From the NCBI GenBank assembly GCA_950096615.1, contig CATNCP010000002.1:61270-125269 (forward strand): a stretch of DNA of 64,000 bases. The letters run 5' to 3'. The number at the start of each line of letters is the position of its first letter. Positions within the stretch are counted from its first letter, which is position 1. A program made the position numbers and the translations under genes. Shown piece by piece: positions 1 to 64,000 of the stretch. Below the pieces are notes generated by a model that saw nothing but the letters and a program-made list of their open reading frames with translations, did no database searches and was not told the origin of the DNA. The stretch is from an uncultured Kangiella sp. Its GTDB lineage: Bacteria > Pseudomonadota > Gammaproteobacteria > Enterobacterales > Kangiellaceae.

Positions 1-704
1 GAAGTAAAAGCGTAATCAGAATTGGTTATTTTAATGTGGTTAGTGCCAAGACTTAGGGTTAGCGCTTCATCAGTATGATCGAGCAGTCGGCCCAGTTCAG
101 AGACACCTTTTCTTGGAATGATCGCATTTACCCGTTCATCGAGTTCTAGCTTTACCGACTCACGAGACAGAGCTAGACGGTGACCATCAGTAGCAACTGA
201 AGTCAGGGTATCTTCATCAAACTCAAATAACATGCCATTCAGATAATAACGGACATCTTGCTGTGCCATCGCAAACTGAGTTTTTTCGATTAACTCTTTA
301 AGCGTATGCTGAGAAACCGTTAGCGATGCTAGGCTTGCAGTTTCTTCCAAATTTGGAAACTCATTGGCCGGCATGGTGGATAAGTTAAAACGGCTGCCAG
401 GGGTTGATACCCTTAAGCGATTCTCACCCATCTCAAGCTTAACGTTTTCACCATCACCTAAGCTTTTAATAATATCGAGTAACTTACGCGCGGGAACCGT
501 AATTTCACCAGGTTCAAACTCGCCTTCTAACGCAACCTGAGCTTTTAATTCAATCTCTAAATCTGTCGCAGTTAGTGAGAGCTTACTATCATCAACAACC
601 ATTAAAACATTAGACAGAATCGGTAAAGTCTGTCTTTTTTCAACAGCCCCACTTACTAATTGAAGTGGTGACAATAGTTGATCACGAGTCATGGTAAAAC
701 GCAT
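1..704 (-). CDS. dnaN: DNA polymerase III beta sliding clamp (runs off the left edge of the window)
   Basis: Not in ORF track. Manual translation from ATG at 704 gives MRFTMTRDQLLSPLQLVSGAVEKRQTLPILSNVL, the typical beta-clamp N-terminus; directly downstream of dnaA. Confidence 0.97.
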   Translation of the reverse strand, partial: MRFTMTRDQLLSPLQLVSGAVEKRQTLPILSNVLMVVDDSKLSLTATDLEIELKAQVALEGEFEPGEITVPARKLLDIIKSLGDGENVKLEMGENRLRVSTPGSRFNLSTMPANEFPNLEETASLASLTVSQHTLKELIEKTQFAMAQQDVRYYLNGMLFEFDEDTLTSVATDGHRLALSRESVKLELDERVNAIIPRKGVSELGRLLDHTDEALTLSLGTNHIKITNSDYAFT

Positions 705-735
705 AAGAATACCCTTAATGAAACCCAATAATTTA

Positions 736-2124
736 TTATGTTGATAAAGTCCTTAATAGATTAGAGTAATCTTCTTCAATATCAACACTTTCACTTTTTA
801 ATTCATCAATTTTTCTACAAGCATGCAGTACGGTGGTATGGTCGCGGCCACCAAATGCATCACCAATTTCTGGCAAACTATGATTAGTCAGTTTTTTGGC
901 TAAAGTCATTGCCATTTGACGCGGTCGTGTAATCGAGCGACTGCGTCTTTTAGATAATAGATCAGAAACCTTAATCTTGTAATAGGTGGCGACTGTTTTT
1001 TGTATATTATCAATAGAAATAAGCTTATCTTGAGCAGCAATTAAGTCCTTCAGAGCATCTTTAACAAAATCGAGGGTAATGGCTCTCCCGGTAAACTGCG
1101 CGTTGGCAATAACCCGCTTCAAGGCTCCTTCGAGTTCACGAACGTTAGACCGGATCCGTTTAGCGATAAAGAAGGCAACCTCGTGCGGAAGCTCTATATT
1201 GGATTGATTAGCCTTGCTCATCAAAATAGCGACTCGTGTCTCTAGGTCTGGCGGCTCTATGGCAACAGTTAAGCCCCAGCCGAAACGAGACTTAAGGCGT
1301 TCTTCAAGCCCTTCAATTTCTTTGGGATAACGATCACAAGTAATAATAACCTGTTTATTTTTTTCTATGAGGTTATTAAACGTATGAAAGAACTCTTCTT
1401 GGGTTCGGCCTTTATTGGCGAAAAATTGAATATCATCAATTAATAACGCATCCACTGAACGATAATAGTTTTTGAAAGCATCCATACTATTGCTTTGTAA
1501 AGCCTTGACCATATTGGCCATGAAGCGCTCAGAATGTAGATAAACAATTTTAGAGTCAGGCTTGTCTTTAAGAATGAGGTTACCCACAGAGTGCATTAAG
1601 TGCGTTTTACCTAAACCGACGCCACCATATATTAATAACGGGTTGTAGGAAACTCCTGGGTTTTCTGCTACCTGCTCTGCAGCAGCTCTTGCCAACTGAT
1701 TCGACTTACCTTCTACAAAGTTGTTAAAAGTAAACTTATTATTCAGATTGTTCTGTGGAAAGTTGGAAGATGCGTTAGAACGATTACTCACAGAAGGCGA
1801 ACTTATAGAGTTGACAGCAGGTTTAACAGAGGCCTGAGGCGTACTTGCACTGGTTTGAGCTGGCGCAGATTCCACGATCTGGGCATTACCAACATGTAAA
1901 GAAATATGCATTTGATTATGGTCTTCTTTACTGGCGACAAACTCTGTAATGCGGTCAAGGTATTGCTGACGGATCCAGTCTACAAAAAAAGGATTAGGCG
2001 CAAATAAAGCCATTTCTTTATCAGTTTCTCGAACTTGGAGTGGTTTTATCCAAGTATTAAACTCTGTTACCGAGAGTTCTGATTGTAGTCGTTGCAGGCA
2101 GTTTCGCCACATGCTGCTAGACAT
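736..2124 (-). CDS. dnaA: Chromosomal replication initiator DnaA
   Basis: Walker [28 protein letters not shown], domain [13 protein letters not shown]. Confidence 0.99.
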
Positions 2125-2771
2125 AATTATGTATTCCTAAATCCATGACTTTTAATTGTTATCAATGCACTGCCAGTTTCAGGTACTCGCCGAGTGCAGT
2201 CTGATGAGTTTTCTGCCTGATAAAGAGGCTTAACTCAACCTGTTGGACAGTGTAGATCCATCCACTATAAATATCCACAGTTTTAATAAAAAAAAAACAT
2301 AAATTGTGAGTAAAAGTATTTTTGGTCACCGGGGATGAATTGCACAGAAAGCAAACAAAACACGACCAAAAGGACAAGTTGTGACTAAATAATGTATAAA
2401 AACAGGTTAAAACTGTGTAGAAGTGGGTGTAACGTCATAAAAAGCAACTTATCCATTTTTAGATCTCAGGTTATAAGACACGTTATAAACTGGTTTATTA
2501 CTAATGTAAGCTTATGTTTTTATGATTAATAATAAACTTATCAACAGATATTAGTTTACTTAATAATAATAATAAGATCTTTAAATATATATTTATAATA
2601 ATTACTCGCTAACTTTTCCAATATGAAACAACTGAACTGAGTTAATAGCATAAATTTAATAAAAAACCTTTAAATTTAAATAAATTGGCTTTTTTTAAGG
2701 AAATGGAGCAATATAGAACCTGTCGATAAAGATATAATTATCCACAGTTGGCTGATAGTGGAAGTGTATAG

Positions 2772-2817
2772 ATACCACATCTAGTGGTTGTAAGAGAATT
2801 TGGTCACTATATAGATG
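2772..2817. promoter_or_regulatory. Putative tandem NrdR-box-like operators
   Basis: ataCCACATCTAGtgg (2772-2787) and ggtCACTATATAGatg (2802-2817) compared with consensus acaCwAtATaTwGtgt; 30 bp apart. The second has a mismatch at a conserved A. Confidence 0.45.
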
Positions 2818-2865
2818 ATGTTTTAGGAAACTATTGCAAACCCTTAAAAAATAAGGGCTGGAGCA

Positions 2866-2894
2866 TTGCAATCACTTACCAATTCCTATAAAAT
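2866..2894 (+). promoter_or_regulatory. sigma70-type promoter of the rpmH-rnpA-yidD-yidC operon
   Basis: TTGCAA (2866-2871), 17-bp spacer, TAAAAT (2889-2894). Confidence 0.6.
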
Positions 2895-2982
2895 TCCGCG
2901 TCCTTGTAGTTATTGTCACAAACTAATGCCTACTAAGGGCGTTACTTATTGTGAATAAAATTTATGTTGATGGGTTAAGCAG

Positions 2983-3117
2983 ATGAAAAGAACATTTCAA
3001 CCAAGCGTCATTAAGCGTAAGCGTGTACACGGTTTCCGTGCTCGTATGGCGACAAAAAATGGCCGTAAAATTTTAGCTAACCGCCGTGCAAAAGGCCGTA
3101 AGCGTTTAAGCGCTTAA
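2983..3117 (+). CDS. rpmH: 50S ribosomal protein L34
   Basis: Below the ORF-track cutoff. Manual translation [44 protein letters not shown]. Confidence 0.99.
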
Positions 3118-3149
3118 TAGCGGTAGATAAAATATTTGAATTCTTTGAT

Positions 3150-3536
3150 GTGAGTGAGACGACGATAACCGATAAGGCCAAGATATTTGGTTTTCCTAGG
3201 GATCGTCGATTGCTCACAGCAGAGGATTACAAAAAAGTCTTTAGCAACCCAGTTAAGCTGGTTTGCCCTCCTTTCACACTTCTAGCGATTTCAAGCGAGT
3301 CGAATCATCCTCGGTTGGGATTAATCGTGGCTAAAAAAAACGTTAAGTCTGCCGTTAAGCGTAACCGCTTAAAGCGATTAGCGCGTCAATCGTTCCGTTT
3401 GCATCAAAACGAATTACCGACTATTGATATTGTTTTATTAGCCCGTCGCGGTAGTAGTGATATGCCTAATGAGGTATTATTCGAGCACCTCAATCGACTT
3501 TGGTCGCGAGCAAAAAAGAAATGCAGTGGTTACTGA
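3150..3536 (+). CDS. rnpA: Ribonuclease P protein component
   Basis: RLGLIVAKKNVKSAVKRNRLKR (RNR motif); synteny after rpmH. Confidence 0.97.
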   Translation: MSETTITDKAKIFGFPRDRRLLTAEDYKKVFSNPVKLVCPPFTLLAISSESNHPRLGLIVAKKNVKSAVKRNRLKRLARQSFRLHQNELPTIDIVLLARRGSSDMPNEVLFEHLNRLWSRAKKKCSGY

Positions 3537-3769
3537 TAAAATTAGTACGACTTTACCAGTTAGTATTAAGTCCAGTTATGGGCAATCAATGCCGTTTTGC
3601 ACCAACCTGCTCGAATTATTCTATCGAGGCACTAGAGAAACACGGGGCTATGCGTGGCAGTTGGCTGACCATTAAAAGAATTGGTCGTTGCCATCCTGGC
3701 TGCGAAGGTGGACACGATCCTGTACCCACAAATCATTCGATCCAACAAACAAAAGCTGTTAAAGAGTAG
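3521..3769 (+). CDS. yidD: Membrane protein insertion efficiency factor
   Basis: CRFAPTCSNY...RCHP motif. ATG at 3521 (MQWLL) preferred over the track start 3500. Confidence 0.93.
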   Translation: MQWLLIKLVRLYQLVLSPVMGNQCRFAPTCSNYSIEALEKHGAMRGSWLTIKRIGRCHPGCEGGHDPVPTNHSIQQTKAVKE

Positions 3770-3772
3770 ATT

Positions 3773-5401
3773 ATGGAATCAATGCGCGGATTTTTTATTC
3801 TGGGCCTAGCGGTATGTACTTTTTTGTTATACCAAGCTTGGCAAAAAGATTATGGCCCTCAACCTTCTCAACAAGAGAGTGTCGCTGAACAGGGCGACGT
3901 TGCTGTCGTTAGCAACAATACAGCTGTTAGCAGCGACAACTTAGTGACAGTAGAAACAGATTTAGTCAGCTATCGCATAGAGCCTAATGGCGGTGATATC
4001 GTTTATGCTGAGTTAAAGCAGTACAACGTTGAGTTGGATAAAACAGAAAATAAAGTTGTGTTGTTTGATTATCGTGATCGGATGTATCAAGCAAAAAGTG
4101 CTTTATTGGGCCAAGGTGCTCCAGATAACCAGCTGCCTAGAGCTAGTTACTCTACTGAGAAGAAAAGCTACACGTTAGCAGAAGGTGAAGAAACGTTAAC
4201 GGTGCCATTAAGTTGGACAAATAGCGCCGGTGTGACATTTAAAAAGAGTTTCACTTTCACCCGAGGCCAGTACTTGATTAATATGGCTTACAGCATCGAT
4301 AACCAGTCTGCTAACGATAGAACCTATAACTTTGTTGCAGAGTTAGCGCGCGACCAAAAGCCAACAGGTCTGGAAGAAAAATCTTCTTTTGGTATGAAGC
4401 CATTCATGGGCGTGGCCTACTCTCCTGAAGAACAGCAGTATGAAAAGGTTGATTTTGAAGAGCTGGAAGAAGAGCCTATTAAAACTTCTCGTCAAGGTGG
4501 ATGGGTTGGCTTTTTACAGCACTATTTCATTGCTGCTTGGATTCCGCCACAAGATCAACAGATTAATATCACCAGTTCTGTAAAACCAAACAAAGACACC
4601 ACAATCCGCTTTGTTCAACCAACGGTTTCGGTTCCGGCTGGGCAAGCAAAAACCATTAATGCTGATTTGTACGTCGGACCTAAAGATTTAGAGCAACTGG
4701 AAGCAGCAGCTCCGGGCTTAGATAAGTCGTTGGATTTAAGTTGGGTGTGGTGGATTGGTTTACCACTCTATAAGTTGATGCAGTTTTTCCATAGCTTCCT
4801 AGCGAACTGGGGCCTGGCGATTATCTTGGTCACAATCGTTATCAAAACATTGCTTTATCCATTGTCGGCGGCGCAATACCGTTCGATGGCTAACATGCGA
4901 AAATTACAGCCAAAAATGCAACGTTTGAAAGAACGTTATGGCGATGATAAACAGCGTATGCAGCAAGAAATGATGAAAATGTACAAAGAAGAAGGTGCTA
5001 ACCCATTCGGTGGTTGTTTGCCGATGTTGTTACAGTTCCCGATTTTCATCGCCTTGTATTATGTATTGTTTGAAGCAGTTGAACTAAGGCATGCACCTTT
5101 CTTCGGTTGGATTCAGGATTTATCGGTAGCTGATCCCTACTTCGTATTACCGTTATTGATGGGCGGAAGTATGTGGTTAATGCAGCGTTTACAACCAAAA
5201 TCACCAACCATGGATCAGATGCAGCAAAAGATCATGAGTTATCTACCGGTTGTGTTTACAGTGTTCATGCTGTTCTTCCCTGCTGGTTTGGTTTTATATT
5301 GGTTGTGTAACAACTTGATATCAGTAGCGCAGCAACAATACGTCACTAAGAAAGTTGAGAATGCTCCTGATAAGCCCAAAAAAGCTATCAAGAAAAAATA
5401 G
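3773..5401 (+). CDS. yidC: Membrane protein insertase YidC
   Basis: N-terminal TM, periplasmic domain, NWGLAIILVT, GGCLPMLLQFPIF, GLVLYW. Confidence 0.98.
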   Translation: MESMRGFFILGLAVCTFLLYQAWQKDYGPQPSQQESVAEQGDVAVVSNNTAVSSDNLVTVETDLVSYRIEPNGGDIVYAELKQYNVELDKTENKVVLFDYRDRMYQAKSALLGQGAPDNQLPRASYSTEKKSYTLAEGEETLTVPLSWTNSAGVTFKKSFTFTRGQYLINMAYSIDNQSANDRTYNFVAELARDQKPTGLEEKSSFGMKPFMGVAYSPEEQQYEKVDFEELEEEPIKTSRQGGWVGFLQHYFIAAWIPPQDQQINITSSVKPNKDTTIRFVQPTVSVPAGQAKTINADLYVGPKDLEQLEAAAPGLDKSLDLSWVWWIGLPLYKLMQFFHSFLANWGLAIILVTIVIKTLLYPLSAAQYRSMANMRKLQPKMQRLKERYGDDKQRMQQEMMKMYKEEGANPFGGCLPMLLQFPIFIALYYVLFEAVELRHAPFFGWIQDLSVADPYFVLPLLMGGSMWLMQRLQPKSPTMDQMQQKIMSYLPVVFTVFMLFFPAGLVLYWLCNNLISVAQQQYVTKKVENAPDKPKKAIKKK

Positions 5402-5438
5402 GTTCTCGTAGGACTTATTCACGAATTGGAGTGAGATA

Positions 5439-6806
5439 GTGTCAGCCAATAATACGCAAGACACCATAGCTGCGATTGCAACGCCTCCCGGTCGTGGAGG
5501 CGTTGGTATTATTAGGGTGTCTGGCAAGCTTGCGGAAACGGTTGCACAAAAAATCGTAAAGAAATCTCTCACCGTTAGAGAAGCCACTTACCTTCCTTTC
5601 TATGATGAAAAAGATACCGTTTTGGATGAAGGTATCGCACTATTTTTCAAAGCACCAAACTCCTTTACCGGTGAAGATGTCCTTGAGTTACAAGGTCATG
5701 GCGGCCCGGTCATATTAGATTTATTACTCAAGGAAATTATAAAGCTAGACGTTCGACTCGCGCGTCCTGGTGAATTTTCTGAGCGCGCATTTCTCAATGA
5801 TAAATTAGACTTGGCGCAAGCAGAAGCGATTGCCGATCTGATCGAGTCAACCTCAGAGCATGCGGCTCGCTCCGCGGTTCGATCATTGCAGGGTGAGTTC
5901 TCGCAAAAAGTTCATGAGTTGGTGGAAGCGCTGATCCGTTTGCGAATTTATGTGGAAGCGGCTATCGACTTTCCTGAAGAAGAAATTGATTTCTTATCTG
6001 ATGGTAAAGTGCTGGGTGACTTGAATTCGATTATAGACAATATCGAAGACTTACAAAGCCAAGCGCAACAAGGCTCAATTTTGCGCGAAGGAATGACTGT
6101 GGTGATCGCAGGAAAACCGAACGCAGGTAAATCCAGTTTACTCAATGCCTTAGCGGGTAAAGACTCAGCCATTGTTACTGACATTCCGGGTACAACACGT
6201 GATGTTCTACGTGAGCACATTCATATTGATGGACTTCCCGTCCATATCATCGATACCGCTGGTCTGCGTGAGTCAGACGATAAAGTGGAGCAAATTGGTA
6301 TCGAGCGTGCTTGGAACGAAATTGAACAAGCGGATCAAATTATCTTAGTCGCGGACTCAAGCGAAACACAAGAATTTACACCGCATGCCATTGACCCAGC
6401 TTTTGAGCGATTCGAGCCGTTTAAAGAAAAGCTCTTAATCGTTGCCAATAAAATTGATGTCTCACAACTCGACAATCAATCTTTAAACTCAGACTATAAA
6501 ACCATTGCCATCAGCGCCAAAGACGGTACTGGCATTGGTGAGCTTAAGTCCGAGTTAAAACAAATTGTCGGTTACCAGCAAAATACCGAAGGGGCATTCC
6601 TCGCCCGCCGTAGACACCTAGACGCTATTGAGCGCGCCTTATCGTTTTGCTACTTAGGCAAAGAGCAATTAGTAGATTTTAATGCGGGTGAGCTGCTAGC
6701 GGATGAATTACGCCAAGCGCAAAATTCACTGTCAGAAATCACTGGTGAATTTAGTGCTGATGATTTGCTAGGAAGAATCTTTAGCAGCTTTTGTATTGGT
6801 AAGTAG
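5439..6806 (+). CDS. mnmE: tRNA modification GTPase MnmE (TrmE)
   Basis: [32 protein letters not shown]-terminal FCIGK. Confidence 0.99.
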
Positions 6807-6898
6807 CTCACAAATACTGATTAAATCTCAGACTTTGGTTTTAATACCCTCCTTTTTATTATAATTTTATTGTTCGAACCATTATACAGGGAGTGTGT

Positions 6899-7354
6899 AT
6901 GATCCAATCAAAAGTAACCCCAAAAAATATTGATCAGCTAATCGCGATCATTCAAAACGAATTTCCCAAAAGTAAAATTAGAGTAACAGGTAAAGCTAGA
7001 ACACTCCGAAGGCAGGCAGAGTTGATGGCCCAGAGGATAAGAGTCTATAGACTTGAGTTCCTGAAAACTTATCGAAGAAGACAACATATTGTAGAAATGG
7101 ATACGTGGTATAGCACTAATAAAGGAGCTACCTTTACTCAAACAGTAGATGAGTTTGAAAAAATTATTATTAGGGCAAGATCTCGTGGTGCCTTAGTTTC
7201 TAATCATCTATCAAATACTGCTAGAGATATTAGCTGGCCACACGGGACATATATAGAGTTAGATAAGATTGAAGCAAGAATAAACCAGCTGGGTGCCTCT
7301 GTGATTAGAGAGCCAAAAGCTGCAGGAGGGAGGCACTGGCATGTGGATTGGTAA
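6899..7354 (+). CDS. Putative M15/LAS-family zinc peptidase (peptidoglycan hydrolase-like, candidate toxin)
   Basis: VTGKARTLRRQ (resembles M15 vtSgyR...Q), SNHLSNTARDI (H-x6-D), HWHVDW (HxH). No signal peptide. ATG 6899 follows AGGGAG. Confidence 0.65.
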   Translation: MIQSKVTPKNIDQLIAIIQNEFPKSKIRVTGKARTLRRQAELMAQRIRVYRLEFLKTYRRRQHIVEMDTWYSTNKGATFTQTVDEFEKIIIRARSRGALVSNHLSNTARDISWPHGTYIELDKIEARINQLGASVIREPKAAGGRHWHVDW

Positions 7355-7829
7355 AGCGTTATTCATATCTTTAGTTGTGATATTAAGTGTACAAGGCTGC
7401 GGTAAAAAGAGCGTAGCTAACCAATCAAAACCACTAAAGACTAATTATGCTTGGTGGTTAACCGAAGAGGTAAAGCTTGAAGAGCATACAACAAGAAGAC
7501 TCTTAGATATAGACGACTTTAAGAGTGTGGGAGGTGCGAGTAGTGATATTAATAACTCTAAACTAAGATTCACTGTGTTTTCAGATTTGAACAAAGATGG
7601 GATAAAAGAAAAATATCAATCAGGAGTTTATGAAGAAAATGGCGAAAGTGGTACTTTTGTTGTAGTGACTCAGAAAGATGAAGAGTTAATCATTCTAAAA
7701 AGAAAAGGGGAAAAGTTGTTTAACGCTTTGCTTGTGGATAATGGTAGGGTGTTTTGGTTTGATTGTATGGAGTGTGATAACTTTGAAGAAATAAGATGGA
7801 GCACAAAGTCTGGTTATTATTTATGGTGA
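7341..7829 (+). CDS. Hypothetical lipoprotein (candidate immunity protein)
   Basis: Hydrophobic signal ending VQG|C; overlaps the upstream gene by 14 bp; DLNKDG loop and CMEC motif. Confidence 0.65.
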   Translation: MWIGKALFISLVVILSVQGCGKKSVANQSKPLKTNYAWWLTEEVKLEEHTTRRLLDIDDFKSVGGASSDINNSKLRFTVFSDLNKDGIKEKYQSGVYEENGESGTFVVVTQKDEELIILKRKGEKLFNALLVDNGRVFWFDCMECDNFEEIRWSTKSGYYLW

Positions 7830-7856
7830 GGTTCTTTGAGTCCTATTAAAGCATAA

Positions 7857-8711
7857 TTAATTACCTTCAAACGTATCACAGGATCCAACTAGGCCTGTAT
7901 TCGCTCCACGGTTAAACCAGTCCATACGTTCTTTTGAAGAGCCGTGAGTAAAATTTTCACGGCGTGGTGGCACACCAGCTCGTTTCATGAGCGTGTCATC
8001 ACCAACTGCTTCTGCTGCGGATAGTGCTTCTTCCAGATCACCTGACTCTAAGAATTGAGTGCGTTGTTGGGTCTGGTTTGCCCACACACCCGCGAGACAG
8101 TCAGCTTGCAGTTCCATTTTGACTTGTAAGGCGTTCTGCCCTGCTTTGTTGGTTTGGCTTTGTGCTTTGCGCACTTTGCTGGAGATACCGGTTACGGTTT
8201 GAATGTGATGCCCCACTTCATGTGCGAGGACATAGGCAACAGCGAAATCTCCGCTGGCTCCCATACGTTTTAGCTCAGCGAGAAAACTTAAATCTAAATA
8301 AATCTTTTGATCCGCTGGGCAGTAAAAAGGGCCTGAGGCTGCTTGGCCGGTTCCACAAGCGGTCGGTGTCCTATCACGATAAATAACTAAGGTTGGATGT
8401 GGGTATTTTGCATTGGATTGACGGTAAATATGAGTCCAAGTATCTTCAGTATCGGCTAACACCACACTGACAAAATCGTAGACATCTTGTTCTTCCGCCG
8501 AGGGTTGGTAGTTAGTTTGTTCTGTGGACGTACTTTGAGACGATTGGCCCCCAACCATGCCAGAAACAACTTGCATCGGATCTTGCTTGAACACAAAGAT
8601 CGCAATAAGCGCCATGATAATACCGCCAATGCTAAACTTAGCGCCGGACTTCATGCGCTGCCTTCGGCGATCATCAATATTTCTACTGCGTCTACGGTTT
8701 CTCCACTTCAT
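7857..8711 (-). CDS. ypfJ: Neutral zinc metallopeptidase, YpfJ family
   Basis: MKWRNRRRSRNIDDRR N-terminus, GPFYCPADQKIYLD, AHEVGHHIQ, ELQADCLAG, FTHGSS. Confidence 0.9.
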   Translation of the reverse strand: MKWRNRRRSRNIDDRRRQRMKSGAKFSIGGIIMALIAIFVFKQDPMQVVSGMVGGQSSQSTSTEQTNYQPSAEEQDVYDFVSVVLADTEDTWTHIYRQSNAKYPHPTLVIYRDRTPTACGTGQAASGPFYCPADQKIYLDLSFLAELKRMGASGDFAVAYVLAHEVGHHIQTVTGISSKVRKAQSQTNKAGQNALQVKMELQADCLAGVWANQTQQRTQFLESGDLEEALSAAEAVGDDTLMKRAGVPPRRENFTHGSSKERMDWFNRGANTGLVGSCDTFEGN

Positions 8712-8880
8712 TGTGGTGTCCTCTAACTGTTATTGTCTCTAGGTTGGTGAATTAAGAATAATCCAAGACGAGAACGAAAGGCAAGTTGGCGGTTGTGATT
8801 TAAATAAATATTACAGGATAGGGTTAGGAGGTAAAGGTATTATAAGTCAAGGTGAGGCAGCCGCCCCACCTTGGTTCATG

Positions 8881-10185
8881 CTACTGATCTTTTTCTAGTT
8901 CCTCGCGCTTAACTGATTCAGGCTCAACTTCACGACGGACTCTAAGATCCTTAATTTCATTAATTCTGAATGGCATTTCTAGATAGTTACCCGATGAAAT
9001 GTAGGTTTTAATGCGCGCGGTTGCTCCAGAAACAGAATTCACTGTGCCAACATAGCTTTTACTACGATAGTTGAAGCGAGCTTCGTAACCAATGTAAGCG
9101 CCTAAGTTAGCTGGTGAAGTCGATTGCAAGGTTAGCCCTTGAACTCGAGTAAGGTTATCGTCTTTAACTTCTACCACCTGATCCAATTCAGGGAGTTCTG
9201 AAGGCAACGGCGGGTTGCCGAATAACTGAAGCACGCGTTTGTCGTTGAAAAATATTCGCATGCTTAGAGCGCTCATCATGCGTTGAGGCGACATATTCAT
9301 GATTTCCATCGAGTTAATGGCGTCGGCAGGATAACTTTCTAACTTAATACTGCGCGGCTGACGGATATATTCTTCGTAAGCCGTATAAAAATCTTCACTG
9401 AAATGAAGGTTGTTATCGTAAAGTACGTGACGAAGATAATCGATGTGTCGTTGGTAATACTGTTCTAGCTCTAACCCTTCAAGATCAGCACAATATTTAA
9501 ATAAACGCTTAGTCAACTCAGGTGTGGCCGACTCCATGGTAATGGATTTTAATTTTGGGTTTTGTACCAAAGCATTAGGATTAATTTGTTCGAGTAAGAA
9601 ATCCATGTTGAAACTTCCGTACTCACCTGCATTAACGTACATATTCCAGTTAGCTTGATTAATATGCTTGTCGTAAGTGATGTCGGTGCTGAAGTCCATG
9701 GTGACTTGCTCATACCCCATCGCATTTAAATCGCTCACATCAAGAGAGTCTTTATTATCGCAACCAGCCATTGATATTTGAGTAAACAAATCAGGCTCTG
9801 CTTGGAAAGAAGAGTTTGAGTCCATGGATGAAGTTAATGGAAACTGCAGTTGCTTGATCTCTGCACCCATGTCTTGCACGCCACCAAAGTATTGCCCTGA
9901 CTCAATGGAGCGGACTAATTTAAAGGACTGGAATAAGCTGTTGGTGCCAAAGCGTAATTCTTTGATAGTCGCTTTTTGAGCGGAGCCAGGAACCGTGATT
10001 TCAATATCAGTGGTTACAGACTTACCATCAAAACTAACATAGGTAGAGTCATAACTGGCCGGGCTTTGCATTTTTATAAACGTAAAGACGTTATCGATCA
10101 TCTGCTTATTTTTATACCAGATATAACCGTAGGCTAATCCGGCAAGAATAAGAAGTATAATCAGTAATCGAGTAAAAAGTTTCAC
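8881..10185 (-). CDS. Hypothetical membrane-anchored periplasmic protein
   Basis: Long ORF with RBS (GGAAGGAG on the minus strand) and a single N-terminal TM helix; no motif recognised. Confidence 0.75.
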   Translation of the reverse strand: MKLFTRLLIILLILAGLAYGYIWYKNKQMIDNVFTFIKMQSPASYDSTYVSFDGKSVTTDIEITVPGSAQKATIKELRFGTNSLFQSFKLVRSIESGQYFGGVQDMGAEIKQLQFPLTSSMDSNSSFQAEPDLFTQISMAGCDNKDSLDVSDLNAMGYEQVTMDFSTDITYDKHINQANWNMYVNAGEYGSFNMDFLLEQINPNALVQNPKLKSITMESATPELTKRLFKYCADLEGLELEQYYQRHIDYLRHVLYDNNLHFSEDFYTAYEEYIRQPRSIKLESYPADAINSMEIMNMSPQRMMSALSMRIFFNDKRVLQLFGNPPLPSELPELDQVVEVKDDNLTRVQGLTLQSTSPANLGAYIGYEARFNYRSKSYVGTVNSVSGATARIKTYISSGNYLEMPFRINEIKDLRVRREVEPESVKREELEKDQ

Positions 10186-10227
10186 CAGCCTCTCCTTCCT
10201 ATGTTTAATTGTTAAATCTGAGGTTAC

Positions 10228-10941
10228 TTACGCAAGCAGCAGGATACTGGCATTGTAGCTTGCGTGGCATAAAATCGGGCCAAGGGTGGAGCGACTATAT
10301 TGACGAAGTAGCGCCAAGAAAATCCCCAACAGTAAAATAGCGCTCATACCAACCCAGTAATCACTGTATTCTATTAGGTGGAAGCCCATAAATACAACTG
10401 CTGATGCACAGATTGCGACAATTGTGCCGAAGCGTTGCCGCAAAGAATCATAAAGAAGTCCGCGAAAGAGGTATTCTTCAAATGCCGGAGCAAGGCAAAC
10501 GGTGGCTATAAATAATACGGTCAATGCTATGGCGCCGTCTTGTTTGATCAGGGCAAAAGTGTTGACGTCACCGGGTTGTGGCGGATAGTAATGACTGGCA
10601 AGGTTAACTACAGCGGCTATAGCGACACCAGTCACGATAGAAATCAATAACCAGAGAACGGATGACTTCAGTAGTGGTATAAAGCGGTTATGGAAATATT
10701 CTTTTGTCATCCATACCAGCAGGCCATAGGAAAAAAGGATGGATCCTGTGATAGATGCTATCAGTGCTAAGCCTGATGATTGACTGCTAACGGTGCGACC
10801 AGTTACGGGAAACAAGGGTTCAAAAAGCAGTAGCAATAGGCTGGTGGTAAGTGACAATATCAGTAAAGTCGCCAGCGCTAGCCACAAATGGTAAATAATT
10901 TGGATGTTACTATCCGTTTTATTGTTAGGCTGTTTGATCAA
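10228..10941 (-). CDS. CPBP (Abi/CAAX type II) intramembrane glutamic endopeptidase
   Basis: Multi-TM protein with PAFEEYLFRG, FMGFH and CHASYN motifs. Confidence 0.88.
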   Translation of the reverse strand: MIKQPNNKTDSNIQIIYHLWLALATLLILSLTTSLLLLLFEPLFPVTGRTVSSQSSGLALIASITGSILFSYGLLVWMTKEYFHNRFIPLLKSSVLWLLISIVTGVAIAAVVNLASHYYPPQPGDVNTFALIKQDGAIALTVLFIATVCLAPAFEEYLFRGLLYDSLRQRFGTIVAICASAVVFMGFHLIEYSDYWVGMSAILLLGIFLALLRQYSRSTLGPILCHASYNASILLLA

Positions 10942-11114
10942 AGTTTTACGTTGGTATTTTTATAAAGTATTGATTTTAGGTTGATTCGATCAGAAAAGAT
11001 AGTCAAAAACTGTTCAAAAGTTAAACAAATAAGAGTATGATCTCGCTCCCTAATCGCCAAGGGTTTACAATAGCCCTTTAGCTTATGAATCAACTAGGTT
11101 AGAAGTTCTAATTT

Positions 11115-13025
11115 ATGCGTTATCCAGAAAATTACTCAGTCATTATTATTGGCGGCGGCCATGCGGGAACCGAAGCGGCGCTGGCCTCTGCGCGTATGGG
11201 CGTGAAAACCTTATTATTGACGCATAATATTGATACGTTGGGCCAAATGTCGTGCAACCCTGCGATAGGTGGGATTGGTAAAGGGCATCTGGTTAAAGAA
11301 ATTGACGCATTGGGCGGAGCAATGGCCAAAGCGATTGATCGTGCCGGTATTCAGTTTCGCACGCTCAATGCCAGTAAAGGTCCTGCGGTACGAGCCACTC
11401 GCGCTCAAGCGGATCGTGCTTTATACAAATCGGCGATTCGTGAAATCCTAGAAAACCAAGAAAACTTAAGCATTTTCCAAAATGCTGTGGTTGATTTAAT
11501 TGTTGAGAATGAAGGCCCTGGTCAGGAAGCGGGGCAAAAAGTCGTCGGCGTTAAAACTCAGATGGGCTTGGATTTTTATGCGGATGCTGTGGTATTGACC
11601 GTTGGAACTTTCTTGGGCGGTAAAATACACATTGGCACCGAAAATCATTCCGGTGGTCGTGCGGGCGATCCACCGTCGATTGCGTTAGCCGATCGTTTGC
11701 GCGAACTACCTTTCCGCGTAGATCGTTTAAAAACAGGTACACCGCCACGCATCGACGCTAAATCCGTTGATTTTTCGCAGCTGGAGCAGCAGCCCGGCGA
11801 TACGCCAGTACCGACCTTCTCTTTTATGGGCGATTCGTCTCAACACCCTGAACAGATTTCCTGCTGGATCACGCATACCAGTGAAAAAACCCATGATATT
11901 ATCCGTGGCGGCTTAGATCGTTCACCGATGTATTCTGGTGAGATTGAGGGAGTTGGTCCGCGCTATTGTCCTTCGATTGAAGATAAAGTGATGCGCTTTA
12001 GCGATAAAAACAGCCACCAGATCTTTGTTGAGCCAGAAGGCTTAAACACCCATGAATTGTATCCAAATGGTATTTCAACCAGCTTGCCGTTTGATGTGCA
12101 GATGGACTTCGTTCGATCGATTAAAGGTTTTGAGAATGCCCATATTACACGCCCAGGCTACGCCATCGAGTATGATTTCTTTGACCCTCGTGACTTAAAA
12201 GCGTCGTTAGAGACCAAGTTTATCAACGGCCTCTACTTTGCTGGACAGATTAACGGTACCACTGGTTACGAAGAAGCTGGTGCTCAGGGCTTAATCGCGG
12301 GCATGAATGCTGCGTTGCAAACGCAAGGCAAAGATAGCTGGTCACCGCGTCGTGACGAAGCTTATATTGGCGTTTTAATCGACGATTTGATTACACGTGG
12401 TACGCAAGAACCTTATCGTATGTTCACGTCGCGCGCAGAATACCGTCTAATTTTACGCGAAGACAACGCGGACTTACGTTTAACCGAGCGCGGGCATCAG
12501 CTGGGCTTAGTCGATGAAGCGCGTTGGGTAGCGTTTAATCAAAAGCGTGAAGCGATTGATGGTGAATTGAAGCGTATCTCTAAATTAGTAATTACGCCCG
12601 AAAGCCAAGCAGCACAAGAGTTGAACAAAGTTCTGGAAAAACCGCTTAGTCGTGCTTATAAAGCTCAAGAGCTACTGCGTCGCCCTGATGTTAGCTACGA
12701 CATGTTGATGTCGCAGCCTAATTTAGGGCCAAAAGTTGAAGATCCTAAGGTGTCTGAGCAAGTCCAGATCCAAACCAAGTACTCGGGCTATATCGACCGT
12801 CAGAAAGATGAGATCGAGCGCAATTTACGTAACGAGCATACTGAACTGCCAAGTGATATAGATTATACCCAAGTAAAAGGGTTATCTAACGAAGTGGCGC
12901 AAAAACTCCAGAACCTAAAACCTGAAACCATTGGGCAAGCCAGCCGAATTTCAGGTGTTACGCCAGCCGCGATTTCGTTGTTGTTGGTGTATTTAAAGAA
13001 GCGGAAGCACCTTAAATCAGCATAA
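11115..13025 (+). CDS. mnmG: tRNA uridine-5-carboxymethylaminomethyl(34) synthesis enzyme MnmG (GidA)
   Basis: [44 protein letters not shown]. Confidence 0.99.
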
Positions 13026-13033
13026 AGTTCAGT

Positions 13034-13256
13034 TGAGGGTTTCGCCCTTCAGCGAGTTACTTTCTCTTGTTCGTGCAAGAGAAAGTAACCAAAGAGAAGC
13101 ACGCCCCTAACATTAGGCCTTCGGCTTCCCTGACGGTTTAAAATTATCACGCGCCGTCAAACGAAACTTCCTGTTTCGTCTTGACTAAATTGGGCTGACC
13201 CTGCCCAATTTTCGCTATAATTTTAAACCGTTGCGGCTAATGTTAAAGGGGTTTTT
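13034..13256. repeat. Multi-hairpin palindromic intergenic element (MITE/REP-like or structured RNA)
   Basis: Perfect 14-bp inverted repeat 13056-13069/13076-13089 and perfect 15-bp inverted repeat 13134-13148/13218-13232. Outer TAACATTAG/CTAATGTTA pair (13109-13117/13238-13246). Inner stems ACGAAAC/GTTTCGT and AAATTGGGC/GCCCAATTT. Confidence 0.75.
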
Positions 13257-13329
13257 GGTGCAAACTGATAAGTTCGGTGTCAATACAGAGTAAGTGCTCT
13301 AATTGTAAATATAAATAAAGAGTTAAAGT

Positions 13330-13974
13330 GTGAATCCTCAGCTAAAACAACTTCAACCAGAATTTAATCAAGAGTGTGAAAACTTAAGTATTTCGGTTTC
13401 TGATGAGCAAAGTGATCAGTTGCTGACCTATTTGTCGTCGTTATTGAAGTGGAATAAGGCATTTAACCTGACGGCGATTCGTGATCCCAAGGAAGGCTTG
13501 TATCTTCATTTGTTGGACTCGGTGGTGGTGTCGCCTGCGGTGGCTGAGTTTGATTCTTGCTTGGATGTGGGAACTGGCGGTGGTTTGCCGGGAATTCCGT
13601 TAGCGATTTTAAATCCTGATAAAAAATTTACCCTGTTGGATACTAACAGTAAAAAGACGCGCTTCTTGAAGCAAGTGGTGTATGAGTTGGGGCTGGAAAA
13701 CGTGACGGTGGTGAATAAGCGGGTACAAGACTTTAGCCATGATACAGGGTATGCTTGCATTCTTTCGCGTGCTTTTGCGTCGTTAAAAGATATGACCGAG
13801 TGGACCGAGCATTTGTTAGCTGATGGTGGTCAATGGTTGGCGATGAAAGGTTTGTATCCACAAGAAGAGATTGATGATTTAGATTCTTCATTAAAAATCG
13901 TGGATTCAAAGCAAGTAAAGGTTCCCAATCTCGACGCAACGCGGTATTTTATTTATCTTCAAAAAACACAATAA
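13330..13974 (+). CDS. rsmG: 16S rRNA m7G527 methyltransferase RsmG (GidB)
   Basis: KWNKAFNLTAIR, LDVGTGGGLPGIPLAI, SRAFA. Confidence 0.98.
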   Translation: MNPQLKQLQPEFNQECENLSISVSDEQSDQLLTYLSSLLKWNKAFNLTAIRDPKEGLYLHLLDSVVVSPAVAEFDSCLDVGTGGGLPGIPLAILNPDKKFTLLDTNSKKTRFLKQVVYELGLENVTVVNKRVQDFSHDTGYACILSRAFASLKDMTEWTEHLLADGGQWLAMKGLYPQEEIDDLDSSLKIVDSKQVKVPNLDATRYFIYLQKTQ

Positions 13975-13993
13975 CAGTAACTTGAGGTGATCT

Positions 13994-14764
13994 GTGGCTT
14001 ACATCATTGCCATTACCAATCAAAAAGGCGGCGTCGGCAAAACGACGACGAGTGTGAATCTTGCAGCATCGCTGGTGCAGGAAAAGCAACGTGTGCTAAT
14101 GGTTGATATGGACCCTCAAGGCAATGCAACTATGGGCTCGGGTGTCGAGAAGTCAGATTTAGAATTATCGGCGTACGACTCTTTAATGGAGCCAGAAGAA
14201 GTTAAAAGTCACATTGTCACTTCTGACGTTGCTGGCTACGATGTGTTGCCCTCAAACGGTGATTTAACCGCAGCCGAAGTTCATCTATTAGAGTTTGATG
14301 ATAAAGAGAAGCGCTTAAAGCAGGCGTTACAGTCAGTGAATGACTTATATGACTTCATTTTGATTGATTGTCCCCCTTCTTTAAACATGCTGACGTTGAA
14401 CTCTATGGTGGCGTCGGACTCTGTAATCATTCCAATGCAATGTGAATATTACGCTTTAGAGGGATTGTCGGCGTTGTTAAATACCATTCGTCAGGTTCAA
14501 GAGCACGTTAATCCAAACTTAAAGATTGAAGGCATTTTGCGCACCATGTATGACCCGCGAAATCGCTTGTCTCTTGAGGTTTCAAGGCAGCTGTTTAGTC
14601 ATTTTGCGGATAAAGTTTATCGTACAGTGATTCCTAGAAATGTGCGTTTGGCAGAAGCGCCGAGCCATGGGGTTCCGGTATTATTTTATGATCGTAGCTC
14701 AAGTGGCTCAAAAGCGTACCTAGCGCTGGCAGGCGAAATTATTAAGCGCAGAAGCGCAGCATAA
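13994..14764 (+). CDS. parA: Chromosome partitioning ATPase ParA (Soj)
   Basis: Deviant Walker A NQKGGVGKTTT, DMDPQGNAT, IPRNVRLAEAPSHG. Confidence 0.97.
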   Translation: MAYIIAITNQKGGVGKTTTSVNLAASLVQEKQRVLMVDMDPQGNATMGSGVEKSDLELSAYDSLMEPEEVKSHIVTSDVAGYDVLPSNGDLTAAEVHLLEFDDKEKRLKQALQSVNDLYDFILIDCPPSLNMLTLNSMVASDSVIIPMQCEYYALEGLSALLNTIRQVQEHVNPNLKIEGILRTMYDPRNRLSLEVSRQLFSHFADKVYRTVIPRNVRLAEAPSHGVPVLFYDRSSSGSKAYLALAGEIIKRRSAA

Positions 14765-14792
14765 GTAAAGCAATAAAATTAGAGGACTTTTC

Positions 14793-15698
14793 ATGAGTAA
14801 ACGTGGTTTAGGCAAAGGTTTGGATGCATTGCTGGGCAATAGCACCAGCAAAACAGCTAGAGAAGCAAAAAAATCAGGTGCCAGCGCTGACTCAGAAACG
14901 ATATTGAGCCAAGACGGTGTGTTGAAAGAAATGCCGATTGAGTTCTTACAGCCCGGTCAGTATCAACCACGACGTGTGATGACTGAAGAAGGCTTGGAAG
15001 AACTGGCTGACTCGATTCGAGCACAAGGAATGATTCAACCGATTGTGATCCGTCCGATCGCAAAAGATAAATACGAAATTATCGCTGGGGAGCGCCGTTG
15101 GCGGGCTGCTCAACGTGCTGAACTTCATCAAGTCCCTGTTTTAATTAAAGAAGTCCCTGATGAAGCGGCCATTGCCATGGCTTTGATTGAGAATATCCAG
15201 CGTGAAGATCTCAACGCCATGGAAGAAGCAAATGCGCTGCACCGCTTAAAAGAAGAGTTCAACTTATCACACCAACAAACGGCTGATGCTGTGGGTAAAA
15301 GCCGTACTACAGTAACCAATTTATTGCGTTTGATGCAGCTCACGGATGCCTGTAAAACACATCTTGAGCGCGGTGATATGGAAATGGGACATGCTCGAGC
15401 TTTACTAGCCCTTGAAGGTTCTCAACAGTCTGATACGGCTAAACTTGTGGTTCAAAAAGGTTTAACCGTTCGAGAAACCGAAAAATTGATTCGTAATATT
15501 AATGAACCGAAGAAGAAACCGAAGAAAACGGACAAAGATCATCACATTGTCGCACTAGAGCAACAATTAGCCGATAAGATCGGTGCTACTGTGGCTATAA
15601 ATCACGGCAACAAAGGCAAAGGTAACCTTGTTATCAATTACCACAGCTTGGATGAGCTAGACGGAATATTACAACATTTAGGTATTAATCAAGACTAG
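14793..15698 (+). CDS. parB: Chromosome partitioning protein ParB (Spo0J)
   Basis: GLGKGLDALL, YQPRR, IIAGERRWRAAQ, GKSRTTVTNLLRL. Confidence 0.98.
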   Translation: MSKRGLGKGLDALLGNSTSKTAREAKKSGASADSETILSQDGVLKEMPIEFLQPGQYQPRRVMTEEGLEELADSIRAQGMIQPIVIRPIAKDKYEIIAGERRWRAAQRAELHQVPVLIKEVPDEAAIAMALIENIQREDLNAMEEANALHRLKEEFNLSHQQTADAVGKSRTTVTNLLRLMQLTDACKTHLERGDMEMGHARALLALEGSQQSDTAKLVVQKGLTVRETEKLIRNINEPKKKPKKTDKDHHIVALEQQLADKIGATVAINHGNKGKGNLVINYHSLDELDGILQHLGINQD

Positions 15699-15838
15699 AA
15701 CACAAGTTATAGGGATTACTATAACTAATTGGTCATATGAGGTAAAAAAAACACTTTTGTGGCTGTGGATTGGTTGATAAAAGGCGGGTAAATCTTTATA
15801 CTTGCCGCCCGAATTGTGGTGAAACTGGTATTTCTGGC

Positions 15839-16213
15839 ATGAGTCAATCATTAGCTCGAAAAGGCCGAAAGCAGGCCTACAAAATGGTGCTTGTGCAGCT
15901 AGCAATCAGTTTTATCTTGTTTCTGATAGGTCTACTCATATCAGGAACCATCAGCCTTTCGCTAGGGGTTGGTAGTCTTATTGTGGTGTTGGTCAACTTT
16001 GTCTTTGCCACAATCGTATTTCGCAAATCAGGCGCGCAAGCTGCTCTAGAAATAAAACGAGCGTTTGCAATTGGTGAAAGCGTTAAATTAATGCTGACCA
16101 TTCTGCTCTTGGTTATTGCGTTTAATGTATTACCGGTGCATGCGGGCTCATTGTTAATAGGGTTCGTTGTTATTGTGTTATCACAGTGGTTTGCCCCGTT
16201 AATTATTAAGTAA
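15839..16213 (+). CDS. atpI: ATP synthase protein I
   Basis: 4-TM small protein ahead of atpB. ATG at 15839 (MSQSLARKG) preferred over the track start 15770. Confidence 0.85.
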   Translation: MSQSLARKGRKQAYKMVLVQLAISFILFLIGLLISGTISLSLGVGSLIVVLVNFVFATIVFRKSGAQAALEIKRAFAIGESVKLMLTILLLVIAFNVLPVHAGSLLIGFVVIVLSQWFAPLIIK

Positions 16214-16296
16214 TTTATTACAAAGAGATTTAAGGGGACGCTGACTTCCGCTGATGAAGAAAAAGCGTTTTACTTGATTTAAAGCATAGGGTTTAA

Positions 16297-17178
<882 letters not shown>

Positions 17179-17261
17179 TCACTGTCGACGTTTCAAGGCA
17201 AAGATTAGTAAAGAGTTTAAGTTTTAGAGTTTAGTTTTAATATTTAGTTTTTAACATTTAA

Positions 17262-17552
<291 letters not shown>

Positions 17553-17614
17553 TAAGATTGCACGCTGGTATTTATACCAAAACCATGACTAACTACTAGA
17601 GAGGGGGAATCAAA

Positions 17615-18085
17615 GTGAATGTAAACTTGACCCTAATTATCAATATGATTTTCTTCGCAGCCTTCGTGTTTTTCTGCATGAAGTTTGTGTGGCCACATAT
17701 TATGGCTGCTATCGAAGAACGTCAGAATAAAATTGCCGAAGGTCTGGCAGCTTCTGAAAGAAGCCAAAAGGACCTTGAGCTTGCTCAAGAAAAAGCAGCT
17801 GAGATTTTACGTGAAGCGAAAGGCCAATCTGCTGAATTAGTAGATTCTGCTAAAAAGCGTCACACTGAAATCGTTGATTCTGCTAAAGACGATGCTCGTG
17901 CCGAGGCTGATAAAATTAAGTCAGGCGCACAAGCTGAAATTGAGCAAGAAGTTAACCGTGCTCGTGAACAACTACGCTCTAAAGTTGCAACTCTTGCAGT
18001 TGCAGGTGCTGAGAAAGTGATTGAGCGCAACATTGATGAAGCGGCGAACAATGACATGTTCGATAAGCTAGTCAAAGATCTATAA
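17615..18085 (+). CDS. atpF: F0F1 ATP synthase subunit b
   Basis: N-terminal [18 protein letters not shown], coiled coil. Confidence 0.98.
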
Positions 18086-18094
18086 GGGTTAACT

Positions 18095-18631
18095 ATGGCA
18101 GAGCTATCTACTATTGCAAGACCATACGCAAAAGCAGCATTCGAATATGCTCTTGGTTCTCAGACTGTGTCTGAGTGGGCAAGCATGTTAGATTTTGTCG
18201 CTCAAGCCGTTAGCAATGACAAAGTGGCAGCACTAATTACTAACCCTGCCCTTTCTTCTGAAGAGAAAGGTGACGTGGTGTTAAAGGTTGGCGAAGGCCA
18301 CTTAGTCGATAAAGTACAAAACTTTATTAAGTTGCTTGCAAGAAATAATCGCTTAGAAGCATTGCCAGCAATTCGCCAGCGTTTCGACGTGTTAAAAGCG
18401 AATTACGATAAGACAGTTGATGTTGAAGTAACATCAGCGGCAGCCTTAAGTGACGAACAATTGCAGCGTCTAACTGACAAGTTGACGACAAAACTTGGTC
18501 GTAAGGTTAACATTGAAACACAAGTGGATTCTTCAATGATTGGTGGACTGGTTATCAGAGCCGGTGACATGGTCATTGACGGATCAATACGCGGTAAGCT
18601 CAACAAGCTTTCCGAAACGCTAAGAGCTTAG
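18095..18631 (+). CDS. atpH: F0F1 ATP synthase subunit delta
   Basis: STIARPYAKAAF, IGGLVIRAGDMVIDGS. Confidence 0.98.
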   Translation: MAELSTIARPYAKAAFEYALGSQTVSEWASMLDFVAQAVSNDKVAALITNPALSSEEKGDVVLKVGEGHLVDKVQNFIKLLARNNRLEALPAIRQRFDVLKANYDKTVDVEVTSAAALSDEQLQRLTDKLTTKLGRKVNIETQVDSSMIGGLVIRAGDMVIDGSIRGKLNKLSETLRA

Positions 18632-18643
18632 TGAGGAAGAAGC

Positions 18644-20191
18644 ATGAGTGTGCAACTGAATCCATCTGAAATTAGCGAGCTGATTAAAAAGCGTATCGAC
18701 TCTTTTGAAGTTGTGAGCGAAGCTCGTAATGAAGGTACAATCGTTAGTGTATCTGACGGTATTTTACGTATACATGGTCTAGAAGAAGTCATGGCTGGCG
18801 AGATGATTGAACTCCCTGGCGGTAAATATGGTATGGCTTTGAACCTAGAGCGTGACTCAGTCGGTGCGGTAGTACTAGGTGACTACTCAGACATCGTTGA
18901 AGGTATGACTGCTAAATGTACGGGTCGTATTCTTGAAGTACCAGTTGGTCGTGGTCTTCTAGGTCGTGTTGTTGACGCCCTAGGTAACCCTATCGACGGT
19001 AAAGGCCCAATCGATAATGACGGTTTCTCTCCAATCGAAAAAATTGCACCAGGTGTAATTGAACGTCAATCGGTTGATCAGCCTGTTCAAACTGGTATGA
19101 AATCTATCGATGCGATGATTCCTGTTGGTCGTGGTCAGCGTGAGTTGATTATTGGTGACCGTCAGACTGGTAAAACAGCTATTGCTATTGATGCGATTAT
19201 CAACCAAAAAGGCACAGGCGTTACTTGTGTCTACGTAGCGGTTGGCCAAAAAGCATCAACAGTAAACAACATCGTTCGCAAATTAGAAGAGCACGGTGCA
19301 ATGGACCACACTATCGTGGTAGCTGCGACAGCAGCTGAAGCGGCTGCATTGCAGTTTATCGCTCCATTCTCTGGTTGTTCTATGGGTGAGTTCTTCCGTG
19401 ACCGCGGTGAAGACAGCTTAATCGTATATGATGATTTGACTAAACAAGCATGGGCTTACCGTCAAATTTCATTACTATTACGTCGTCCTCCAGGTCGTGA
19501 AGCATACCCTGGTGACGTATTCTACTTGCACTCACGTCTTCTTGAGCGTGCTGCGCGTATTAACGCAGACCACGTTGAAAAGATCACGAACGGTGAAGTA
19601 AAAGGTCAAACGGGTTCATTGACGGCATTGCCTATCATTGAAACTCAAGCTGGTGACGTATCAGCATTCGTACCAACTAACGTAATTTCGATTACTGATG
19701 GTCAGATCTTCTTGGAAACTGACTTATTCAACGCAGGTATCCGTCCGGCGGTTAACGCGGGTCTATCGGTATCTCGTGTAGGTGGTGCAGCACAGACTAA
19801 AATCATTAAGAAACTTGGTGGTGGTGTTCGTTTGGCACTGGCCCAGTATCGTGAGCTTGCGGCCTTCGCACAGTTTGCATCGGATCTTGATGACGCAACT
19901 CGTGCACAGCTAGAACACGGTCAGCGTGTTACTGAGCTAATGAAGCAAAAGCAATATGCTCCATTATCAGTAGCGGAAATGGCTGTTTCTTTATACGCAG
20001 CAGAAGAAGGTCACTTGAAAGATGTTGAAATCAACAAAATCGGTGACTTTGAAGATGCATTGCTAGACTACTTCAAGAACCAGCAAAGTGACTTGTTGAA
20101 TGAAATCAATGAAAAATGTGATTACAACGACGACGTCAAAGCGAAACTTGAAGAAGCTTTAACAAAGTTTAAGTCTACGCAAACTTGGTAA
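18644..20191 (+). CDS. atpA: F0F1 ATP synthase subunit alpha
   Basis: [31 protein letters not shown]. Confidence 0.99.
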
Positions 20192-20264
20192 GAATAAGTT
20201 TTAAAGGGTGCGCTATGCGCCCTTTTCCACTTACCAAACACTAATTTTAGACTGGAAATAGAGT

Positions 20265-21125
20265 ATGTCAGGCGCTAAAGAGATTCGTACCAAAATTGGG
20301 TCGATTAAGAATACGCAAAAAATTACTTCTGCGATGGAAATGGTTGCAGCAAGTAAAATGCGTAAAGCGCAAGATCGTATGGCATCATCACGTCCTTACG
20401 CTGAAAAAATCCGCACTGTGATTAAACACATTGCGCAAGGTACTCCAGAGTACCGCCATGCTTATATTACTGAGCGTGACGTTAAGCGTGTAGGTTATAT
20501 CGTGATATCAACAGATCGTGGTTTATGTGGCGGTTTGAACATTAATTTGTTTAAGCAAGCACTAAACAGCATGAAAGAATGGTCTGAACAAGACATTGAA
20601 GTTGATATGTGTCTAATTGGCAGCAAGGCAACTGGCTTCTTTAAAAGAGTCGGTGGTTCAGTTGTTGCAAAGACATCGAACTTAGGCGATACGCCTGAAG
20701 TTGATGACTTAATTGGCGCAGTTAAAGTGATGTTGAAAGCCTACGATGAAGGTCGCATCGATCGTTTATTTATCGTAACTAACGAGTTTGTGAACTCAAT
20801 GACGCAAGAGCCAAAGGTTGAGCAATTATTGCCGCTTCCTGTTGGACAAGATGATGAACTGCGTCACCACTGGGACTATTTATATGAGCCAGAAGCTAAA
20901 CCACTTTTGGACAAATTGATGGTTCGCTTTATCGAGTCACAAGTCTATCAGGCAGTTGTTGAAAACATCGCCTGTGAGCAAGCCGCACGAATGGTAGCGA
21001 TGAAAGCTGCTTCGGATAACGCAGGTGATCTTATTGATGACCTTGAGCTTGTTTACAACAAAGCACGTCAGGCAGCTATTACTCAAGAGTTGGCTGAAAT
21101 TAGTGCTGGTGCAGCTGCGGTTTAA
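20265..21125 (+). CDS. atpG: F0F1 ATP synthase subunit gamma
   Basis: [32 protein letters not shown]. Confidence 0.99.
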
Positions 21126-21157
21126 CACATTGCTTTTACGTAATTAATTTCGCGTAA

Positions 21158-22579
<1,422 letters not shown>

Positions 22580-22628
22580 TCAGCCCTGCTTAATTGTTAA
22601 GACTAATTGTTAAGAAAGGGGGGACCTA

Positions 22629-23054
22629 ATGGCAATGACTGTACATTTGGATATCGTTAGCGCAGAAGACTCAATCTTTTCAGGAAAGGTTGAACGCCTT
22701 ATTGCGACAGGTGATTTGGGTGAGCTAGGTGTTGAACCTGGCCACGCTCCCCTACTAACGTCATTAAACCCAGGCCCAGTCAAAGTTACTTTACCTGGTG
22801 GCGAAGTAGAAATGTTCTTCGTTTCTGGTGGAATGTTAGAAGTTCAACCACACATGGTAACGGTACTGGCTGATACGGCTGTTCGAGCTGAAGATGTTGA
22901 TGAAGCGAAAGCTTTAGAAGCAGAAAAAGACGCTCGTGAAGCTTTGTCTGATCAAAGTTCTGAAATTGAATACTCTAAAGCGGCTGCAGAGCTTGCTGAG
23001 GCAGTAGCACAATTGCGTACTTTGAGAGCAATTAAGAAGAAAAGCGGTAAGTAA
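22629..23054 (+). CDS. atpC: F0F1 ATP synthase subunit epsilon
   Basis: [31 protein letters not shown]. Confidence 0.98.
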
Positions 23055-23081
23055 CTCTTTTTAGTTGTTAGAAGTGTTAAG

Positions 23082-23107
23082 AAAGGTGGCGTGAGCCACC
23101 TTTTTTA
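23082..23107 (+). terminator. Rho-independent terminator of the atp operon (possibly bidirectional)
   Basis: AAAGGTGGC-gtga-GCCACCTTT followed by a T-run; lies between convergent genes. Confidence 0.85.
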
Positions 23108-23126
23108 TTGGTAGTAAAAAACTAAA

Positions 23127-24581
23127 TTACATATCTTCAGGTGTCATACACGAATCAACCATGTAATCAGGGATTGAGCGTGTGTTAAAGATGCCGAAAT
23201 TCATCAGCGCTGAAGCACCTAGGTGACCATCACCGATACTGCCACCAGATCCACCGCCAGCAAATGAAATATTATCCCAATCATTTTGTGAGGCATCAAA
23301 GTAGCCAACATAAACCGATGATTGAAGTGAACCATTATTATTAACATCAAGGTTCGAACTAGCAGTACCCGTCAACCAGTTACCGCTACGACGGACACTG
23401 TAGTCAGCTAGATCAGCCTCAGTTGTTCCACCGTAACCTGACATGGCGCTAAACTCGTTCATGTTTCCAGAGATAGCATTGATTTTAAGGCGAGAGTAAT
23501 CAACGACACCTGAAGTACCGTCGACGGTCAAACCAGGCATTTGATAGTCGTAGCTCATGATGCTGAGGTAATTAAGCTTACGGTTAGCATTTTCATCACC
23601 GCCGTGCATTAATCCTAAGTTATGACCAAATTCATGCATCAGAGTTCCAGCTTGTTGTTGTGTGGTACCACCTGGGGTTGGCCACTGACCTAATGAAACA
23701 ATAAAGTCATGAGCTGGAATACCACGAGAAATACCACTTGAAGAACCTCCATTATATTGATCAACAAACAGAGCGTAATGGAACAATTTACTGCGACGAG
23801 GTTTAAAGTATTTGTTCTTAATGACATCAAAGTCGGTCCAGACAGGACTTAAATTACTGTCTTCATCGGAAGCTGAGATACGATCATCAAGATCGATTGC
23901 AAGTGTTATACCAGTAGTACCGTCAGGATTGGACACTGGAGCATCTGCAAACGCTTGAATAACTTGATCCAACGCAGCTTGATCTGGCTTAAACGCTTGG
24001 TAATAGTCGGCTTCTATAAGAATGGTTTTACGACGAGGGTTAGCCCCATAGTAACGCAAATCAACGCCGTCATAACCAAAGATTTCTGCAGCATCACTCA
24101 GACGGTCGCCATCAGTATCGCTATTATAAGGATTTGTGCCATATCGGTTTTCAGCCGAATTACAAATTGAATCTCCATCACTATCTGGGCTACCGTATGG
24201 GCATAGGTAGATTATCGGAGCATCACTAACGTAATAGGTTTTACCGTCATTAGTGACTTTTTTATAGTCTGGCTTATGGTAGAAAGTACGAGTGATATAG
24301 CCAGGCTTTGATACTGAGAAAGTAACGGCTTCTTCCCCACTGGCTGGCGAAATGAACTTAGTGTTGGCACTACCGTTACGATCGCCGTAAGCATCAAACA
24401 CGTAAAAACCAGAGTTGTCAGTACCCTCAGGAAAGCCGCAGGCGTTACCTGAACAATTGCCTTTGACGACAGAAACTTTAGCCTGATAAACCCCTGATCC
24501 GGTATTGGCATCCTTTACTGTGCCATAAATACAGCCGTTGGTGAGAACTGCCGAAGCAGCTAATATTAATAGTTTTTTCAT
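23127..24581 (-). CDS. Secreted lipoprotein zinc metalloprotease (metzincin-type) with TSP3-like Ca-binding repeats
   Basis: Lipobox-like TNG|C; DSDGDSICNSAE and DTDGDRLSDAAE repeats; HEFGHNLGLMH (HExxHxxGxxH) followed by SIMSY (Met-turn). Confidence 0.8.
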   Translation of the reverse strand: MKKLLILAASAVLTNGCIYGTVKDANTGSGVYQAKVSVVKGNCSGNACGFPEGTDNSGFYVFDAYGDRNGSANTKFISPASGEEAVTFSVSKPGYITRTFYHKPDYKKVTNDGKTYYVSDAPIIYLCPYGSPDSDGDSICNSAENRYGTNPYNSDTDGDRLSDAAEIFGYDGVDLRYYGANPRRKTILIEADYYQAFKPDQAALDQVIQAFADAPVSNPDGTTGITLAIDLDDRISASDEDSNLSPVWTDFDVIKNKYFKPRRSKLFHYALFVDQYNGGSSSGISRGIPAHDFIVSLGQWPTPGGTTQQQAGTLMHEFGHNLGLMHGGDENANRKLNYLSIMSYDYQMPGLTVDGTSGVVDYSRLKINAISGNMNEFSAMSGYGGTTEADLADYSVRRSGNWLTGTASSNLDVNNNGSLQSSVYVGYFDASQNDWDNISFAGGGSGGSIGDGHLGASALMNFGIFNTRSIPDYMVDSCMTPEDM

Positions 24582-24775
24582 TTCAATCTCCTTTGAAATT
24601 TTCCTGTGAAAAGCTTCTTCTATGAAGCAGTACCAGCTTAAAGGGTAGCGATGAATGAAAGAAGAGGATAAAACTTAAAAAAAAGTAAGAGATCGCTTAA
24701 AAGTGTATTCTACATAAGCCAAAAACGGTTATAAGTGTTAAAATACGCGCTTAAATTCAACTAATTAGAATAATT

Positions 24776-26167
24776 ATGGCACTTAGCGTAGTTATATTGG
24801 CTGCGGGGAAAGGAACCCGTATGCGCTCAAACTTGCCTAAAGTATTACACCCTATAGCTGGTTGCTCGATGTTAGAGCATGTGATTAATACCGCAGAAAA
24901 ACTTAACCCTCAAAAGATTGTAGTGGTCGCTGGGCATGGTATTGAGCACGTAAAACAACAACTTAGCGAGTCTTCCGTTACTATTGTTGAGCAAGCTGAA
25001 CAACTGGGTACGGGGCACGCTGTAGATCAGGCCCTACCGGTTATTGATGATGCTGATCAAGTATTGGTTCTCTATGGTGACGTTCCTCTAATTAAAGATT
25101 CTACTCTGAATGAACTTATCCAACTCCAACCTAATTCAGGCATCGGGCTGTTAACGGTAAAACTGGATAATCCAATGGGTTACGGTCGAATTATCCGTAA
25201 TGAGAACAACGAAGTAACGCAAATTGTTGAGCAAAAAGACGCTAATGAAGAGCAACTAAAAGTAACCGAAGTCAATACCGGTATTTTGTGTGCAAGCGCT
25301 AAGTCATTGAAAGACTGGCTGAGTAATATTGATAACAATAATGCTCAAGGTGAGTATTATTTAACCGATTGTATTGCGATGGCCGCTCAAGGAGCTGGAG
25401 TGCAGGCTTGCCACCCTACTTCTGCGATTGAAGTTGAAGGCGTCAACAGTCGTGTACAACTCGCTCAGTTAGAGCGTCGCTATCAAGAAGCTAAGGCACT
25501 AGAGTTATTAGAGCAAGGTGTAACTTTGCTCGATCCTGCCCGTTTGGACATTCGTGGCGAACTAAAGTGTGCTAGCGATGTCTTGATAGATGTTAACGTG
25601 ATCATTGAAGGTTCTGTCACCATTGAATCTGGCGCGACTATTGGGGCAAACGTTATATTGAAAGACTGTACGGTAGGTCAAGACTCTGTTATTAAACCCA
25701 ACACCATGGTTGAAGATGCAGTAATCGGCAAGCAATGTTCGGTAGGGCCTTTTGCTAGAATTCGCCCAGGAACAATTCTGGAAGACGAAGCCTTTATTGG
25801 TAACTTTGTTGAGACTAAGAAAACGGTTCTGGGCAAAGGCAGTAAAGCAAGCCACTTAACTTACCTTGGTGATGCCAACATTGGGCAAGGCGTTAATGTT
25901 GGGGCTGGCGTGATTACCTGTAATTACGACGGTGCTAATAAATTTGTAACGACGATTGAGGATGGCGCATTTATTGGCTCAGACTCTCAGTTAGTGGCAC
26001 CTGTTACAATCGGTCGAAATGCTACGGTGGGTGCCGGAACAACCGTCACAAAAGATATTCCTGCGGAAGATTTGTGTATCAGCCGCACGCCACAAAAGCT
26101 TATTTCAGGCTGGCAAAGGCCAGTGAAAGAAACGACTAAAAGCAAAAAAAATGAGGAAAAGCAGTAA
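24776..26167 (+). CDS. glmU: Bifunctional UDP-GlcNAc pyrophosphorylase / glucosamine-1-P acetyltransferase
   Basis: [16 protein letters not shown], hexapeptide repeats, TCNYDGANK. Confidence 0.99.
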
Positions 26168-27996
26168 TGTGCGGAATTGTTGGTGCAATCGCGCAACGTG
26201 ATGTTAGCGATATATTGGTGGAAGGCTTAAAGCGACTAGAATACCGCGGTTATGATTCTGCCGGTGTCGCCATTTATCACGATGGACAAATTAAACGAAT
26301 TCGACGTGCAGGTAAAGTCTCGGAACTAAAAGAAGCTTTAAAGCAAAGTCCAATCGACGGTGGTTTGGGTATTGCGCATACACGATGGGCAACGCATGGT
26401 GAGCCAAATGAAAAAAACGCACACCCGCATATGTCAGAAGACAACATTGCTTTAGTTCATAACGGTATCATCGAAAATCATGATGAGCTTCGCGATGAAT
26501 TAAAAGCAAAGGGTTACCGCTTTGAGTCTGACACAGACACAGAAGTCATAGCGCATTGCCTCCATGAAGCCCTTAAAGAGCACGACACTTTATTAAAAGC
26601 ACTTTTGGCGACCACGAAAAAATTGAAGGGTGCTTATGGAACTGTTGCCATTGATGCAAGTCAGCCAGACAAAATGGTTGTTGCACGTTCAGGCAGCCCC
26701 CTCGTCATCGGTAAAGGTATTGGCGAATACTTTGTTGCCTCAGATCAGCTTGCGTTATTGCCTGTTACTCGTGACTTTATGTATTTAGAAGAAGGTGAAG
26801 TTGCTGAAGTACGTCGTGACGGTATTACCTTATTGAATGCTCATGGTGAGGCCATTGAGCGTGAGTTTGAAACATCAGATATTCAGCATGATGCGGTCGA
26901 TAAAGGCAATTATCGCCACTTTATGCTTAAAGAAATCTTTGAGCAACCTTCAGTCGTTGCAGAAACCTTAGAGGGTCGCATTGTTGATCATGAGGTTTAT
27001 GTTGAAACCTTGGGTGAAAACGCGGCAAAGGTCTTTGAGCAGGTAGACGCGCTACAAATTATTGCGTGTGGTACGAGTTATCATGCGGCGTTGGTGGCGA
27101 AGTATTGGGTGGAACAATACTTAAGAATCCCTTGTTTAGTAGAGATTGCGAGTGAGTATCGCTACCGCGAAACGGCCGTTTTACCAAATAGTTTATTTAT
27201 AACGATTTCACAGTCTGGCGAAACCGCCGATACGTTAGCCGCATTGAATAAGGCTAAAGGGGAAGGATATTTAGGGAGCTTAACCGTATGTAACTCCCCT
27301 GCCTCATCAATGGTTCGTGAATCTGATTTTACCCTGTTGACTCGGGCGGGTGCTGAAATTGGCGTGGCATCGACCAAAGCATTTACCGCGCAATTAGTAT
27401 CATTATTGCTATTAATGGTGTCGATTGGTAAGGCAAAAGGCATGGCTAAAGAGGTTGAGCATCAGATTGTTGAAGCCCTAGAGCATTTGCCTAATGAAAT
27501 TCAAAAGGCGTTAGATCAAGCAGACGATATCGATCGTTTGTCACAAGCTTTTGCAGAAAAGAATCACACATTGTTTTTAGGTCGTGGTCAGCAGTATCCG
27601 ATTGCAATGGAAGCGGCTTTGAAACTCAAAGAAATTTCATATATTCATGCCGAAGCTTACGCTGCAGGCGAATTGAAGCACGGGCCATTGGCATTAATCG
27701 ATAAGGAAATGCCGACCGTTGTGGTAGCGCCCAACGATAATCTGCTTGAGAAGTTGAAGTCAAACGTTGAAGAAGTACGCTCCAGAGGGGGTAACCTCTT
27801 TGTTTTTGCGGACAAGTCAGCTAATATTCAGGAGTCTAATGGTATAACCGTATTCCCCGTGGATAGCCAATACTCGATTACGGCGCCTATGGTCTATACA
27901 GTGCCTATGCAGTTGCTGTCCTATTATGTAGCGGTGATTAAAGGAACGGATGTTGATCAACCAAGAAATTTAGCGAAGTCAGTGACTGTCGAATAA
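26167..27996 (+). CDS. glmS: Glutamine-fructose-6-phosphate aminotransferase
   Basis: [24 protein letters not shown]-terminal [11 protein letters not shown]; TAATG overlap with glmU. Confidence 0.99.
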
Positions 27997-28025
27997 TCAG
28001 GAGTTTTATTACAGTGAAAATCTTA
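27961..28025 (+). other. attTn7-type site (3' end of glmS), unoccupied
   Basis: Conserved glmS C-terminal coding sequence is the TnsD target; no Tn7 ends or tns genes follow. Confidence 0.55.
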
Positions 28026-28697
28026 AAAATAGCTACAATCTTATTAGCATCTGTCGTGGTTTCATTAAGCGGATGCTCAAATGAGACCGAAGAACAAAAA
28101 CCGCAACAAAAAGCCGATACCAAGAAAGTATCTCAGCCTGCGGATAAAAAACCAGCAATGACCCCAGGGGTTAAAGAAGGTGTTGATTATTCGGTAATGC
28201 CGAACCAAGAGGCTACTGATGAGCCGGTGGTTTATGAATTCTTTTCATACACTTGCCCGCATTGCTACAACTTAGAACCTGTTATGCTGGATTGGAAAAA
28301 GAATTACAAGTCTGACCAAGTTCGTTTCCAGCAAATCCCAGTTTTCATTCCACAAGTGGAGCACTTAACGTATGGGTTTTATACTGCAGAAACGTTAGGC
28401 GTGCTTGAGGAAGTTCACGCTAATATTTTCAATGAATGGCATGCTAAGAAAAATATCATCAGAACAAAGGAGCAGCTTGTTCCTATTTTTCAAGCAGCTG
28501 GCGTATCAAAAAGTGAGTTTGAGGAAACCTATGCCTCAGCAGAGGTAGAAGCAAAAGTTGCTGAGGCCAAGGCTTTGATGGCTCAATTCCAGGTGACCAG
28601 CTTCCCACTATTAATTGTGAACGAAAAGTACCAAGTGACGTCTTACCAGAATCTAGAAGACTTATTGGGCAACTTTGCTATTAACAACACGAAATAA
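28014..28697 (+). CDS. dsbA: DsbA-family thiol:disulfide oxidoreductase, lipoprotein form
   Basis: Lipobox LSG|C; EFFSYTCPHCY; cis-Pro loop SFP. Confidence 0.88.
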   Translation: MKILKIATILLASVVVSLSGCSNETEEQKPQQKADTKKVSQPADKKPAMTPGVKEGVDYSVMPNQEATDEPVVYEFFSYTCPHCYNLEPVMLDWKKNYKSDQVRFQQIPVFIPQVEHLTYGFYTAETLGVLEEVHANIFNEWHAKKNIIRTKEQLVPIFQAAGVSKSEFEETYASAEVEAKVAEAKALMAQFQVTSFPLLIVNEKYQVTSYQNLEDLLGNFAINNTK

Positions 28698-28729
28698 TTA
28701 TTGTAAAACAAAGGTTTACGAGGAAATTT

Positions 28730-29332
28730 ATGAAATCAAAAAGTTTATTAGTTTTAGGCTTGGCGGCCCTGTTTTCGCTAGGATCGTTCACTGCCAAGGC
28801 AGAGGTTAAAGCCGGAACAGATTACTCGGCAATCAGTGGCAAAGAAGCAAGTGCGAAACCTCATGTTTACGAATTTTTCTCGTACACTTGTCCGCACTGT
28901 TATAACCTAGAGCCAGTTTTGAATAAGTGGAAAGAAAGCTCTAAGCCTGACGCTGTAAAATTTGAACAAGTACCTGTATTTATGAGCCGTGCTCCACACT
29001 TAACATACGGTTACTATGTTGCTGAGGTACTTGGCGTAAAAGATAAAGTTCATACAGCAATTTTTCATCAATGGCATGCCGAAAAAAACATTGTTCGCTC
29101 AAAAGAAGATCTGATTCCGATCTTTAAAGAGGCTGGGGTTTCCGAGGAAGACTTTGAGAAAGCTTATAGCTCTTTTGGTGTAGAGAGCAAAGTTCAGTAT
29201 GCTAAAAAATTAGCAAGAGACTTTAAAGTGATTAGCTTCCCTATGGTTATTGTTAATAAGAAATACAAGCTTGAACGATACGATAATATCAACGAGATGT
29301 TAGGAAGCTTTGCTTTAGAAAACACTAAGTAA
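28730..29332 (+). CDS. dsbA: DsbA-family thiol:disulfide oxidoreductase, soluble periplasmic form
   Basis: Sec signal ending AKA; EFFSYTCPHCY; SFP. Confidence 0.9.
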   Translation: MKSKSLLVLGLAALFSLGSFTAKAEVKAGTDYSAISGKEASAKPHVYEFFSYTCPHCYNLEPVLNKWKESSKPDAVKFEQVPVFMSRAPHLTYGYYVAEVLGVKDKVHTAIFHQWHAEKNIVRSKEDLIPIFKEAGVSEEDFEKAYSSFGVESKVQYAKKLARDFKVISFPMVIVNKKYKLERYDNINEMLGSFALENTK

Positions 29333-29355
29333 TCTAGAGCTTAGGTTCGAAATTT

Positions 29356-29383
29356 AAAATGCCAGTTTTAACTGGCATTTTTT
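29356..29383 (+). terminator. Rho-independent terminator after the dsbA pair
   Basis: AAAATGCCAGT-ttta-ACTGGCATTTT plus T-run. Confidence 0.85.
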
Positions 29384-29460
29384 ATGGTTATACTAAAGAG
29401 AATAATAAAAAATAGAAGAATTTCTCTAGATTAATTAGTTTAACTCATGCAGAAATTTCT

Positions 29461-30396
29461 ATGACAGCTCCAATAGACCGCCCTAACAACAAAAGTAAAG
29501 GTAAATCAGTCCAGTCTGATCCCTTTAAAGTGAAACTTATCTGTAGTTTCATCAGTTTTTTTTCTACTATGCCCGCATTTGTAGGCAGGGGCTTTGCTTG
29601 GTTTTTTGCCGTTTGTTCAAAACTATTTCGTACGCGTAGTTACACCACAAGTATAAAAAACCTTAGTCTATGTTGCGCCGAAAAGTCAGAAAAAGACCGT
29701 GAAAGAATTGCATTTGCTAGCCTTAAACATACCGGTAAACTTTTCTTTGAAGTAGCTAAAATTTGGAGGAAATGTCAGGGAGAACGCTTTATAGGTAGGA
29801 TTTATGGTGAAGAGCTAGTAAAAGATACACTAGATAATAACCAAGGCGTGTTGTTTACCGGATCACATATTGGTAATTGGGAAGTCGCTTTGTATTATTT
29901 AGGAAGCCGTTTTCCATTTCACTGTATGTACCGCCCTCCTCGCCAGCAAGAGATGGATGAGGTAATAAATGTCGGTCGCTGTCAAAATGATACCACTATG
30001 GTTAAGGGTGATAGTCGAGGTGTGATGCATCTAATCAACATCTTAAAAAGTGGTGAAGTTGCTGCTGTATTAAGTGACCAAGAACCAGGACGTCGCGCAG
30101 GGGTTTTTGTGCCTTTCTGTGGTAAGGAAGCTCTTACCATGACCATTGTGCAACGAATCCAGCAGAAAAGTAATGCGCACTTATTTCAGGTAGCTGCGAT
30201 TAAAAGTGATGACGATCTATATGACATTCACTTAATACCTATTGATATCGATATGCAGGCTTCTGAAGAGGAGTATGCCGAAGAAGTTAATAAGCAGCTG
30301 GAAATGATGATAAAAAAATACCCAGAGCAGTATCAATGGTCTTATAAACGGTTTAAAACTACTGAGTGTGGCGGACCAAACCCCTATCAAAAGTAA
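29461..30396 (+). CDS. Lipid A late acyltransferase-family (LpxL/HtrB-like) lysophospholipid acyltransferase
   Basis: SHIGNWE, LSDQEP, FVPFCG, YPEQYQWSYKRFKT. Confidence 0.85.
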   Translation: MTAPIDRPNNKSKGKSVQSDPFKVKLICSFISFFSTMPAFVGRGFAWFFAVCSKLFRTRSYTTSIKNLSLCCAEKSEKDRERIAFASLKHTGKLFFEVAKIWRKCQGERFIGRIYGEELVKDTLDNNQGVLFTGSHIGNWEVALYYLGSRFPFHCMYRPPRQQEMDEVINVGRCQNDTTMVKGDSRGVMHLINILKSGEVAAVLSDQEPGRRAGVFVPFCGKEALTMTIVQRIQQKSNAHLFQVAAIKSDDDLYDIHLIPIDIDMQASEEEYAEEVNKQLEMMIKKYPEQYQWSYKRFKTTECGGPNPYQK

Positions 30397-30439
30397 GAGC
30401 TGTAATTTATTAAGCTGGTAAATTAAGTGGCTAACTAAA

Positions 30440-31888
30440 TTAACGACGCCAGAAATACGGGGTGAATAATACGAGTAAAGTAAATATCTCTAATCGTCCC
30501 AAAAGCATCGCAAAGCTTAAAATATATTTGGTAAAGTCGTTTAATCCACTATAGTTAACCGCAACCTCACCAAGGCCTGGACCAAGGTTGTTTAGGCACG
30601 CCGCTACTGCAGAAAATGCGGTAATCTGATCAATGCCATTCGCCATGAGTAGAATCATTAAAATCAAAAATAGCATGACGTAAGTAGCGAAAAAGCCCCA
30701 AACCGCTTGAACCACACGGTCGCTGACTGAGGTTTTGCCCAGTTTAATCAGGAAAACTCCAGTTGGGTGAACCAGTCGTTTAATCTCACGGAAGCCTTGC
30801 TTAAAAAGCAGTACGATGCGGATAATTTTGATACCGCCGCCAGTGGATGCGGCGCACGCTCCGGCAAAGCTGGTTAGTATTAAGAGCACCGGTAAAAAAC
30901 TTGGCCAAGCACTAAAGTCAGAGCTGGCGAAGCCTGTGGTGGTGGCTATCGATACTGTGTGGAAAATACTTTTAACTAGGCCTTCAGAGAAGTCAAAACG
31001 GTTATAAACCAGTAAGACCGTGAGGCAAATTAAAGTAATGCTGACCAGCATTACAAGATAGCTTCTAAACTCAGGATCTTTAAAGTAAGGAGTTAAGCTA
31101 AGGCGGCGAACGACCATAAAGTGCAGTGAGAAGTTGACGCCAGATAGCAGCATGAATAGTGAAGCAATCAACTCAATGCTAGCGCTATCGAAATACCCTA
31201 TGCTGGCATCGTGAGGAGAAAATCCGCCGATGGCAACCGTTGAGAAACTGTGGGCCAATGCGTCAAACGGTGTCATCCCTGCTAACCAATAAGAAACACC
31301 ACACGCGATAGTTAACCCTAAATAAATATACCAAAGGGCCTTAGCAGTTCCTGCGATTCGAGGCGTGAGTTTGTTGTCTTTCATCGGACCTGGGGTTTCA
31401 GCACGATAAAGCTGCATGCCACCAATACCCAGCATCGGAAGAATTGCCACAGCTAAGACAATGATACCCATACCGCCAAGCCATTGAAGTTGCTGGCGAT
31501 AATATAGGATAGAGTGCGGCAAGGTGTCGAGCCCGCTAATGACCGTTGCCCCTGTAGTGGTTAATCCGGAGAATGCCTCAAAAACAGAGTCAGCTAGAGA
31601 CATTTCGATGGTGTTCATGAGCAGAAACGGTACGGCTCCCATCAAGCTTAATACTGTCCAGAACAGGACAACCACCAAAAAGCCATCACGAACCTTGAGT
31701 TCGCTTTTAGCGCGTCTTTTGGGGAAATAAATAGTGAAACCAAAAATAATGGTTAAAAAGAAAGTTAGAACAAAAGCGCTACCGCCACCATCTTGATAGA
31801 TTAATGCGACAATGCTCGGCGGAATCATGGTTAAGCTAAAGACCATGATGAGCAAGCCTAAAATCCGTGTAATGGTAGCAAACTGCAT
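30440..31888 (-). CDS. trkH: Trk potassium uptake membrane protein
   Basis: Filter segments SGLTTTG, STVAIGG, ATTTGF, LNNLGPG; GRLEIFT. Confidence 0.97.
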   Translation of the reverse strand: MQFATITRILGLLIMVFSLTMIPPSIVALIYQDGGGSAFVLTFFLTIIFGFTIYFPKRRAKSELKVRDGFLVVVLFWTVLSLMGAVPFLLMNTIEMSLADSVFEAFSGLTTTGATVISGLDTLPHSILYYRQQLQWLGGMGIIVLAVAILPMLGIGGMQLYRAETPGPMKDNKLTPRIAGTAKALWYIYLGLTIACGVSYWLAGMTPFDALAHSFSTVAIGGFSPHDASIGYFDSASIELIASLFMLLSGVNFSLHFMVVRRLSLTPYFKDPEFRSYLVMLVSITLICLTVLLVYNRFDFSEGLVKSIFHTVSIATTTGFASSDFSAWPSFLPVLLILTSFAGACAASTGGGIKIIRIVLLFKQGFREIKRLVHPTGVFLIKLGKTSVSDRVVQAVWGFFATYVMLFLILMILLMANGIDQITAFSAVAACLNNLGPGLGEVAVNYSGLNDFTKYILSFAMLLGRLEIFTLLVLFTPYFWRR

Positions 31889-31907
31889 TGAGTATCCCTA
31901 AACGTCG

Positions 31908-33281
31908 CTAAAAATAAGTCACGTTGACTTGGAATAAACGTTCTACATCTTGGATATAGTCTTTATCCACCATGAACAGAACCACGTGATCATTTTCTCG
32001 AATAATCACGTTATCGTGAGCGATCAATACCTGATCATCGCGTACGATAGCACCAATTGAGGTTCCGGGTGGTAGTGCTAGCTCGCTGATAGAGCGGCCG
32101 ATCACCGAAGAGGTTTGTTCATTGCCTTTGGCGATAGCTTCAATAGCTTCGGCAGCACCTCGGCGTAGCGAATAGACGCTGGAAACGTGTCCGCGGCGAA
32201 TGTGCGTTAATAAACTGCCGATAGTGACCTGCTGAGGCGAAATAGCAATATCAATTTCATGCCCCTGGATTAAGTCTACGTATGCGGTTCGGTTAATTAA
32301 CACCATGGTTTTGCGAACGCCGAGCTTCTTGGCCAGTAATGCTGACATGATGTTGGCTTCGTCATCGTTGGTCACTGCAATAAACAGATCGAACTCGCTG
32401 ATGTTTTCATCATTCAACAAGTCTTCATCAGACACATCGCCTTGAAGTACTAAGGTATCTTCGAGATTGTTGGCCAGCTCTTCGGCACGAGCTGGGTCGC
32501 GTTCAATGATTTTTACTAGCATCTTTTTCTCAAGACGCTTTGCTAGACCTTGGCCGATGTTACCGCCGCCAGCAATGATGACGCGTTGATAGTTCTTTTC
32601 GAGTCGCTGAAGCTCGCTCATGACCGAGCGGATATGTTTTTTTGCAGCAAGGAAAAAGACTTCGTCATCAGCCTCAATCACCGTATGGCCGGTCGGCACA
32701 ATCGGTTTGCCGCGTCTAAAAATAGCTGCCACACGAGTGTCGACGTTGGGCAGGTGATGCTTGAGTTCTGATAGAGCGTTGCCGACCAAGGGGCCGCCAT
32801 AATAGGCTTTAACCGCCACCAAACGTAATAAACCATTGGCAAAATCAAGAACCTGAAAAGCTCCTGGATTGTCAACCAGTCGCTCGATGTACTCAGTCAC
32901 CAGCTTTTCAGGACTAATTACAACATCCACCGGGATATGGTTATTGGTGAAAATTTCGTGTTTTTGATGGTAGTTCGAAGAACGGATTCGAGCAATTTTT
33001 GTTGGTGTTTGATACAAGCTGTGAGCAATCTGACAGGCGACCATGTTCACTTCGTCGCTACTAGTCACTGCGACCAACATATCGCTGTCATCAATTCCGG
33101 CATTAGCCAGCACATCAGGATAAGCAGCGTGACCGACGATGGTACGTAGATCCAAGTGATCTTGGATGTAACGCAAGCGCTTAGGGTCTGAGTCGATCAG
33201 CGTAATGTCGTTATTTTCGCCCTCTAAGCTGAGCGCGAGAGTAGTTCCGACTTGGCCGGCACCGAGAATAATAATCTTCAT
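31908..33281 (-). CDS. trkA: Trk potassium uptake regulatory protein (two RCK domains)
   Basis: [31 protein letters not shown]. Confidence 0.98.
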
Positions 33282-33472
33282 AACGACAAATAATAAGCCT
33301 TCTTATTAGTATCTGATGCTTATGCTAACGCTATCTGCATGGGATCGGAAGGGTTTTTTAAGGAATATGCGGTTTAATATCAGGGATTTAGAGATAAAAG
33401 TGGACGGCAAAACTCCAAGGATTTCTATGTTGATAGAAAACATGGAGTGGCCATCAGCTGAATAAAACCACC

Positions 33473-34789
33473 TTAAGCCTGTTTTTCCAATAAAGCATAA
33501 TAAAAACCATCCATGCTCTGCGTGCCTGGTAATATTTGGCAACCGGGCTGTGAGTGGCTGATTTCGTTAAGCTGCGCCGGTAAATCCATCAGATTAACAT
33601 TACTTTCCTGCTTGATAAAAGTATCGATTTGATGGCTATTTTCATCAAAAAGGATTGAACATGTTGCGTAAAGTAGCTTTCCTCCGGGCTTCAATGCTTG
33701 CCAGGCTGCAGCTAATAATTGTTGCTGGATAGCGACTAACTCTTCGATATCGTCATCACGGCGTAGTAACTTAATATCCGGATGGCGACGAATTACGCCG
33801 GTAGCGCTACAAGGAACGTCGAGCAAAATAGCATCATAATGTTCCTGTTTGCCTTGCATAAAAGCCAACGCATCTTCTGCATGAATCTCAGCGCTGAGCT
33901 CTAGTCGTTCCATATTTTCTTGGATGCGGTAACAACGTTGGGGATCGATATCCACAGCATCAATGCTCAGGTTATTATGAGTAAACTCTAATAAACTCGC
34001 TGTTTTGCCGCCAGGCGCTGCGCAGGCATCCAAAACAAGCTGCCCTTGAGTTGGCGCCAAAAGCTGGGCGGCTAATTGTGCAGCAACATCCTGCACTGAG
34101 CAAAGACCGTCAGTAAAGCCCGGGATGGATTGCACCGGCACTGCTTGCTCCAAAACAACCGCGCTATCGACCAGTGGGTGTTGCTGATAGCCCAGCCCCA
34201 CTTCGTCCAAAGTGGCACAAAACTGTTCTCGAGTGGTTTTCATCAGGTTAACTCGAAGTGACATCGGGGCTTGCTGATTAGACTGCTCCAGAATTTGCTC
34301 GACCTGCCCTTTATAGTGAGGTTTTATGCGATTGATGAGCCATTCAGGGAAGCTAAACTTCGTTTCCCAGTCGTTATCAAGCTTCTGATTTAGCGAATTC
34401 TTTTGCCTTAAATAGTTGCGTAAAACACCATTAAGTAGCTTGGTCGCCCAGTCTTTTTTGAGCAATCGGCAGGCATTTACTGTTTCGCTGATAGCCGCAT
34501 GATCGGGAACACGGCTGTATTCGAGCTGATACAGACCAATAATGAGGAGGCACAATAAATCTTGATCTTTTGGCTTAAACTTTTTGCGCAATAATAAATG
34601 GCTTAATGCTTCTAGTCGTTGAAAGTAACGACAGGCGCCAAGAACAATGGCTTTGAATAATGATGTATCGCTTGGATTTTCGAACTCAACTTGTGCCAAT
34701 ACATCGCTTGAAGATTGGCCCTCAAAGGCAATAAGTTGTAGAGACTGAGCCGCTTGGCTTCGAATATTACTCGCATTTAATAGGGCCAA
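33473..34789 (-). CDS. rsmB: 16S rRNA m5C967 methyltransferase RsmB (Sun/Fmu)
   Basis: NusB-like N-terminus, LDACAAPGGKT, DVPCSATGVIRRHPDIK, YATCS. Confidence 0.97.
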   Translation of the reverse strand: MALLNASNIRSQAAQSLQLIAFEGQSSSDVLAQVEFENPSDTSLFKAIVLGACRYFQRLEALSHLLLRKKFKPKDQDLLCLLIIGLYQLEYSRVPDHAAISETVNACRLLKKDWATKLLNGVLRNYLRQKNSLNQKLDNDWETKFSFPEWLINRIKPHYKGQVEQILEQSNQQAPMSLRVNLMKTTREQFCATLDEVGLGYQQHPLVDSAVVLEQAVPVQSIPGFTDGLCSVQDVAAQLAAQLLAPTQGQLVLDACAAPGGKTASLLEFTHNNLSIDAVDIDPQRCYRIQENMERLELSAEIHAEDALAFMQGKQEHYDAILLDVPCSATGVIRRHPDIKLLRRDDDIEELVAIQQQLLAAAWQALKPGGKLLYATCSILFDENSHQIDTFIKQESNVNLMDLPAQLNEISHSQPGCQILPGTQSMDGFYYALLEKQA

Positions 34790-34799
34790 GGAAGTTGCC

Positions 34800-35768
34800 T
34801 TATGAGGTTGAAGTTGTAGTGAATTGCTCGCCTCTAGCTAGCAAGTCTTGGTTTTTGGGTGCATTTAAGAGATCTTTAACTGACATGCGACGAGAGCCAG
34901 GTAGCTGCAGCTCGGTCAATAATAGCTGACTATGGCCACAGCTGACGAGAATACCGTCTTTATCAGCCTTTAGGATAGTACCAGGTGTTGATTCAACCGA
35001 AGTTTCAATAAGGTTGGCCTGCCAAATACGAATAACTTTACCTTTGAGCTCACTTTGTGCCACAGGCCAACTATTAAAGGCGCGGATCTGGCGCTCAATA
35101 GACGCTGCATCCTTGGACCAGTCGATGTAAGCCTCTTGCTTACTTAATTTATGAGCATAAGTAGCCAAGGAATCGTCCTGAGTTTTTGCAGCAATACCTT
35201 CGCTGGCAATGGTATTCATGGTGCTGACTAACAGCTCGGCCCCTTGTTGCGCTAACTTATCGTGTAGCGTTGAGCCGGTATCCGTGTCGGTTATAGGCGT
35301 GACTGCTTTACTGATCATGGGGCCAGTGTCTAGGCCAGCCTCCATCTGCATGATAGTAATGCCACTTTCATTATCGCCAGATTCAATAGCACGCTGTATC
35401 GGTGCTGCACCGCGCCAACGTGGAAGCAGCGAGCCATGAACATTGATGCAGCCAAGTTTTGGTGTATCCAACACTGCTTGTGGTAGCAATAAACCGTAAG
35501 CCACCACAACCATGAGATCGGCTTGGTAACTATCAAGAGTCGCTATATCGTCATCGGACTTAAAATTCAGCGGCTGTTCTACAGGAATACCATGCTCAAG
35601 GGCCAGCTCTTTGACGGGGCTCATGGTAATTTTCTTACCACGACCCGACTGACGATCAGGCTGAGTATAAACAGCGACAACGTTGTGCTTTGAATCTATC
35701 AAAGCCTGTAGGCTTGAGGCCGCGAAATCAGGTGTGCCGGCGAAAATAACGTTCAATGCTTGACTCAT
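34800..35768 (-). CDS. fmt: Methionyl-tRNA formyltransferase
   Basis: FAGTPDFA, INVHGSLLPRWRGAAPIQR, GLDTGP. Confidence 0.99.
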   Translation of the reverse strand: MSQALNVIFAGTPDFAASSLQALIDSKHNVVAVYTQPDRQSGRGKKITMSPVKELALEHGIPVEQPLNFKSDDDIATLDSYQADLMVVVAYGLLLPQAVLDTPKLGCINVHGSLLPRWRGAAPIQRAIESGDNESGITIMQMEAGLDTGPMISKAVTPITDTDTGSTLHDKLAQQGAELLVSTMNTIASEGIAAKTQDDSLATYAHKLSKQEAYIDWSKDAASIERQIRAFNSWPVAQSELKGKVIRIWQANLIETSVESTPGTILKADKDGILVSCGHSQLLLTELQLPGSRRMSVKDLLNAPKNQDLLARGEQFTTTSTS

Positions 35769-35780
35769 GTTGGTGTGTGC

Positions 35781-36284
35781 TTACTTCTTCTGACGCTGTT
35801 GTTTTTCGAGGGACTTTCGAATTCGATTGCGCTTTAAAGGTGACAAGTAGTCGACAAAAAGCTTTCCCTCAATGTGGTCATATTCGTGTTGAATACACAC
35901 TGCCAATAAGTCACCCGTATCGATCTCAAACGGTTCGCCATGACGATCTTGTGCCTTAATCGCGACTTCATTAGCACGCTGGACTTTAGCGTAAACGCCC
36001 GGGAAAGACAGGCAGCCTTCCTCCATTTCTTCTACGCCACGCTTTTCGATAAACTCTGGGTTAGCGAAAACCAGCGGTTCGCTTTTATCCTCAGAGACAT
36101 CGATGACAAAAAGGCGCTTGTGGAAATTGACCTGAGCGCCAGCAAGACCAATGCCAGGTGCTTCGTACATGGTTTCGAACATGTCGTCGATGATTTGCTG
36201 AAACTCGTCGCCAAAATCAGTCACAGGCTCTGCTTTAGTGCGAAGTCTGGTGTCTGGGAATTCTAAAATTTCTAGTTTAGCCAT
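35781..36284 (-). CDS. def: Peptide deformylase
   Basis: GIGLAG, EGCLS, QHEYDH. Confidence 0.99.
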
Positions 36285-36597
36285 GAAACGTATTTATATA
36301 CCGATTAGAGGGTTTAACAAGATGAATATGGGGGCGATCATAATCAATTCGACCCAGAATGACCATTTTTTAGACCAAAAAAGGCACTAAAAAGCACGAA
36401 ATTATTGATTAGACTGTGATTAAGTTGTAGTAATCTCCTAAGAAATGTTGGTAAGATGATGATCCTTATAGAGTTTAAAGCTCTAGGTTTGGGGTTTGGC
36501 TGTTTCCTTTTGACCTGTTTTCAAAGCGAACTGTTCGCGGTATATTCAAGTTATGGGTTAAGAGGATCCGACTATCAGTAAATTACAAAGGATAGCC

Positions 36598-37644
36598 ATG
36601 AAAAAATTAGTTTTAGCGGCAGCTGCAACTGCAGCGCTATTTTTGGGGAGTATTGCAGCGCATTCTGCAGAGCTTCGCGCAGATCATCCAGATACATACG
36701 TCGTCAAAAAAGGTGATACCTTGTGGGACATTTCTGGGCGCTTTTTAACAAAGCCTTGGAACTGGCCTGAAATTTGGCACGTTAATCCGCAAGTTGAAAA
36801 TCCACACTTAATTTATCCTGGTGATATTTTAAAGCTTGTGTATATCGATGGTAAACCGTATTTAGTTAAAGCGTCTGACGGTACGATTAAGTTACGTCCG
36901 AAGGCTCGCGTGCTTTCTGAAGGCGATGCTATCACTACGATTCCGATGGATATTATTCGTCCATTCTTGATCGATGAGTTGGTGGTGGATCCATCAGTAT
37001 TTGAAACTGCGCCATACGTGGTGGCACTAGGTGATGAGCGTGTGATTAGTGGTGGTTTTGATGACCGCTTATATCTGCGTGGTTTGGATGCTACTAATAG
37101 CGGCACAGCTTACGGTGTTTATCGTAAGGGTAAAGAATACCGTGATCCAGCAACCAACGAGCTACTCGGTGTTGAAGCACGTTATTTAGCAAATGGTAAT
37201 ATCGTCCATGAAGGCGACCCAGCGACTTTAGAAGTTAAAAAGTCGAAACTGGAAGTCTTGAAAGGTGACGTTGCGTTACCGCGTAACGAAGACCCCTTAC
37301 CTCCTGTGTACGCACCTCGTGCACCAGAGCAGGAAGTCGTAGCACAGTTAATCTCTGTGTATGACGGCGTGTCGCAGATTGGTCAATACAACGTAGTGAC
37401 TTTGAATAAAGGCGAGCGTGATGGTTTAGAAGAAGGTCACGTGTTAACAGTCTATCAGCGCGGTAAGAAAGTGCTGGATAAAATTGCTGAAGAGCGTGGT
37501 GCGGATGACCCTTATGTAACGCTTCCAGAAGAGCGCGCTGGTACTTTGATGGTATTCAGAACGTATGAAAAAGTCAGTCTAGCGTTAGTTATGGATGCAA
37601 TTCGCCCCATTCACTTGATGGATGTTGCGCGTAACCCGTACTAA
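36598..37644 (+). CDS. tsaP: LysM peptidoglycan-binding periplasmic protein, TsaP-like
   Basis: Signal peptide; LysM YVVKKGDTLWDIS...WPEIWHVNPQVENPHLIYPGD; conserved position between def and dprA. Confidence 0.75.
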   Translation: MKKLVLAAAATAALFLGSIAAHSAELRADHPDTYVVKKGDTLWDISGRFLTKPWNWPEIWHVNPQVENPHLIYPGDILKLVYIDGKPYLVKASDGTIKLRPKARVLSEGDAITTIPMDIIRPFLIDELVVDPSVFETAPYVVALGDERVISGGFDDRLYLRGLDATNSGTAYGVYRKGKEYRDPATNELLGVEARYLANGNIVHEGDPATLEVKKSKLEVLKGDVALPRNEDPLPPVYAPRAPEQEVVAQLISVYDGVSQIGQYNVVTLNKGERDGLEEGHVLTVYQRGKKVLDKIAEERGADDPYVTLPEERAGTLMVFRTYEKVSLALVMDAIRPIHLMDVARNPY

Positions 37645-37676
37645 TTCAATTAGTGTTCGTTAGCTCAAAACCATTG

Positions 37677-37711
37677 AAACTGGTCTTGTTTAAAGCAAGG
37701 CCAGTTTTTTA
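37677..37711 (+). terminator. Terminator-like hairpin between the LysM gene and dprA
   Basis: AAACTGGTCTTG...CAAGGCCAGTTT plus T-run. Confidence 0.65.
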
Positions 37712-37756
37712 TTGGATATCCCGTTTACCAAAAATACAACGATTAAAGGATTAATC

Positions 37757-38884
37757 ATGAATAAAAAGGATATTTCATCCGAAGAGATGCGTGCCTGGTT
37801 GGCGCTATCTCACGTCAATATCAGCGTTCAGAAGCTCCAGCACTTTTTCGAACATTACTCTTCAATCAGTGATTTATTCGAGTTATCCGACAAGCAGTTA
37901 CAGTCGTTAGGGTTCCGCCAGGGCCTAAAAGACAAGCTGGCCTCGATTGAAGACCGTCGAATAGATGAAGACATTGCTTGGTTTGATAGCGATAACAAAC
38001 ATCTCATACCATTTATTAGCGATGACTATCCCCCGCTATTGCGGCAAATAGATTCAGCACCAAAATTGTTATTCGTGCAAGGAAACAAAGAACTCTTAAA
38101 GCAACACCAGATTGCTATCGTGGGTAGCCGAAATCCAACTCCTCAAGGAAAAGAAAACTCCATTGAGTTTGCACGAACCTTGGGAAAGTCCGGCGCTGTT
38201 ATTACCAGTGGCTTAGCCTTGGGGGTCGATGGGTTTGCCCACCAAGCGGTATTGGATAAAGGGCTTCCAACCATTGCGGTAGCGGGGACAGGGCTAGATC
38301 GCGTCTACCCAGCTCGGCATAAAGCGATGGCGCAACAGATTGTGGACAATGGCGCTTTGGTCTCTGAGTTTGCTTTGGGCACTGGGGTTAGAGCAACGCA
38401 TTTTCCAGCGAGGAACCGCATTATATCCGGCATGAGTTTGGGGACCTTAGTGGTTGAAGCTGCGGTTAAAAGCGGATCTTTGATTACCGCCCGGCTAGCG
38501 ATGGAGCAGGGTCGTGAAGTGTTCGCGATACCTGGCTCGATTCATAATCCTTTAGCCCGAGGTTGCCATGCTTTGATAAAGCAGGGAGTGAAGCTGGTCG
38601 AAACAGCTGAAGAAATTATTGAGGAGCTGGGTGCGTTGGTGTCTTGGCAGCATGAGCAATTATTTACCGCTGATGCAAAAAGCTCAGAAGGAGCGGAAGC
38701 TTTTGAATTAGACCAAGAATATCAAGAGCTTATTGAGCAAATTGACTTCGACACAACCTCGATGGACACCATTATTGAGCGCACGGGACTTGAAATAGAT
38801 GTGGTCAGCCATATGTTATTGCTGTTAGAATTAAATGACCATATTGTGAGTGTGGCAGGCGGATACCAACGCCGCTCAAGCTAG
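37757..38884 (+). CDS. dprA: DNA processing protein DprA (Smf)
   Basis: IAIVGSRNPT, ITSGLALGVDG, FPARNRIISG, SGSLITA. ATG 37757 after AAAGGA preferred over 37712. Confidence 0.97.
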   Translation: MNKKDISSEEMRAWLALSHVNISVQKLQHFFEHYSSISDLFELSDKQLQSLGFRQGLKDKLASIEDRRIDEDIAWFDSDNKHLIPFISDDYPPLLRQIDSAPKLLFVQGNKELLKQHQIAIVGSRNPTPQGKENSIEFARTLGKSGAVITSGLALGVDGFAHQAVLDKGLPTIAVAGTGLDRVYPARHKAMAQQIVDNGALVSEFALGTGVRATHFPARNRIISGMSLGTLVVEAAVKSGSLITARLAMEQGREVFAIPGSIHNPLARGCHALIKQGVKLVETAEEIIEELGALVSWQHEQLFTADAKSSEGAEAFELDQEYQELIEQIDFDTTSMDTIIERTGLEIDVVSHMLLLLELNDHIVSVAGGYQRRSS

Positions 38885-38991
38885 AGAATCGAGTCGCCGA
38901 CGTAGTATATTAGGGCGCTTTCTTTAAGCAACACTTAGCAAGTGGCATAGTGACTTTAACGGCGAATCAAAGCCTAAACCAAGAGAGTCCA

Positions 38992-39471
38992 ATGAAAGAA
39001 GACGTACTTGACGTACTACTTTATATCTTTGAAAACTTCCAAGACGAAGAAAGCAATCATATTCTTGCTAATGACACCCTAGTCGAGGCCTTAGAAGACG
39101 TTGGTTTTACCGACGGCGAAATTAAGGGTGCTATCGACTGGTTAGATGGTTTAGTCTTAGCGACTTCTGAAAGCTTTAAGCCGACACCGGAAGCGAATCA
39201 ATCGATTCGATTATTTTCACCAGAAGAGCAACTGATTTTAACGCCAGCCGTTCAGGGTGCCGTAATGTACTTTGAACAAAGTGGTATTTTAGATGCTCAT
39301 GCACGTGAAATGGTGATCGATCGTATGACCGCTCTGGGCCCGCAAGAAGATGAAGAAGTTGCTTTGGAACGTCTACGCTGGGTGGTGATGATGGTGTTGT
39401 TCAATATGCAAGATCGTGATGCCGAATTTGCCTGGGTAGAAAGCTTAGAAAGTGGTTCTTCCGCTCATTAG
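38992..39471 (+). CDS. smg: Smg protein (DUF494)
   Basis: MKEDVLDVLLYIFENF...RWVVMMVLFN; follows dprA. ATG 38992 preferred. Confidence 0.92.
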   Translation: MKEDVLDVLLYIFENFQDEESNHILANDTLVEALEDVGFTDGEIKGAIDWLDGLVLATSESFKPTPEANQSIRLFSPEEQLILTPAVQGAVMYFEQSGILDAHAREMVIDRMTALGPQEDEEVALERLRWVVMMVLFNMQDRDAEFAWVESLESGSSAH

Positions 39472-39475
39472 CGAT

Positions 39476-39499
39476 AATCTAGGCGTTAGCGTCTAGATT
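39476..39499. terminator. Hairpin after smg
   Basis: AATCTAGGCG-ttag-CGTCTAGATT; weak U-tail. Confidence 0.45.
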
Positions 39500-39716
39500 C
39501 AACTAGAGGGTAAGTTCCACGCCACAACGGCAATAAGCCGTACATTTCAATCTTAGTAGCTAAAGCTGCACCTGCCCTTTTCTTTTGTCACTAAACATCC
39601 TACCAATTTAGCCTTCTTTACCAACATTTACACTACGATAAGGTTACTTAATAGCAAGATAGCGTACAATCTGCCCCACAAATTGATGATGAGTCAGTGA
39701 TGATACTGCTAGATCG

Positions 39717-40556
39717 ATGCTGAGTATTTCTGTTGGACCATTAAGCCTGCCGTTGGATAGGCTGCTACTGTTACTAAGTTTTGCGATAGCGATATTCGTT
39801 GGGAACATTGTTGGGCGTAAGAATAATCAATCTGCCGATGGCAAGATAGCAACACTGTTTATCGTCTCGATGTTAGTTGCGAGGCTTGTATTTGTGATTC
39901 AATATTGGCCCGAATATAGGGGGGATTGGGTTGCGATCATTGATATCCGTGACGCTGGGTTTAATGTTTGGGCAGGAGCGATAACAGCCTTAGTTTTAAC
40001 CATTGTCGCCTGCTTCCGATATAAAAAATTGAGAAAGTCATTGTTGGCAGGGCTTGGTGCCGGTGCATTCTTTTGGATCTTAACCACTACAACGTTGTGG
40101 GTGATTAAGGATACATCACAGAAGTTACCAACAGTTGTGGTCAACCAGCTCAATGGTGAAGCTGTGCCATTGAATAATATTGAATCAGGCAAACCAAGAG
40201 TCATTAATTTATGGGCAACCTGGTGTCCGCCTTGCCGGCGTGAAATGCCTGTGTTGCAACAAGCACAACAAAACAACCCCAACGTTGGCTTTGTCTTTGT
40301 TAATCAAGGTGAACATGAGGCGGTGATTGAGCAGTATCTTTCCAAAGAGTCGCTGCTACTGGAGAACGTTGTGGCTGATAGTAAAGCAGTGCTGGGACAG
40401 CTGGCAGGCAGTCGAGCCTTACCCACAACGCTTTTTATAGCTGCCGATGGACGAATTGTAGATGCGCACTTAGGAGAGCTTTCAAGCGCTAAACTAAAAT
40501 CGAAACTCAATAGGCTTATGAAAGGCCGTGAGGGGACGAACGAGGAAAAAAGATAA
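39717..40556 (+). CDS. TlpA-family disulfide reductase with an N-terminal Lgt-like membrane domain
   Basis: Four TM helices with ARLVFV...Y...IIDIRDAGF (Lgt-like), then NLWATWCPPCRREMP and LPTT. Confidence 0.85.
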   Translation: MLSISVGPLSLPLDRLLLLLSFAIAIFVGNIVGRKNNQSADGKIATLFIVSMLVARLVFVIQYWPEYRGDWVAIIDIRDAGFNVWAGAITALVLTIVACFRYKKLRKSLLAGLGAGAFFWILTTTTLWVIKDTSQKLPTVVVNQLNGEAVPLNNIESGKPRVINLWATWCPPCRREMPVLQQAQQNNPNVGFVFVNQGEHEAVIEQYLSKESLLLENVVADSKAVLGQLAGSRALPTTLFIAADGRIVDAHLGELSSAKLKSKLNRLMKGREGTNEEKR

Positions 40557-41392
40557 TGAAACGATCAATATTGTTAAGCGTAATTTTAGCATTATCATTG
40601 ACTGCGTGTGGTGATGAGCAACCAAAAGACTCTCAGGCAGAGAAAGCGATGGAGCAAAACCAAGAGCAAGGTGCCCTGGAGAGAGCGAAGCAATACCCGG
40701 CGCCAATCGAAAGCATTATCGATCAAGGGGTTGAGATTATTGATACGTTTGAAGCCCCTTCTGGGTTGATGGGCTACGCGGGCATGATGCGCGGAAAGCC
40801 GATAGCGATTTACGTGACTAAGGACAAAAAGCACGCGATTGTTGGAACTATGATCGATGCTGAAGGAATTAACTTAACGTCCAATGTCATGGATGAATTA
40901 GTCGAAGGCCCACGCATGGAGCGGGTTTGGAAAGAGCTGGAAGGGAGCGCATGGATTGCTGATGGTAGCGATGATGCCCCCGTGGTTATTTATACGTTTA
41001 CGGATACAAATTGTCCTTACTGCCATAAGTTCCGTGAAGCTGCTGATCCTTGGATTAAAGCTGGAAAAGTACAGTTCCGTCATATTCTCGTTGCTATTCT
41101 TAGACAAAGTAGCGCCAGCAAAGGCGCGACTATTCTCGGAAGCGATGATCCTGAAGCTATGATGCAAAAACACCATGAAGCCTTTAGTCAGGGTGGCGTT
41201 GAAGTTGATCAAAAAGCGGTAGAAAAAGGCCAAGTGAGAATTCAGCTCAACACTAACATGATGCAACGCTTTGGTTTTGGTGCTACACCAACGTCATTCT
41301 ACAAAGACAAGGATGGCACTATCAAAAGCGTTCAAGGCATGCCACAGGGCGACATGTTAGAAGAAATGATGGGAAGCCCTAAACCAGAATAA
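40556..41392 (+). CDS. dsbG: Thiol:disulfide interchange protein DsbG-like (lipoprotein)
   Basis: Lipobox LTA|C; FTDTNCPYCHKF; GATP cis-Pro loop; TAATG coupling to the upstream gene. Confidence 0.85.
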   Translation: MKRSILLSVILALSLTACGDEQPKDSQAEKAMEQNQEQGALERAKQYPAPIESIIDQGVEIIDTFEAPSGLMGYAGMMRGKPIAIYVTKDKKHAIVGTMIDAEGINLTSNVMDELVEGPRMERVWKELEGSAWIADGSDDAPVVIYTFTDTNCPYCHKFREAADPWIKAGKVQFRHILVAILRQSSASKGATILGSDDPEAMMQKHHEAFSQGGVEVDQKAVEKGQVRIQLNTNMMQRFGFGATPTSFYKDKDGTIKSVQGMPQGDMLEEMMGSPKPE

Positions 41393-41406
41393 TACGATGA
41401 TTAGAA

Positions 41407-41443
41407 AGTAGATTGGGCGTCGCTTTGCTTCGCCCAGCCTACT
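41407..41443. repeat. GTAG-type REP-like palindrome between convergent genes
   Basis: aGTAGattGGGCG-tcgctttgctt-CGCCCagcCTACt. Confidence 0.55.
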
Positions 41444-41465
41444 TTTGCTAACTTTTATAAGATGA

Positions 41466-41996
41466 TTATCGCTGTTCGCCTTCTCTCGGCTCTGACCACT
41501 GTTTCTTGATCACCTCAATTCCTTCGATGGGATCAAAGACAATACCGCCGCTGTCGCCACCTTCGCCTCCAGGCTCGACAAATTTAACTTCGTGATGGTG
41601 AGTTAATGGTGGAATGGTATAGCATTTATCCAACTTAAAGCTCACGCCTTGGCTGGTATAATAATGACCAGGCCCAACCATATTAGTGTAAGAGTATGGC
41701 GCGTAAGGAATGACGCGAACTTGGCCAGAGCCAGGCACTGAATAGCCGCCAAAGCCACCGCCACCGCCAGCGAAGGTGTTGGCGTAGTTGTGAGTTGCAT
41801 GGAAGGTAGTGTAAACCTCTGGATCCAAGACACCGCCAGGAACGCTTCCAGTAAAGTTAGCTAAAATTTGTGACTGCGACCAATTGACGTCAGCAATTTC
41901 AACAATGGTTCCTTTATGACACCAAGGCACTGCTTGAGCCATACCTGAAAACATTGCGACGCCAACCGATAGAGCGAGTAGTTTTTTATTGATCAT
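41466..41996 (-). CDS. Hypothetical secreted protein
   Basis: Sec signal ending AQA; RBS GAAGGA; two Cys (WCH, KCY); Gly-rich segments. Confidence 0.8.
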   Translation of the reverse strand: MINKKLLALSVGVAMFSGMAQAVPWCHKGTIVEIADVNWSQSQILANFTGSVPGGVLDPEVYTTFHATHNYANTFAGGGGGFGGYSVPGSGQVRVIPYAPYSYTNMVGPGHYYTSQGVSFKLDKCYTIPPLTHHHEVKFVEPGGEGGDSGGIVFDPIEGIEVIKKQWSEPREGEQR

Positions 41997-42289
41997 AGAC
42001 TGTATTCCTTCGTTGAGTGATATTCATTGTCAAAACGAATCGAGGCTTTTAACTAAGGCCCCAAGATTCGCCTTAACGTTTCAAACTGTTGCTGAGGTGA
42101 GTATCTGTAGGAAAACGCGACATGTGAGTAACGGATATCCCAAACTGGTTTGCAGCAACGATGTGTTGAAAACTTTAGAACAGGAAGGATGTCGAGACGA
42201 GTGAATTTGCGGGCAAAACAGGGAAGGTCGATAAAAGTAAAAAATTTCCCAATTTTACCCGGCCTAACTTATTGATTAATATGGATTAA

Positions 42290-42598
42290 TTAGCGTCGTT
42301 CGGGAGAAATTTTCTTAATGGCTTTGGCAAAGACTTGGTGCTTTACGGGATCAACAGGTTTATGCACGACCTTGGTGCTAGCTGGGTGTTGAGTTAAGCA
42401 GTTGCCATCTTTCCAATTAATTTGCGGCCTGACCGGTCTTGGCACGAAGCCGCCCCCACAGTTGGGGCAGACATTATGTAAAACCTCCTCCACGCAATCA
42501 TGACAAAAAGTGCACTCGAAAGTACAAATCATGGCTTCGGTGGATTCGGGCGGAAGAGCTTTATTACAGTGCTCGCAGGTAGGTCGTAGTTCTAGCAT
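42290..42598 (-). CDS. DUF1272-like Cys-rich small protein
   Basis: MLELRPTCEHC...ICTFECTFC..C...CPNCGG.FVPRP. Confidence 0.88.
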   Translation of the reverse strand: MLELRPTCEHCNKALPPESTEAMICTFECTFCHDCVEEVLHNVCPNCGGGFVPRPVRPQINWKDGNCLTQHPASTKVVHKPVDPVKHQVFAKAIKKISPERR

Positions 42599-42603
42599 GG
42601 TAA

Positions 42604-43155
42604 TTAGCTTCGAGCTGTTTCGATGACTAGAGATTCATCGTCTATAGAGGGTTCTGGGTTTACAAATGTATTTTTCACTCGCTCTGACATGAGCATGTAA
42701 GGAATCCAAATTACTGCGCCAATAATAGAGCGTGTAACCTGCCTGATGGTTTCTTCATCAAAGATCGGTGCGTCTGGTATAACAAAGTTAACTGCCCAGG
42801 CATCAGCCACTAAAAACATTGGGTAAAATGCGGCAAGAGCGATATATAGCTTCGGGAAAAGCCGGCTCTTACTATAAAATAAGTAAATTAGGTAAAAAGA
42901 AGCTAATATTATTATGCAATTTATGCCTATCTCAATATAAATAAGCGTTTCGAAGTGTGGGATGTACATGGTGTAGGCCGGATTCGTCAACATGTCGAAA
43001 GAGCCATCTTGGAAAATCGGCAAATAGAGTGAGTAAAGTTCATAGCTGGTTATAAATGGTGAAATGGTAATGCCGATGCCAACGAGTATTAGCCATCCTC
43101 CCAAGCCTTTTAAGTCGTTAGAGCTATCACCAGAAGCTTGAAGCTGCTTGTCCAT
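42604..43155 (-). CDS. DUF2569-like (YdgK-type) inner membrane protein
   Basis: GLGGWLIL, SRLFPK, IWIPYM..SERVKNTFV. ATG 43155 after GAAGGA preferred over 43194. Confidence 0.8.
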   Translation of the reverse strand: MDKQLQASGDSSNDLKGLGGWLILVGIGITISPFITSYELYSLYLPIFQDGSFDMLTNPAYTMYIPHFETLIYIEIGINCIIILASFYLIYLFYSKSRLFPKLYIALAAFYPMFLVADAWAVNFVIPDAPIFDEETIRQVTRSIIGAVIWIPYMLMSERVKNTFVNPEPSIDDESLVIETARS

Positions 43156-43408
43156 ATTAGGTCCTTCTTTGTAAGTTTTTTGGAAATGTAGCACGAATCA
43201 AAGGGGATGGCACAAAAGATCGTTAAAATAATGGTCAAAACCTACACAAGAGCAGGCTAAGTCGGTAAAATTCGCCATAACGTCGTAAATCCTTGCTTAA
43301 TCAACGACTTCAGAAGCAAAGTATTGACGACCTACGTAAAGACTTTTGAACGCTGAGTGATACTGCTCAAGCGTTTTTAATACACGGTTTATTAGCGAGT
43401 CGAGTCAT

Positions 43409-44002
43409 TTGGCCTACGTCAACGATTTTCAAATCAAGCGTGCCGTCAACCTTATGGAGCAAGACGGTGTCATCGCCTATCCGACTGAAGCCGTATTCGG
43501 CTTGGGCTGCCTTCCCTTTTCTGTTGAAGCGATTCAGCGAATTCTTGATATTAAAAAACGTCCTTGGCATAAGGGGTTGATCCTGGTGGCGAGCGACATT
43601 GGGCAAATTGAGCCTTTTGTTGATGAGAATTATCATGATTTGTTGATGTGCTTTGATGAGGTACCTTTTTTTGAAGAGAGTCATCCTAGTGAACCCGATC
43701 AGCCGGTGACTTGGCTTTTGCCTAAGAGTGAGTTGGTATTACCGTTAGTCTGCGGCGACCATCCTAAAATCGCCATTCGACTAAGCAAGCACCCTGTGGT
43801 GCAGGCATTATGTGATGAAGCGCAGTCAGTAATTGTTTCGACCAGCGCTAACCGCGCCGGCAATCCTGAGATGAAGCGCACCGAAGAGGTTCGTAATCAG
43901 ATGACGCATCAACTGGATATGGTGGTATCTGGCGCCGTGGGTGGTTATGATCGCCCTTCTAAGATTATTGATGCTCAAACACAAAAGGTGTTAAGAGCTT
44001 AA
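43409..44002 (+). CDS. tsaC: L-threonylcarbamoyladenylate synthase (Sua5/YrdC)
   Basis: VIAYPTEAVFGLGC, KGLILVA, VSTSAN. Confidence 0.93.
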   Translation: MAYVNDFQIKRAVNLMEQDGVIAYPTEAVFGLGCLPFSVEAIQRILDIKKRPWHKGLILVASDIGQIEPFVDENYHDLLMCFDEVPFFEESHPSEPDQPVTWLLPKSELVLPLVCGDHPKIAIRLSKHPVVQALCDEAQSVIVSTSANRAGNPEMKRTEEVRNQMTHQLDMVVSGAVGGYDRPSKIIDAQTQKVLRA

Positions 44003-44033
44003 GCTTAGCCTTACATTCACCATTCAAACCTAA

Positions 44034-44990
<957 letters not shown>

Positions 44991-44992
44991 GA

Positions 44993-46280
<1,288 letters not shown>

Positions 46281-46288
46281 GATAGCTT

Positions 46289-47185
46289 TTGAGCGTCATT
46301 TTAAACGCCATCATCCCAGTCGCTCTTGTCGTGCTGATTGGGGTGGTGTTGATTAAATGGCGTTTGGTGCGTACCGAGTTTTTTGAAGACTTATCCAAGG
46401 TCGTCTTCAAAGCATTCGTCCCGGTCTTTTTATTCGTTAATGTTTATGAGACGGGTTTAGAAGACATTGGCACTACCCTCTTTGCGTACTTTACCCCAGT
46501 CTTAATAATCTTTGTAATCTTAGCGCTGACCATGAGTCATCGCATCGCTCTAACCTCCACCTTTTCGAATAATGTCTTGGTCGGTATCCCCGTCATTTTA
46601 TCCGTGACTGGGCAGAAAGGCTTGGTCATTAGTTTGGCGGTGATTTCAGGTCACAGCTTGATCTTGTTCAGTACCTTTTTCTTGTTTTCGACACGGGTTA
46701 ATGTCACGCCATCTAAATTTAAGGCTGCGCTGGGAATCTTTAGTAACCCAGTAATACTCGGTGTGGTACTAGGCTTACTGTTCAATTTGTTTGAAATCCC
46801 TATTCCACAACAACTTTTTACTCCGCTTGAGATGGTGTCGGATGCCGCCCTTCCCTTGGCTTTGATTATTCTGGGTAGCTCTTTAGCCAGCCTGGGGACC
46901 TTAAGCCGGTCAGTGATCACCAAAACGGCATGGGTAACAGCAATCAAACTCTTGTTGCTTCCTGTAGCTGTTTTCAGCTTTGGTTACTGGGTGATGGAAC
47001 TGAGTGAAACACATTTATTGTCGCTAACGATTCTCGCCGCCTGCCCGACTGGTATTAGCGTTATGCCGTTTGTCGATGCAGTTGAGACTGATCGTAAAAT
47101 TGCGCATAACACCATAGCGTTAAGTACTTTGTTGTCGGTAGTGACAATTCCGACTACGATATGGTTAGTACAAACCCTACACTAG
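46289..47185 (+). CDS. AEC (auxin efflux carrier)-family transporter
   Basis: About 10 TM helices; FSNNVLVGIP, NPVILG, KLLLLP, AACPTG. Confidence 0.8.
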   Translation: MSVILNAIIPVALVVLIGVVLIKWRLVRTEFFEDLSKVVFKAFVPVFLFVNVYETGLEDIGTTLFAYFTPVLIIFVILALTMSHRIALTSTFSNNVLVGIPVILSVTGQKGLVISLAVISGHSLILFSTFFLFSTRVNVTPSKFKAALGIFSNPVILGVVLGLLFNLFEIPIPQQLFTPLEMVSDAALPLALIILGSSLASLGTLSRSVITKTAWVTAIKLLLLPVAVFSFGYWVMELSETHLLSLTILAACPTGISVMPFVDAVETDRKIAHNTIALSTLLSVVTIPTTIWLVQTLH

Positions 47186-47251
47186 CCCGATCGGGTGATA
47201 TGTTCATGACCCAGTTCGGGGTATCCTAAAGTCGATATATAGAGGTATATC

Positions 47252-47968
47252 ATGAAGTTATTCAAAGTAGCTATTGCAGCAGCCGTTGCGCTATTAATGG
47301 CAACAAGCTGTAAGACCACCGATCTCAACCGTGTATTAGAAGGTATTGGAGGCAACCAGCAATTATCAGAACAAACGGTGATTGCAGGGTTAAAGCAAGC
47401 CTTAGAAGTTGGTACTAAGAACAGTGTTTCGAGTACTAACCGACCGGGAGGATTCAGTAATAATTCACTGATTAAGATTGTGGTGCCTGAGCAACTGGAT
47501 AGCGCCGCCAGCACACTGCGCAAGGTTGGCCTGGGCAGCTACGTGAATAACTTCGAAAAGCAGATGAATCGGGCAGCTGAGAAAGCATCGGGACAGGCTA
47601 AAGATGTTTTTATTGGCGCTATTAGTTCAATGTCGATTGCAGACGCTTGGGGAATATTGCGAGGCGGTGATAATGCTGCGACGGATTATTTCCGAGCTAG
47701 AACACAAACGAATTTAGAACGACGATTTCAGCCTATTATTACCAGCAGTATGCAAAAAGTAGGCTTTTATAACGATTATAAGCAATTACTTGGGGCTTAT
47801 GAAAAACTACCGTTTTCAGACAAGCCAAACATGAACATAGAAGATTATGTCATGCAGGAAACCTTGGATGGTTTATTTACTTTGGTAGCGCAAGAAGAAA
47901 AGAAAATTCGTGACAATCCTGTGGCAAGAACGACAGAATTGTTGCAAAAAGTCTTTTCACAACAATAA
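47252..47968 (+). CDS. DUF4197-like lipoprotein
   Basis: Lipobox ATS|C; GLKQALEVG, MNRAAEKA, DAWGILRGGDNAATDYFR, ARTTELLQKVF. Confidence 0.88.
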   Translation: MKLFKVAIAAAVALLMATSCKTTDLNRVLEGIGGNQQLSEQTVIAGLKQALEVGTKNSVSSTNRPGGFSNNSLIKIVVPEQLDSAASTLRKVGLGSYVNNFEKQMNRAAEKASGQAKDVFIGAISSMSIADAWGILRGGDNAATDYFRARTQTNLERRFQPIITSSMQKVGFYNDYKQLLGAYEKLPFSDKPNMNIEDYVMQETLDGLFTLVAQEEKKIRDNPVARTTELLQKVFSQQ

Positions 47969-48132
47969 GTTAGACTTTACTGGTACGAGTTGTTGGTAAC
48001 GTTACGATAGTACTTGCTAAGTGATACAGTTCACAGTATTTTAGATTAAACTAGAATTTATTTTAGCTACGCCGCGGAAAGCAAGGGATCCAAAAGGTAT
48101 TTAAGCAAGCTATTAAAGGAAGGGATAAGAGG

Positions 48133-48519
48133 ATGTACAATCTAAAAATTACCAACAACTATTTTCATTCCCTGAAAGTAGATTACCCAGACACCAACAA
48201 AGTCTCCAATATGGTTGGTAAGGGCGAAACCCGCACTTTCGAAGGTTGGGGCAACCATATCATCTACGTTGAAGGTATGGGCGAAATTAACTGCATCGAC
48301 CTTGGCGAAGAAAAACTCAAACAATACACCTCCTCCGAGCTCCCTTGGACAGAACAAACCTGGGGCGGCTTGATCCGTTATCGTGGGCTAGACGCCTACT
48401 TCCGCTATGAAGGTGGCACTACGGTTGTCGCCGTGGTCGATCATCATGGTTGCCTAGATCTGAAATTCGAAAAAGGTGGCATGATTGTTCACCTTCCTGA
48501 CGTAACGGTCAGCGAGTAA
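48133..48519 (+). CDS. Hypothetical protein (no signal peptide)
   Basis: RBS AGAGG; own terminator downstream; no motif recognised. Confidence 0.75.
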   Translation: MYNLKITNNYFHSLKVDYPDTNKVSNMVGKGETRTFEGWGNHIIYVEGMGEINCIDLGEEKLKQYTSSELPWTEQTWGGLIRYRGLDAYFRYEGGTTVVAVVDHHGCLDLKFEKGGMIVHLPDVTVSE

Positions 48520-48520
48520 A

Positions 48521-48546
48521 AAAGGCCAGTGCATACTGGTCTTTTT
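48521..48546 (+). terminator. Rho-independent terminator
   Basis: AAAGGCCAGT-gcat-ACTGGTCTTT plus T-run. Confidence 0.8.
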
Positions 48547-48608
48547 ATCTTGTACTAACGTTTAGATTTGCACTAATGACATCTTGTCGTGAACCATAAA
48601 AATGCTAC

Positions 48609-51600
48609 ATGGACTATCACATGCTGAAAAATAGATTACCAAAAACTCGAATTGCTGTACTTGTCGCACTATCAACCATGGCATTGACCAGCATGGCTGC
48701 TTCGCCTGACGTAAAAGTCGAAGTGGATGATCAGCTGACCACGGACGCCGATGGCGATGGCAATGTTGACCGCGGTGATACCGTCACGTATCAAGGTGAA
48801 GTTGATAATAGCGCAGGCACGGATGAAGCGCAGAATGTGGTTTATGAAGCAACCTTGGACGCAAACACAACGTTAGTAGCTGGCTCTGTCAAAGTAACGC
48901 CAGTGGCCGTTGATGATGAATACGATACCTTGGGTAATGTGACTTTTTCTGCAAATGTGGCGGATGGCTTGCTTAACAACGATTTCGACCCGAAGGACGC
49001 TAACGCGCCAACAAACGCGGGCATGACCGTTACTGCTGAAACCGTGACCACGACGCAAGGTGGGACAGCGACCATTAATGCCGATGGTAGTTTTAGTTAT
49101 AACCCAGTTTTAAACTTTACTGGAACCGACACCTTTAGTTATACCGCGGTTGATGATGATGCCATGACGGGTACCGGTACGGTAACCGTGAATGTCACCG
49201 GTAAAGTGTTCTTTGTAGACGACAGTGCAGCGGCTGGTGGCGATGGTTCACAAGCGATGCCGTTTAATGACTTTTCTGCGATTAATGGTGCTGGTGGTGT
49301 TGGTGACGTCGATGAAGCGAATGATGTGATTTACCTGTTTGAAGGGACGTATGCCGATACGCTTGAGCTGGAGAATAATCAAAAAGTTGTCGGCGCGGGT
49401 TCCGAATTAAGTGCGGGTAGCGCGACTATTATTCCGGCGGGAACGGCGCCAAGTTATAGCGGTAGCTTTACTCTGGCATCTAACAACACAATCGAAGGTT
49501 TCGATTTTTCACCAACTACAGGCTATTCGATTAGCGGCTCTGGCGCGTCAGGCGGTATCATTCAAAATTCCAGCCTAACCCTTTCGGGGACAGGCGGCGC
49601 ATTCAATTTAGATAACCATAGCGGTAACTTTGTCTACACTGGCAATATCACTGGCTCAACAAGCGTCAATGCTGTGGCGGTTGATGGCGGTACGCCAAGC
49701 ATCACGCTGGACGGTGATGTCACGGTTAGCGGCGGACGTAATATTGATTTTCGGAATATCACAGGCGGTGGTTTAAGCGTTACGGGCACATTATCTAATA
49801 ATGGTGGATCGGCCATAAACTTATTTAACAACTCCGGCTCACCTAGTTTCGAATTCGGTGATGTCGTTGTGACTTCTGGCGTTGGTACGGCAGTGAACTT
49901 GGAAGACGGTCTTACAGCGACATACAGCTTTAATGGCGATTTGGATATCACCACGACCAATGGCGATGGGTTAATCGTTAATAATGGACTATTAAACTTA
50001 AGCGATGCCAATACGTACAACAACACGATTAATGCGACCAATGGTTACGCGGCCTATCTTGGAAGTTTTGCAGATGTGCTAAACGTCGGCACGTTAACGT
50101 TTGATAGCTTAACTTCAAATAACGCTAATGATGACGCTGGGGTCTACTTTCGAAACCTAGCTGGCTCAATCGAAATTATTAGCGATATTGTGGTTAATAA
50201 CACGAGCAAAAGAGGTGTTTATATTAGAGGCGGCACTGTAGATGTTACCGTACTCGGCGATATTATGGTCGATGGTTATGGTTCGTCGTCTAGTAGCACG
50301 GCTGTGAAAATTGAGGGTGGTGACACCATAGGAAATGTGGTGCTTGGGAATGTCACGACTAGAAATGCACTGATGTCGAGCCCCAATACGGGCATTGAGA
50401 TTGCAGGTGTTATTAATCCAGTAACCGTCGGTGCGGTTGATATTGGCTCCAGTGGGGAGGACGGCATAAGAGTCGTCAGTAATGATGGTAACGTGAGTTT
50501 TACCAGCATTGATATCGGCACTGTGGGAGCGGTGAATGGTAAAGGTGTCGGTGTCAGCGGTAACGGCGTGGGAAATATCAACTTTGGTACGGGCACGATT
50601 AGTAACGCTGAGCAATCTTCATTTGAGGTGTCAAGCGGAAGCGGTGTTACTGAGTTTGCAGGCGATATAAATCATACGAAAAATAGTAACGCCATTTACT
50701 TTAGTAGTCCGTTGGGTACGGTCAACCTGAGCGGTGATATTAACGTCACTTCGGGTAATATTCCGATTGCGGTCCAATCCGCTGGTGGAACCTACAATAT
50801 TACGGGAACTGTGACCATTAATGGGACTAACCGTGTCGTTAATATCGACAATTCTAGTGCCACTTTGACCGTTGCGGATGTAACCGCAACCAATATTGCC
50901 CAGCAGGCGTTTAGAGTGATAAACGGTAGCGCGACGCTCAATATACAGGCGGGTTCGATTCAACAAAGTGGCGCTTTCCCAGGGGTAGTAATCACCGATA
51001 ATACAGGCGGTACTATTACTATCGCTAGTTCGCTAGATATCAACTCTTTTACCGCTGATGCCATCAACTTTAGTAATAACCCTGGTGTGACAGTTGATAT
51101 GAGTGGTCAGTTAGATGTCGATTCTGCCAGTGGTAAGGGCCTAACCGCGACTGGCGGCGGTACCCTGTCTTTATCGGGGGCGTCGAATTTAGTCGATACC
51201 GCGACGGGCGCATTGGTTGAACTGAACGGCATAACGATTGGCGCTGGCGGTATCAATTTTAGTAGCGCAGCGGCTAGCGGAACGCCCGCTTCAGACGTGG
51301 TGAACTTGACCAACGTTGGTGGCGGTACTTTTGCGCTGGATAATCTAACCGTTGCAGGAACGACGAGCGGCGATGCGCTTGAGGTTAACGCTTCTTCAGC
51401 TACCATCAACCTTGGTAATATCGTGGCTGATAACATTAACAACGCGGGCATATTCTTAACGGGCGCTAACGGTAACGTCACTATTGGCTCGGTCGACCTC
51501 GACGCTATTGCTGGCGCTGGAATCTTGATTGCTAATAACACCAATCCTGTTGCGATAAATGGCGGCTCTATTGGCGCAACGGCGACCACGATCGGTAATG

Positions 51601-53396
51601 CATTTGATATTAGTGGTGGCTCGGGCGACGTTACCATGGCTGCGGCAATCACTAACTCACAGAACCGCGCGATAGATATTACGGGCAGAACTGGTGGATC
51701 GGTAAACGTTAGTAGCACGATTAACGAAACAGGCACGGGCCTTAATATAGACGGCAATAGCGGTGGCACGATTAATCTTAGTGGCAATTCACAGGCTATC
51801 AACACGGCTGCCAATACAGCGTTAAAAATTACCAATAACTCAGGCGCTATCGTTAATGTAACTAACGGCGGCTTGGATATTGATGCTTCTACAGCGCTTG
51901 CGGTCAATATCAGTGGTGGCGGTACGGTCAGTGTGACAGGCGCTGGTAATACGATTAATGCGGGTATGGGCGGTGCGCTTAATGTAGCGAGCACGACTAT
52001 CGGCGCAGGCGACCTTAATTTCCAAAGCATTTCACAAAGCGGTGGTTCAAATGCTATCGCGCTTGATGACACGGGTGCGGCAGGCAGCTTAGTTGTGACA
52101 GGTGTTTCAACGACCGTTGGTTCCGGTGGTACTTTGACTAATATTACTACCGAAGCTATTCGCTTAACCGATACCAAAGATCCATCATTTAACGGATTAC
52201 AAATCAGCAACATTACTCGCGAAGCAGTAAAGGGCTTACGCGTGAATGGCATTACCGTAACCAATAGCACGGTCGACAATGCCGGCACCACCGAGCCTGC
52301 GGCAGATGATGATACGTTCGGCTTTGTTGGTGAAACCTTAGGACAAAACGGTTTATTTGGTACGGCACGATTTGAAAATGTCACTATCACCAACACCCAC
52401 GAACGTGCGATTGATATTGTGAATGAAGGTGGTGGTTCGCTCGACTTGGATATTATTAACGTCAGCGTGGATGACAACGATGATACGCAGGGTGAAGATG
52501 CTATCCGCGTACAAAGCGAAGGCTCGATTAACACCGATGTGTTGCTGTCGGGCGGTACCTATAACGATGTTGAATCCGACGTGATAGCGTATTTTGCACA
52601 GGGCACGGGAAGCAACAACCTTACCGTAACTAACGTGACGTCGACCAATGGCGGCGGCCCAGACAACTTCCCGAATGGTGGTGGTATCGCCATTATCGGC
52701 TCTGCGGGATCGAGCACGACGTTTAATGTGAACAACAACAACCTGACAGGAATACAAGGCGAAGGTGTTCAGGTTGTCGGTTTAGCTGGCGCTAACGCAA
52801 CCCTGACCATGAGTGGTTCGATTACAGGGAACACGTTCTCATCTGATAATGCTGACGGCTTAGATCTCGATTTTGATGGCGATACGTCTGGCACTAGCAC
52901 CATGAACATTACCGTTGATGTGAATAACAACAACATAAGTTTTGATGATGATGGTATCGGCATCGATTATCGGGATGCTGCTGGTACGGGTAATTTCACG
53001 ATTCGTAATAATACCTTGACCGTGATTAATGGTGACGATGGAGTGAACACGGATAGTGATGACGGTATTTTCATCTTTAAGGACGATGATGTTGGAAGCG
53101 GCGCATCGAACTTAAATGTAGCGGCGTCAAACAATACTTTCTCGGGCATTCAAGCCGGAAACAACACTATCGAAGTTGTGGATATTCGTGATGCAGGAAG
53201 AAGTGCTTGCTTTAATTTAAGTGGCAACTCAGTTGGCAATATAGAGTTAGACTTCGATGCAACTGGAGCGGGCGGTTCGGTGACACAAGCATCGGTAGCG
53301 GCGATTGCATCGGATAATAACGGCTCGACGGTGACTGTGGTTAGTGAGGCACCAACCTTTAACTCTGCGACTTGTGCAAGCGTTCCATTACCATAA
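48609..53396 (+). CDS. Giant secreted protein: N-terminal partial DUF11, Ig/cadherin-like (tandem-95/Big_9-like) domain, long right-handed beta-helix
   Basis: Sec signal; GDTVTY...LDANTTLVAGSV; PVAVDD...GLLNND...DGSFSYNP..NFTGTDTFSY; FFVDDSAAAGGDGS..PF helix start; ~1300 aa of G/N/T/S/I-rich repeats. The start could also be 48621. Confidence 0.85.
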   Translation: MDYHMLKNRLPKTRIAVLVALSTMALTSMAASPDVKVEVDDQLTTDADGDGNVDRGDTVTYQGEVDNSAGTDEAQNVVYEATLDANTTLVAGSVKVTPVAVDDEYDTLGNVTFSANVADGLLNNDFDPKDANAPTNAGMTVTAETVTTTQGGTATINADGSFSYNPVLNFTGTDTFSYTAVDDDAMTGTGTVTVNVTGKVFFVDDSAAAGGDGSQAMPFNDFSAINGAGGVGDVDEANDVIYLFEGTYADTLELENNQKVVGAGSELSAGSATIIPAGTAPSYSGSFTLASNNTIEGFDFSPTTGYSISGSGASGGIIQNSSLTLSGTGGAFNLDNHSGNFVYTGNITGSTSVNAVAVDGGTPSITLDGDVTVSGGRNIDFRNITGGGLSVTGTLSNNGGSAINLFNNSGSPSFEFGDVVVTSGVGTAVNLEDGLTATYSFNGDLDITTTNGDGLIVNNGLLNLSDANTYNNTINATNGYAAYLGSFADVLNVGTLTFDSLTSNNANDDAGVYFRNLAGSIEIISDIVVNNTSKRGVYIRGGTVDVTVLGDIMVDGYGSSSSSTAVKIEGGDTIGNVVLGNVTTRNALMSSPNTGIEIAGVINPVTVGAVDIGSSGEDGIRVVSNDGNVSFTSIDIGTVGAVNGKGVGVSGNGVGNINFGTGTISNAEQSSFEVSSGSGVTEFAGDINHTKNSNAIYFSSPLGTVNLSGDINVTSGNIPIAVQSAGGTYNITGTVTINGTNRVVNIDNSSATLTVADVTATNIAQQAFRVINGSATLNIQAGSIQQSGAFPGVVITDNTGGTITIASSLDINSFTADAINFSNNPGVTVDMSGQLDVDSASGKGLTATGGGTLSLSGASNLVDTATGALVELNGITIGAGGINFSSAAASGTPASDVVNLTNVGGGTFALDNLTVAGTTSGDALEVNASSATINLGNIVADNINNAGIFLTGANGNVTIGSVDLDAIAGAGILIANNTNPVAINGGSIGATATTIGNAFDISGGSGDVTMAAAITNSQNRAIDITGRTGGSVNVSSTINETGTGLNIDGNSGGTINLSGNSQAINTAANTALKITNNSGAIVNVTNGGLDIDASTALAVNISGGGTVSVTGAGNTINAGMGGALNVASTTIGAGDLNFQSISQSGGSNAIALDDTGAAGSLVVTGVSTTVGSGGTLTNITTEAIRLTDTKDPSFNGLQISNITREAVKGLRVNGITVTNSTVDNAGTTEPAADDDTFGFVGETLGQNGLFGTARFENVTITNTHERAIDIVNEGGGSLDLDIINVSVDDNDDTQGEDAIRVQSEGSINTDVLLSGGTYNDVESDVIAYFAQGTGSNNLTVTNVTSTNGGGPDNFPNGGGIAIIGSAGSSTTFNVNNNNLTGIQGEGVQVVGLAGANATLTMSGSITGNTFSSDNADGLDLDFDGDTSGTSTMNITVDVNNNNISFDDDGIGIDYRDAAGTGNFTIRNNTLTVINGDDGVNTDSDDGIFIFKDDDVGSGASNLNVAASNNTFSGIQAGNNTIEVVDIRDAGRSACFNLSGNSVGNIELDFDATGAGGSVTQASVAAIASDNNGSTVTVVSEAPTFNSATCASVPLP

Positions 53397-53428
53397 TTAT
53401 AAAGCGACTATATAGAAAGGAGACTTAG

Positions 53429-53935
53429 ATGTCAGAACCATTTTTAGCTGAAGTGCGAATGGTTGGTTTTAACTTCGCGCCACGGGGGTGGGCGTTGTGT
53501 GATGGACAAATCATGCCGATCAATCAGAACCAATCACTCTATAGCTTATTAGGCACCACTTATGGTGGCGACGGTAGAACCAGTTTTGCCTTGCCCGACA
53601 TGCGCGGTAGAACACCGCTGCATGTTGGTAATGGGCATGCTGAAGGAAGTAAAGGTGGTGAAGAAACACACACCTTATCAGTTAACGAAATGCCTCAGCA
53701 TAAACACACGGTAAACGCATCGCATGATAATGCGACTGCGACGTCTCCGAGTGGAAAAAGTTTAGCTGGAGCAAGAGAAAACACCTATTCAACCTACGAT
53801 AGTGCGACTAAAGTTGCCATGGCGAATGACTTCTTAACTCACGTCGGTGGCGGTCAAGCTCATGAAAATATGCAACCTTATACAACGCTAAACTTTTGTA
53901 TTGCGATACAAGGGTTGTTCCCGTCACGGAATTAA
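53429..53935 (+). CDS. Phage tail-collar domain protein (short tail fibre / microcystin-dependent-protein-like), paralogue 1
   Basis: MSEPFLAEVRMVGFNFAPRGWALCDGQ...LYSLLGTTYGGDG.TSFALPDMRGR; HKH; HENMQP. Confidence 0.92.
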   Translation: MSEPFLAEVRMVGFNFAPRGWALCDGQIMPINQNQSLYSLLGTTYGGDGRTSFALPDMRGRTPLHVGNGHAEGSKGGEETHTLSVNEMPQHKHTVNASHDNATATSPSGKSLAGARENTYSTYDSATKVAMANDFLTHVGGGQAHENMQPYTTLNFCIAIQGLFPSRN

Positions 53936-53944
53936 GGAGGATTT

Positions 53945-54466
53945 ATGTCAGAACCTTTTGTTGGTGAAATACGAATGTTCGCGGGCAACTTTGCACCTCG
54001 TGGTTGGGCTTTTTGTGACGGACAGTTATTAGCAGTATCTCAAAACGATGCACTTTTTTCTTTGTTTGGGACTATTTATGGTGGTGACGGAAGGACAACA
54101 TTTGGTCTTCCTGATATGCGTGGCCGTTTACCCATTCATGCGGGATCAGGACCTGGACTATCGCCAAGGCGATTAGGCTCGAAAGGCGGTGCGGAAGAAG
54201 TCACTTTAACAGCAAATCAACTACCCTCTCACGGCCACACGGTCAATGCGGTTAGTACACCTGCAAGTGAAACTGGACCAGGGTTAAATGAAACCTTGGC
54301 GCAGTCGGTTGGGTATGATGCCTATGTACCATCAGGAAGTCCTGAGACGATGGCGTCACAGAATGTATCAAGCGTTGGTGGCTCAAGGTCACACACTAAT
54401 GAAATGCCTTATCTATGTGTGCATTTTATTGTTGCCTTGTTTGGAATTTACCCATCGCGTCATTAA
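53945..54466 (+). CDS. Phage tail-collar domain protein, paralogue 2
   Basis: MSEPFVGEIRMFAGNFAPRGWAFCDGQLL...ALFSLFGTIYGGDGRTTFGLPDMRGR; HGH. Confidence 0.92.
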   Translation: MSEPFVGEIRMFAGNFAPRGWAFCDGQLLAVSQNDALFSLFGTIYGGDGRTTFGLPDMRGRLPIHAGSGPGLSPRRLGSKGGAEEVTLTANQLPSHGHTVNAVSTPASETGPGLNETLAQSVGYDAYVPSGSPETMASQNVSSVGGSRSHTNEMPYLCVHFIVALFGIYPSRH

Positions 54467-54475
54467 GGAATCGTT

Positions 54476-55006
54476 ATGTCAGAACCATTTATTGCTGAAA
54501 TTAGAATATTCGCTGGAAACTTCGCTCCCCGCGGCTGGGCTTTTTGTAACGGACAGCTACTACCGGTGGCACAAAACACTGCTTTGTTCTCGTTGATAGG
54601 AACAACTTATGGCGGTGATGGTAGAACGACTACAGCGCTACCAAATTTAGAAGGTCGGGCGCCAATGCACCCTGGACGTGGCCCAGGCTTAACCGCAAAG
54701 CGACTTGGTCAGAGAGGTGGCGTTGAAACTGTTACCTTATCGGAAGCGCAAATTCCTAATCATTCGCACTCGCAGTTAGGATCAGCGGATGAAACTGAAT
54801 TTGATGGAACGAATAATCCAGAAAATGCTATTCCCGGAACGCTAGAGGGTGGTAAAGAGTTATATGGCAATCCATCAAACTTACAGCCACTTGCTGAGGC
54901 TGCTGTTGAAACTGCTGGTGGCAGTCAGGCGCACAATAACATGCAACCGTACTTAACCATGAATTTTATTATTGCGCTTCAGGGACTCTATCCTAGCAGG
55001 GGTTAA
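54476..55006 (+). CDS. Phage tail-collar domain protein, paralogue 3
   Basis: MSEPFIAEIRIFAGNFAPRGWAFCNGQLL...ALFSLIGTTYGGDGRTT.ALPNLEGR; HSH; HNNMQP. Confidence 0.92.
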   Translation: MSEPFIAEIRIFAGNFAPRGWAFCNGQLLPVAQNTALFSLIGTTYGGDGRTTTALPNLEGRAPMHPGRGPGLTAKRLGQRGGVETVTLSEAQIPNHSHSQLGSADETEFDGTNNPENAIPGTLEGGKELYGNPSNLQPLAEAAVETAGGSQAHNNMQPYLTMNFIIALQGLYPSRG

Positions 55007-55009
55007 TCA

Positions 55010-55495
55010 GTGTCTATCAATATTACATTTAGGAAGGTTGTCGAAGAGGATAAAGATTTCTTAAAAGAAGTTTATGCCAGTACTCGTTATGAAGAATTAG
55101 GTCAAACGAATTGGTCGCAACAACAAATAAACGACTTTTTAGGGATGCAATTTGAAGCTCAGCACCAGTTTTATCAGGAGCAATTTTCGACTGATAAGTT
55201 TGAAGTGATTCAGTGTGATGAGGTTGATGCTGGTCGTCTTTATCTTGAGCATCGCCCTGATGAAATTCGTATTGTCGATATAACGTTATTACCTGAATTT
55301 AGAAGCAAAGGTTTAGGAACGAAGATATTAATAAATGTGATTAACGAGGCGCAGGAAAAAAGTATTGCTGTGCGAATTCATGTTGAAAAGAATAACCCAG
55401 CGCTGACTTTATATCAGCGCCTGGGCTTTAGACAGATTGGTGATCGAGGCGTGTATTGGTTGATGGAAAAAGCAAACGATAAGCAAGCAGCTTAA
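55010..55495 (+). CDS. GNAT-family N-acetyltransferase
   Basis: DITLLPEFRSKGLGT (acetyl-CoA motif A), NPALTLYQRLGF. Confidence 0.92.
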   Translation: MSINITFRKVVEEDKDFLKEVYASTRYEELGQTNWSQQQINDFLGMQFEAQHQFYQEQFSTDKFEVIQCDEVDAGRLYLEHRPDEIRIVDITLLPEFRSKGLGTKILINVINEAQEKSIAVRIHVEKNNPALTLYQRLGFRQIGDRGVYWLMEKANDKQAA

Positions 55496-55506
55496 CTCTT
55501 ATCGAG

Positions 55507-55800
55507 TTACTTTTGTCGATTTATGACGGCCTCGTATTGTACGACTTCATCGTCGCCATGAACGGGGACGAGAAAGAGATCATTAACACCTAGATCTGCG
55601 TGATGAAGCGAATAAGTGGACTGTAAGAGTAATGGGTCACTTGATTCAAAGAGTAATGAAAAGCGTTCGAAGTCAGGAACATCCTTGGATGTGTGATCGC
55701 TACACTCGATGAGCTGTAAATTAAAATGTTGGTCGTTGAGTTCGACAGTAAAGTTAGTTTGTACGGCTTTACGAAAGTCTTCCTGGCTAATTTGAGACAT
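55507..55800 (-). CDS. DUF6916-like small protein
   Basis: F...LQLIEC...RFSLLF...LLQSTYSLHHADLG..DLFLVPV......YEAVIN pattern recalled from proteins found beside tail-collar genes; RBS GAAGGA. Confidence 0.7.
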   Translation of the reverse strand: MSQISQEDFRKAVQTNFTVELNDQHFNLQLIECSDHTSKDVPDFERFSLLFESSDPLLLQSTYSLHHADLGVNDLFLVPVHGDDEVVQYEAVINRQK

Positions 55801-55899
55801 GTTAATTCCTTCTTATGGATTATTTTCATGTCATGTTAACAAAGAATATATTTATTGCATCAAAAAATTAAGCGCTAGCTTAAGAATGAGGAAAGTATC

Positions 55900-58800
55900 A
55901 TGAGCCGTAGAAATATTGGCCTTGGATTGTTGAGTTTCATGACGATGTTTGCGATGACAGCAAAGGCTGCACCACAAATTAATTTAGGAAACTTGCCTGC
56001 AGGGAAGAAAGTCTCAATCAGTTATGATGTGACGATCAATACAAATGCGACAGGTAATCAAGTTAGCTCCCAAGCGCTAGTAACGGGTGCAAACTTTGCT
56101 GATGTTTCGAGTGATGATCCTGATACTGCCACGTTGAATGATGCAACGATATCGACAGTGGACGAAGCAGACACAACGCTACAACTAACAGCCAGTGACG
56201 CTACCCCCACGACGAGCGAAAATGTGACTTTCACTGCAACAGTAGACACGACCGACGGTACGTTACCAACGCCAACAGGCAACGTCGAGTTTAGAGTTGA
56301 TGGCGGTAGTGCCACTGTCGTTGCTTTGAATGCTAGCGGTGTTGCGACTTATGATGCAGTCTTTGGTGCAGGAAACTACACAGTTACAGCTGACTATATC
56401 GGCGGCACAGACAATAAAAGTTCAAGCAATAACATAGGTATTTCAGTAAGCCGAGCAAATACAACCACTGATATTACCGCAGTAAGCCCAGCAAGCATTT
56501 ATCCAGGCGATACTGTAACAGTGAGTTATAGCGTATCTGTAGAGCCAGTAGCTGGTGGTATTCCTGTTTCGGGAACAGTAGAAGTTACTGACGGGGTGGA
56601 CAGTTGTACCGCGAGTGCGTCAGCAGGGAGCTGTATGTTGCAGTTTACTACGCCTGGGAATAAAGACTTGATAGCAACATTTACCAGCGGATCGACCGAG
56701 CTTAATAACAGTGCTTCCGCGGTATACACTGTCACGGCCATTAATAATGCACCGGTACTATCAGCCATTGGCAACCAAACGATTGAAGCAACAAATGCTT
56801 TAATGTTTACTGCTAACGCTACTGATGTCGATCCAGCCGCCACTATCACTTATAGCTTAGGTGCTGGAGCGCCAGTTGGAGCTGCAATAAGTCCGATGAC
56901 TGGAGATTTTTCTTGGACCCCATCAGAGGCGCAAGGAGGAGCGGTTTACACAGTCACTATTATTGCGGCAGATCAATATAATAGTACCGACTCAGAAACA
57001 ATCAGCATTGATGTTACAGAACTGGATAACCCTCCTGTCTTAAGTAATGACGTTGTGTCAACGGATGAAGATACTCCAGTAACCTTTAACCCATTCGATA
57101 ATGATACGGAGGACAATAGTTTTGACTTCAGTACCATAAATATTGTCAGCCAGCCGTCTTCGGGAACATTGAATTTCAGCACAGCGAATGGCGAAATGAC
57201 ATACACGCCTAACGCTAACTTTAATGGTGCAGATCAAGCACAGTACCAGGTGAAAGATGATGCGGGAGCAGATTCGAATATTGCGACCATTAACTTCACT
57301 ATAAACTCGGTGAATGATTTGCCAGTGTTTGATTCGACGCCAATTACCAGTGTTATTGAAGGCGAACAATATAACTACCAGGTTGTAACTAGTGATGTGG
57401 AAGGTGACCCATTAACACTTACAGCGGTGTCATTACCTTCTTGGTTACAGCTTGTAGGAAACCAGTTAATAGGAACTCCTGTAACAGAAGATAGAGGTAA
57501 CCATGCTGTTATCATAAGTCTTACGGATGGACAGGACACTGTTGAGCAGTCTTTTGAAGTATCGGTTGTTTCTGTACATAGCAATGACTTGTCTATTGAA
57601 AAATCACTTGATACTGAGAGCCCTCTATTAGGTGAAGAATTTACGTTGACTTATCGAATAACGAATAGCGGTCCTGACCTGGCTTCTGGTGTTGTATTAG
57701 ATGCTGAGATAACAGGTGATGCCGTTGTTACCTCCGGGGACAGCCGTTGCCAAATTAATTTTCCTGCGCTTAGCTGTAATATTGGTCCTGTTTCAGTTGA
57801 TGAGGCGCAAGAGGTTAGCGTGACCATGACGAGTCAGGCGTTAGGTGATGTTTATTATTATGCAAAGATATCATCAAATGACGACTTTGATGCGTCTAAT
57901 AATGAGCTAGGATTTGGCTTGTCGGTAACCAATGGTTTGATGACTGACAAAGCGACTACTGTTGGTGAGGCGAAAGCTCAATTAGCTGTGACAGGAGATG
58001 TTGATAACGATGGTGATGATGACATCGTGCTCTTACGTGGCGCTAACGCTTTAGCCTCGGTCTTTATTAATCAAAACTCGAACAGTTTTGAAAAAGCGTC
58101 TGACGTAGTTGGTATTGAGTCTCCTGTTGCTGCGCAGCTTGAGTATATTAATGACGATAATTATATCGATTTAGTCGTGGCCACTAGCCAAAATAATCAA
58201 ACATTAGTCTTTGCTGGCGACGGGTTGGGCGGTTTCATTTTAGAGCAGTCTCTTGGTTTATCAGATAATACCAGTGTGGATATAGCAGATTTAAATAATG
58301 ATGGCTGGATGGACATAGTTTTCATTAATGATGGTGCGGCTGATGAAGTATATTTAAACCAAGGTGGATCATTACAGTTTAGTCATCTGCTAGGTGATGT
58401 GAGTACAAGTCTTGCTATAGCGTTAGCAGATGTTGATGGCAATGGTATGATTGATGCGATAATTAGTAAAGCAGATGGTACCAGCCACTACTTTAGTAAT
58501 GCCCAGCTTTTGGATACTTCGGGAATAAGTAGCTATTCGTCAATTGATACGGGGTTAATTAGTGATATTACAACCATGGATTTGGATAATGACGGCATGG
58601 AGGAGTTTGTTTTAGGAGGCTCAATTGATAAGGATAACTATGAGAAAGTTCCAAGCAATAAAGTTTACGGTTGGAATGGTACTCTTGTAGAGAGGCTAAA
58701 TTTTGGTGGTGTCGACACTAATCAAGTCATTATATCTGACATTGATGGTGATGGTGATGAAGATCTCTTTGTTGCGAATGACTCAGGCTACCATCAAGTT

Positions 58801-59433
58801 TACCAGAATGATTCTGGTAATTTTACAGTAGCGAGTAAACTGTTATTCAACAAGGACTACACAAGCGCAGCTTGGGTGCTTGGCGACCATGGGGTAGATA
58901 ATTTATTACTAGCCGAATCAATAGCTGAAGGAAGTGCTTTATATTATAATCAAGGCGGCGGAAACTTTGGTCAAGCTTTCACGGATCTAGCGTTAACCTA
59001 TACCGCGAGTGTGTCGACAGTCACTATCGATGGTGTTATTGAAGCGCAATTGATGGCAACGAATAATGGACCAAGTTCAGCACAAGAAGTTAGCTTAACA
59101 GCCTCAATTAACTCGCAGGTCAATGTCATCCGCTTTGGTTCGGGTGGCGAGGATTGTACGGTGACTGACTCAGCGCTTAGTTGTGAAGTTGGTACTTTGA
59201 TGCCAGGTGAGAGTGTCATGATCCCGCTGAGACTTCTGGCAATGAATACTGGCGAAGCCGTAATTAGGGCTGAAGTGTCGTCACCCATTGATGGCTTAAA
59301 CCCGAGTAATGATACACAAGAAGTTCGTATTAATGTCATAGAGAAGAAAGACTCAGGTGGTGGTCAAGTTGGCTTGGTTCTTCTACTGTTATTAATGCTG
59401 GCCGGGGTTCGTCGCAGAAAATATTGTAAATAG
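55900..59433 (+). CDS. Large surface protein: partial DUF11, Ig-like domains, DUF11, FG-GAP/VCBS beta-propeller, DUF11, GlyGly-CTERM anchor
   Basis: Signal ending AKA; Big_3/He_PIG/tandem-95-like segments; DLSIEK...TNSGPD; six Dx(D/N)xDG repeats; C-terminal DSGGGQVGLVLLLLLMLAGVRRRKYCK. Confidence 0.88.
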   Translation: MSRRNIGLGLLSFMTMFAMTAKAAPQINLGNLPAGKKVSISYDVTINTNATGNQVSSQALVTGANFADVSSDDPDTATLNDATISTVDEADTTLQLTASDATPTTSENVTFTATVDTTDGTLPTPTGNVEFRVDGGSATVVALNASGVATYDAVFGAGNYTVTADYIGGTDNKSSSNNIGISVSRANTTTDITAVSPASIYPGDTVTVSYSVSVEPVAGGIPVSGTVEVTDGVDSCTASASAGSCMLQFTTPGNKDLIATFTSGSTELNNSASAVYTVTAINNAPVLSAIGNQTIEATNALMFTANATDVDPAATITYSLGAGAPVGAAISPMTGDFSWTPSEAQGGAVYTVTIIAADQYNSTDSETISIDVTELDNPPVLSNDVVSTDEDTPVTFNPFDNDTEDNSFDFSTINIVSQPSSGTLNFSTANGEMTYTPNANFNGADQAQYQVKDDAGADSNIATINFTINSVNDLPVFDSTPITSVIEGEQYNYQVVTSDVEGDPLTLTAVSLPSWLQLVGNQLIGTPVTEDRGNHAVIISLTDGQDTVEQSFEVSVVSVHSNDLSIEKSLDTESPLLGEEFTLTYRITNSGPDLASGVVLDAEITGDAVVTSGDSRCQINFPALSCNIGPVSVDEAQEVSVTMTSQALGDVYYYAKISSNDDFDASNNELGFGLSVTNGLMTDKATTVGEAKAQLAVTGDVDNDGDDDIVLLRGANALASVFINQNSNSFEKASDVVGIESPVAAQLEYINDDNYIDLVVATSQNNQTLVFAGDGLGGFILEQSLGLSDNTSVDIADLNNDGWMDIVFINDGAADEVYLNQGGSLQFSHLLGDVSTSLAIALADVDGNGMIDAIISKADGTSHYFSNAQLLDTSGISSYSSIDTGLISDITTMDLDNDGMEEFVLGGSIDKDNYEKVPSNKVYGWNGTLVERLNFGGVDTNQVIISDIDGDGDEDLFVANDSGYHQVYQNDSGNFTVASKLLFNKDYTSAAWVLGDHGVDNLLLAESIAEGSALYYNQGGGNFGQAFTDLALTYTASVSTVTIDGVIEAQLMATNNGPSSAQEVSLTASINSQVNVIRFGSGGEDCTVTDSALSCEVGTLMPGESVMIPLRLLAMNTGEAVIRAEVSSPIDGLNPSNDTQEVRINVIEKKDSGGGQVGLVLLLLLMLAGVRRRKYCK

Positions 59434-59437
59434 CTAG

Positions 59438-59459
59438 AGGCCAGAGGTCTGGCCTTTTG
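59438..59459 (+). terminator. Rho-independent terminator
   Basis: AGGCCAG-aggt-CTGGCCT followed by TTTGT. Confidence 0.7.
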
Positions 59460-59510
59460 TGCTTAAATAAGGTATCTATAGGGTTTTGCCAAGTTATATA
59501 GGTACCTTGT

Positions 59511-60386
59511 TTGGGTTTTGTCACAAAAGAAATTAGTTTTATAGCTGAGGATGGCTTTAAGCTCAATGGCGCTGTATTTTCAGCGATAGGAAGTTCTGAC
59601 AACTCCAATCGCGTCTTAATCATCGGATCTGCATTCGGTGTCCCCTATCAATACTATAAACATATTGCTGGTTTTTTAGCCGAGCAAGGCATGGCGGTAT
59701 TGGTTTTTGACTACCGTGGAATAAGTCATTCGAAACACGGCAATATGGCGACTAATCGGATCTTAATGCAACATTGGGGGCAACTGGATTTAGAGGCCGC
59801 TATTCAATTTGTACAGTCAGAATATCAACCCAAAAACATATCTTACTTAGGGCATAGCGCTGGCGGGCAAATTATTGGATTAGCGCCCTCTAGCCATGCC
59901 TTTGATAAAATTATTATCGCCGCCAGTGGTGTCGGAGCTTGGCGTTTATGGCCAGGCGTACAGAAATACGCATTGGCAGCAATCTGGTATTTGGTCTTCC
60001 CTGTAGTTATGGCATTTCAATTTGGAGACTTCTTCAAATCACGTTTTTTGGGCCCTATTCCAGTCCCTAAAACAGCCGTAAAACAGTGGCTTACTTGGGC
60101 GCGGTCCAGAGAATACCTGTTTTCACCTGAGCACGGTCTTGAGCTCTCTGGCTATAAGCGTATCGATGCAGACATCTTAGGAATAACGATCAGTGACGAT
60201 TGGTATGCACCAAAAGAGGCACGTGATGGCTTATTAAAACACTATCCTAATGCCAACAAAGAAGTTTTGAATATTTCACCAAAATCGTTAGAACGAAAGA
60301 GTATAGGACACTTCGGTTTGTTCAAGAAAAAACAGGAAATAAAAGACGGAATATGGCAACCTATAGTTAATTTTTTGGATGATTAG
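59511..60386 (+). CDS. Alpha/beta-fold hydrolase
   Basis: FDYRGI, nucleophile elbow GHSAGG, DDWYAP, IGHFGLF. Confidence 0.88.
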   Translation: MGFVTKEISFIAEDGFKLNGAVFSAIGSSDNSNRVLIIGSAFGVPYQYYKHIAGFLAEQGMAVLVFDYRGISHSKHGNMATNRILMQHWGQLDLEAAIQFVQSEYQPKNISYLGHSAGGQIIGLAPSSHAFDKIIIAASGVGAWRLWPGVQKYALAAIWYLVFPVVMAFQFGDFFKSRFLGPIPVPKTAVKQWLTWARSREYLFSPEHGLELSGYKRIDADILGITISDDWYAPKEARDGLLKHYPNANKEVLNISPKSLERKSIGHFGLFKKKQEIKDGIWQPIVNFLDD

Positions 60387-60396
60387 GAAGAGTTAA

Positions 60397-60894
60397 ATGT
60401 CAGAACGCGAACAGAGAACGTCTGAAGCCATAGAAACGTGGAACTTCGTTTTCCCAAACCAAAGTAATCCCTACGGTAATATGTTCGGTGGTGAATTGCT
60501 AGCGATCATGGACTCAACGGCAGCCTTAGCAGCGATTCGTTACTCAGGAAAAACGGTATCAACAGCCTCGGTTGAGCGAGTGATTTTCAAGCGTCCAATA
60601 TTTGTTGGTGATCGTATTAAAACCGTGGCGAAAGTCGTTTTGGTTGGTAGTTCATCAATGATGGTGCGCACTGACGTTTTTGTGGATAAAGGTGGTGATG
60701 AGGGTGATGTCTTAAGTACTACGGCTCATTTTACTTTAGTTGCTTTTGATGAAGATCGTAACCCTGTGACAGTTCCAGATCTGATTATTGAAACCGATAA
60801 AGAGCGCAAACACTTTGAATTAGCTGAACAAATTAAATCACATGTTGGACGTCGTGAGGGTCGAATCAAGCATGTGGTAGAGAAGTGGAAGTAA
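60397..60894 (+). CDS. Acyl-CoA thioesterase (HotDog fold, YciA-like)
   Basis: NPYGNMFGGELLAIMD, FKRPIFVGD, VGSSSM. Confidence 0.9.
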   Translation: MSEREQRTSEAIETWNFVFPNQSNPYGNMFGGELLAIMDSTAALAAIRYSGKTVSTASVERVIFKRPIFVGDRIKTVAKVVLVGSSSMMVRTDVFVDKGGDEGDVLSTTAHFTLVAFDEDRNPVTVPDLIIETDKERKHFELAEQIKSHVGRREGRIKHVVEKWK

Positions 60895-60928
60895 TCAGGT
60901 TTGGTTTATAAGTGATTGGGCATAGTTG

Positions 60929-60959
60929 AAGTTGCTAGCCAAAAAAAAGCTAGCAACTT
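60929..60959. terminator. Bidirectional terminator-like hairpin
   Basis: AAGTTGCTAGC / GCTAGCAACTT 11-bp inverted repeat between convergent genes. Confidence 0.7.
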
Positions 60960-60968
60960 GGTGTTTTT

Positions 60969-61250
60969 TTATCGTGTTTCAGGGGCTGACATGCTACTAC
61001 CTTGTAACCTTTGAACTTCTTCTTTATCGCGTTGTTGCTTGGTAGCGTACTCTTCTTTAGTCCAGCACTGTAGTTTTTTGAAGTTAGAACCCACTTGGTG
61101 AGTCTTTTGGCAAATATATTTTGATTTGCCGTCTTCATCTTTTGCAACTTTTTTTGATTCTTCTGAAGTGTTAGCCGCAGTTTGGGAGCTGGTTGAAGCA
61201 CAGCCAATAAATGCGAAAGCAAGCCCTATAATTATCAATGGTTTAAACAT
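60969..61250 (-). CDS. Small hypothetical lipoprotein (93 aa)
   Basis: Start re-assigned to ATG 61250 after GAAAGGA; MFKPLIIIGLAFAFIG|C; internal Cys pair YICQ...LQCW. Confidence 0.8.
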   Translation of the reverse strand: MFKPLIIIGLAFAFIGCASTSSQTAANTSEESKKVAKDEDGKSKYICQKTHQVGSNFKKLQCWTKEEYATKQQRDKEEVQRLQGSSMSAPETR

Positions 61251-61549
61251 ACTTAAGTCCTTTCTTATATAAATGAGCATCGAACGTAGCAAAAAACATG
61301 AGTAAAAATAAAGTCTAACTATGTAACAAAATATATCAATTGCCAGATTATTTGAATAAATGAGAATTGTGTCACAAAATATATCTGAGGTTATACGCCG
61401 CTGTACAAAGTACAAACAGTTATAAACAACAGAGCAGGAGCCTAGGGCGATGGCTTGTGGTGGAGCTCACTTAAAAAAGGCCAGCTAACCAGCTGGATGA
61501 AAGAGAACATTTTTTGGCAGTAAGCTTAGTGATTGGAAAAACTTTAATG

Positions 61550-61570
61550 AAGGCTGCCTGAAGCAGCCTT
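61550..61570 (-). terminator. Hairpin downstream of rhlB
   Basis: AAGGCTGC-ctgaa-GCAGCCTT. Confidence 0.55.
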
Positions 61571-61584
61571 TGCGTTATAACCAA

Positions 61585-62826
61585 CTAGCCTTTCGATTGG
61601 CGTCGCTGTGTTGGGTGACGACGCTTTTGCTTTAGCGGGATTGATGGTTTGAGATCTGCTAAATACTCAGGCTTGATTTCAAGCTTTGGCAACTCATGCC
61701 CCACATATTCTTCAATAGCGGTAAGGTTCATGGCGAAGTCTTCGCCTGCAAAGCTAACAGCATCGCCTTCCGCTCCGGCGCGAGCCGTACGACCGATACG
61801 ATGAACATAATCTTCAGCATCATCCGGCAAGTGGTAATTGAAAACGTGGGTCACATCATCAATATGCAATCCGCGAGCGGCTACGTCAGTACAAACCAGC
61901 ACATTAACCGCATTATTCTTAAGGTCGTCTAACAGCTTTAAGCGCTTCTTTTGGTGAACATCACCTGTAAGCAACCCAGCTTCAATATCGTTTCCGCGTA
62001 AACAAGCCCAGACGTGCTCTGCCGCACGCTTAGTGTTGGTGAATACGATGCTGCGAGGTGGCGTTAAACGCTGCATTAAACCGACCAATAGCGGCAGGGC
62101 TTCATCACGACTCGGATAAAACAAAGCTTCCCGGATTTTCTTAGCCGTAATTTGCTCTGCGGCAACCTGAACATGCTCAGGATTGTGCATATGCTCATAC
62201 GCTAATTCTTGAACACGGTGCGATAAGGTAGCTGAGAACAACATGTTCATTCGGTCATTCGCCGGAGGCATGCGGCGGAATAAATAGCGGATGTCTTTAA
62301 TAAAGCCGAGATCGAACATACGATCCGCTTCATCTAAAACCACGCTATCAATGGCTTCTAGACCATAAGCACCTTGCTTCAAATAGTCGATTAAGCGACC
62401 CGTAGTACCAATAAGGATGTCGACGCCCTTTTCCAATTGAAGGCGTTGTTTTTCATGATCCTCGCCCCCATATACCACTCGAATCTTAAATTTTGAATGC
62501 TTAGCAAGCTTTAAGGCGTCTTTAGCGATTTGAACCGCTAACTCACGAGTTGGCGCCATGATGATAGAGCGAGGTTCGTTAGCGCGGCGACCATCAATTT
62601 CAGGCAGGGTTAACATATCATTCATGACCCCAAGCAGAAATGCGATGGTTTTTCCAGTACCTGTTTGTGCTTGGCCAGCAACATTTTGTCCTTTCAGTAA
62701 TAAAGGTAATGTTTTAGCCTGAATAGGCGTACAGTATTGGAAACCCAGGTCATTGATTGCCGAAAGTAACTTCGGATGCAGACCTAAATCGCTAAAGCGA
62801 GTGTCGGATAAATGTGATTTGTCCAT
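61585..62826 (-). CDS. rhlB: ATP-dependent RNA helicase RhlB (DEAD box)
   Basis: [41 protein letters not shown]; divergent from trxA-rho. Confidence 0.95.
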
Positions 62827-62940
62827 CTATTATAACTTTTTACCATTGGATGCTTGCAAAATTGCAAGTCATTGTATCAAATAGAGCCATTGTGCGTCTG
62901 ATAGCTACCAAGCGCAAGTGAATTAGTAGGAGAAAACTGA

Positions 62941-63267
62941 ATGAGCGACAAAATTGTATACGTAAGCGATGCTACTTTTGAAGAAGAAGTATTGAATTCT
63001 GACAGCCCAGTATTAGTCGACTATTGGGCGGAATGGTGTGGACCTTGTAAAATGATTGCACCGATTCTAGATGAAATTGCTGAGTCGTATGAAGGCAAAG
63101 TAAAAGTTGCTAAATTAAACATTGATGAGAATAACGAAACGCCACCTAAGTATGGTATTCGTGGTATTCCAACATTAATGCTATTTAAAGGCGGCAACGT
63201 CGAAGCGACTAAAGTCGGCGCTGTCTCAAAATCACAATTGATGGCTTTCATCGACAGCAATATCTAA
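62941..63267 (+). CDS. trxA: Thioredoxin 1
   Basis: [19 protein letters not shown]. Confidence 0.99.
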
Positions 63268-63291
63268 GCTGATCAAAAGCCGTAGATTAAG

Positions 63292-63315
63292 AAAGAGGCT
63301 TCGGCCTCTTTTTTG
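63292..63315 (+). terminator. Rho-independent terminator of trxA
   Basis: AAAGAGGC-ttcg-GCCTCTTT plus T-run. Confidence 0.9.
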
Positions 63316-63380
63316 TTTCTTCTATTGTGTTAATAACGTCAATAATTGTAGTTGGTTGGCTATTTGTTGAGCTAAAAAGC

Positions 63381-63409
63381 TAGACACCTCTAAAATCTAG
63401 TGCTACATT
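63381..63409 (+). promoter_or_regulatory. sigma70-type promoter of rho
   Basis: TAGACA (63381-63386), 17-bp spacer, extended -10 TGc-TACATT (63404-63409). Confidence 0.6.
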
Positions 63410-63536
63410 TAACCTTGCTGAACACAGCGTCCAAACAAAAGCCTTCGGGCAAACTCCGTTTCTATTCCAAAACACTAATTTCACGGGAACACTAAGCATT
63501 GTCTATCAATGCGTCAAAAGACAATCATTCAACATT

Positions 63537-64000
63537 ATGAATCTTACAGAATTAAAGCAGAAATCCGCTCAAGAACTGTCTGAGATGGCTAAAGCTGTCG
63601 GTCTCGAGCACATGGCGCGTATGCGCAAACAGGACATCATCTTTGGACTACTTAAGAATCACGCCAAAAGCGGCGAAGATATCTTTGGTGGTGGAGTTTT
63701 AGAAATCTTGCCGGATGGTTTCGGTTTTTTACGCTCAGCAGAAGGCTCTTATTTAGCAGGTCCGGACGATATTTACGTCTCGCCAAGCCAAATCCGACGC
63801 TTTAACCTACGAACGGGTGATACCATTTTCGGCAAAATACGCCCACCTAAAGATCAGGAACGCTATTTTGCCCTATTAAAAGTCGCAGAAATTAACTACG
63901 ACAGCCCAGAAAACTCCCGCCGCAAACTCTTATTCGAAAACTTAACACCGCTACACCCTGACGATCGTATGCGCATGGAGCGTGGTAACGGTTCGACGGA
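63537..64000 (+). CDS. rho: Transcription termination factor Rho (runs off the right edge of the window)
   Basis: Not in ORF track. Manual translation [14 protein letters not shown]...[15 protein letters not shown]...[19 protein letters not shown]. Confidence 0.98.

Follow-up and report, generated by a model that had tools for sequence, protein, structure and literature searches.

The 64,000-nucleotide stretch of DNA from an uncultured Kangiella sp. analyzed here (hereafter the window) carries two overlapping genes directly downstream of mnmE, which we read, with a probability of roughly 60%, as a horizontally acquired, stand-alone interbacterial weapon made up of a wall-cutting zinc toxin and a periplasmic lipoprotein immunity protein and delivered by a type VI secretion system (T6SS). 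The toxin would be a small, signal-less zinc hydrolase of the LAS/M15 type, with His103, Asp110 and His148 as predicted zinc ligands and His146 and Arg34 as candidate catalytic helpers. It would be harmless in the cytoplasm of its producer, would be carried as a 17.6-kDa Hcp or VgrG cargo of the resident T6SS and, once injected into the periplasm of a neighboring Gram-negative cell, would cut peptide bonds of the peptidoglycan. Translation of the immunity gene would be coupled to that of the toxin, with its start placed within the catalytic His148 codon, and the lipoprotein, exported to the periplasm, would bind and neutralize toxin arriving from sister cells. The toxin family and the immunity family are both new; the kind of weapon is well known, because bioinformatic work has already pointed to M15-like domains in T6SS effectors (PMC10210955, PMC12135965), and the pair does not represent a new class of system.

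The toxin gene lies on the forward strand at positions 6899 to 7354, behind a Shine-Dalgarno sequence AGGGAG (6888–6893), and encodes 151 residues from its ATG start or 153 from an alternative GTG at 6893. Its product is basic (pI 10.48, 17.6 kDa), has no hydrophobic stretch at the N-terminus and consists of a predicted LAS/M15-like zinc peptidase domain, whose key residues are encoded at 6998–7000 (R34), 7205–7207 (H103), 7226–7228 (D110), 7334–7336 (H146) and 7340–7342 (H148). The immunity gene, on the same strand at 7341–7829, encodes a lipoprotein of 162 residues as judged from the ORF and the family alignment, with a signal peptide ending in the lipobox LSVQG/C at Cys20. The two ORFs share 14 bp (7341–7354), which end in the toxin stop codon (7352–7354). 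With 37.1% GC, the module is poorer in GC than the window as a whole (43.8%) and than mnmE (45.0%), and it ranks among the lowest 2.8% of 931-bp windows. AGA and AGG together make up 82% of Arg codons in one gene of the pair and 100% in the other; in mnmE, yidC and mnmG they make up 0–18%. The first-pass annotation, made from the sequence letters, held up on each of these points: it had described a basic, signal-less 151-residue protein with an H-x6-D motif (SNHLSNTARD), an HWH motif and an upstream Arg (here H103/D110, H146/H148 and R34), overlapping a lipoprotein gene by 14 bp in a stretch of low GC and frequent AGA codons. Upstream, a TATAAT hexamer is present at 6860–6865 with no good −35 partner, and a scan for consensus promoters and terminators returned nothing useful at the module.

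The pair is a recent, horizontally acquired insertion, on the basis of its absence in relatives, an empty site and its deviant composition. On the left it is flanked by mnmE (5439–6806, forward strand), an ORF whose product is 90–96% identical in sister genomes, and on the right by a convergent gene for a PF04228 putative neutral zinc metallopeptidase (7857–8711, reverse strand; Pfam E 1e-103), which lies outside the module and is kept beside mnmE in sister genomes. The inserted segment, from the mnmE stop to the stop of the metallopeptidase gene (6807–7856, 36.4% GC), spans 1,050 bp, compared with about 83 bp in the closest relative (genome G009), which represents the empty site and whose flanks are 87–91% identical in DNA. 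A search of 40 related genomes, of which 23 belong to the genus itself, detected neither gene, and the pair is thus found in one of 41. Across the genus, the same junction ranges from about 83 bp to 5.3 kb and, at lengths of about 0.45 to 5.3 kb, contains unrelated ORFs; it behaves as a hotspot, as had been stated at the outset for the mnmE 3′ end. Neither an integrase nor flanking direct repeats were found for the inserted segment. A 16-nt likeness between the 3′ ends of mnmE and of the toxin gene was also considered and is probably due to chance. In this small, marine-type genome the pair is a gain specific to the strain, made at an mnmE junction that varies.

The toxin family extends far beyond Kangiella. 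Its homologs, 54–89% identical to the window protein, fall into 161 clusters at 90% identity and occur in Lysobacter, Kangiellaceae, Nitrosomonas, Thiobacillus, Woeseiaceae, Mesorhizobium, Planctomycetota, Terriglobia and many metagenomes, a spread that reaches from Gammaproteobacteria to Planctomycetota and Acidobacteriota. Conservation is unusually high for an effector, at 55–75% identity across classes, whereas the window immunity protein shares only 21–37% identity with its relatives, a contrast that counts against the toxin-immunity reading. Close homologs have neither a Pfam domain nor an informative name, and those named by their source are labeled ‘hypothetical protein’ or bear an unrelated label. 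In three fully annotated genomes, the toxin gene sits in unrelated neighborhoods and each time precedes a gene of about 175 codons without a Pfam match; in one of these three (L002), the pair stands directly after zur-znuCBA on the same strand. Among more distant members, P0136, P0138 and P0149 seem to have signal peptides of their own.

A full HMM search for the toxin domain over 1.84 billion representative proteins revealed its use as a warhead on larger scaffolds. The domain forms the extreme C-terminus of the RHS-repeat proteins P0125 (1757 aa), P0129 (2223 aa) and P0131 (1376 aa), and SpvB, FG-GAP and TcdB_midN regions are present in some of the Rhs fusions. In a Rheinheimera MAG (locus L026), a frame of more than 2148 aa runs through SpvB, FG-GAP, TcdB_midN and RHS regions and ends in the domain. 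It also stands at the C-terminus of two fragments, one (P0132, the sole fragment of its kind) with DUF2345, the C-terminal region of VgrG, and one (P0140) with DUF637, the pretoxin region of CdiA and hemagglutinins. Whether homologs are fused to VgrG, PAAR, Rhs or LysM had been raised by the first-pass annotation as a check, and the answer is positive for Rhs, VgrG-type DUF2345 and CdiA-type DUF637 proteins, with LysM, PG_binding_1 and SH3 fusions among remote homologs. The immunity partner accompanies two of the Rhs forms as well: a gene of the immunity family lies downstream of the Rhs forms in L026 and L146, and the gene after P0131 begins with a signal peptide and an AWWLDIEF motif. A search for further long fusions with the C-terminal region of P0131 returned only P0131 itself.

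Degraded copies of the pair occur as well. Three orphan immunity genes (L128, L130 and L032) are preceded by only the last 17–28 codons of a toxin gene; of these immunity genes only that of L130 is frameshifted, those of L128 and L032 being intact, and the orphans of L128 and L130 share their islands with a restriction system, a HipA-like kinase and further toxin/immunity-like pairs. In nine loci (L019, L025, L027, L028, L029, L031, L103, L122 and L124) the toxin frame is broken beside an intact immunity gene, bearing in mind that frameshifts in MAG-derived sequences may be sequencing errors. On sequence grounds, the combination of fusions, orphan immunity genes and broken toxins is the classical signature of a toxin-immunity system.

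The route of delivery is most likely the T6SS in the window genome, a view that we infer from genome content. The T6SS proteins of this genome, namely two TssC, two Hcp, one PAAR and one VgrG, are encoded on contigs C19, C24, C34 and C38, and no TssC, Hcp, PAAR or VgrG match falls on the contig of the window. The pair is an orphan relative to the T6SS loci, because the T6SS genes all lie on other contigs, in keeping with the initial description of an orphan module with no vgrG, PAAR or hcp gene nearby. Among the other genomes that carry the toxin, TssC is found in 18 of 23, versus 66 of 300 (22%) in an even sample of the class; the associated Fisher P values, 6e-8 and, with Lysobacter and Mesorhizobium collapsed, 4.5e-5, are rough figures owing to relatedness and differing taxonomy. 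Within the genus, TssC is present in 8 of 23 other species and absent from the genome with the empty site.

A possible alternative is that the genes are indeed a toxin-immunity pair but that the stand-alone toxin is not T6SS cargo, and either leaves the cell by another route (an Rhs or Tc-like cocoon, a CDI-type system, vesicles or lysis) or belongs to a spare cassette kept mainly for its immunity gene. The SpvB, FG-GAP, TcdB_midN and RHS architecture of the long fusions suits such a reading, as do the five carrier genomes without TssC, that of L026 among them, the lack of linkage to T6SS genes in the window and the nine loci with broken toxin frames beside intact immunity genes. Because of the SpvB/TcdB-type Rhs forms and the L026 genome without TssC, the toxin domain is not tied to the T6SS alone. 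Against this alternative for the window copy, carriers are enriched in T6SS, a fusion to the VgrG C-terminal DUF2345 exists, and the toxin frame is intact with all of its motif residues and of a small size that suits Hcp or VgrG cargo. We regard a route other than the T6SS as unlikely here, and as the most probable of the alternatives.

Of the 73 loci with 450 bp or more of sequence downstream of the toxin gene, 65 have a member of the immunity family immediately behind it, as detected with an HMM built from the downstream proteins; these loci come from many phyla, and the co-occurrence of the two genes that the initial proposal depended on is thereby borne out. Most members have a lipobox, and those of Acidobacteriota-type loci have a plain signal peptide. 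The family is marked by an AWW motif, a DxxxDG loop and an invariant C-x-x-C (C142 and C145). The window protein is a divergent, shorter member, 21–37% identical to its relatives, and because of this divergence a word-based homolog search that started from it retrieved only itself; the family came to light only through the neighbors of toxin homologs. Scans of the immunity protein against Pfam, NCBIfam and PHROGs gave no match apart from a weak one to ‘spanin2’. Its AF2 model (pLDDT 80.6) shows only beta structure beyond the signal peptide and a linker and has no significant Foldseek match in the PDB; weak partial matches to propeller blades of DDB1 were not taken as homology. By analogy with described pairs, the immunity protein would neutralize the toxin by direct binding. 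Its C-x-x-C could form a disulfide in the periplasm and, more speculatively, might contact the zinc site of the toxin.

The two genes are interlocked at the level of translation in the segment 7325–7354 of the forward strand, where both the ribosome-binding site and the start codon of the immunity gene lie inside the 3′ end of the toxin gene. The immunity Shine-Dalgarno sequence GGAGGGAGG (7325–7333) coincides with the codons GGA-GGG-AGG for Gly143, Gly144 and Arg145 of the toxin, and the immunity ATG (7341–7343) is set within the His148-Val149 codons (cATGtg). Of 66 distinct toxin 3′ ends, 35 have the ATG in the same position, and in most of the 35 the immunity protein begins with M-[WLS]-[IT]-G-[KR], behind which comes a signal peptide. 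The arrangement, with the ATG in CAT-GTN within the part of the gene that encodes the predicted catalytic C-terminus, characterizes the clade of Gamma- and Betaproteobacteria. If the interlock matters in this way, it would be the reason that orphan immunity genes always keep a remnant of the toxin 3′ end. One reading places this interlock at the center: an undescribed family whose genes are joined through a Shine-Dalgarno sequence and a start codon in the region encoding toxin residues GGRHWHV, and in which the immunity cysteines may block the toxin. In its speculative form, this would be a ‘cysteine-switch’, with an immunity Cys thiolate inserted into the catalytic zinc site of the toxin. We consider this reading distinctly unlikely as it stands; inhibition by a cysteine switch is a type not known for T6SS immunity proteins.

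The kinship of the toxin to LAS/M15 peptidases is drawn from several lines of evidence. In 39 aligned homologs, 54–89% identical to the window protein, R34, Q39, S101, H103, A108, D110, H146 and H148 are invariant, and these residues match the M15 signature in both order and spacing: an Arg..Q helix, S-x-H-x4-A-x-D and then H-x-H. Aligned with the signature S-x-H-x-x-G-x-A-x-D, the S, H, A and D of SNHLSNTARD are in register; an N or D takes the place of the signature Gly in the clade of the window protein, and remote relatives keep the Gly. The same three motif blocks recur in 66 remote relatives, in which the H, D and final H of the triad are invariant. Weak, sub-threshold matches to PF08291 (Peptidase_M15_3) occur in 33 of these 66 (best E 1.9e-4), some of them are fused to LysM, PG_binding_1 or SH3_3, and a near homolog from Planctomycetota (L020) carries PG_binding_1.

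Profile-profile comparison points in the same direction. With hhalign, the superfamily profile scored 31.1 against M15_3 (P 1.6e-4) and 28.5 and 23.2 against M15_4, compared with 10–13 for reversed templates, at most 14.8 for 30 column shuffles and 8.9 for an unrelated family, and at hhalign probabilities of 13–58% these scores amount to moderate evidence. A global alignment to M15_3 was colinear over all three motif blocks (P 4e-5). The remote relatives were needed for these comparisons, as the narrow family alignment (A1) on its own was uninformative (Neff 2). The AF2 model of the toxin (pLDDT 88, pTM 0.57) has the expected M15 order of strands and helices together with an extra helical insert at residues 44–95, a stretch of about 50 residues that separates the Arg block from the His-Asp block and is missing from M15_3. 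Searched with Foldseek against BFVD, the model matched phage ‘Peptidase M15’ proteins weakly (E 0.1–0.4, probability 0.89–0.93, TM about 0.4); against the PDB there was nothing at E<0.001 and no M15 structure in the top 50. Sequence searches of the PDB with phmmer and a profile HMM gave chance matches only, with no M15 entry, and the window toxin had no match to Pfam, NCBIfam or PHROG models even at E 1. The M15 fold foreseen by the first-pass annotation thus has support at the level of the motifs, the profile-profile scores and the weak Foldseek matches to phage M15, and none from Pfam or from Foldseek against the PDB. Taken together, the toxin is, as far as motifs and profiles allow it to be placed, a divergent LAS-like family outside the existing M15 families of Pfam.

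The fusions to wall-binding domains and the location of the immunity protein in the periplasm make peptidoglycan the probable substrate. The same observations weigh on another explanation, in which the LAS-like domain is a polymorphic toxin with a different target, such as lipid II, the Lpp-peptidoglycan link or a periplasmic protein. In its favor, the family stays under every M15 threshold and no solved structure matches it, the helical insert of about 50 residues (44–95) sets it apart, and the signature Gly has been replaced in the clade. Relatives fused to the cell-wall-binding domains LysM, PG_binding_1 and SH3_3 speak for the wall instead, as do the periplasmic location of the immunity protein and the conservation of the full LAS triad with its Arg, and a different substrate is accordingly an improbable reading.

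The pair could also be pictured as a domesticated lysis or type 10 secretion-like module, in which an endolysin-type M15 enzyme and a spanin-like lipoprotein would act on the cell’s own wall. Signal-less M15 endopeptidases serve holin-dependent secretion in the ChiWXYZ system of Serratia. This precedent, the weak Foldseek matches to phage M15 endolysin-type proteins and the weak NCBIfam ‘spanin2’ match, which has an E value of 0.16 and covers the lipobox and signal peptide region, are what such a picture has to offer. On the other side, the 1.05-kb insert holds no holin or other phage gene, because it has room for only two genes, a PHROG match is absent, and the lipoproteins of the family, at 160–180 aa and rich in beta structure, are unlike short, proline-rich o-spanins. 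The Rhs, VgrG and DUF637 fusions and the orphan-immunity arrays also suit toxins and not lysis cassettes. With two ORFs only, no PHROG match and toxin-type fusions, a phage lysis cassette or type 10 module was rejected as highly improbable. Rejected as hardly credible, too, was a housekeeping or stress-induced wall-remodeling enzyme with a lipoprotein regulator, zinc-responsive in one version: it could appeal to the pair after zur-znuCBA on the same strand in L002 and to the apparent signal peptides of the distant P0136, P0138 and P0149, but the window enzyme has no export signal, the pair is patchy (one of 41 related genomes) and set in unrelated neighborhoods, its composition is foreign, and its relatives serve as warheads on Rhs and VgrG-type proteins.

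The stand-alone toxin-immunity pair with a T6SS route is the most probable reading. It adds an unannotated and widely spread toxin domain, together with its immunity family, to the catalog of interbacterial weapons. It also provides a test case for a zinc peptidase of putative LAS type used as a warhead, on its own and on Rhs, VgrG-type and CdiA-type scaffolds.

Several known systems invite comparison. At the level of the enzyme, M15_3 (YcbK/DUF882 type), M15_4, VanY and the phage L-alanyl-D-glutamate endolysins have the same order of motifs as the toxin, and the predicted secondary-structure topology of the toxin, with a final strand bearing H-x-H/H-x-D, is likewise that of M15/LAS peptidases. 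Unlike them, the toxin falls below all Pfam thresholds, has a helical insert of about 50 residues and retrieved no solved M15 structure; enzymes of the YcbK type differ further in that the toxin has no signal peptide or Tat signal. At the level of the gene pair, the closest likeness is to Tse1-Tsi1, Tae4-Tai4, the other Tae/Tai pairs and Tge/Tgi, in which a small signal-less effector has its immunity gene immediately downstream. In the Tae/Tai and Tge/Tgi systems, as is predicted for the window pair, effector and immunity genes are transcribed together and the immunity product is sent to the periplasm, in many cases as a lipoprotein; copies can occur as orphans away from the T6SS cluster, and the distribution is patchy, with horizontal transfer. 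The differences are enzymatic and familial: Tae proteins are cysteine amidases (papain or NlpC/P60-like) and Tge proteins glycoside hydrolases, whereas the window toxin is a predicted zinc LAS/M15-like enzyme; the window immunity protein, unlike Tai and Tgi, matches no described immunity family; and T6SS dependence is in our case a proposal.

With the Rhs and CdiA toxin systems, the family shares a C-terminal toxin domain, a cognate immunity gene next to it and orphan immunity genes with a 3′ remnant of the toxin. The window domain, in contrast, is a free-standing protein of 151 aa without an Rhs or CdiA scaffold, and its immunity protein is periplasmic, whereas the cytoplasm is where most warheads of Rhs and CdiA proteins act. 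The idea of a LAS/M15 wall peptidase as a T6SS toxin with a neighboring immunity gene is the same as in the LysM and Peptidase M15 T6SS effectors of Neisseria (PMC10210955) and in the WHIX effectors, which include Peptidase M15-like and MepA-like N-terminal domains (PMC12135965). The domains in those effectors are recognized as M15 by CDD or HHpred and belong to multidomain proteins encoded beside T6SS genes. Set against these descriptions, the family reported here stands apart as one unrecognized by Pfam and NCBIfam, mostly stand-alone and paired with an immunity family of its own.

The junction between mnmE and the Zn_peptidase gene, into which the toxin-immunity module is inserted in the window, is a variable spot throughout the genus. 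At the same junction in six related genomes (loci L041-L046, from G002, G007, G011, G006, G012 and G021), the small cargo differs by species, comprising a 187-aa ORF, a 101-aa lipoprotein, a 244-aa ORF, a membrane protein with a 170-aa ORF, or a 95-aa ferritin-like ORF. Within the window, 13 of 16 nt, ATTGGTAA included, are identical between 6787-6802, the 3′ end of mnmE (..FCIGK stop), and 7339-7354, where the toxin gene ends and the immunity gene starts (MWIGK). The two segments do not match the boundaries of the insert (6807-7856), and their likeness is probably due to chance. Farther along, the interval from Zn_peptidase to mnmG holds two minus-strand genes. The product of one (8881-10185) is 434 aa long, has a membrane anchor at its N-terminus and matches no Pfam family; the other (10228-10941) encodes a 237-aa Rce1-like CPBP intramembrane protease.

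The module has different neighbors in other genomes. In a Kangiellaceae MAG (L001, 2996-4618), it belongs to a small toxin island, where it comes immediately after BrnT/BrnA and an ADPRTs_Tse2-type gene that is itself followed by a gene for 71 aa. In Nitrogeniibacter aestuarii (L002, 1738-5982), the pair comes immediately downstream of zur-znuCBA, on the same strand and across a 118-bp gap; the proximity of a zinc-uptake operon to a predicted zinc enzyme may be a coincidence. Orphan copies of the immunity family are found in other settings. The copy at locus L128 adjoins genes for a 168-aa protein without a signal (534-1040) and a 141-aa lipoprotein (1037-1462), which overlap by 4 bp and look like a further effector/immunity pair. 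At locus L130, the copy is frameshifted and lies in an island (2223-10879) that also carries hsdS/hsdM-like genes of type I restriction, another lipoprotein gene, and a HipA-like kinase accompanied by an HTH partner. The island further includes a coupled pair, in which an amidase-like ORF of 168 aa (6819-7325) precedes the gene for a secreted protein of 206 aa (7325-7945).

The toxin domain also has a large remote clade (P0182-P0273, alignment A2), none of whose members reaches any M15 Pfam threshold. Three motif blocks are held in common, TSGxRT..QA, ISxHLxGxAxDVRS and PHxH, and the N-terminal regions vary, with T4SS_pilin, LysM, SH3, eCIS core, pentapeptide repeats and WXG100 among them.

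What the first reader, a model, noticed from the sequence alone, without database searches (positions are those of the whole stretch)
48609..59433. Phage-free tail-collar cassette: candidate undescribed surface fibre/adhesion system
Seen: giant secreted beta-helix protein, three tandem tail-collar paralogues, a GNAT, an inverted DUF6916-like gene and a giant Ig/FG-GAP protein with a GlyGly-CTERM anchor, bounded by terminators at 48521 and 59438. Gaps of 32, 9, 9 and 3 bp with good RBSs make the first five genes one operon. No capsid, sheath, tube, baseplate, integrase or lysis gene is present. Established: tail-collar domains come from phage short tail fibres. From memory, the collar x3 + GNAT + DUF6916 + large adhesin arrangement recurs across phyla and I know of no established mechanism for it. 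Inference: a domesticated apparatus with a membrane-anchored stalk (1177 aa), a long beta-helical shaft (1595 aa) and a receptor-binding trimer, with GNAT and DUF6916 as maturation factors.
Basis: partly seen in the sequence, partly recalled or inferred. Interest (0 to 1): 0.88.

Follow-up and report, generated by a model that had tools for sequence, protein, structure and literature searches.

The report
Non-phage tail-fibre-tip triplet cassette
An 11.5-kb accessory island in a marine Kangiella genome carries one copy of a widespread, non-viral and still unstudied gene cassette (three phage-tail-fibre-tip proteins, their own acetyltransferase and a small beta-barrel protein, beside two giant surface proteins) that most likely builds a three-chain binding knob used at the cell surface.

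Summary
All seven genes, the 32/9/9/3-bp gaps, both terminators and the GlyGly-CTERM tail are there. The genome has a rhombosortase and no phage sheath or baseplate gene. Comparison with a close relative's empty site shows an 11.5-kb island (47969-59445) that also holds a 128-aa orphan gene.

The core recurs outside phages in at least 13 phyla. It is three collar paralogues in fixed order, a GNAT and DUF6916. A protein of 900 aa or more lies beside it in 35 of 45 well-flanked loci. This scan has already flagged the same cassette about twenty times on other DNA. I found no paper describing it.

New here:
- Giants directly upstream of col1 share a two-cysteine C-terminal cap (21 of 22).
- The giant partner is optional: 4 of 5 genomes with a giant-less cassette have no cap-type giant anywhere.
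- T6SS is not needed.
- This copy lacks the Tat-signal DUF6916 found elsewhere.
- A large family of single-chain triple-collar proteins carries signal peptides and PEP-CTERM anchors, which places collar particles outside the cell.

Function and export route are untested.

The parts
47969..59445 (.). Accessory island (11,477 bp) inserted between the stop codon of the DUF4197 gene and its terminator hairpin
   Evidence: In a close relative (G009/L016) the flanks abut with 22 bp between them. Homology ends at 47968 and resumes at 59446. The island is present in 4 of 24 species of the genus, always at this site. No integrase or flanking repeats were seen.
48133..48519 (+). 128-aa orphan protein (p128), a passenger gene of the island with its own terminator (hairpin 48526-48539)
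   Evidence: No Pfam, PHROGs or PADLOC match. It is absent from the empty site. The family is small, with 61 clusters. Three of three other contexts lack collar genes. One of 80 cassette loci (Lutibacter, L072) has it next to the collars.
48609..53396 (+). 1595-aa exported giant protein: signal peptide (about 48609-48701), Big_9/cadherin-like Ig domain (48897-49193), long right-handed beta-helix, two-cysteine C-terminal cap (about 53094-53393; Cys1534 and Cys1589 are its only cysteines)
   Evidence: Pfam Big_9 E 4e-11; sequence. AlphaFold2 model of the last 420 aa has pLDDT 81.7 and pTM 0.85. Foldseek matches are all beta-helix proteins: polygalacturonase, RbmB, AlgE4, PfbA and tailspikes. BLAST homologues lie beside collar triplets in about 30 of 80 loci. 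The cap motif is shared by 21 of 22 giants directly upstream of col1.
53429..53935 (+). Collar paralogue 1 (168 aa), no signal peptide
   Evidence: PF07484 E 1e-28 and Gp10_C E 5e-7. Position-1 genes elsewhere are col1-type in 51 of 65 loci.
53945..54466 (+). Collar paralogue 2 (173 aa), no signal peptide
   Evidence: PF07484 E 3.5e-29. Sequence matches to solved phage fibres: 8kec long tail fibre including the HxH motif, and T4 gp12 (1ocy, 1pdi, 5iv5). Orthologues are 53-75% identical across phyla.
54476..55006 (+). Collar paralogue 3 (176 aa), no signal peptide
   Evidence: PF07484 E 1e-27. Position-3 genes elsewhere are col3-type in 57 of 65 loci.
55010..55495 (+). Dedicated GNAT acetyltransferase (161 aa), 3 bp after col3
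   Evidence: Acetyltransf_1, _7 and _10. A homologue of this GNAT lies within 6 kb of the triplet in 42 of 45 well-flanked loci. It is a distinct subfamily in its own genome (E 7.5e-74; next best GNAT 1.6e-11). About half of the 26 solved relatives by sequence are N-terminal acetyltransferases, weakly.
55507..55800 (-). DUF6916 protein (97 aa), cytoplasmic type, convergent with the GNAT
   Evidence: PF21880 E 5e-22. It is the only copy in the genome. AlphaFold2 pLDDT is 95.3: one short helix and a six-stranded beta-barrel/sandwich. No significant PDB or BFVD match. It lies within 6 kb of the triplet in 36 of 45 loci.
55900..59433 (+). 1177-aa Ig/cadherin/CARDB/FG-GAP/DUF11 adhesin-like protein with signal peptide and GlyGly-CTERM tail (59356-59421)
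   Evidence: Pfam. GlyGly-CTERM 22.6 bits against a cut-off of 15.5. Rhombosortase present in the genome. It is conserved with the island within the genus at 47-62% identity. Similar Big_9-rich proteins with GlyGly-CTERM-like tails lie beside triplets in Pseudoalteromonas, Thalassomonas and Gilvimarinus.
59438..59450 (+). Terminator hairpin that closes the island; in island-free relatives it directly follows the DUF4197 gene

Best explanation
The region is an 11.5-kb horizontally acquired island in a Kangiella genome. It carries a minimal copy of a cellular, non-viral cassette.

Shown:
- The core is three ancient paralogues of the phage tail-fibre tip, always in the order 1-2-3 and translationally coupled, plus a dedicated GNAT and a DUF6916 beta-barrel protein.
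- It usually lies beside giant exported proteins.

Inferred:
1. The three paralogues assemble 1:1:1 into one knitted knob stapled by a metal at the HxH motifs. Its conserved scaffold presents three different, fast-evolving tip loops of about 45 residues each. These form a ligand-binding face, probably for glycans.
2. The GNAT modifies the knob in the cytoplasm. My specific guess is N-alpha-acetylation of the invariant Ser/Ala-2 N-termini, which sit on the face where a phage fibre shaft would join.
3. DUF6916 is an assembly or escort factor. In many other genomes a second, Tat-signal copy could carry the folded knob across the membrane. That copy is missing here.
4. The knob acts outside the cell together with the giant proteins encoded beside it. 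One is the 1595-aa Sec-exported Ig + right-handed beta-helix protein, whose conserved two-cysteine C-terminal cap is the likeliest docking site. The other, in this lineage, is a rhombosortase-anchored Ig/FG-GAP adhesin.

Net function: recognition of and adhesion to polysaccharide-bearing surfaces such as particles, algae or other cells.
For: Three-unit particle:
- Collar genes come in sets of 3 (64 loci) or 6, which are two complete 1-2-3 sets (6 loci). Apparent counts of 2 or 4 are contig ends or a frameshift.
- Gene position predicts paralogue type: 51, 54 and 57 of 65 loci. The tree needs 27 label changes against 92.5 when shuffled.
- Median spacing between collar genes is 12 nt.
- The HxH motif is invariant and aligns with the HxH of a solved phage long tail fibre.
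- Three consecutive collar proteins of virophage DSLV2 co-purify as a heterotrimer and bind LPS (PMC12724248).
- A large family of single-chain proteins holds exactly three collar units: 114 of the best 120.

Binding face:
- The scaffold is highly conserved and the segment after HxH is hypervariable.
- Within the genus, tips are 54-83% identical and scaffolds 84-96%.

Outside the cell:
- The single-chain relatives carry signal-like N-termini (100 of 120), PEP-CTERM tails (34 by Pfam, 81 by pattern) or a dockerin.
- A collar-domain protein of Ruegeria pomeroyi was detected in exoproteomes (PMC4949626).
- Tat-signal DUF6916 copies are common in other loci.

Link to giant proteins:
- An ORF of 900 aa or more lies within 3.5 kb in 35 of 45 loci, against 16 of 401 background ORFs.
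- 21 of 22 giants directly upstream of col1 share the two-cysteine cap, against 94 of 576 other ORFs.
- A Big_9 domain is present in all five giant partners scanned at ≥967 aa, besides the window's two giants.

Companions and expression:
- GNAT in 42 of 45 loci and DUF6916 in 36 of 45.
- Residue 2 of the collars is Ser or Ala in 164 of 169.
- Cytoplasmic tailoring enzymes are embedded in some cassettes.
- A collar x3 + acetyltransferase + hypothetical-protein cluster, which I take to be the same cassette, is co-induced 8- to 16-fold in Acaryochloris under far-red low light (PMC11633204).

Not phage.
Against: - None of the three collars has a signal peptide. This island and genome lack a Tat-type DUF6916, so no export route is visible here.
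- Four of five gammaproteobacterial genomes whose cassette lacks an adjacent giant have no cap-type giant anywhere. The knob therefore cannot exist only to cap that protein.
- The single-chain triple-collar proteins arose by an independent triplication of a col2-like unit. They are a parallel, not a fusion of col1+2+3.
- GNAT similarity to N-terminal acetyltransferases is weak and confined to the generic acetyl-CoA region.
- The last 45 residues of the giant protein are modelled with low confidence.
- No complex prediction, expression data for this organism or biochemistry was available.
- The census loci are the best 80 of at least 594 matches and are not phylogenetically independent.
Confidence: 0.5

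Rival explanations
1. The core is a self-contained module. The collar knob, GNAT and DUF6916 work on their own, for example as a released lectin or a bacteriocin-like agent. DUF6916 would be an inhibitor or immunity protein made in the cytoplasm and, in many genomes, also in the periplasm. Giant surface proteins are merely frequent neighbours in surface islands.
For: - Core-only cassettes sit among housekeeping genes.
- Four of five such genomes have no cap-type giant anywhere.
- DUF6916 occurs in both a cytoplasmic and an exported form. This is the pattern of immunity proteins for toxins that pass through both compartments (established knowledge of colicin and T6SS immunity).
- Collar paralogues in Solibacter were reported under positive selection (PMC3174227).
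Against: - The scaffold is 53-75% identical across phyla, unlike arms-race toxins.
- No toxin domain is present and PADLOC gives no match.
- Giants are about 20-fold enriched next to the triplet and share a specific cap exactly where they abut col1.
- DUF6916 has no match to any known immunity fold.
Confidence: 0.2
2. One reading: the GlyGly-CTERM protein is a membrane-anchored stalk, the 1595-aa beta-helix is a shaft attached to it, and the collar trimer is the tip.
For: - All parts are inherited together as one island in four Kangiella species.
- The GlyGly-CTERM tail and the rhombosortase are confirmed.
- Big_9-rich giants with GlyGly-CTERM-like tails lie beside triplets in three other marine genera.
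- Both giants carry Big_9 domains.
Against: - The adhesin type and the beta-helix type usually occur separately. Most cassettes have only one or neither.
- Within the genus the adhesin is the fastest-evolving gene of the island (47-62% identity).
- The beta-helix is single-chain, not a three-fold shaft.
- The adhesin follows a gene on the opposite strand and a 99-bp gap, so it is probably a separate transcript.
Confidence: 0.1
3. Polysaccharide-processing complex. The beta-helix giant is a depolymerase, lyase or epimerase like a phage tailspike, and the collar knob is its targeting lectin. The cassette remodels or digests exopolysaccharide rather than mediating adhesion.
For: The best Foldseek matches of the C-terminal beta-helix are polygalacturonase, the Vibrio polysaccharide lyase RbmB, alginate epimerases, chondroitinase B and tailspike depolymerases.
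Against: - The matches are weak (best E 4.7e-4, TM at most 0.45). Adhesins with the same fold (PfbA, antigen 43) also match.
- No glycoside hydrolase or lyase family is detected by Pfam.
- Catalytic residues could not be assessed.
Confidence: 0.08
4. Purely cytoplasmic role. The collars never leave the cell and act, with the GNAT and DUF6916, as an intracellular factor, for example in handling or regulating the co-encoded giant exoprotein.
For: - In this island the collars, the GNAT and DUF6916 all lack export signals.
- Most cassettes have only the signal-less DUF6916.
Against: - The fold is a receptor-binding tip with hypervariable exposed loops.
- The single-chain relatives are exported and anchored.
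- Sec substrates are exported unfolded and do not need a trimeric knob (established knowledge).
Confidence: 0.1
5. Tail fibres of a prophage, tailocin, eCIS or T6SS encoded elsewhere, or a decayed prophage remnant.
For: - Collar domains are typical of phage fibres.
- In Acaryochloris the cassette is co-induced with contractile-system genes.
- This genome has two T6SS loci.
Against: - The genome is 100% complete and has no sheath or Baseplate_J gene.
- A congener (G002) has the island but no T6SS sheath.
- Among 144 flanking genes from 44 loci, no head, tail, lysis or integrase family appears among the 25 most-recurrent of 89 matched families.
- The proteins begin at the collar domain and have no attachment shaft.
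Confidence: 0.02

Closest known systems
Receptor-binding tips of phage T4 short and long tail fibres (gp12 C-terminal domain, gp37 tip; Pfam Collar PF07484 and Gp10_C)
   Same: - Collar domain.
- HxH metal-binding motif.
- Conserved closing strands after a variable head.
- Direct sequence matches to 1ocy, 1pdi, 5iv5 and 8kec.
   Different: - The phage proteins are homotrimers of one long chain with a fibrous shaft fixed to a virion.
- Here there are three separate paralogues of about 170 aa that begin at the collar, with no shaft and no virion genes.
- Here they travel with a GNAT and DUF6916.
Tripartite tail proteins of virophage DSLV2 (PMC12724248)
   Same: - Three consecutive, co-oriented collar genes of about 200 aa.
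- They co-purified as a heterotrimer in that paper.
- They have a variable head patch and bind LPS.
   Different: - Those are viral, lie next to capsid genes, are proposed to sit on the capsid, and have no GNAT, DUF6916 or giant exoprotein.
- This cassette is chromosomal and cellular.
- Heterotrimer formation is untested for the bacterial proteins.
Single-chain triple-collar proteins annotated 'microcystin-dependent protein' or 'tail fiber protein' (COG4675 type), many with PEP-CTERM
   Same: - Cellular and non-phage.
- Exactly three collar units per particle, each with HxH.
- Found between housekeeping genes.
   Different: - One polypeptide with a signal peptide and a sorting tag, very short tips and a circularly permuted closing strand.
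- They arose by a separate triplication.
- They are also uncharacterised experimentally.
rhiABC(D) operon of Rhizobium leguminosarum (RhiB carries a Collar domain) and the related Microcystis Mrp proteins
   Same: - A non-phage collar-domain protein in a small operon.
- Expressed in an interaction setting (the rhizosphere), with function still unknown (PMC13133039; PMC4949626).
   Different: - Only RhiB has a recognisable collar domain.
- The operon is flanked by the quorum-sensing genes rhiI and rhiR on symbiosis plasmids.
- No GNAT or DUF6916 is reported.
- I could not read the original 1992 paper.
Right-handed beta-helix adhesins and phage tailspikes (PfbA, antigen 43, P22/HK620 tailspikes, RbmB)
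   Same: Fold of the 1595-aa protein's C-terminal 420 residues; exported; Ig domain plus a long helix.
   Different: - No autotransporter barrel and no catalytic family detected.
- A specific two-cysteine C-terminal cap found only in giants that abut col1.
Tat 'hitchhiker' export (E. coli HybO/HybC, DmsA/DmsB; from established knowledge)
   Same: In many other copies of the cassette, a small Tat-signal DUF6916 is encoded right after three signal-less proteins that fold around a metal.
   Different: This island and genome have no Tat-signal DUF6916. Co-export has never been tested.

Membership tests
Pfam Collar (PF07484) proteins | Domain match above the gathering score | tested here: met
   96-101 bits against a cut-off of 24 for all three genes.
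T4 gp12/gp37-type fibre tip | HxH metal-binding motif after the collar | tested here: met
   The two His of the HxH motif (H96, H98 in col2 numbering) are invariant in 19 sequences. The motif aligns with LPSHQH of the solved long tail fibre 8kec. Metal binding itself was not tested.
T4 gp12/gp37-type fibre tip | Homotrimer of a single gene product with an N-terminal fibrous shaft attached to a virion | tested here: not met
   There are three distinct paralogues in fixed order. The proteins start at the collar. No virion genes are present in the locus or the genome.
Prophage, tailocin or eCIS locus | Sheath, tube, baseplate, capsid, integrase or lysis genes nearby or in the genome | tested here: not met
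   PHROGs gives only fibre matches for the collars. The genome has no Phage_sheath_1 or Baseplate_J. Flanking genes of 44 related loci show no structural phage family among the 25 most-recurrent of 89 matched families.
T6SS-associated cargo or fibre | Co-occurrence with a T6SS | tested here: not met
   G002 (100% complete) has the island but no VipB. Many congeners have a T6SS without the island.
Virophage-type tripartite collar heterotrimer | Three consecutive co-oriented collar genes | tested here: met
Virophage-type tripartite collar heterotrimer | 1:1:1 complex of the three products | not testable with these tools
   Only single-chain structure prediction was offered. The support is indirect: set size, fixed order, coupling and the single-chain analogues.
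DUF6916 (PF21880) | Domain match above the gathering score | tested here: met
   78.2 bits against a cut-off of 27. The family has 9,639 clusters at 50% identity.
RimI-type N-alpha-acetyltransferase | Match above the equivalog cut-off, or demonstrated N-terminal substrate | tested here: inconclusive
   TIGR01575 scores 41.6 bits against a cut-off of 86.4. Many of the weak PDB matches are N-terminal acetyltransferases. Collar residue 2 is Ser or Ala in 164 of 169. There is no biochemical test.
GNAT-RHH type II toxin-antitoxin | Adjacent RHH/DUF1778 antitoxin | tested here: not met
   The neighbour is a six-stranded beta-barrel DUF6916, not an RHH protein. The GNAT always travels with the collars.
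GlyGly-CTERM / rhombosortase substrates | C-terminal GlyGly-CTERM motif plus a rhombosortase in the genome | tested here: met
   TIGR03501 scores 22.6 bits against 15.5 at window 59356-59421. TIGR03902 scores 133.8 bits against 84.
Right-handed parallel beta-helix (pectate-lyase-like) proteins | Three-strand rungs; structural match to family members | tested here: met
   AlphaFold2 model with pLDDT 81.7. The listed Foldseek matches are beta-helix proteins, best E 4.7e-4. This is model-level evidence only.
Tat hitchhiker complex | A twin-arginine signal on one partner encoded in the locus | tested here: not met
   No Tat-type DUF6916 is present in the island or the genome. It is present in many other copies.
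rhiABC-type operon | Flanking luxI/luxR-type regulators; a single collar protein (RhiB) with RhiA and RhiC | tested here: not met
   None of the eight island genes is a regulator. There are three clear collar genes here.

The most novel reading that the evidence does not exclude
A widespread 'cellular tail fibre', present in at least 13 phyla with thousands of lineages.

- A shaft-less heterotrimeric receptor-binding knob is domesticated from phage fibre tips.
- It is matured by a dedicated N-terminal acetyltransferase.
- It leaves the cell already folded, by Tat hitchhiking on a DUF6916 escort where that copy exists and by an unknown route here.
- Its three different subunits dock onto the three faces of a single-chain beta-helix exoprotein through a disulfide-stapled C-terminal adaptor.
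- This gives bacteria exchangeable, fast-evolving recognition tips on giant surface fibres.
Probability: 0.2. Interest if true: 0.85.

Novelty: new variant of a known kind. Interest (0 to 1): 0.68.

Why it matters
Phage receptor-binding proteins are the best-understood devices for recognising cell surfaces. This cassette seems to be a cellular reuse of that device. It is conserved in thousands of lineages: DUF6916 alone has 9,639 clusters at 50% identity. I found no published function for it.

If the model holds, it would:
- Explain a large share of the genes annotated 'microcystin-dependent protein' or 'tail fiber protein' outside prophages.
- Assign roles to DUF6916 and to a GNAT subfamily.
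- Define a new way of tipping giant adhesins with exchangeable binding heads.
- Pose a clear export problem, namely how folded, signal-less trimers leave the cell.

It also matters for annotation, because these loci are easily miscalled as prophage remnants.

Tried and rejected
- Prophage, eCIS or tailocin origin. Rejected: no sheath or baseplate in the genome, and no phage structural family among the 25 most-recurrent PHROG families in the flanks of 44 related loci.
- T6SS dependence. Rejected: G002 has the island without a T6SS.
- Anti-phage defence system. No PADLOC match.
- p128 as a new cassette component. Rejected: three of three other contexts lack collars, and only 1 of 80 cassette loci has it.
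- A hidden Tat-type DUF6916 elsewhere in the genome. None found with a dedicated profile.
- Fold assignment for DUF6916. The model is confident, but there is no significant match in PDB (best E 0.055) or BFVD (best E 0.02). The weak phage-tail beta-barrel matches are not evidence.
- Sequence match of the giant protein to solved structures. None.
- The single-chain triple-collar proteins as a strict fusion of col1+2+3. Rejected: their units are closer to each other than to col1-3.
- The first locus search with a 19-sequence collar alignment failed for lack of a conserved word. It was repeated with col2 orthologues only.
- RNA or read evidence for this organism.
- The 1992 rhiABCR paper is not held.
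- A literature search combining 'tail collar' with secretome terms was swamped by unrelated papers.

Full report
**What is in the window.** The ORF map matches the finding exactly.

- The first gene (48609-53396, 1595 aa) begins with a Sec-type signal peptide. It has one Big_9/cadherin-like Ig domain at residues 97-195.
- Three genes of 168, 173 and 176 aa follow. Each matches the phage tail Collar domain at about 1e-28, and two also match the T4 gp10 C-terminal domain.
- Next come a 161-aa GNAT, a 97-aa DUF6916 protein on the opposite strand, and a 1177-aa protein. The last holds Big_3_5, Big_9, cadherin-like, CARDB, five FG-GAP repeats and DUF11.
- The gaps of 32, 9, 9 and 3 bp and the ribosome-binding sites are as described. 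So are the hairpins at about 48530 and 59438.
- The GlyGly-CTERM tail passes its curated cut-off, and the genome encodes a rhombosortase.
- By the names on proteins in the same 90% cluster as its HemB, the organism is a Kangiella.

**The beta-helix claim.** Pfam does not see a beta-helix, so I tested the claim. An AlphaFold2 model of the last 420 residues was built on 21 homologues. It has pLDDT 81.7 and pTM 0.85 and shows regular three-strand rungs. Its Foldseek matches are all single-chain right-handed beta-helix proteins. They include polygalacturonase, the Vibrio lyase RbmB, alginate epimerases, the adhesin PfbA and phage tailspikes, though the scores are weak (best E 4.7e-4). The protein is therefore a beta-helix, but not a three-fold fibre shaft.

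**The unit that is gained and lost.**
- Only 4 of 24 species of the genus carry Collar and DUF6916 genes, always together and always at this site.
- In a close relative the DUF4197 gene is followed directly by its terminator and the alpha/beta-hydrolase gene. Alignment of the flanks puts the island at 47969-59445.
- The island therefore also includes a 128-aa orphan gene (48133-48519) with its own terminator.
- That gene is a passenger. Its small family lies elsewhere without collar genes in three of three contexts. It accompanies the cassette in only 1 of 80 other loci.
- No integrase or flanking repeats were seen.
- Within the genus the collars evolve as slowly as housekeeping genes (78-92% identity). 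The two giant proteins evolve fastest (47-72%).

**Not phage, not a contractile system, not a known defence system.**
- PHROGs matches only tail-fibre families for the collars and generic acetyltransferase families for the GNAT. PADLOC matches nothing.
- The genome is 100% complete and has no sheath or Baseplate_J gene.
- It has two T6SS loci. However, a congener with the island has no T6SS sheath, and many congeners have a T6SS without the island.
- Among 144 flanking genes from 44 related loci, no head, tail, lysis or integrase family appears among the 25 most-recurrent of 89 matched families. The matches are ABC transporters, primase, clamp loader and the like.

**Recurrence.**
- In 400 sampled genomes of the class, DUF6916 occurs in 10. 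In eight of them it lies next to, or on contig fragments with, a collar triplet.
- Loci from six other gammaproteobacterial families share only three gene families with the window: Collar, GNAT and DUF6916. There the core sits among housekeeping genes such as thrS, uvrB, recG, polA and dnaX.
- A search of one genome per species with col2 orthologues found at least 594 loci. The best 80 come from at least 13 phyla and are 53-75% identical to the window's col2.
- Among the 45 loci with a triplet and at least 6 kb on both sides:
  - 42 have the GNAT and 36 have DUF6916.
  - 35 have an ORF of 900 aa or more within 3.5 kb, against 16 of 401 background ORFs.
  - 20 have a giant with BLAST similarity to the window's 1595-aa protein.
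- A DUF6916 profile finds 9,639 clusters at 50% identity in 1.84 billion representatives.

**Evidence for a three-chain particle.**
- Collar genes occur as 3 (64 loci) or 6 (6 loci). The sixes are two complete 1-2-3 sets. The twos are contig ends, and the single four is a frameshifted first gene.
- Gene position predicts paralogue type in 51, 54 and 57 of 65 loci. The tree needs 27 changes of the position label, against 92.5 when shuffled.
- Spacing between collar genes has a median of 12 nt.
- The HxH motif is invariant and aligns with the HxH of a solved phage long tail fibre.
- The only experimental precedent I found is viral. Three consecutive collar proteins of virophage DSLV2 co-purify as a heterotrimer and bind Synechococcus LPS (PMC12724248).

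**A cellular parallel.**
- One gammaproteobacterium encodes a single 522-aa protein, lying between sulP and rnr. It has a signal peptide, three tandem collar units each with HxH, a circularly permuted closing strand and a PEP-CTERM tail.
- This family is large, with at least 1,875 clusters. Of the best 120, 114 have three units and 100 have a signal-like N-terminus. Between 34 and 81 have PEP-CTERM, and one has a dockerin.
- The units arose by a separate triplication, so this is a parallel rather than a fusion of col1-3.
- It still indicates that a collar particle needs three units and works outside the cell.

**Binding face.**
- In each paralogue the first 98 or so and last 30 or so residues are strongly conserved across phyla. 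The roughly 45 residues after HxH are hypervariable.
- Within the genus, tips are 54-83% identical and scaffolds 84-96%.
- This is the pattern of a receptor-binding head on a fixed scaffold.

**The giant partners.**
- Every giant that ends just upstream of col1 shares a C-terminal module of about 100 residues. It has one cysteine 62-98 residues from the end and another 2-14 residues from the end, followed by proline.
- In the window's protein and in two proteins of about 3000 aa, these are the only two cysteines.
- The terminal cysteine is present in 21 of 22 such giants, against 94 of 576 other ORFs (the loci are not independent).
- I read this as a disulfide-stapled cap of an exported protein and the most likely docking site for the knob. 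The disulfide and the docking are both inferences, and the last 45 residues are poorly modelled.
- A second class of partner is a Big_9-rich adhesin with a GlyGly-CTERM-like tail. It occurs beside triplets in Pseudoalteromonas, Thalassomonas and Gilvimarinus. The Kangiella island has both classes.
- The partner is optional. Four of five genomes whose cassette lacks an adjacent giant have no cap-type giant anywhere.

**GNAT and DUF6916.**
- The GNAT is a distinct subfamily. Its weak matches to solved structures are rich in N-terminal acetyltransferases, but it is far below the RimI cut-off.
- All collars begin M-[S/A]-[E/D]-P-[F/Y]. Residue 2 is Ser or Ala in 164 of 169. This is the substrate class of such enzymes. 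N-terminal acetylation of the knob is therefore my specific but untested proposal.
- Some cassettes also embed a glycosyltransferase, a PhyH or JmjC dioxygenase, or a sulfotransferase. That also points to cytoplasmic tailoring.
- DUF6916 folds confidently (pLDDT 95.3) as a short helix plus a six-stranded beta-barrel, with no significant structural match.
- Many other loci carry a second copy with a canonical twin-arginine signal, encoded right after col3. This suggests folded co-export.
- This island and genome have only the signal-less copy. The export route here is unexplained.

**Published expression evidence.**
- In two Acaryochloris marina strains, three 'phage tail collar' genes, the adjacent acetyltransferase and neighbouring hypothetical genes are among the most strongly induced genes in far-red low light (PMC11633204).
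- A collar-domain protein of Ruegeria pomeroyi was found in exoproteomes (PMC4949626). I could not check whether it belongs to a triplet.
- RhiB of the Rhizobium rhiABC operon also carries the domain (PMC13133039).
- None of the 62 papers containing 'tail collar' describes this cassette.

**Relation to earlier notes of this scan.** About twenty earlier notes describe the same cassette on other DNA and reach similar readings. My independent census agrees on the core, the fixed order and the phylum spread. It disagrees with the statement that a giant beta-helix protein is always present.

**Verdict.** The cassette is real, non-viral, widespread and, as far as I could find, undescribed. Its mechanism remains inferred.

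Noticed in passing
L102:5664-7232 (-), genome G072 contig C22: A single 522-aa protein lies between sulP and rnr. It has a signal peptide, three tandem collar units, a circularly permuted closing strand and a PEP-CTERM tail. It represents a family of at least 1,875 clusters annotated 'microcystin-dependent protein' or 'tail fiber protein'.
   Followed up: partly
window 48133-48519: A 128-aa orphan protein with no family match. It is part of the island but elsewhere is not linked to collar genes. One Lutibacter locus (L072) has a homologue directly upstream of its collar triplet.
   Followed up: yes
window 53094-53393, and the C-termini of giants in L019-L093: A conserved two-cysteine C-terminal cap ending in C-x(1-3)-P occurs on otherwise divergent giants of 1000-3000 aa that abut col1. 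In three of them these are the only cysteines in the protein.
   Followed up: partly
L010:11278-15724; L022:3035-4252; L032:5261-6331: Cytoplasmic tailoring enzymes are embedded in some cassettes: sulfotransferase, JmjC and PhyH dioxygenases, asparagine synthase and a group-1 glycosyltransferase.
   Followed up: no
L048:9486-9991: The first collar gene of a Thalassolituus triplet is split into 75- and 116-aa pieces, an apparent frameshift.
   Followed up: no
L103:6014-8072 (genome G412): A collar triplet followed by a 258-aa GNAT with an N-terminal extension. No DUF6916 was detected in that genome with the Pfam model.
   Followed up: no
own genome, contigs C19:45128-46054 and C24:34463-35389: Two T6SS sheath (VipB) genes in a 2.57-Mb genome. 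In addition, seven proteins pass the GlyGly-CTERM cut-off.
   Followed up: partly
Acaryochloris marina AM1_3684-3690 (PMC11633204): A collar x3 + acetyltransferase + hypothetical-protein cluster, likely the same cassette, is co-induced in far-red low light together with contractile-injection-system genes (AM1_0269-0278, AM1_6406) and a type II secretion pseudopilin.
   Followed up: no
window 48897-49193 and 57028-57300; L021, L050, L052, L069, L097: A Big_9/cadherin-like Ig domain is the one module shared by both classes of giant partner, the beta-helix type and the anchored adhesin type.
   Followed up: no
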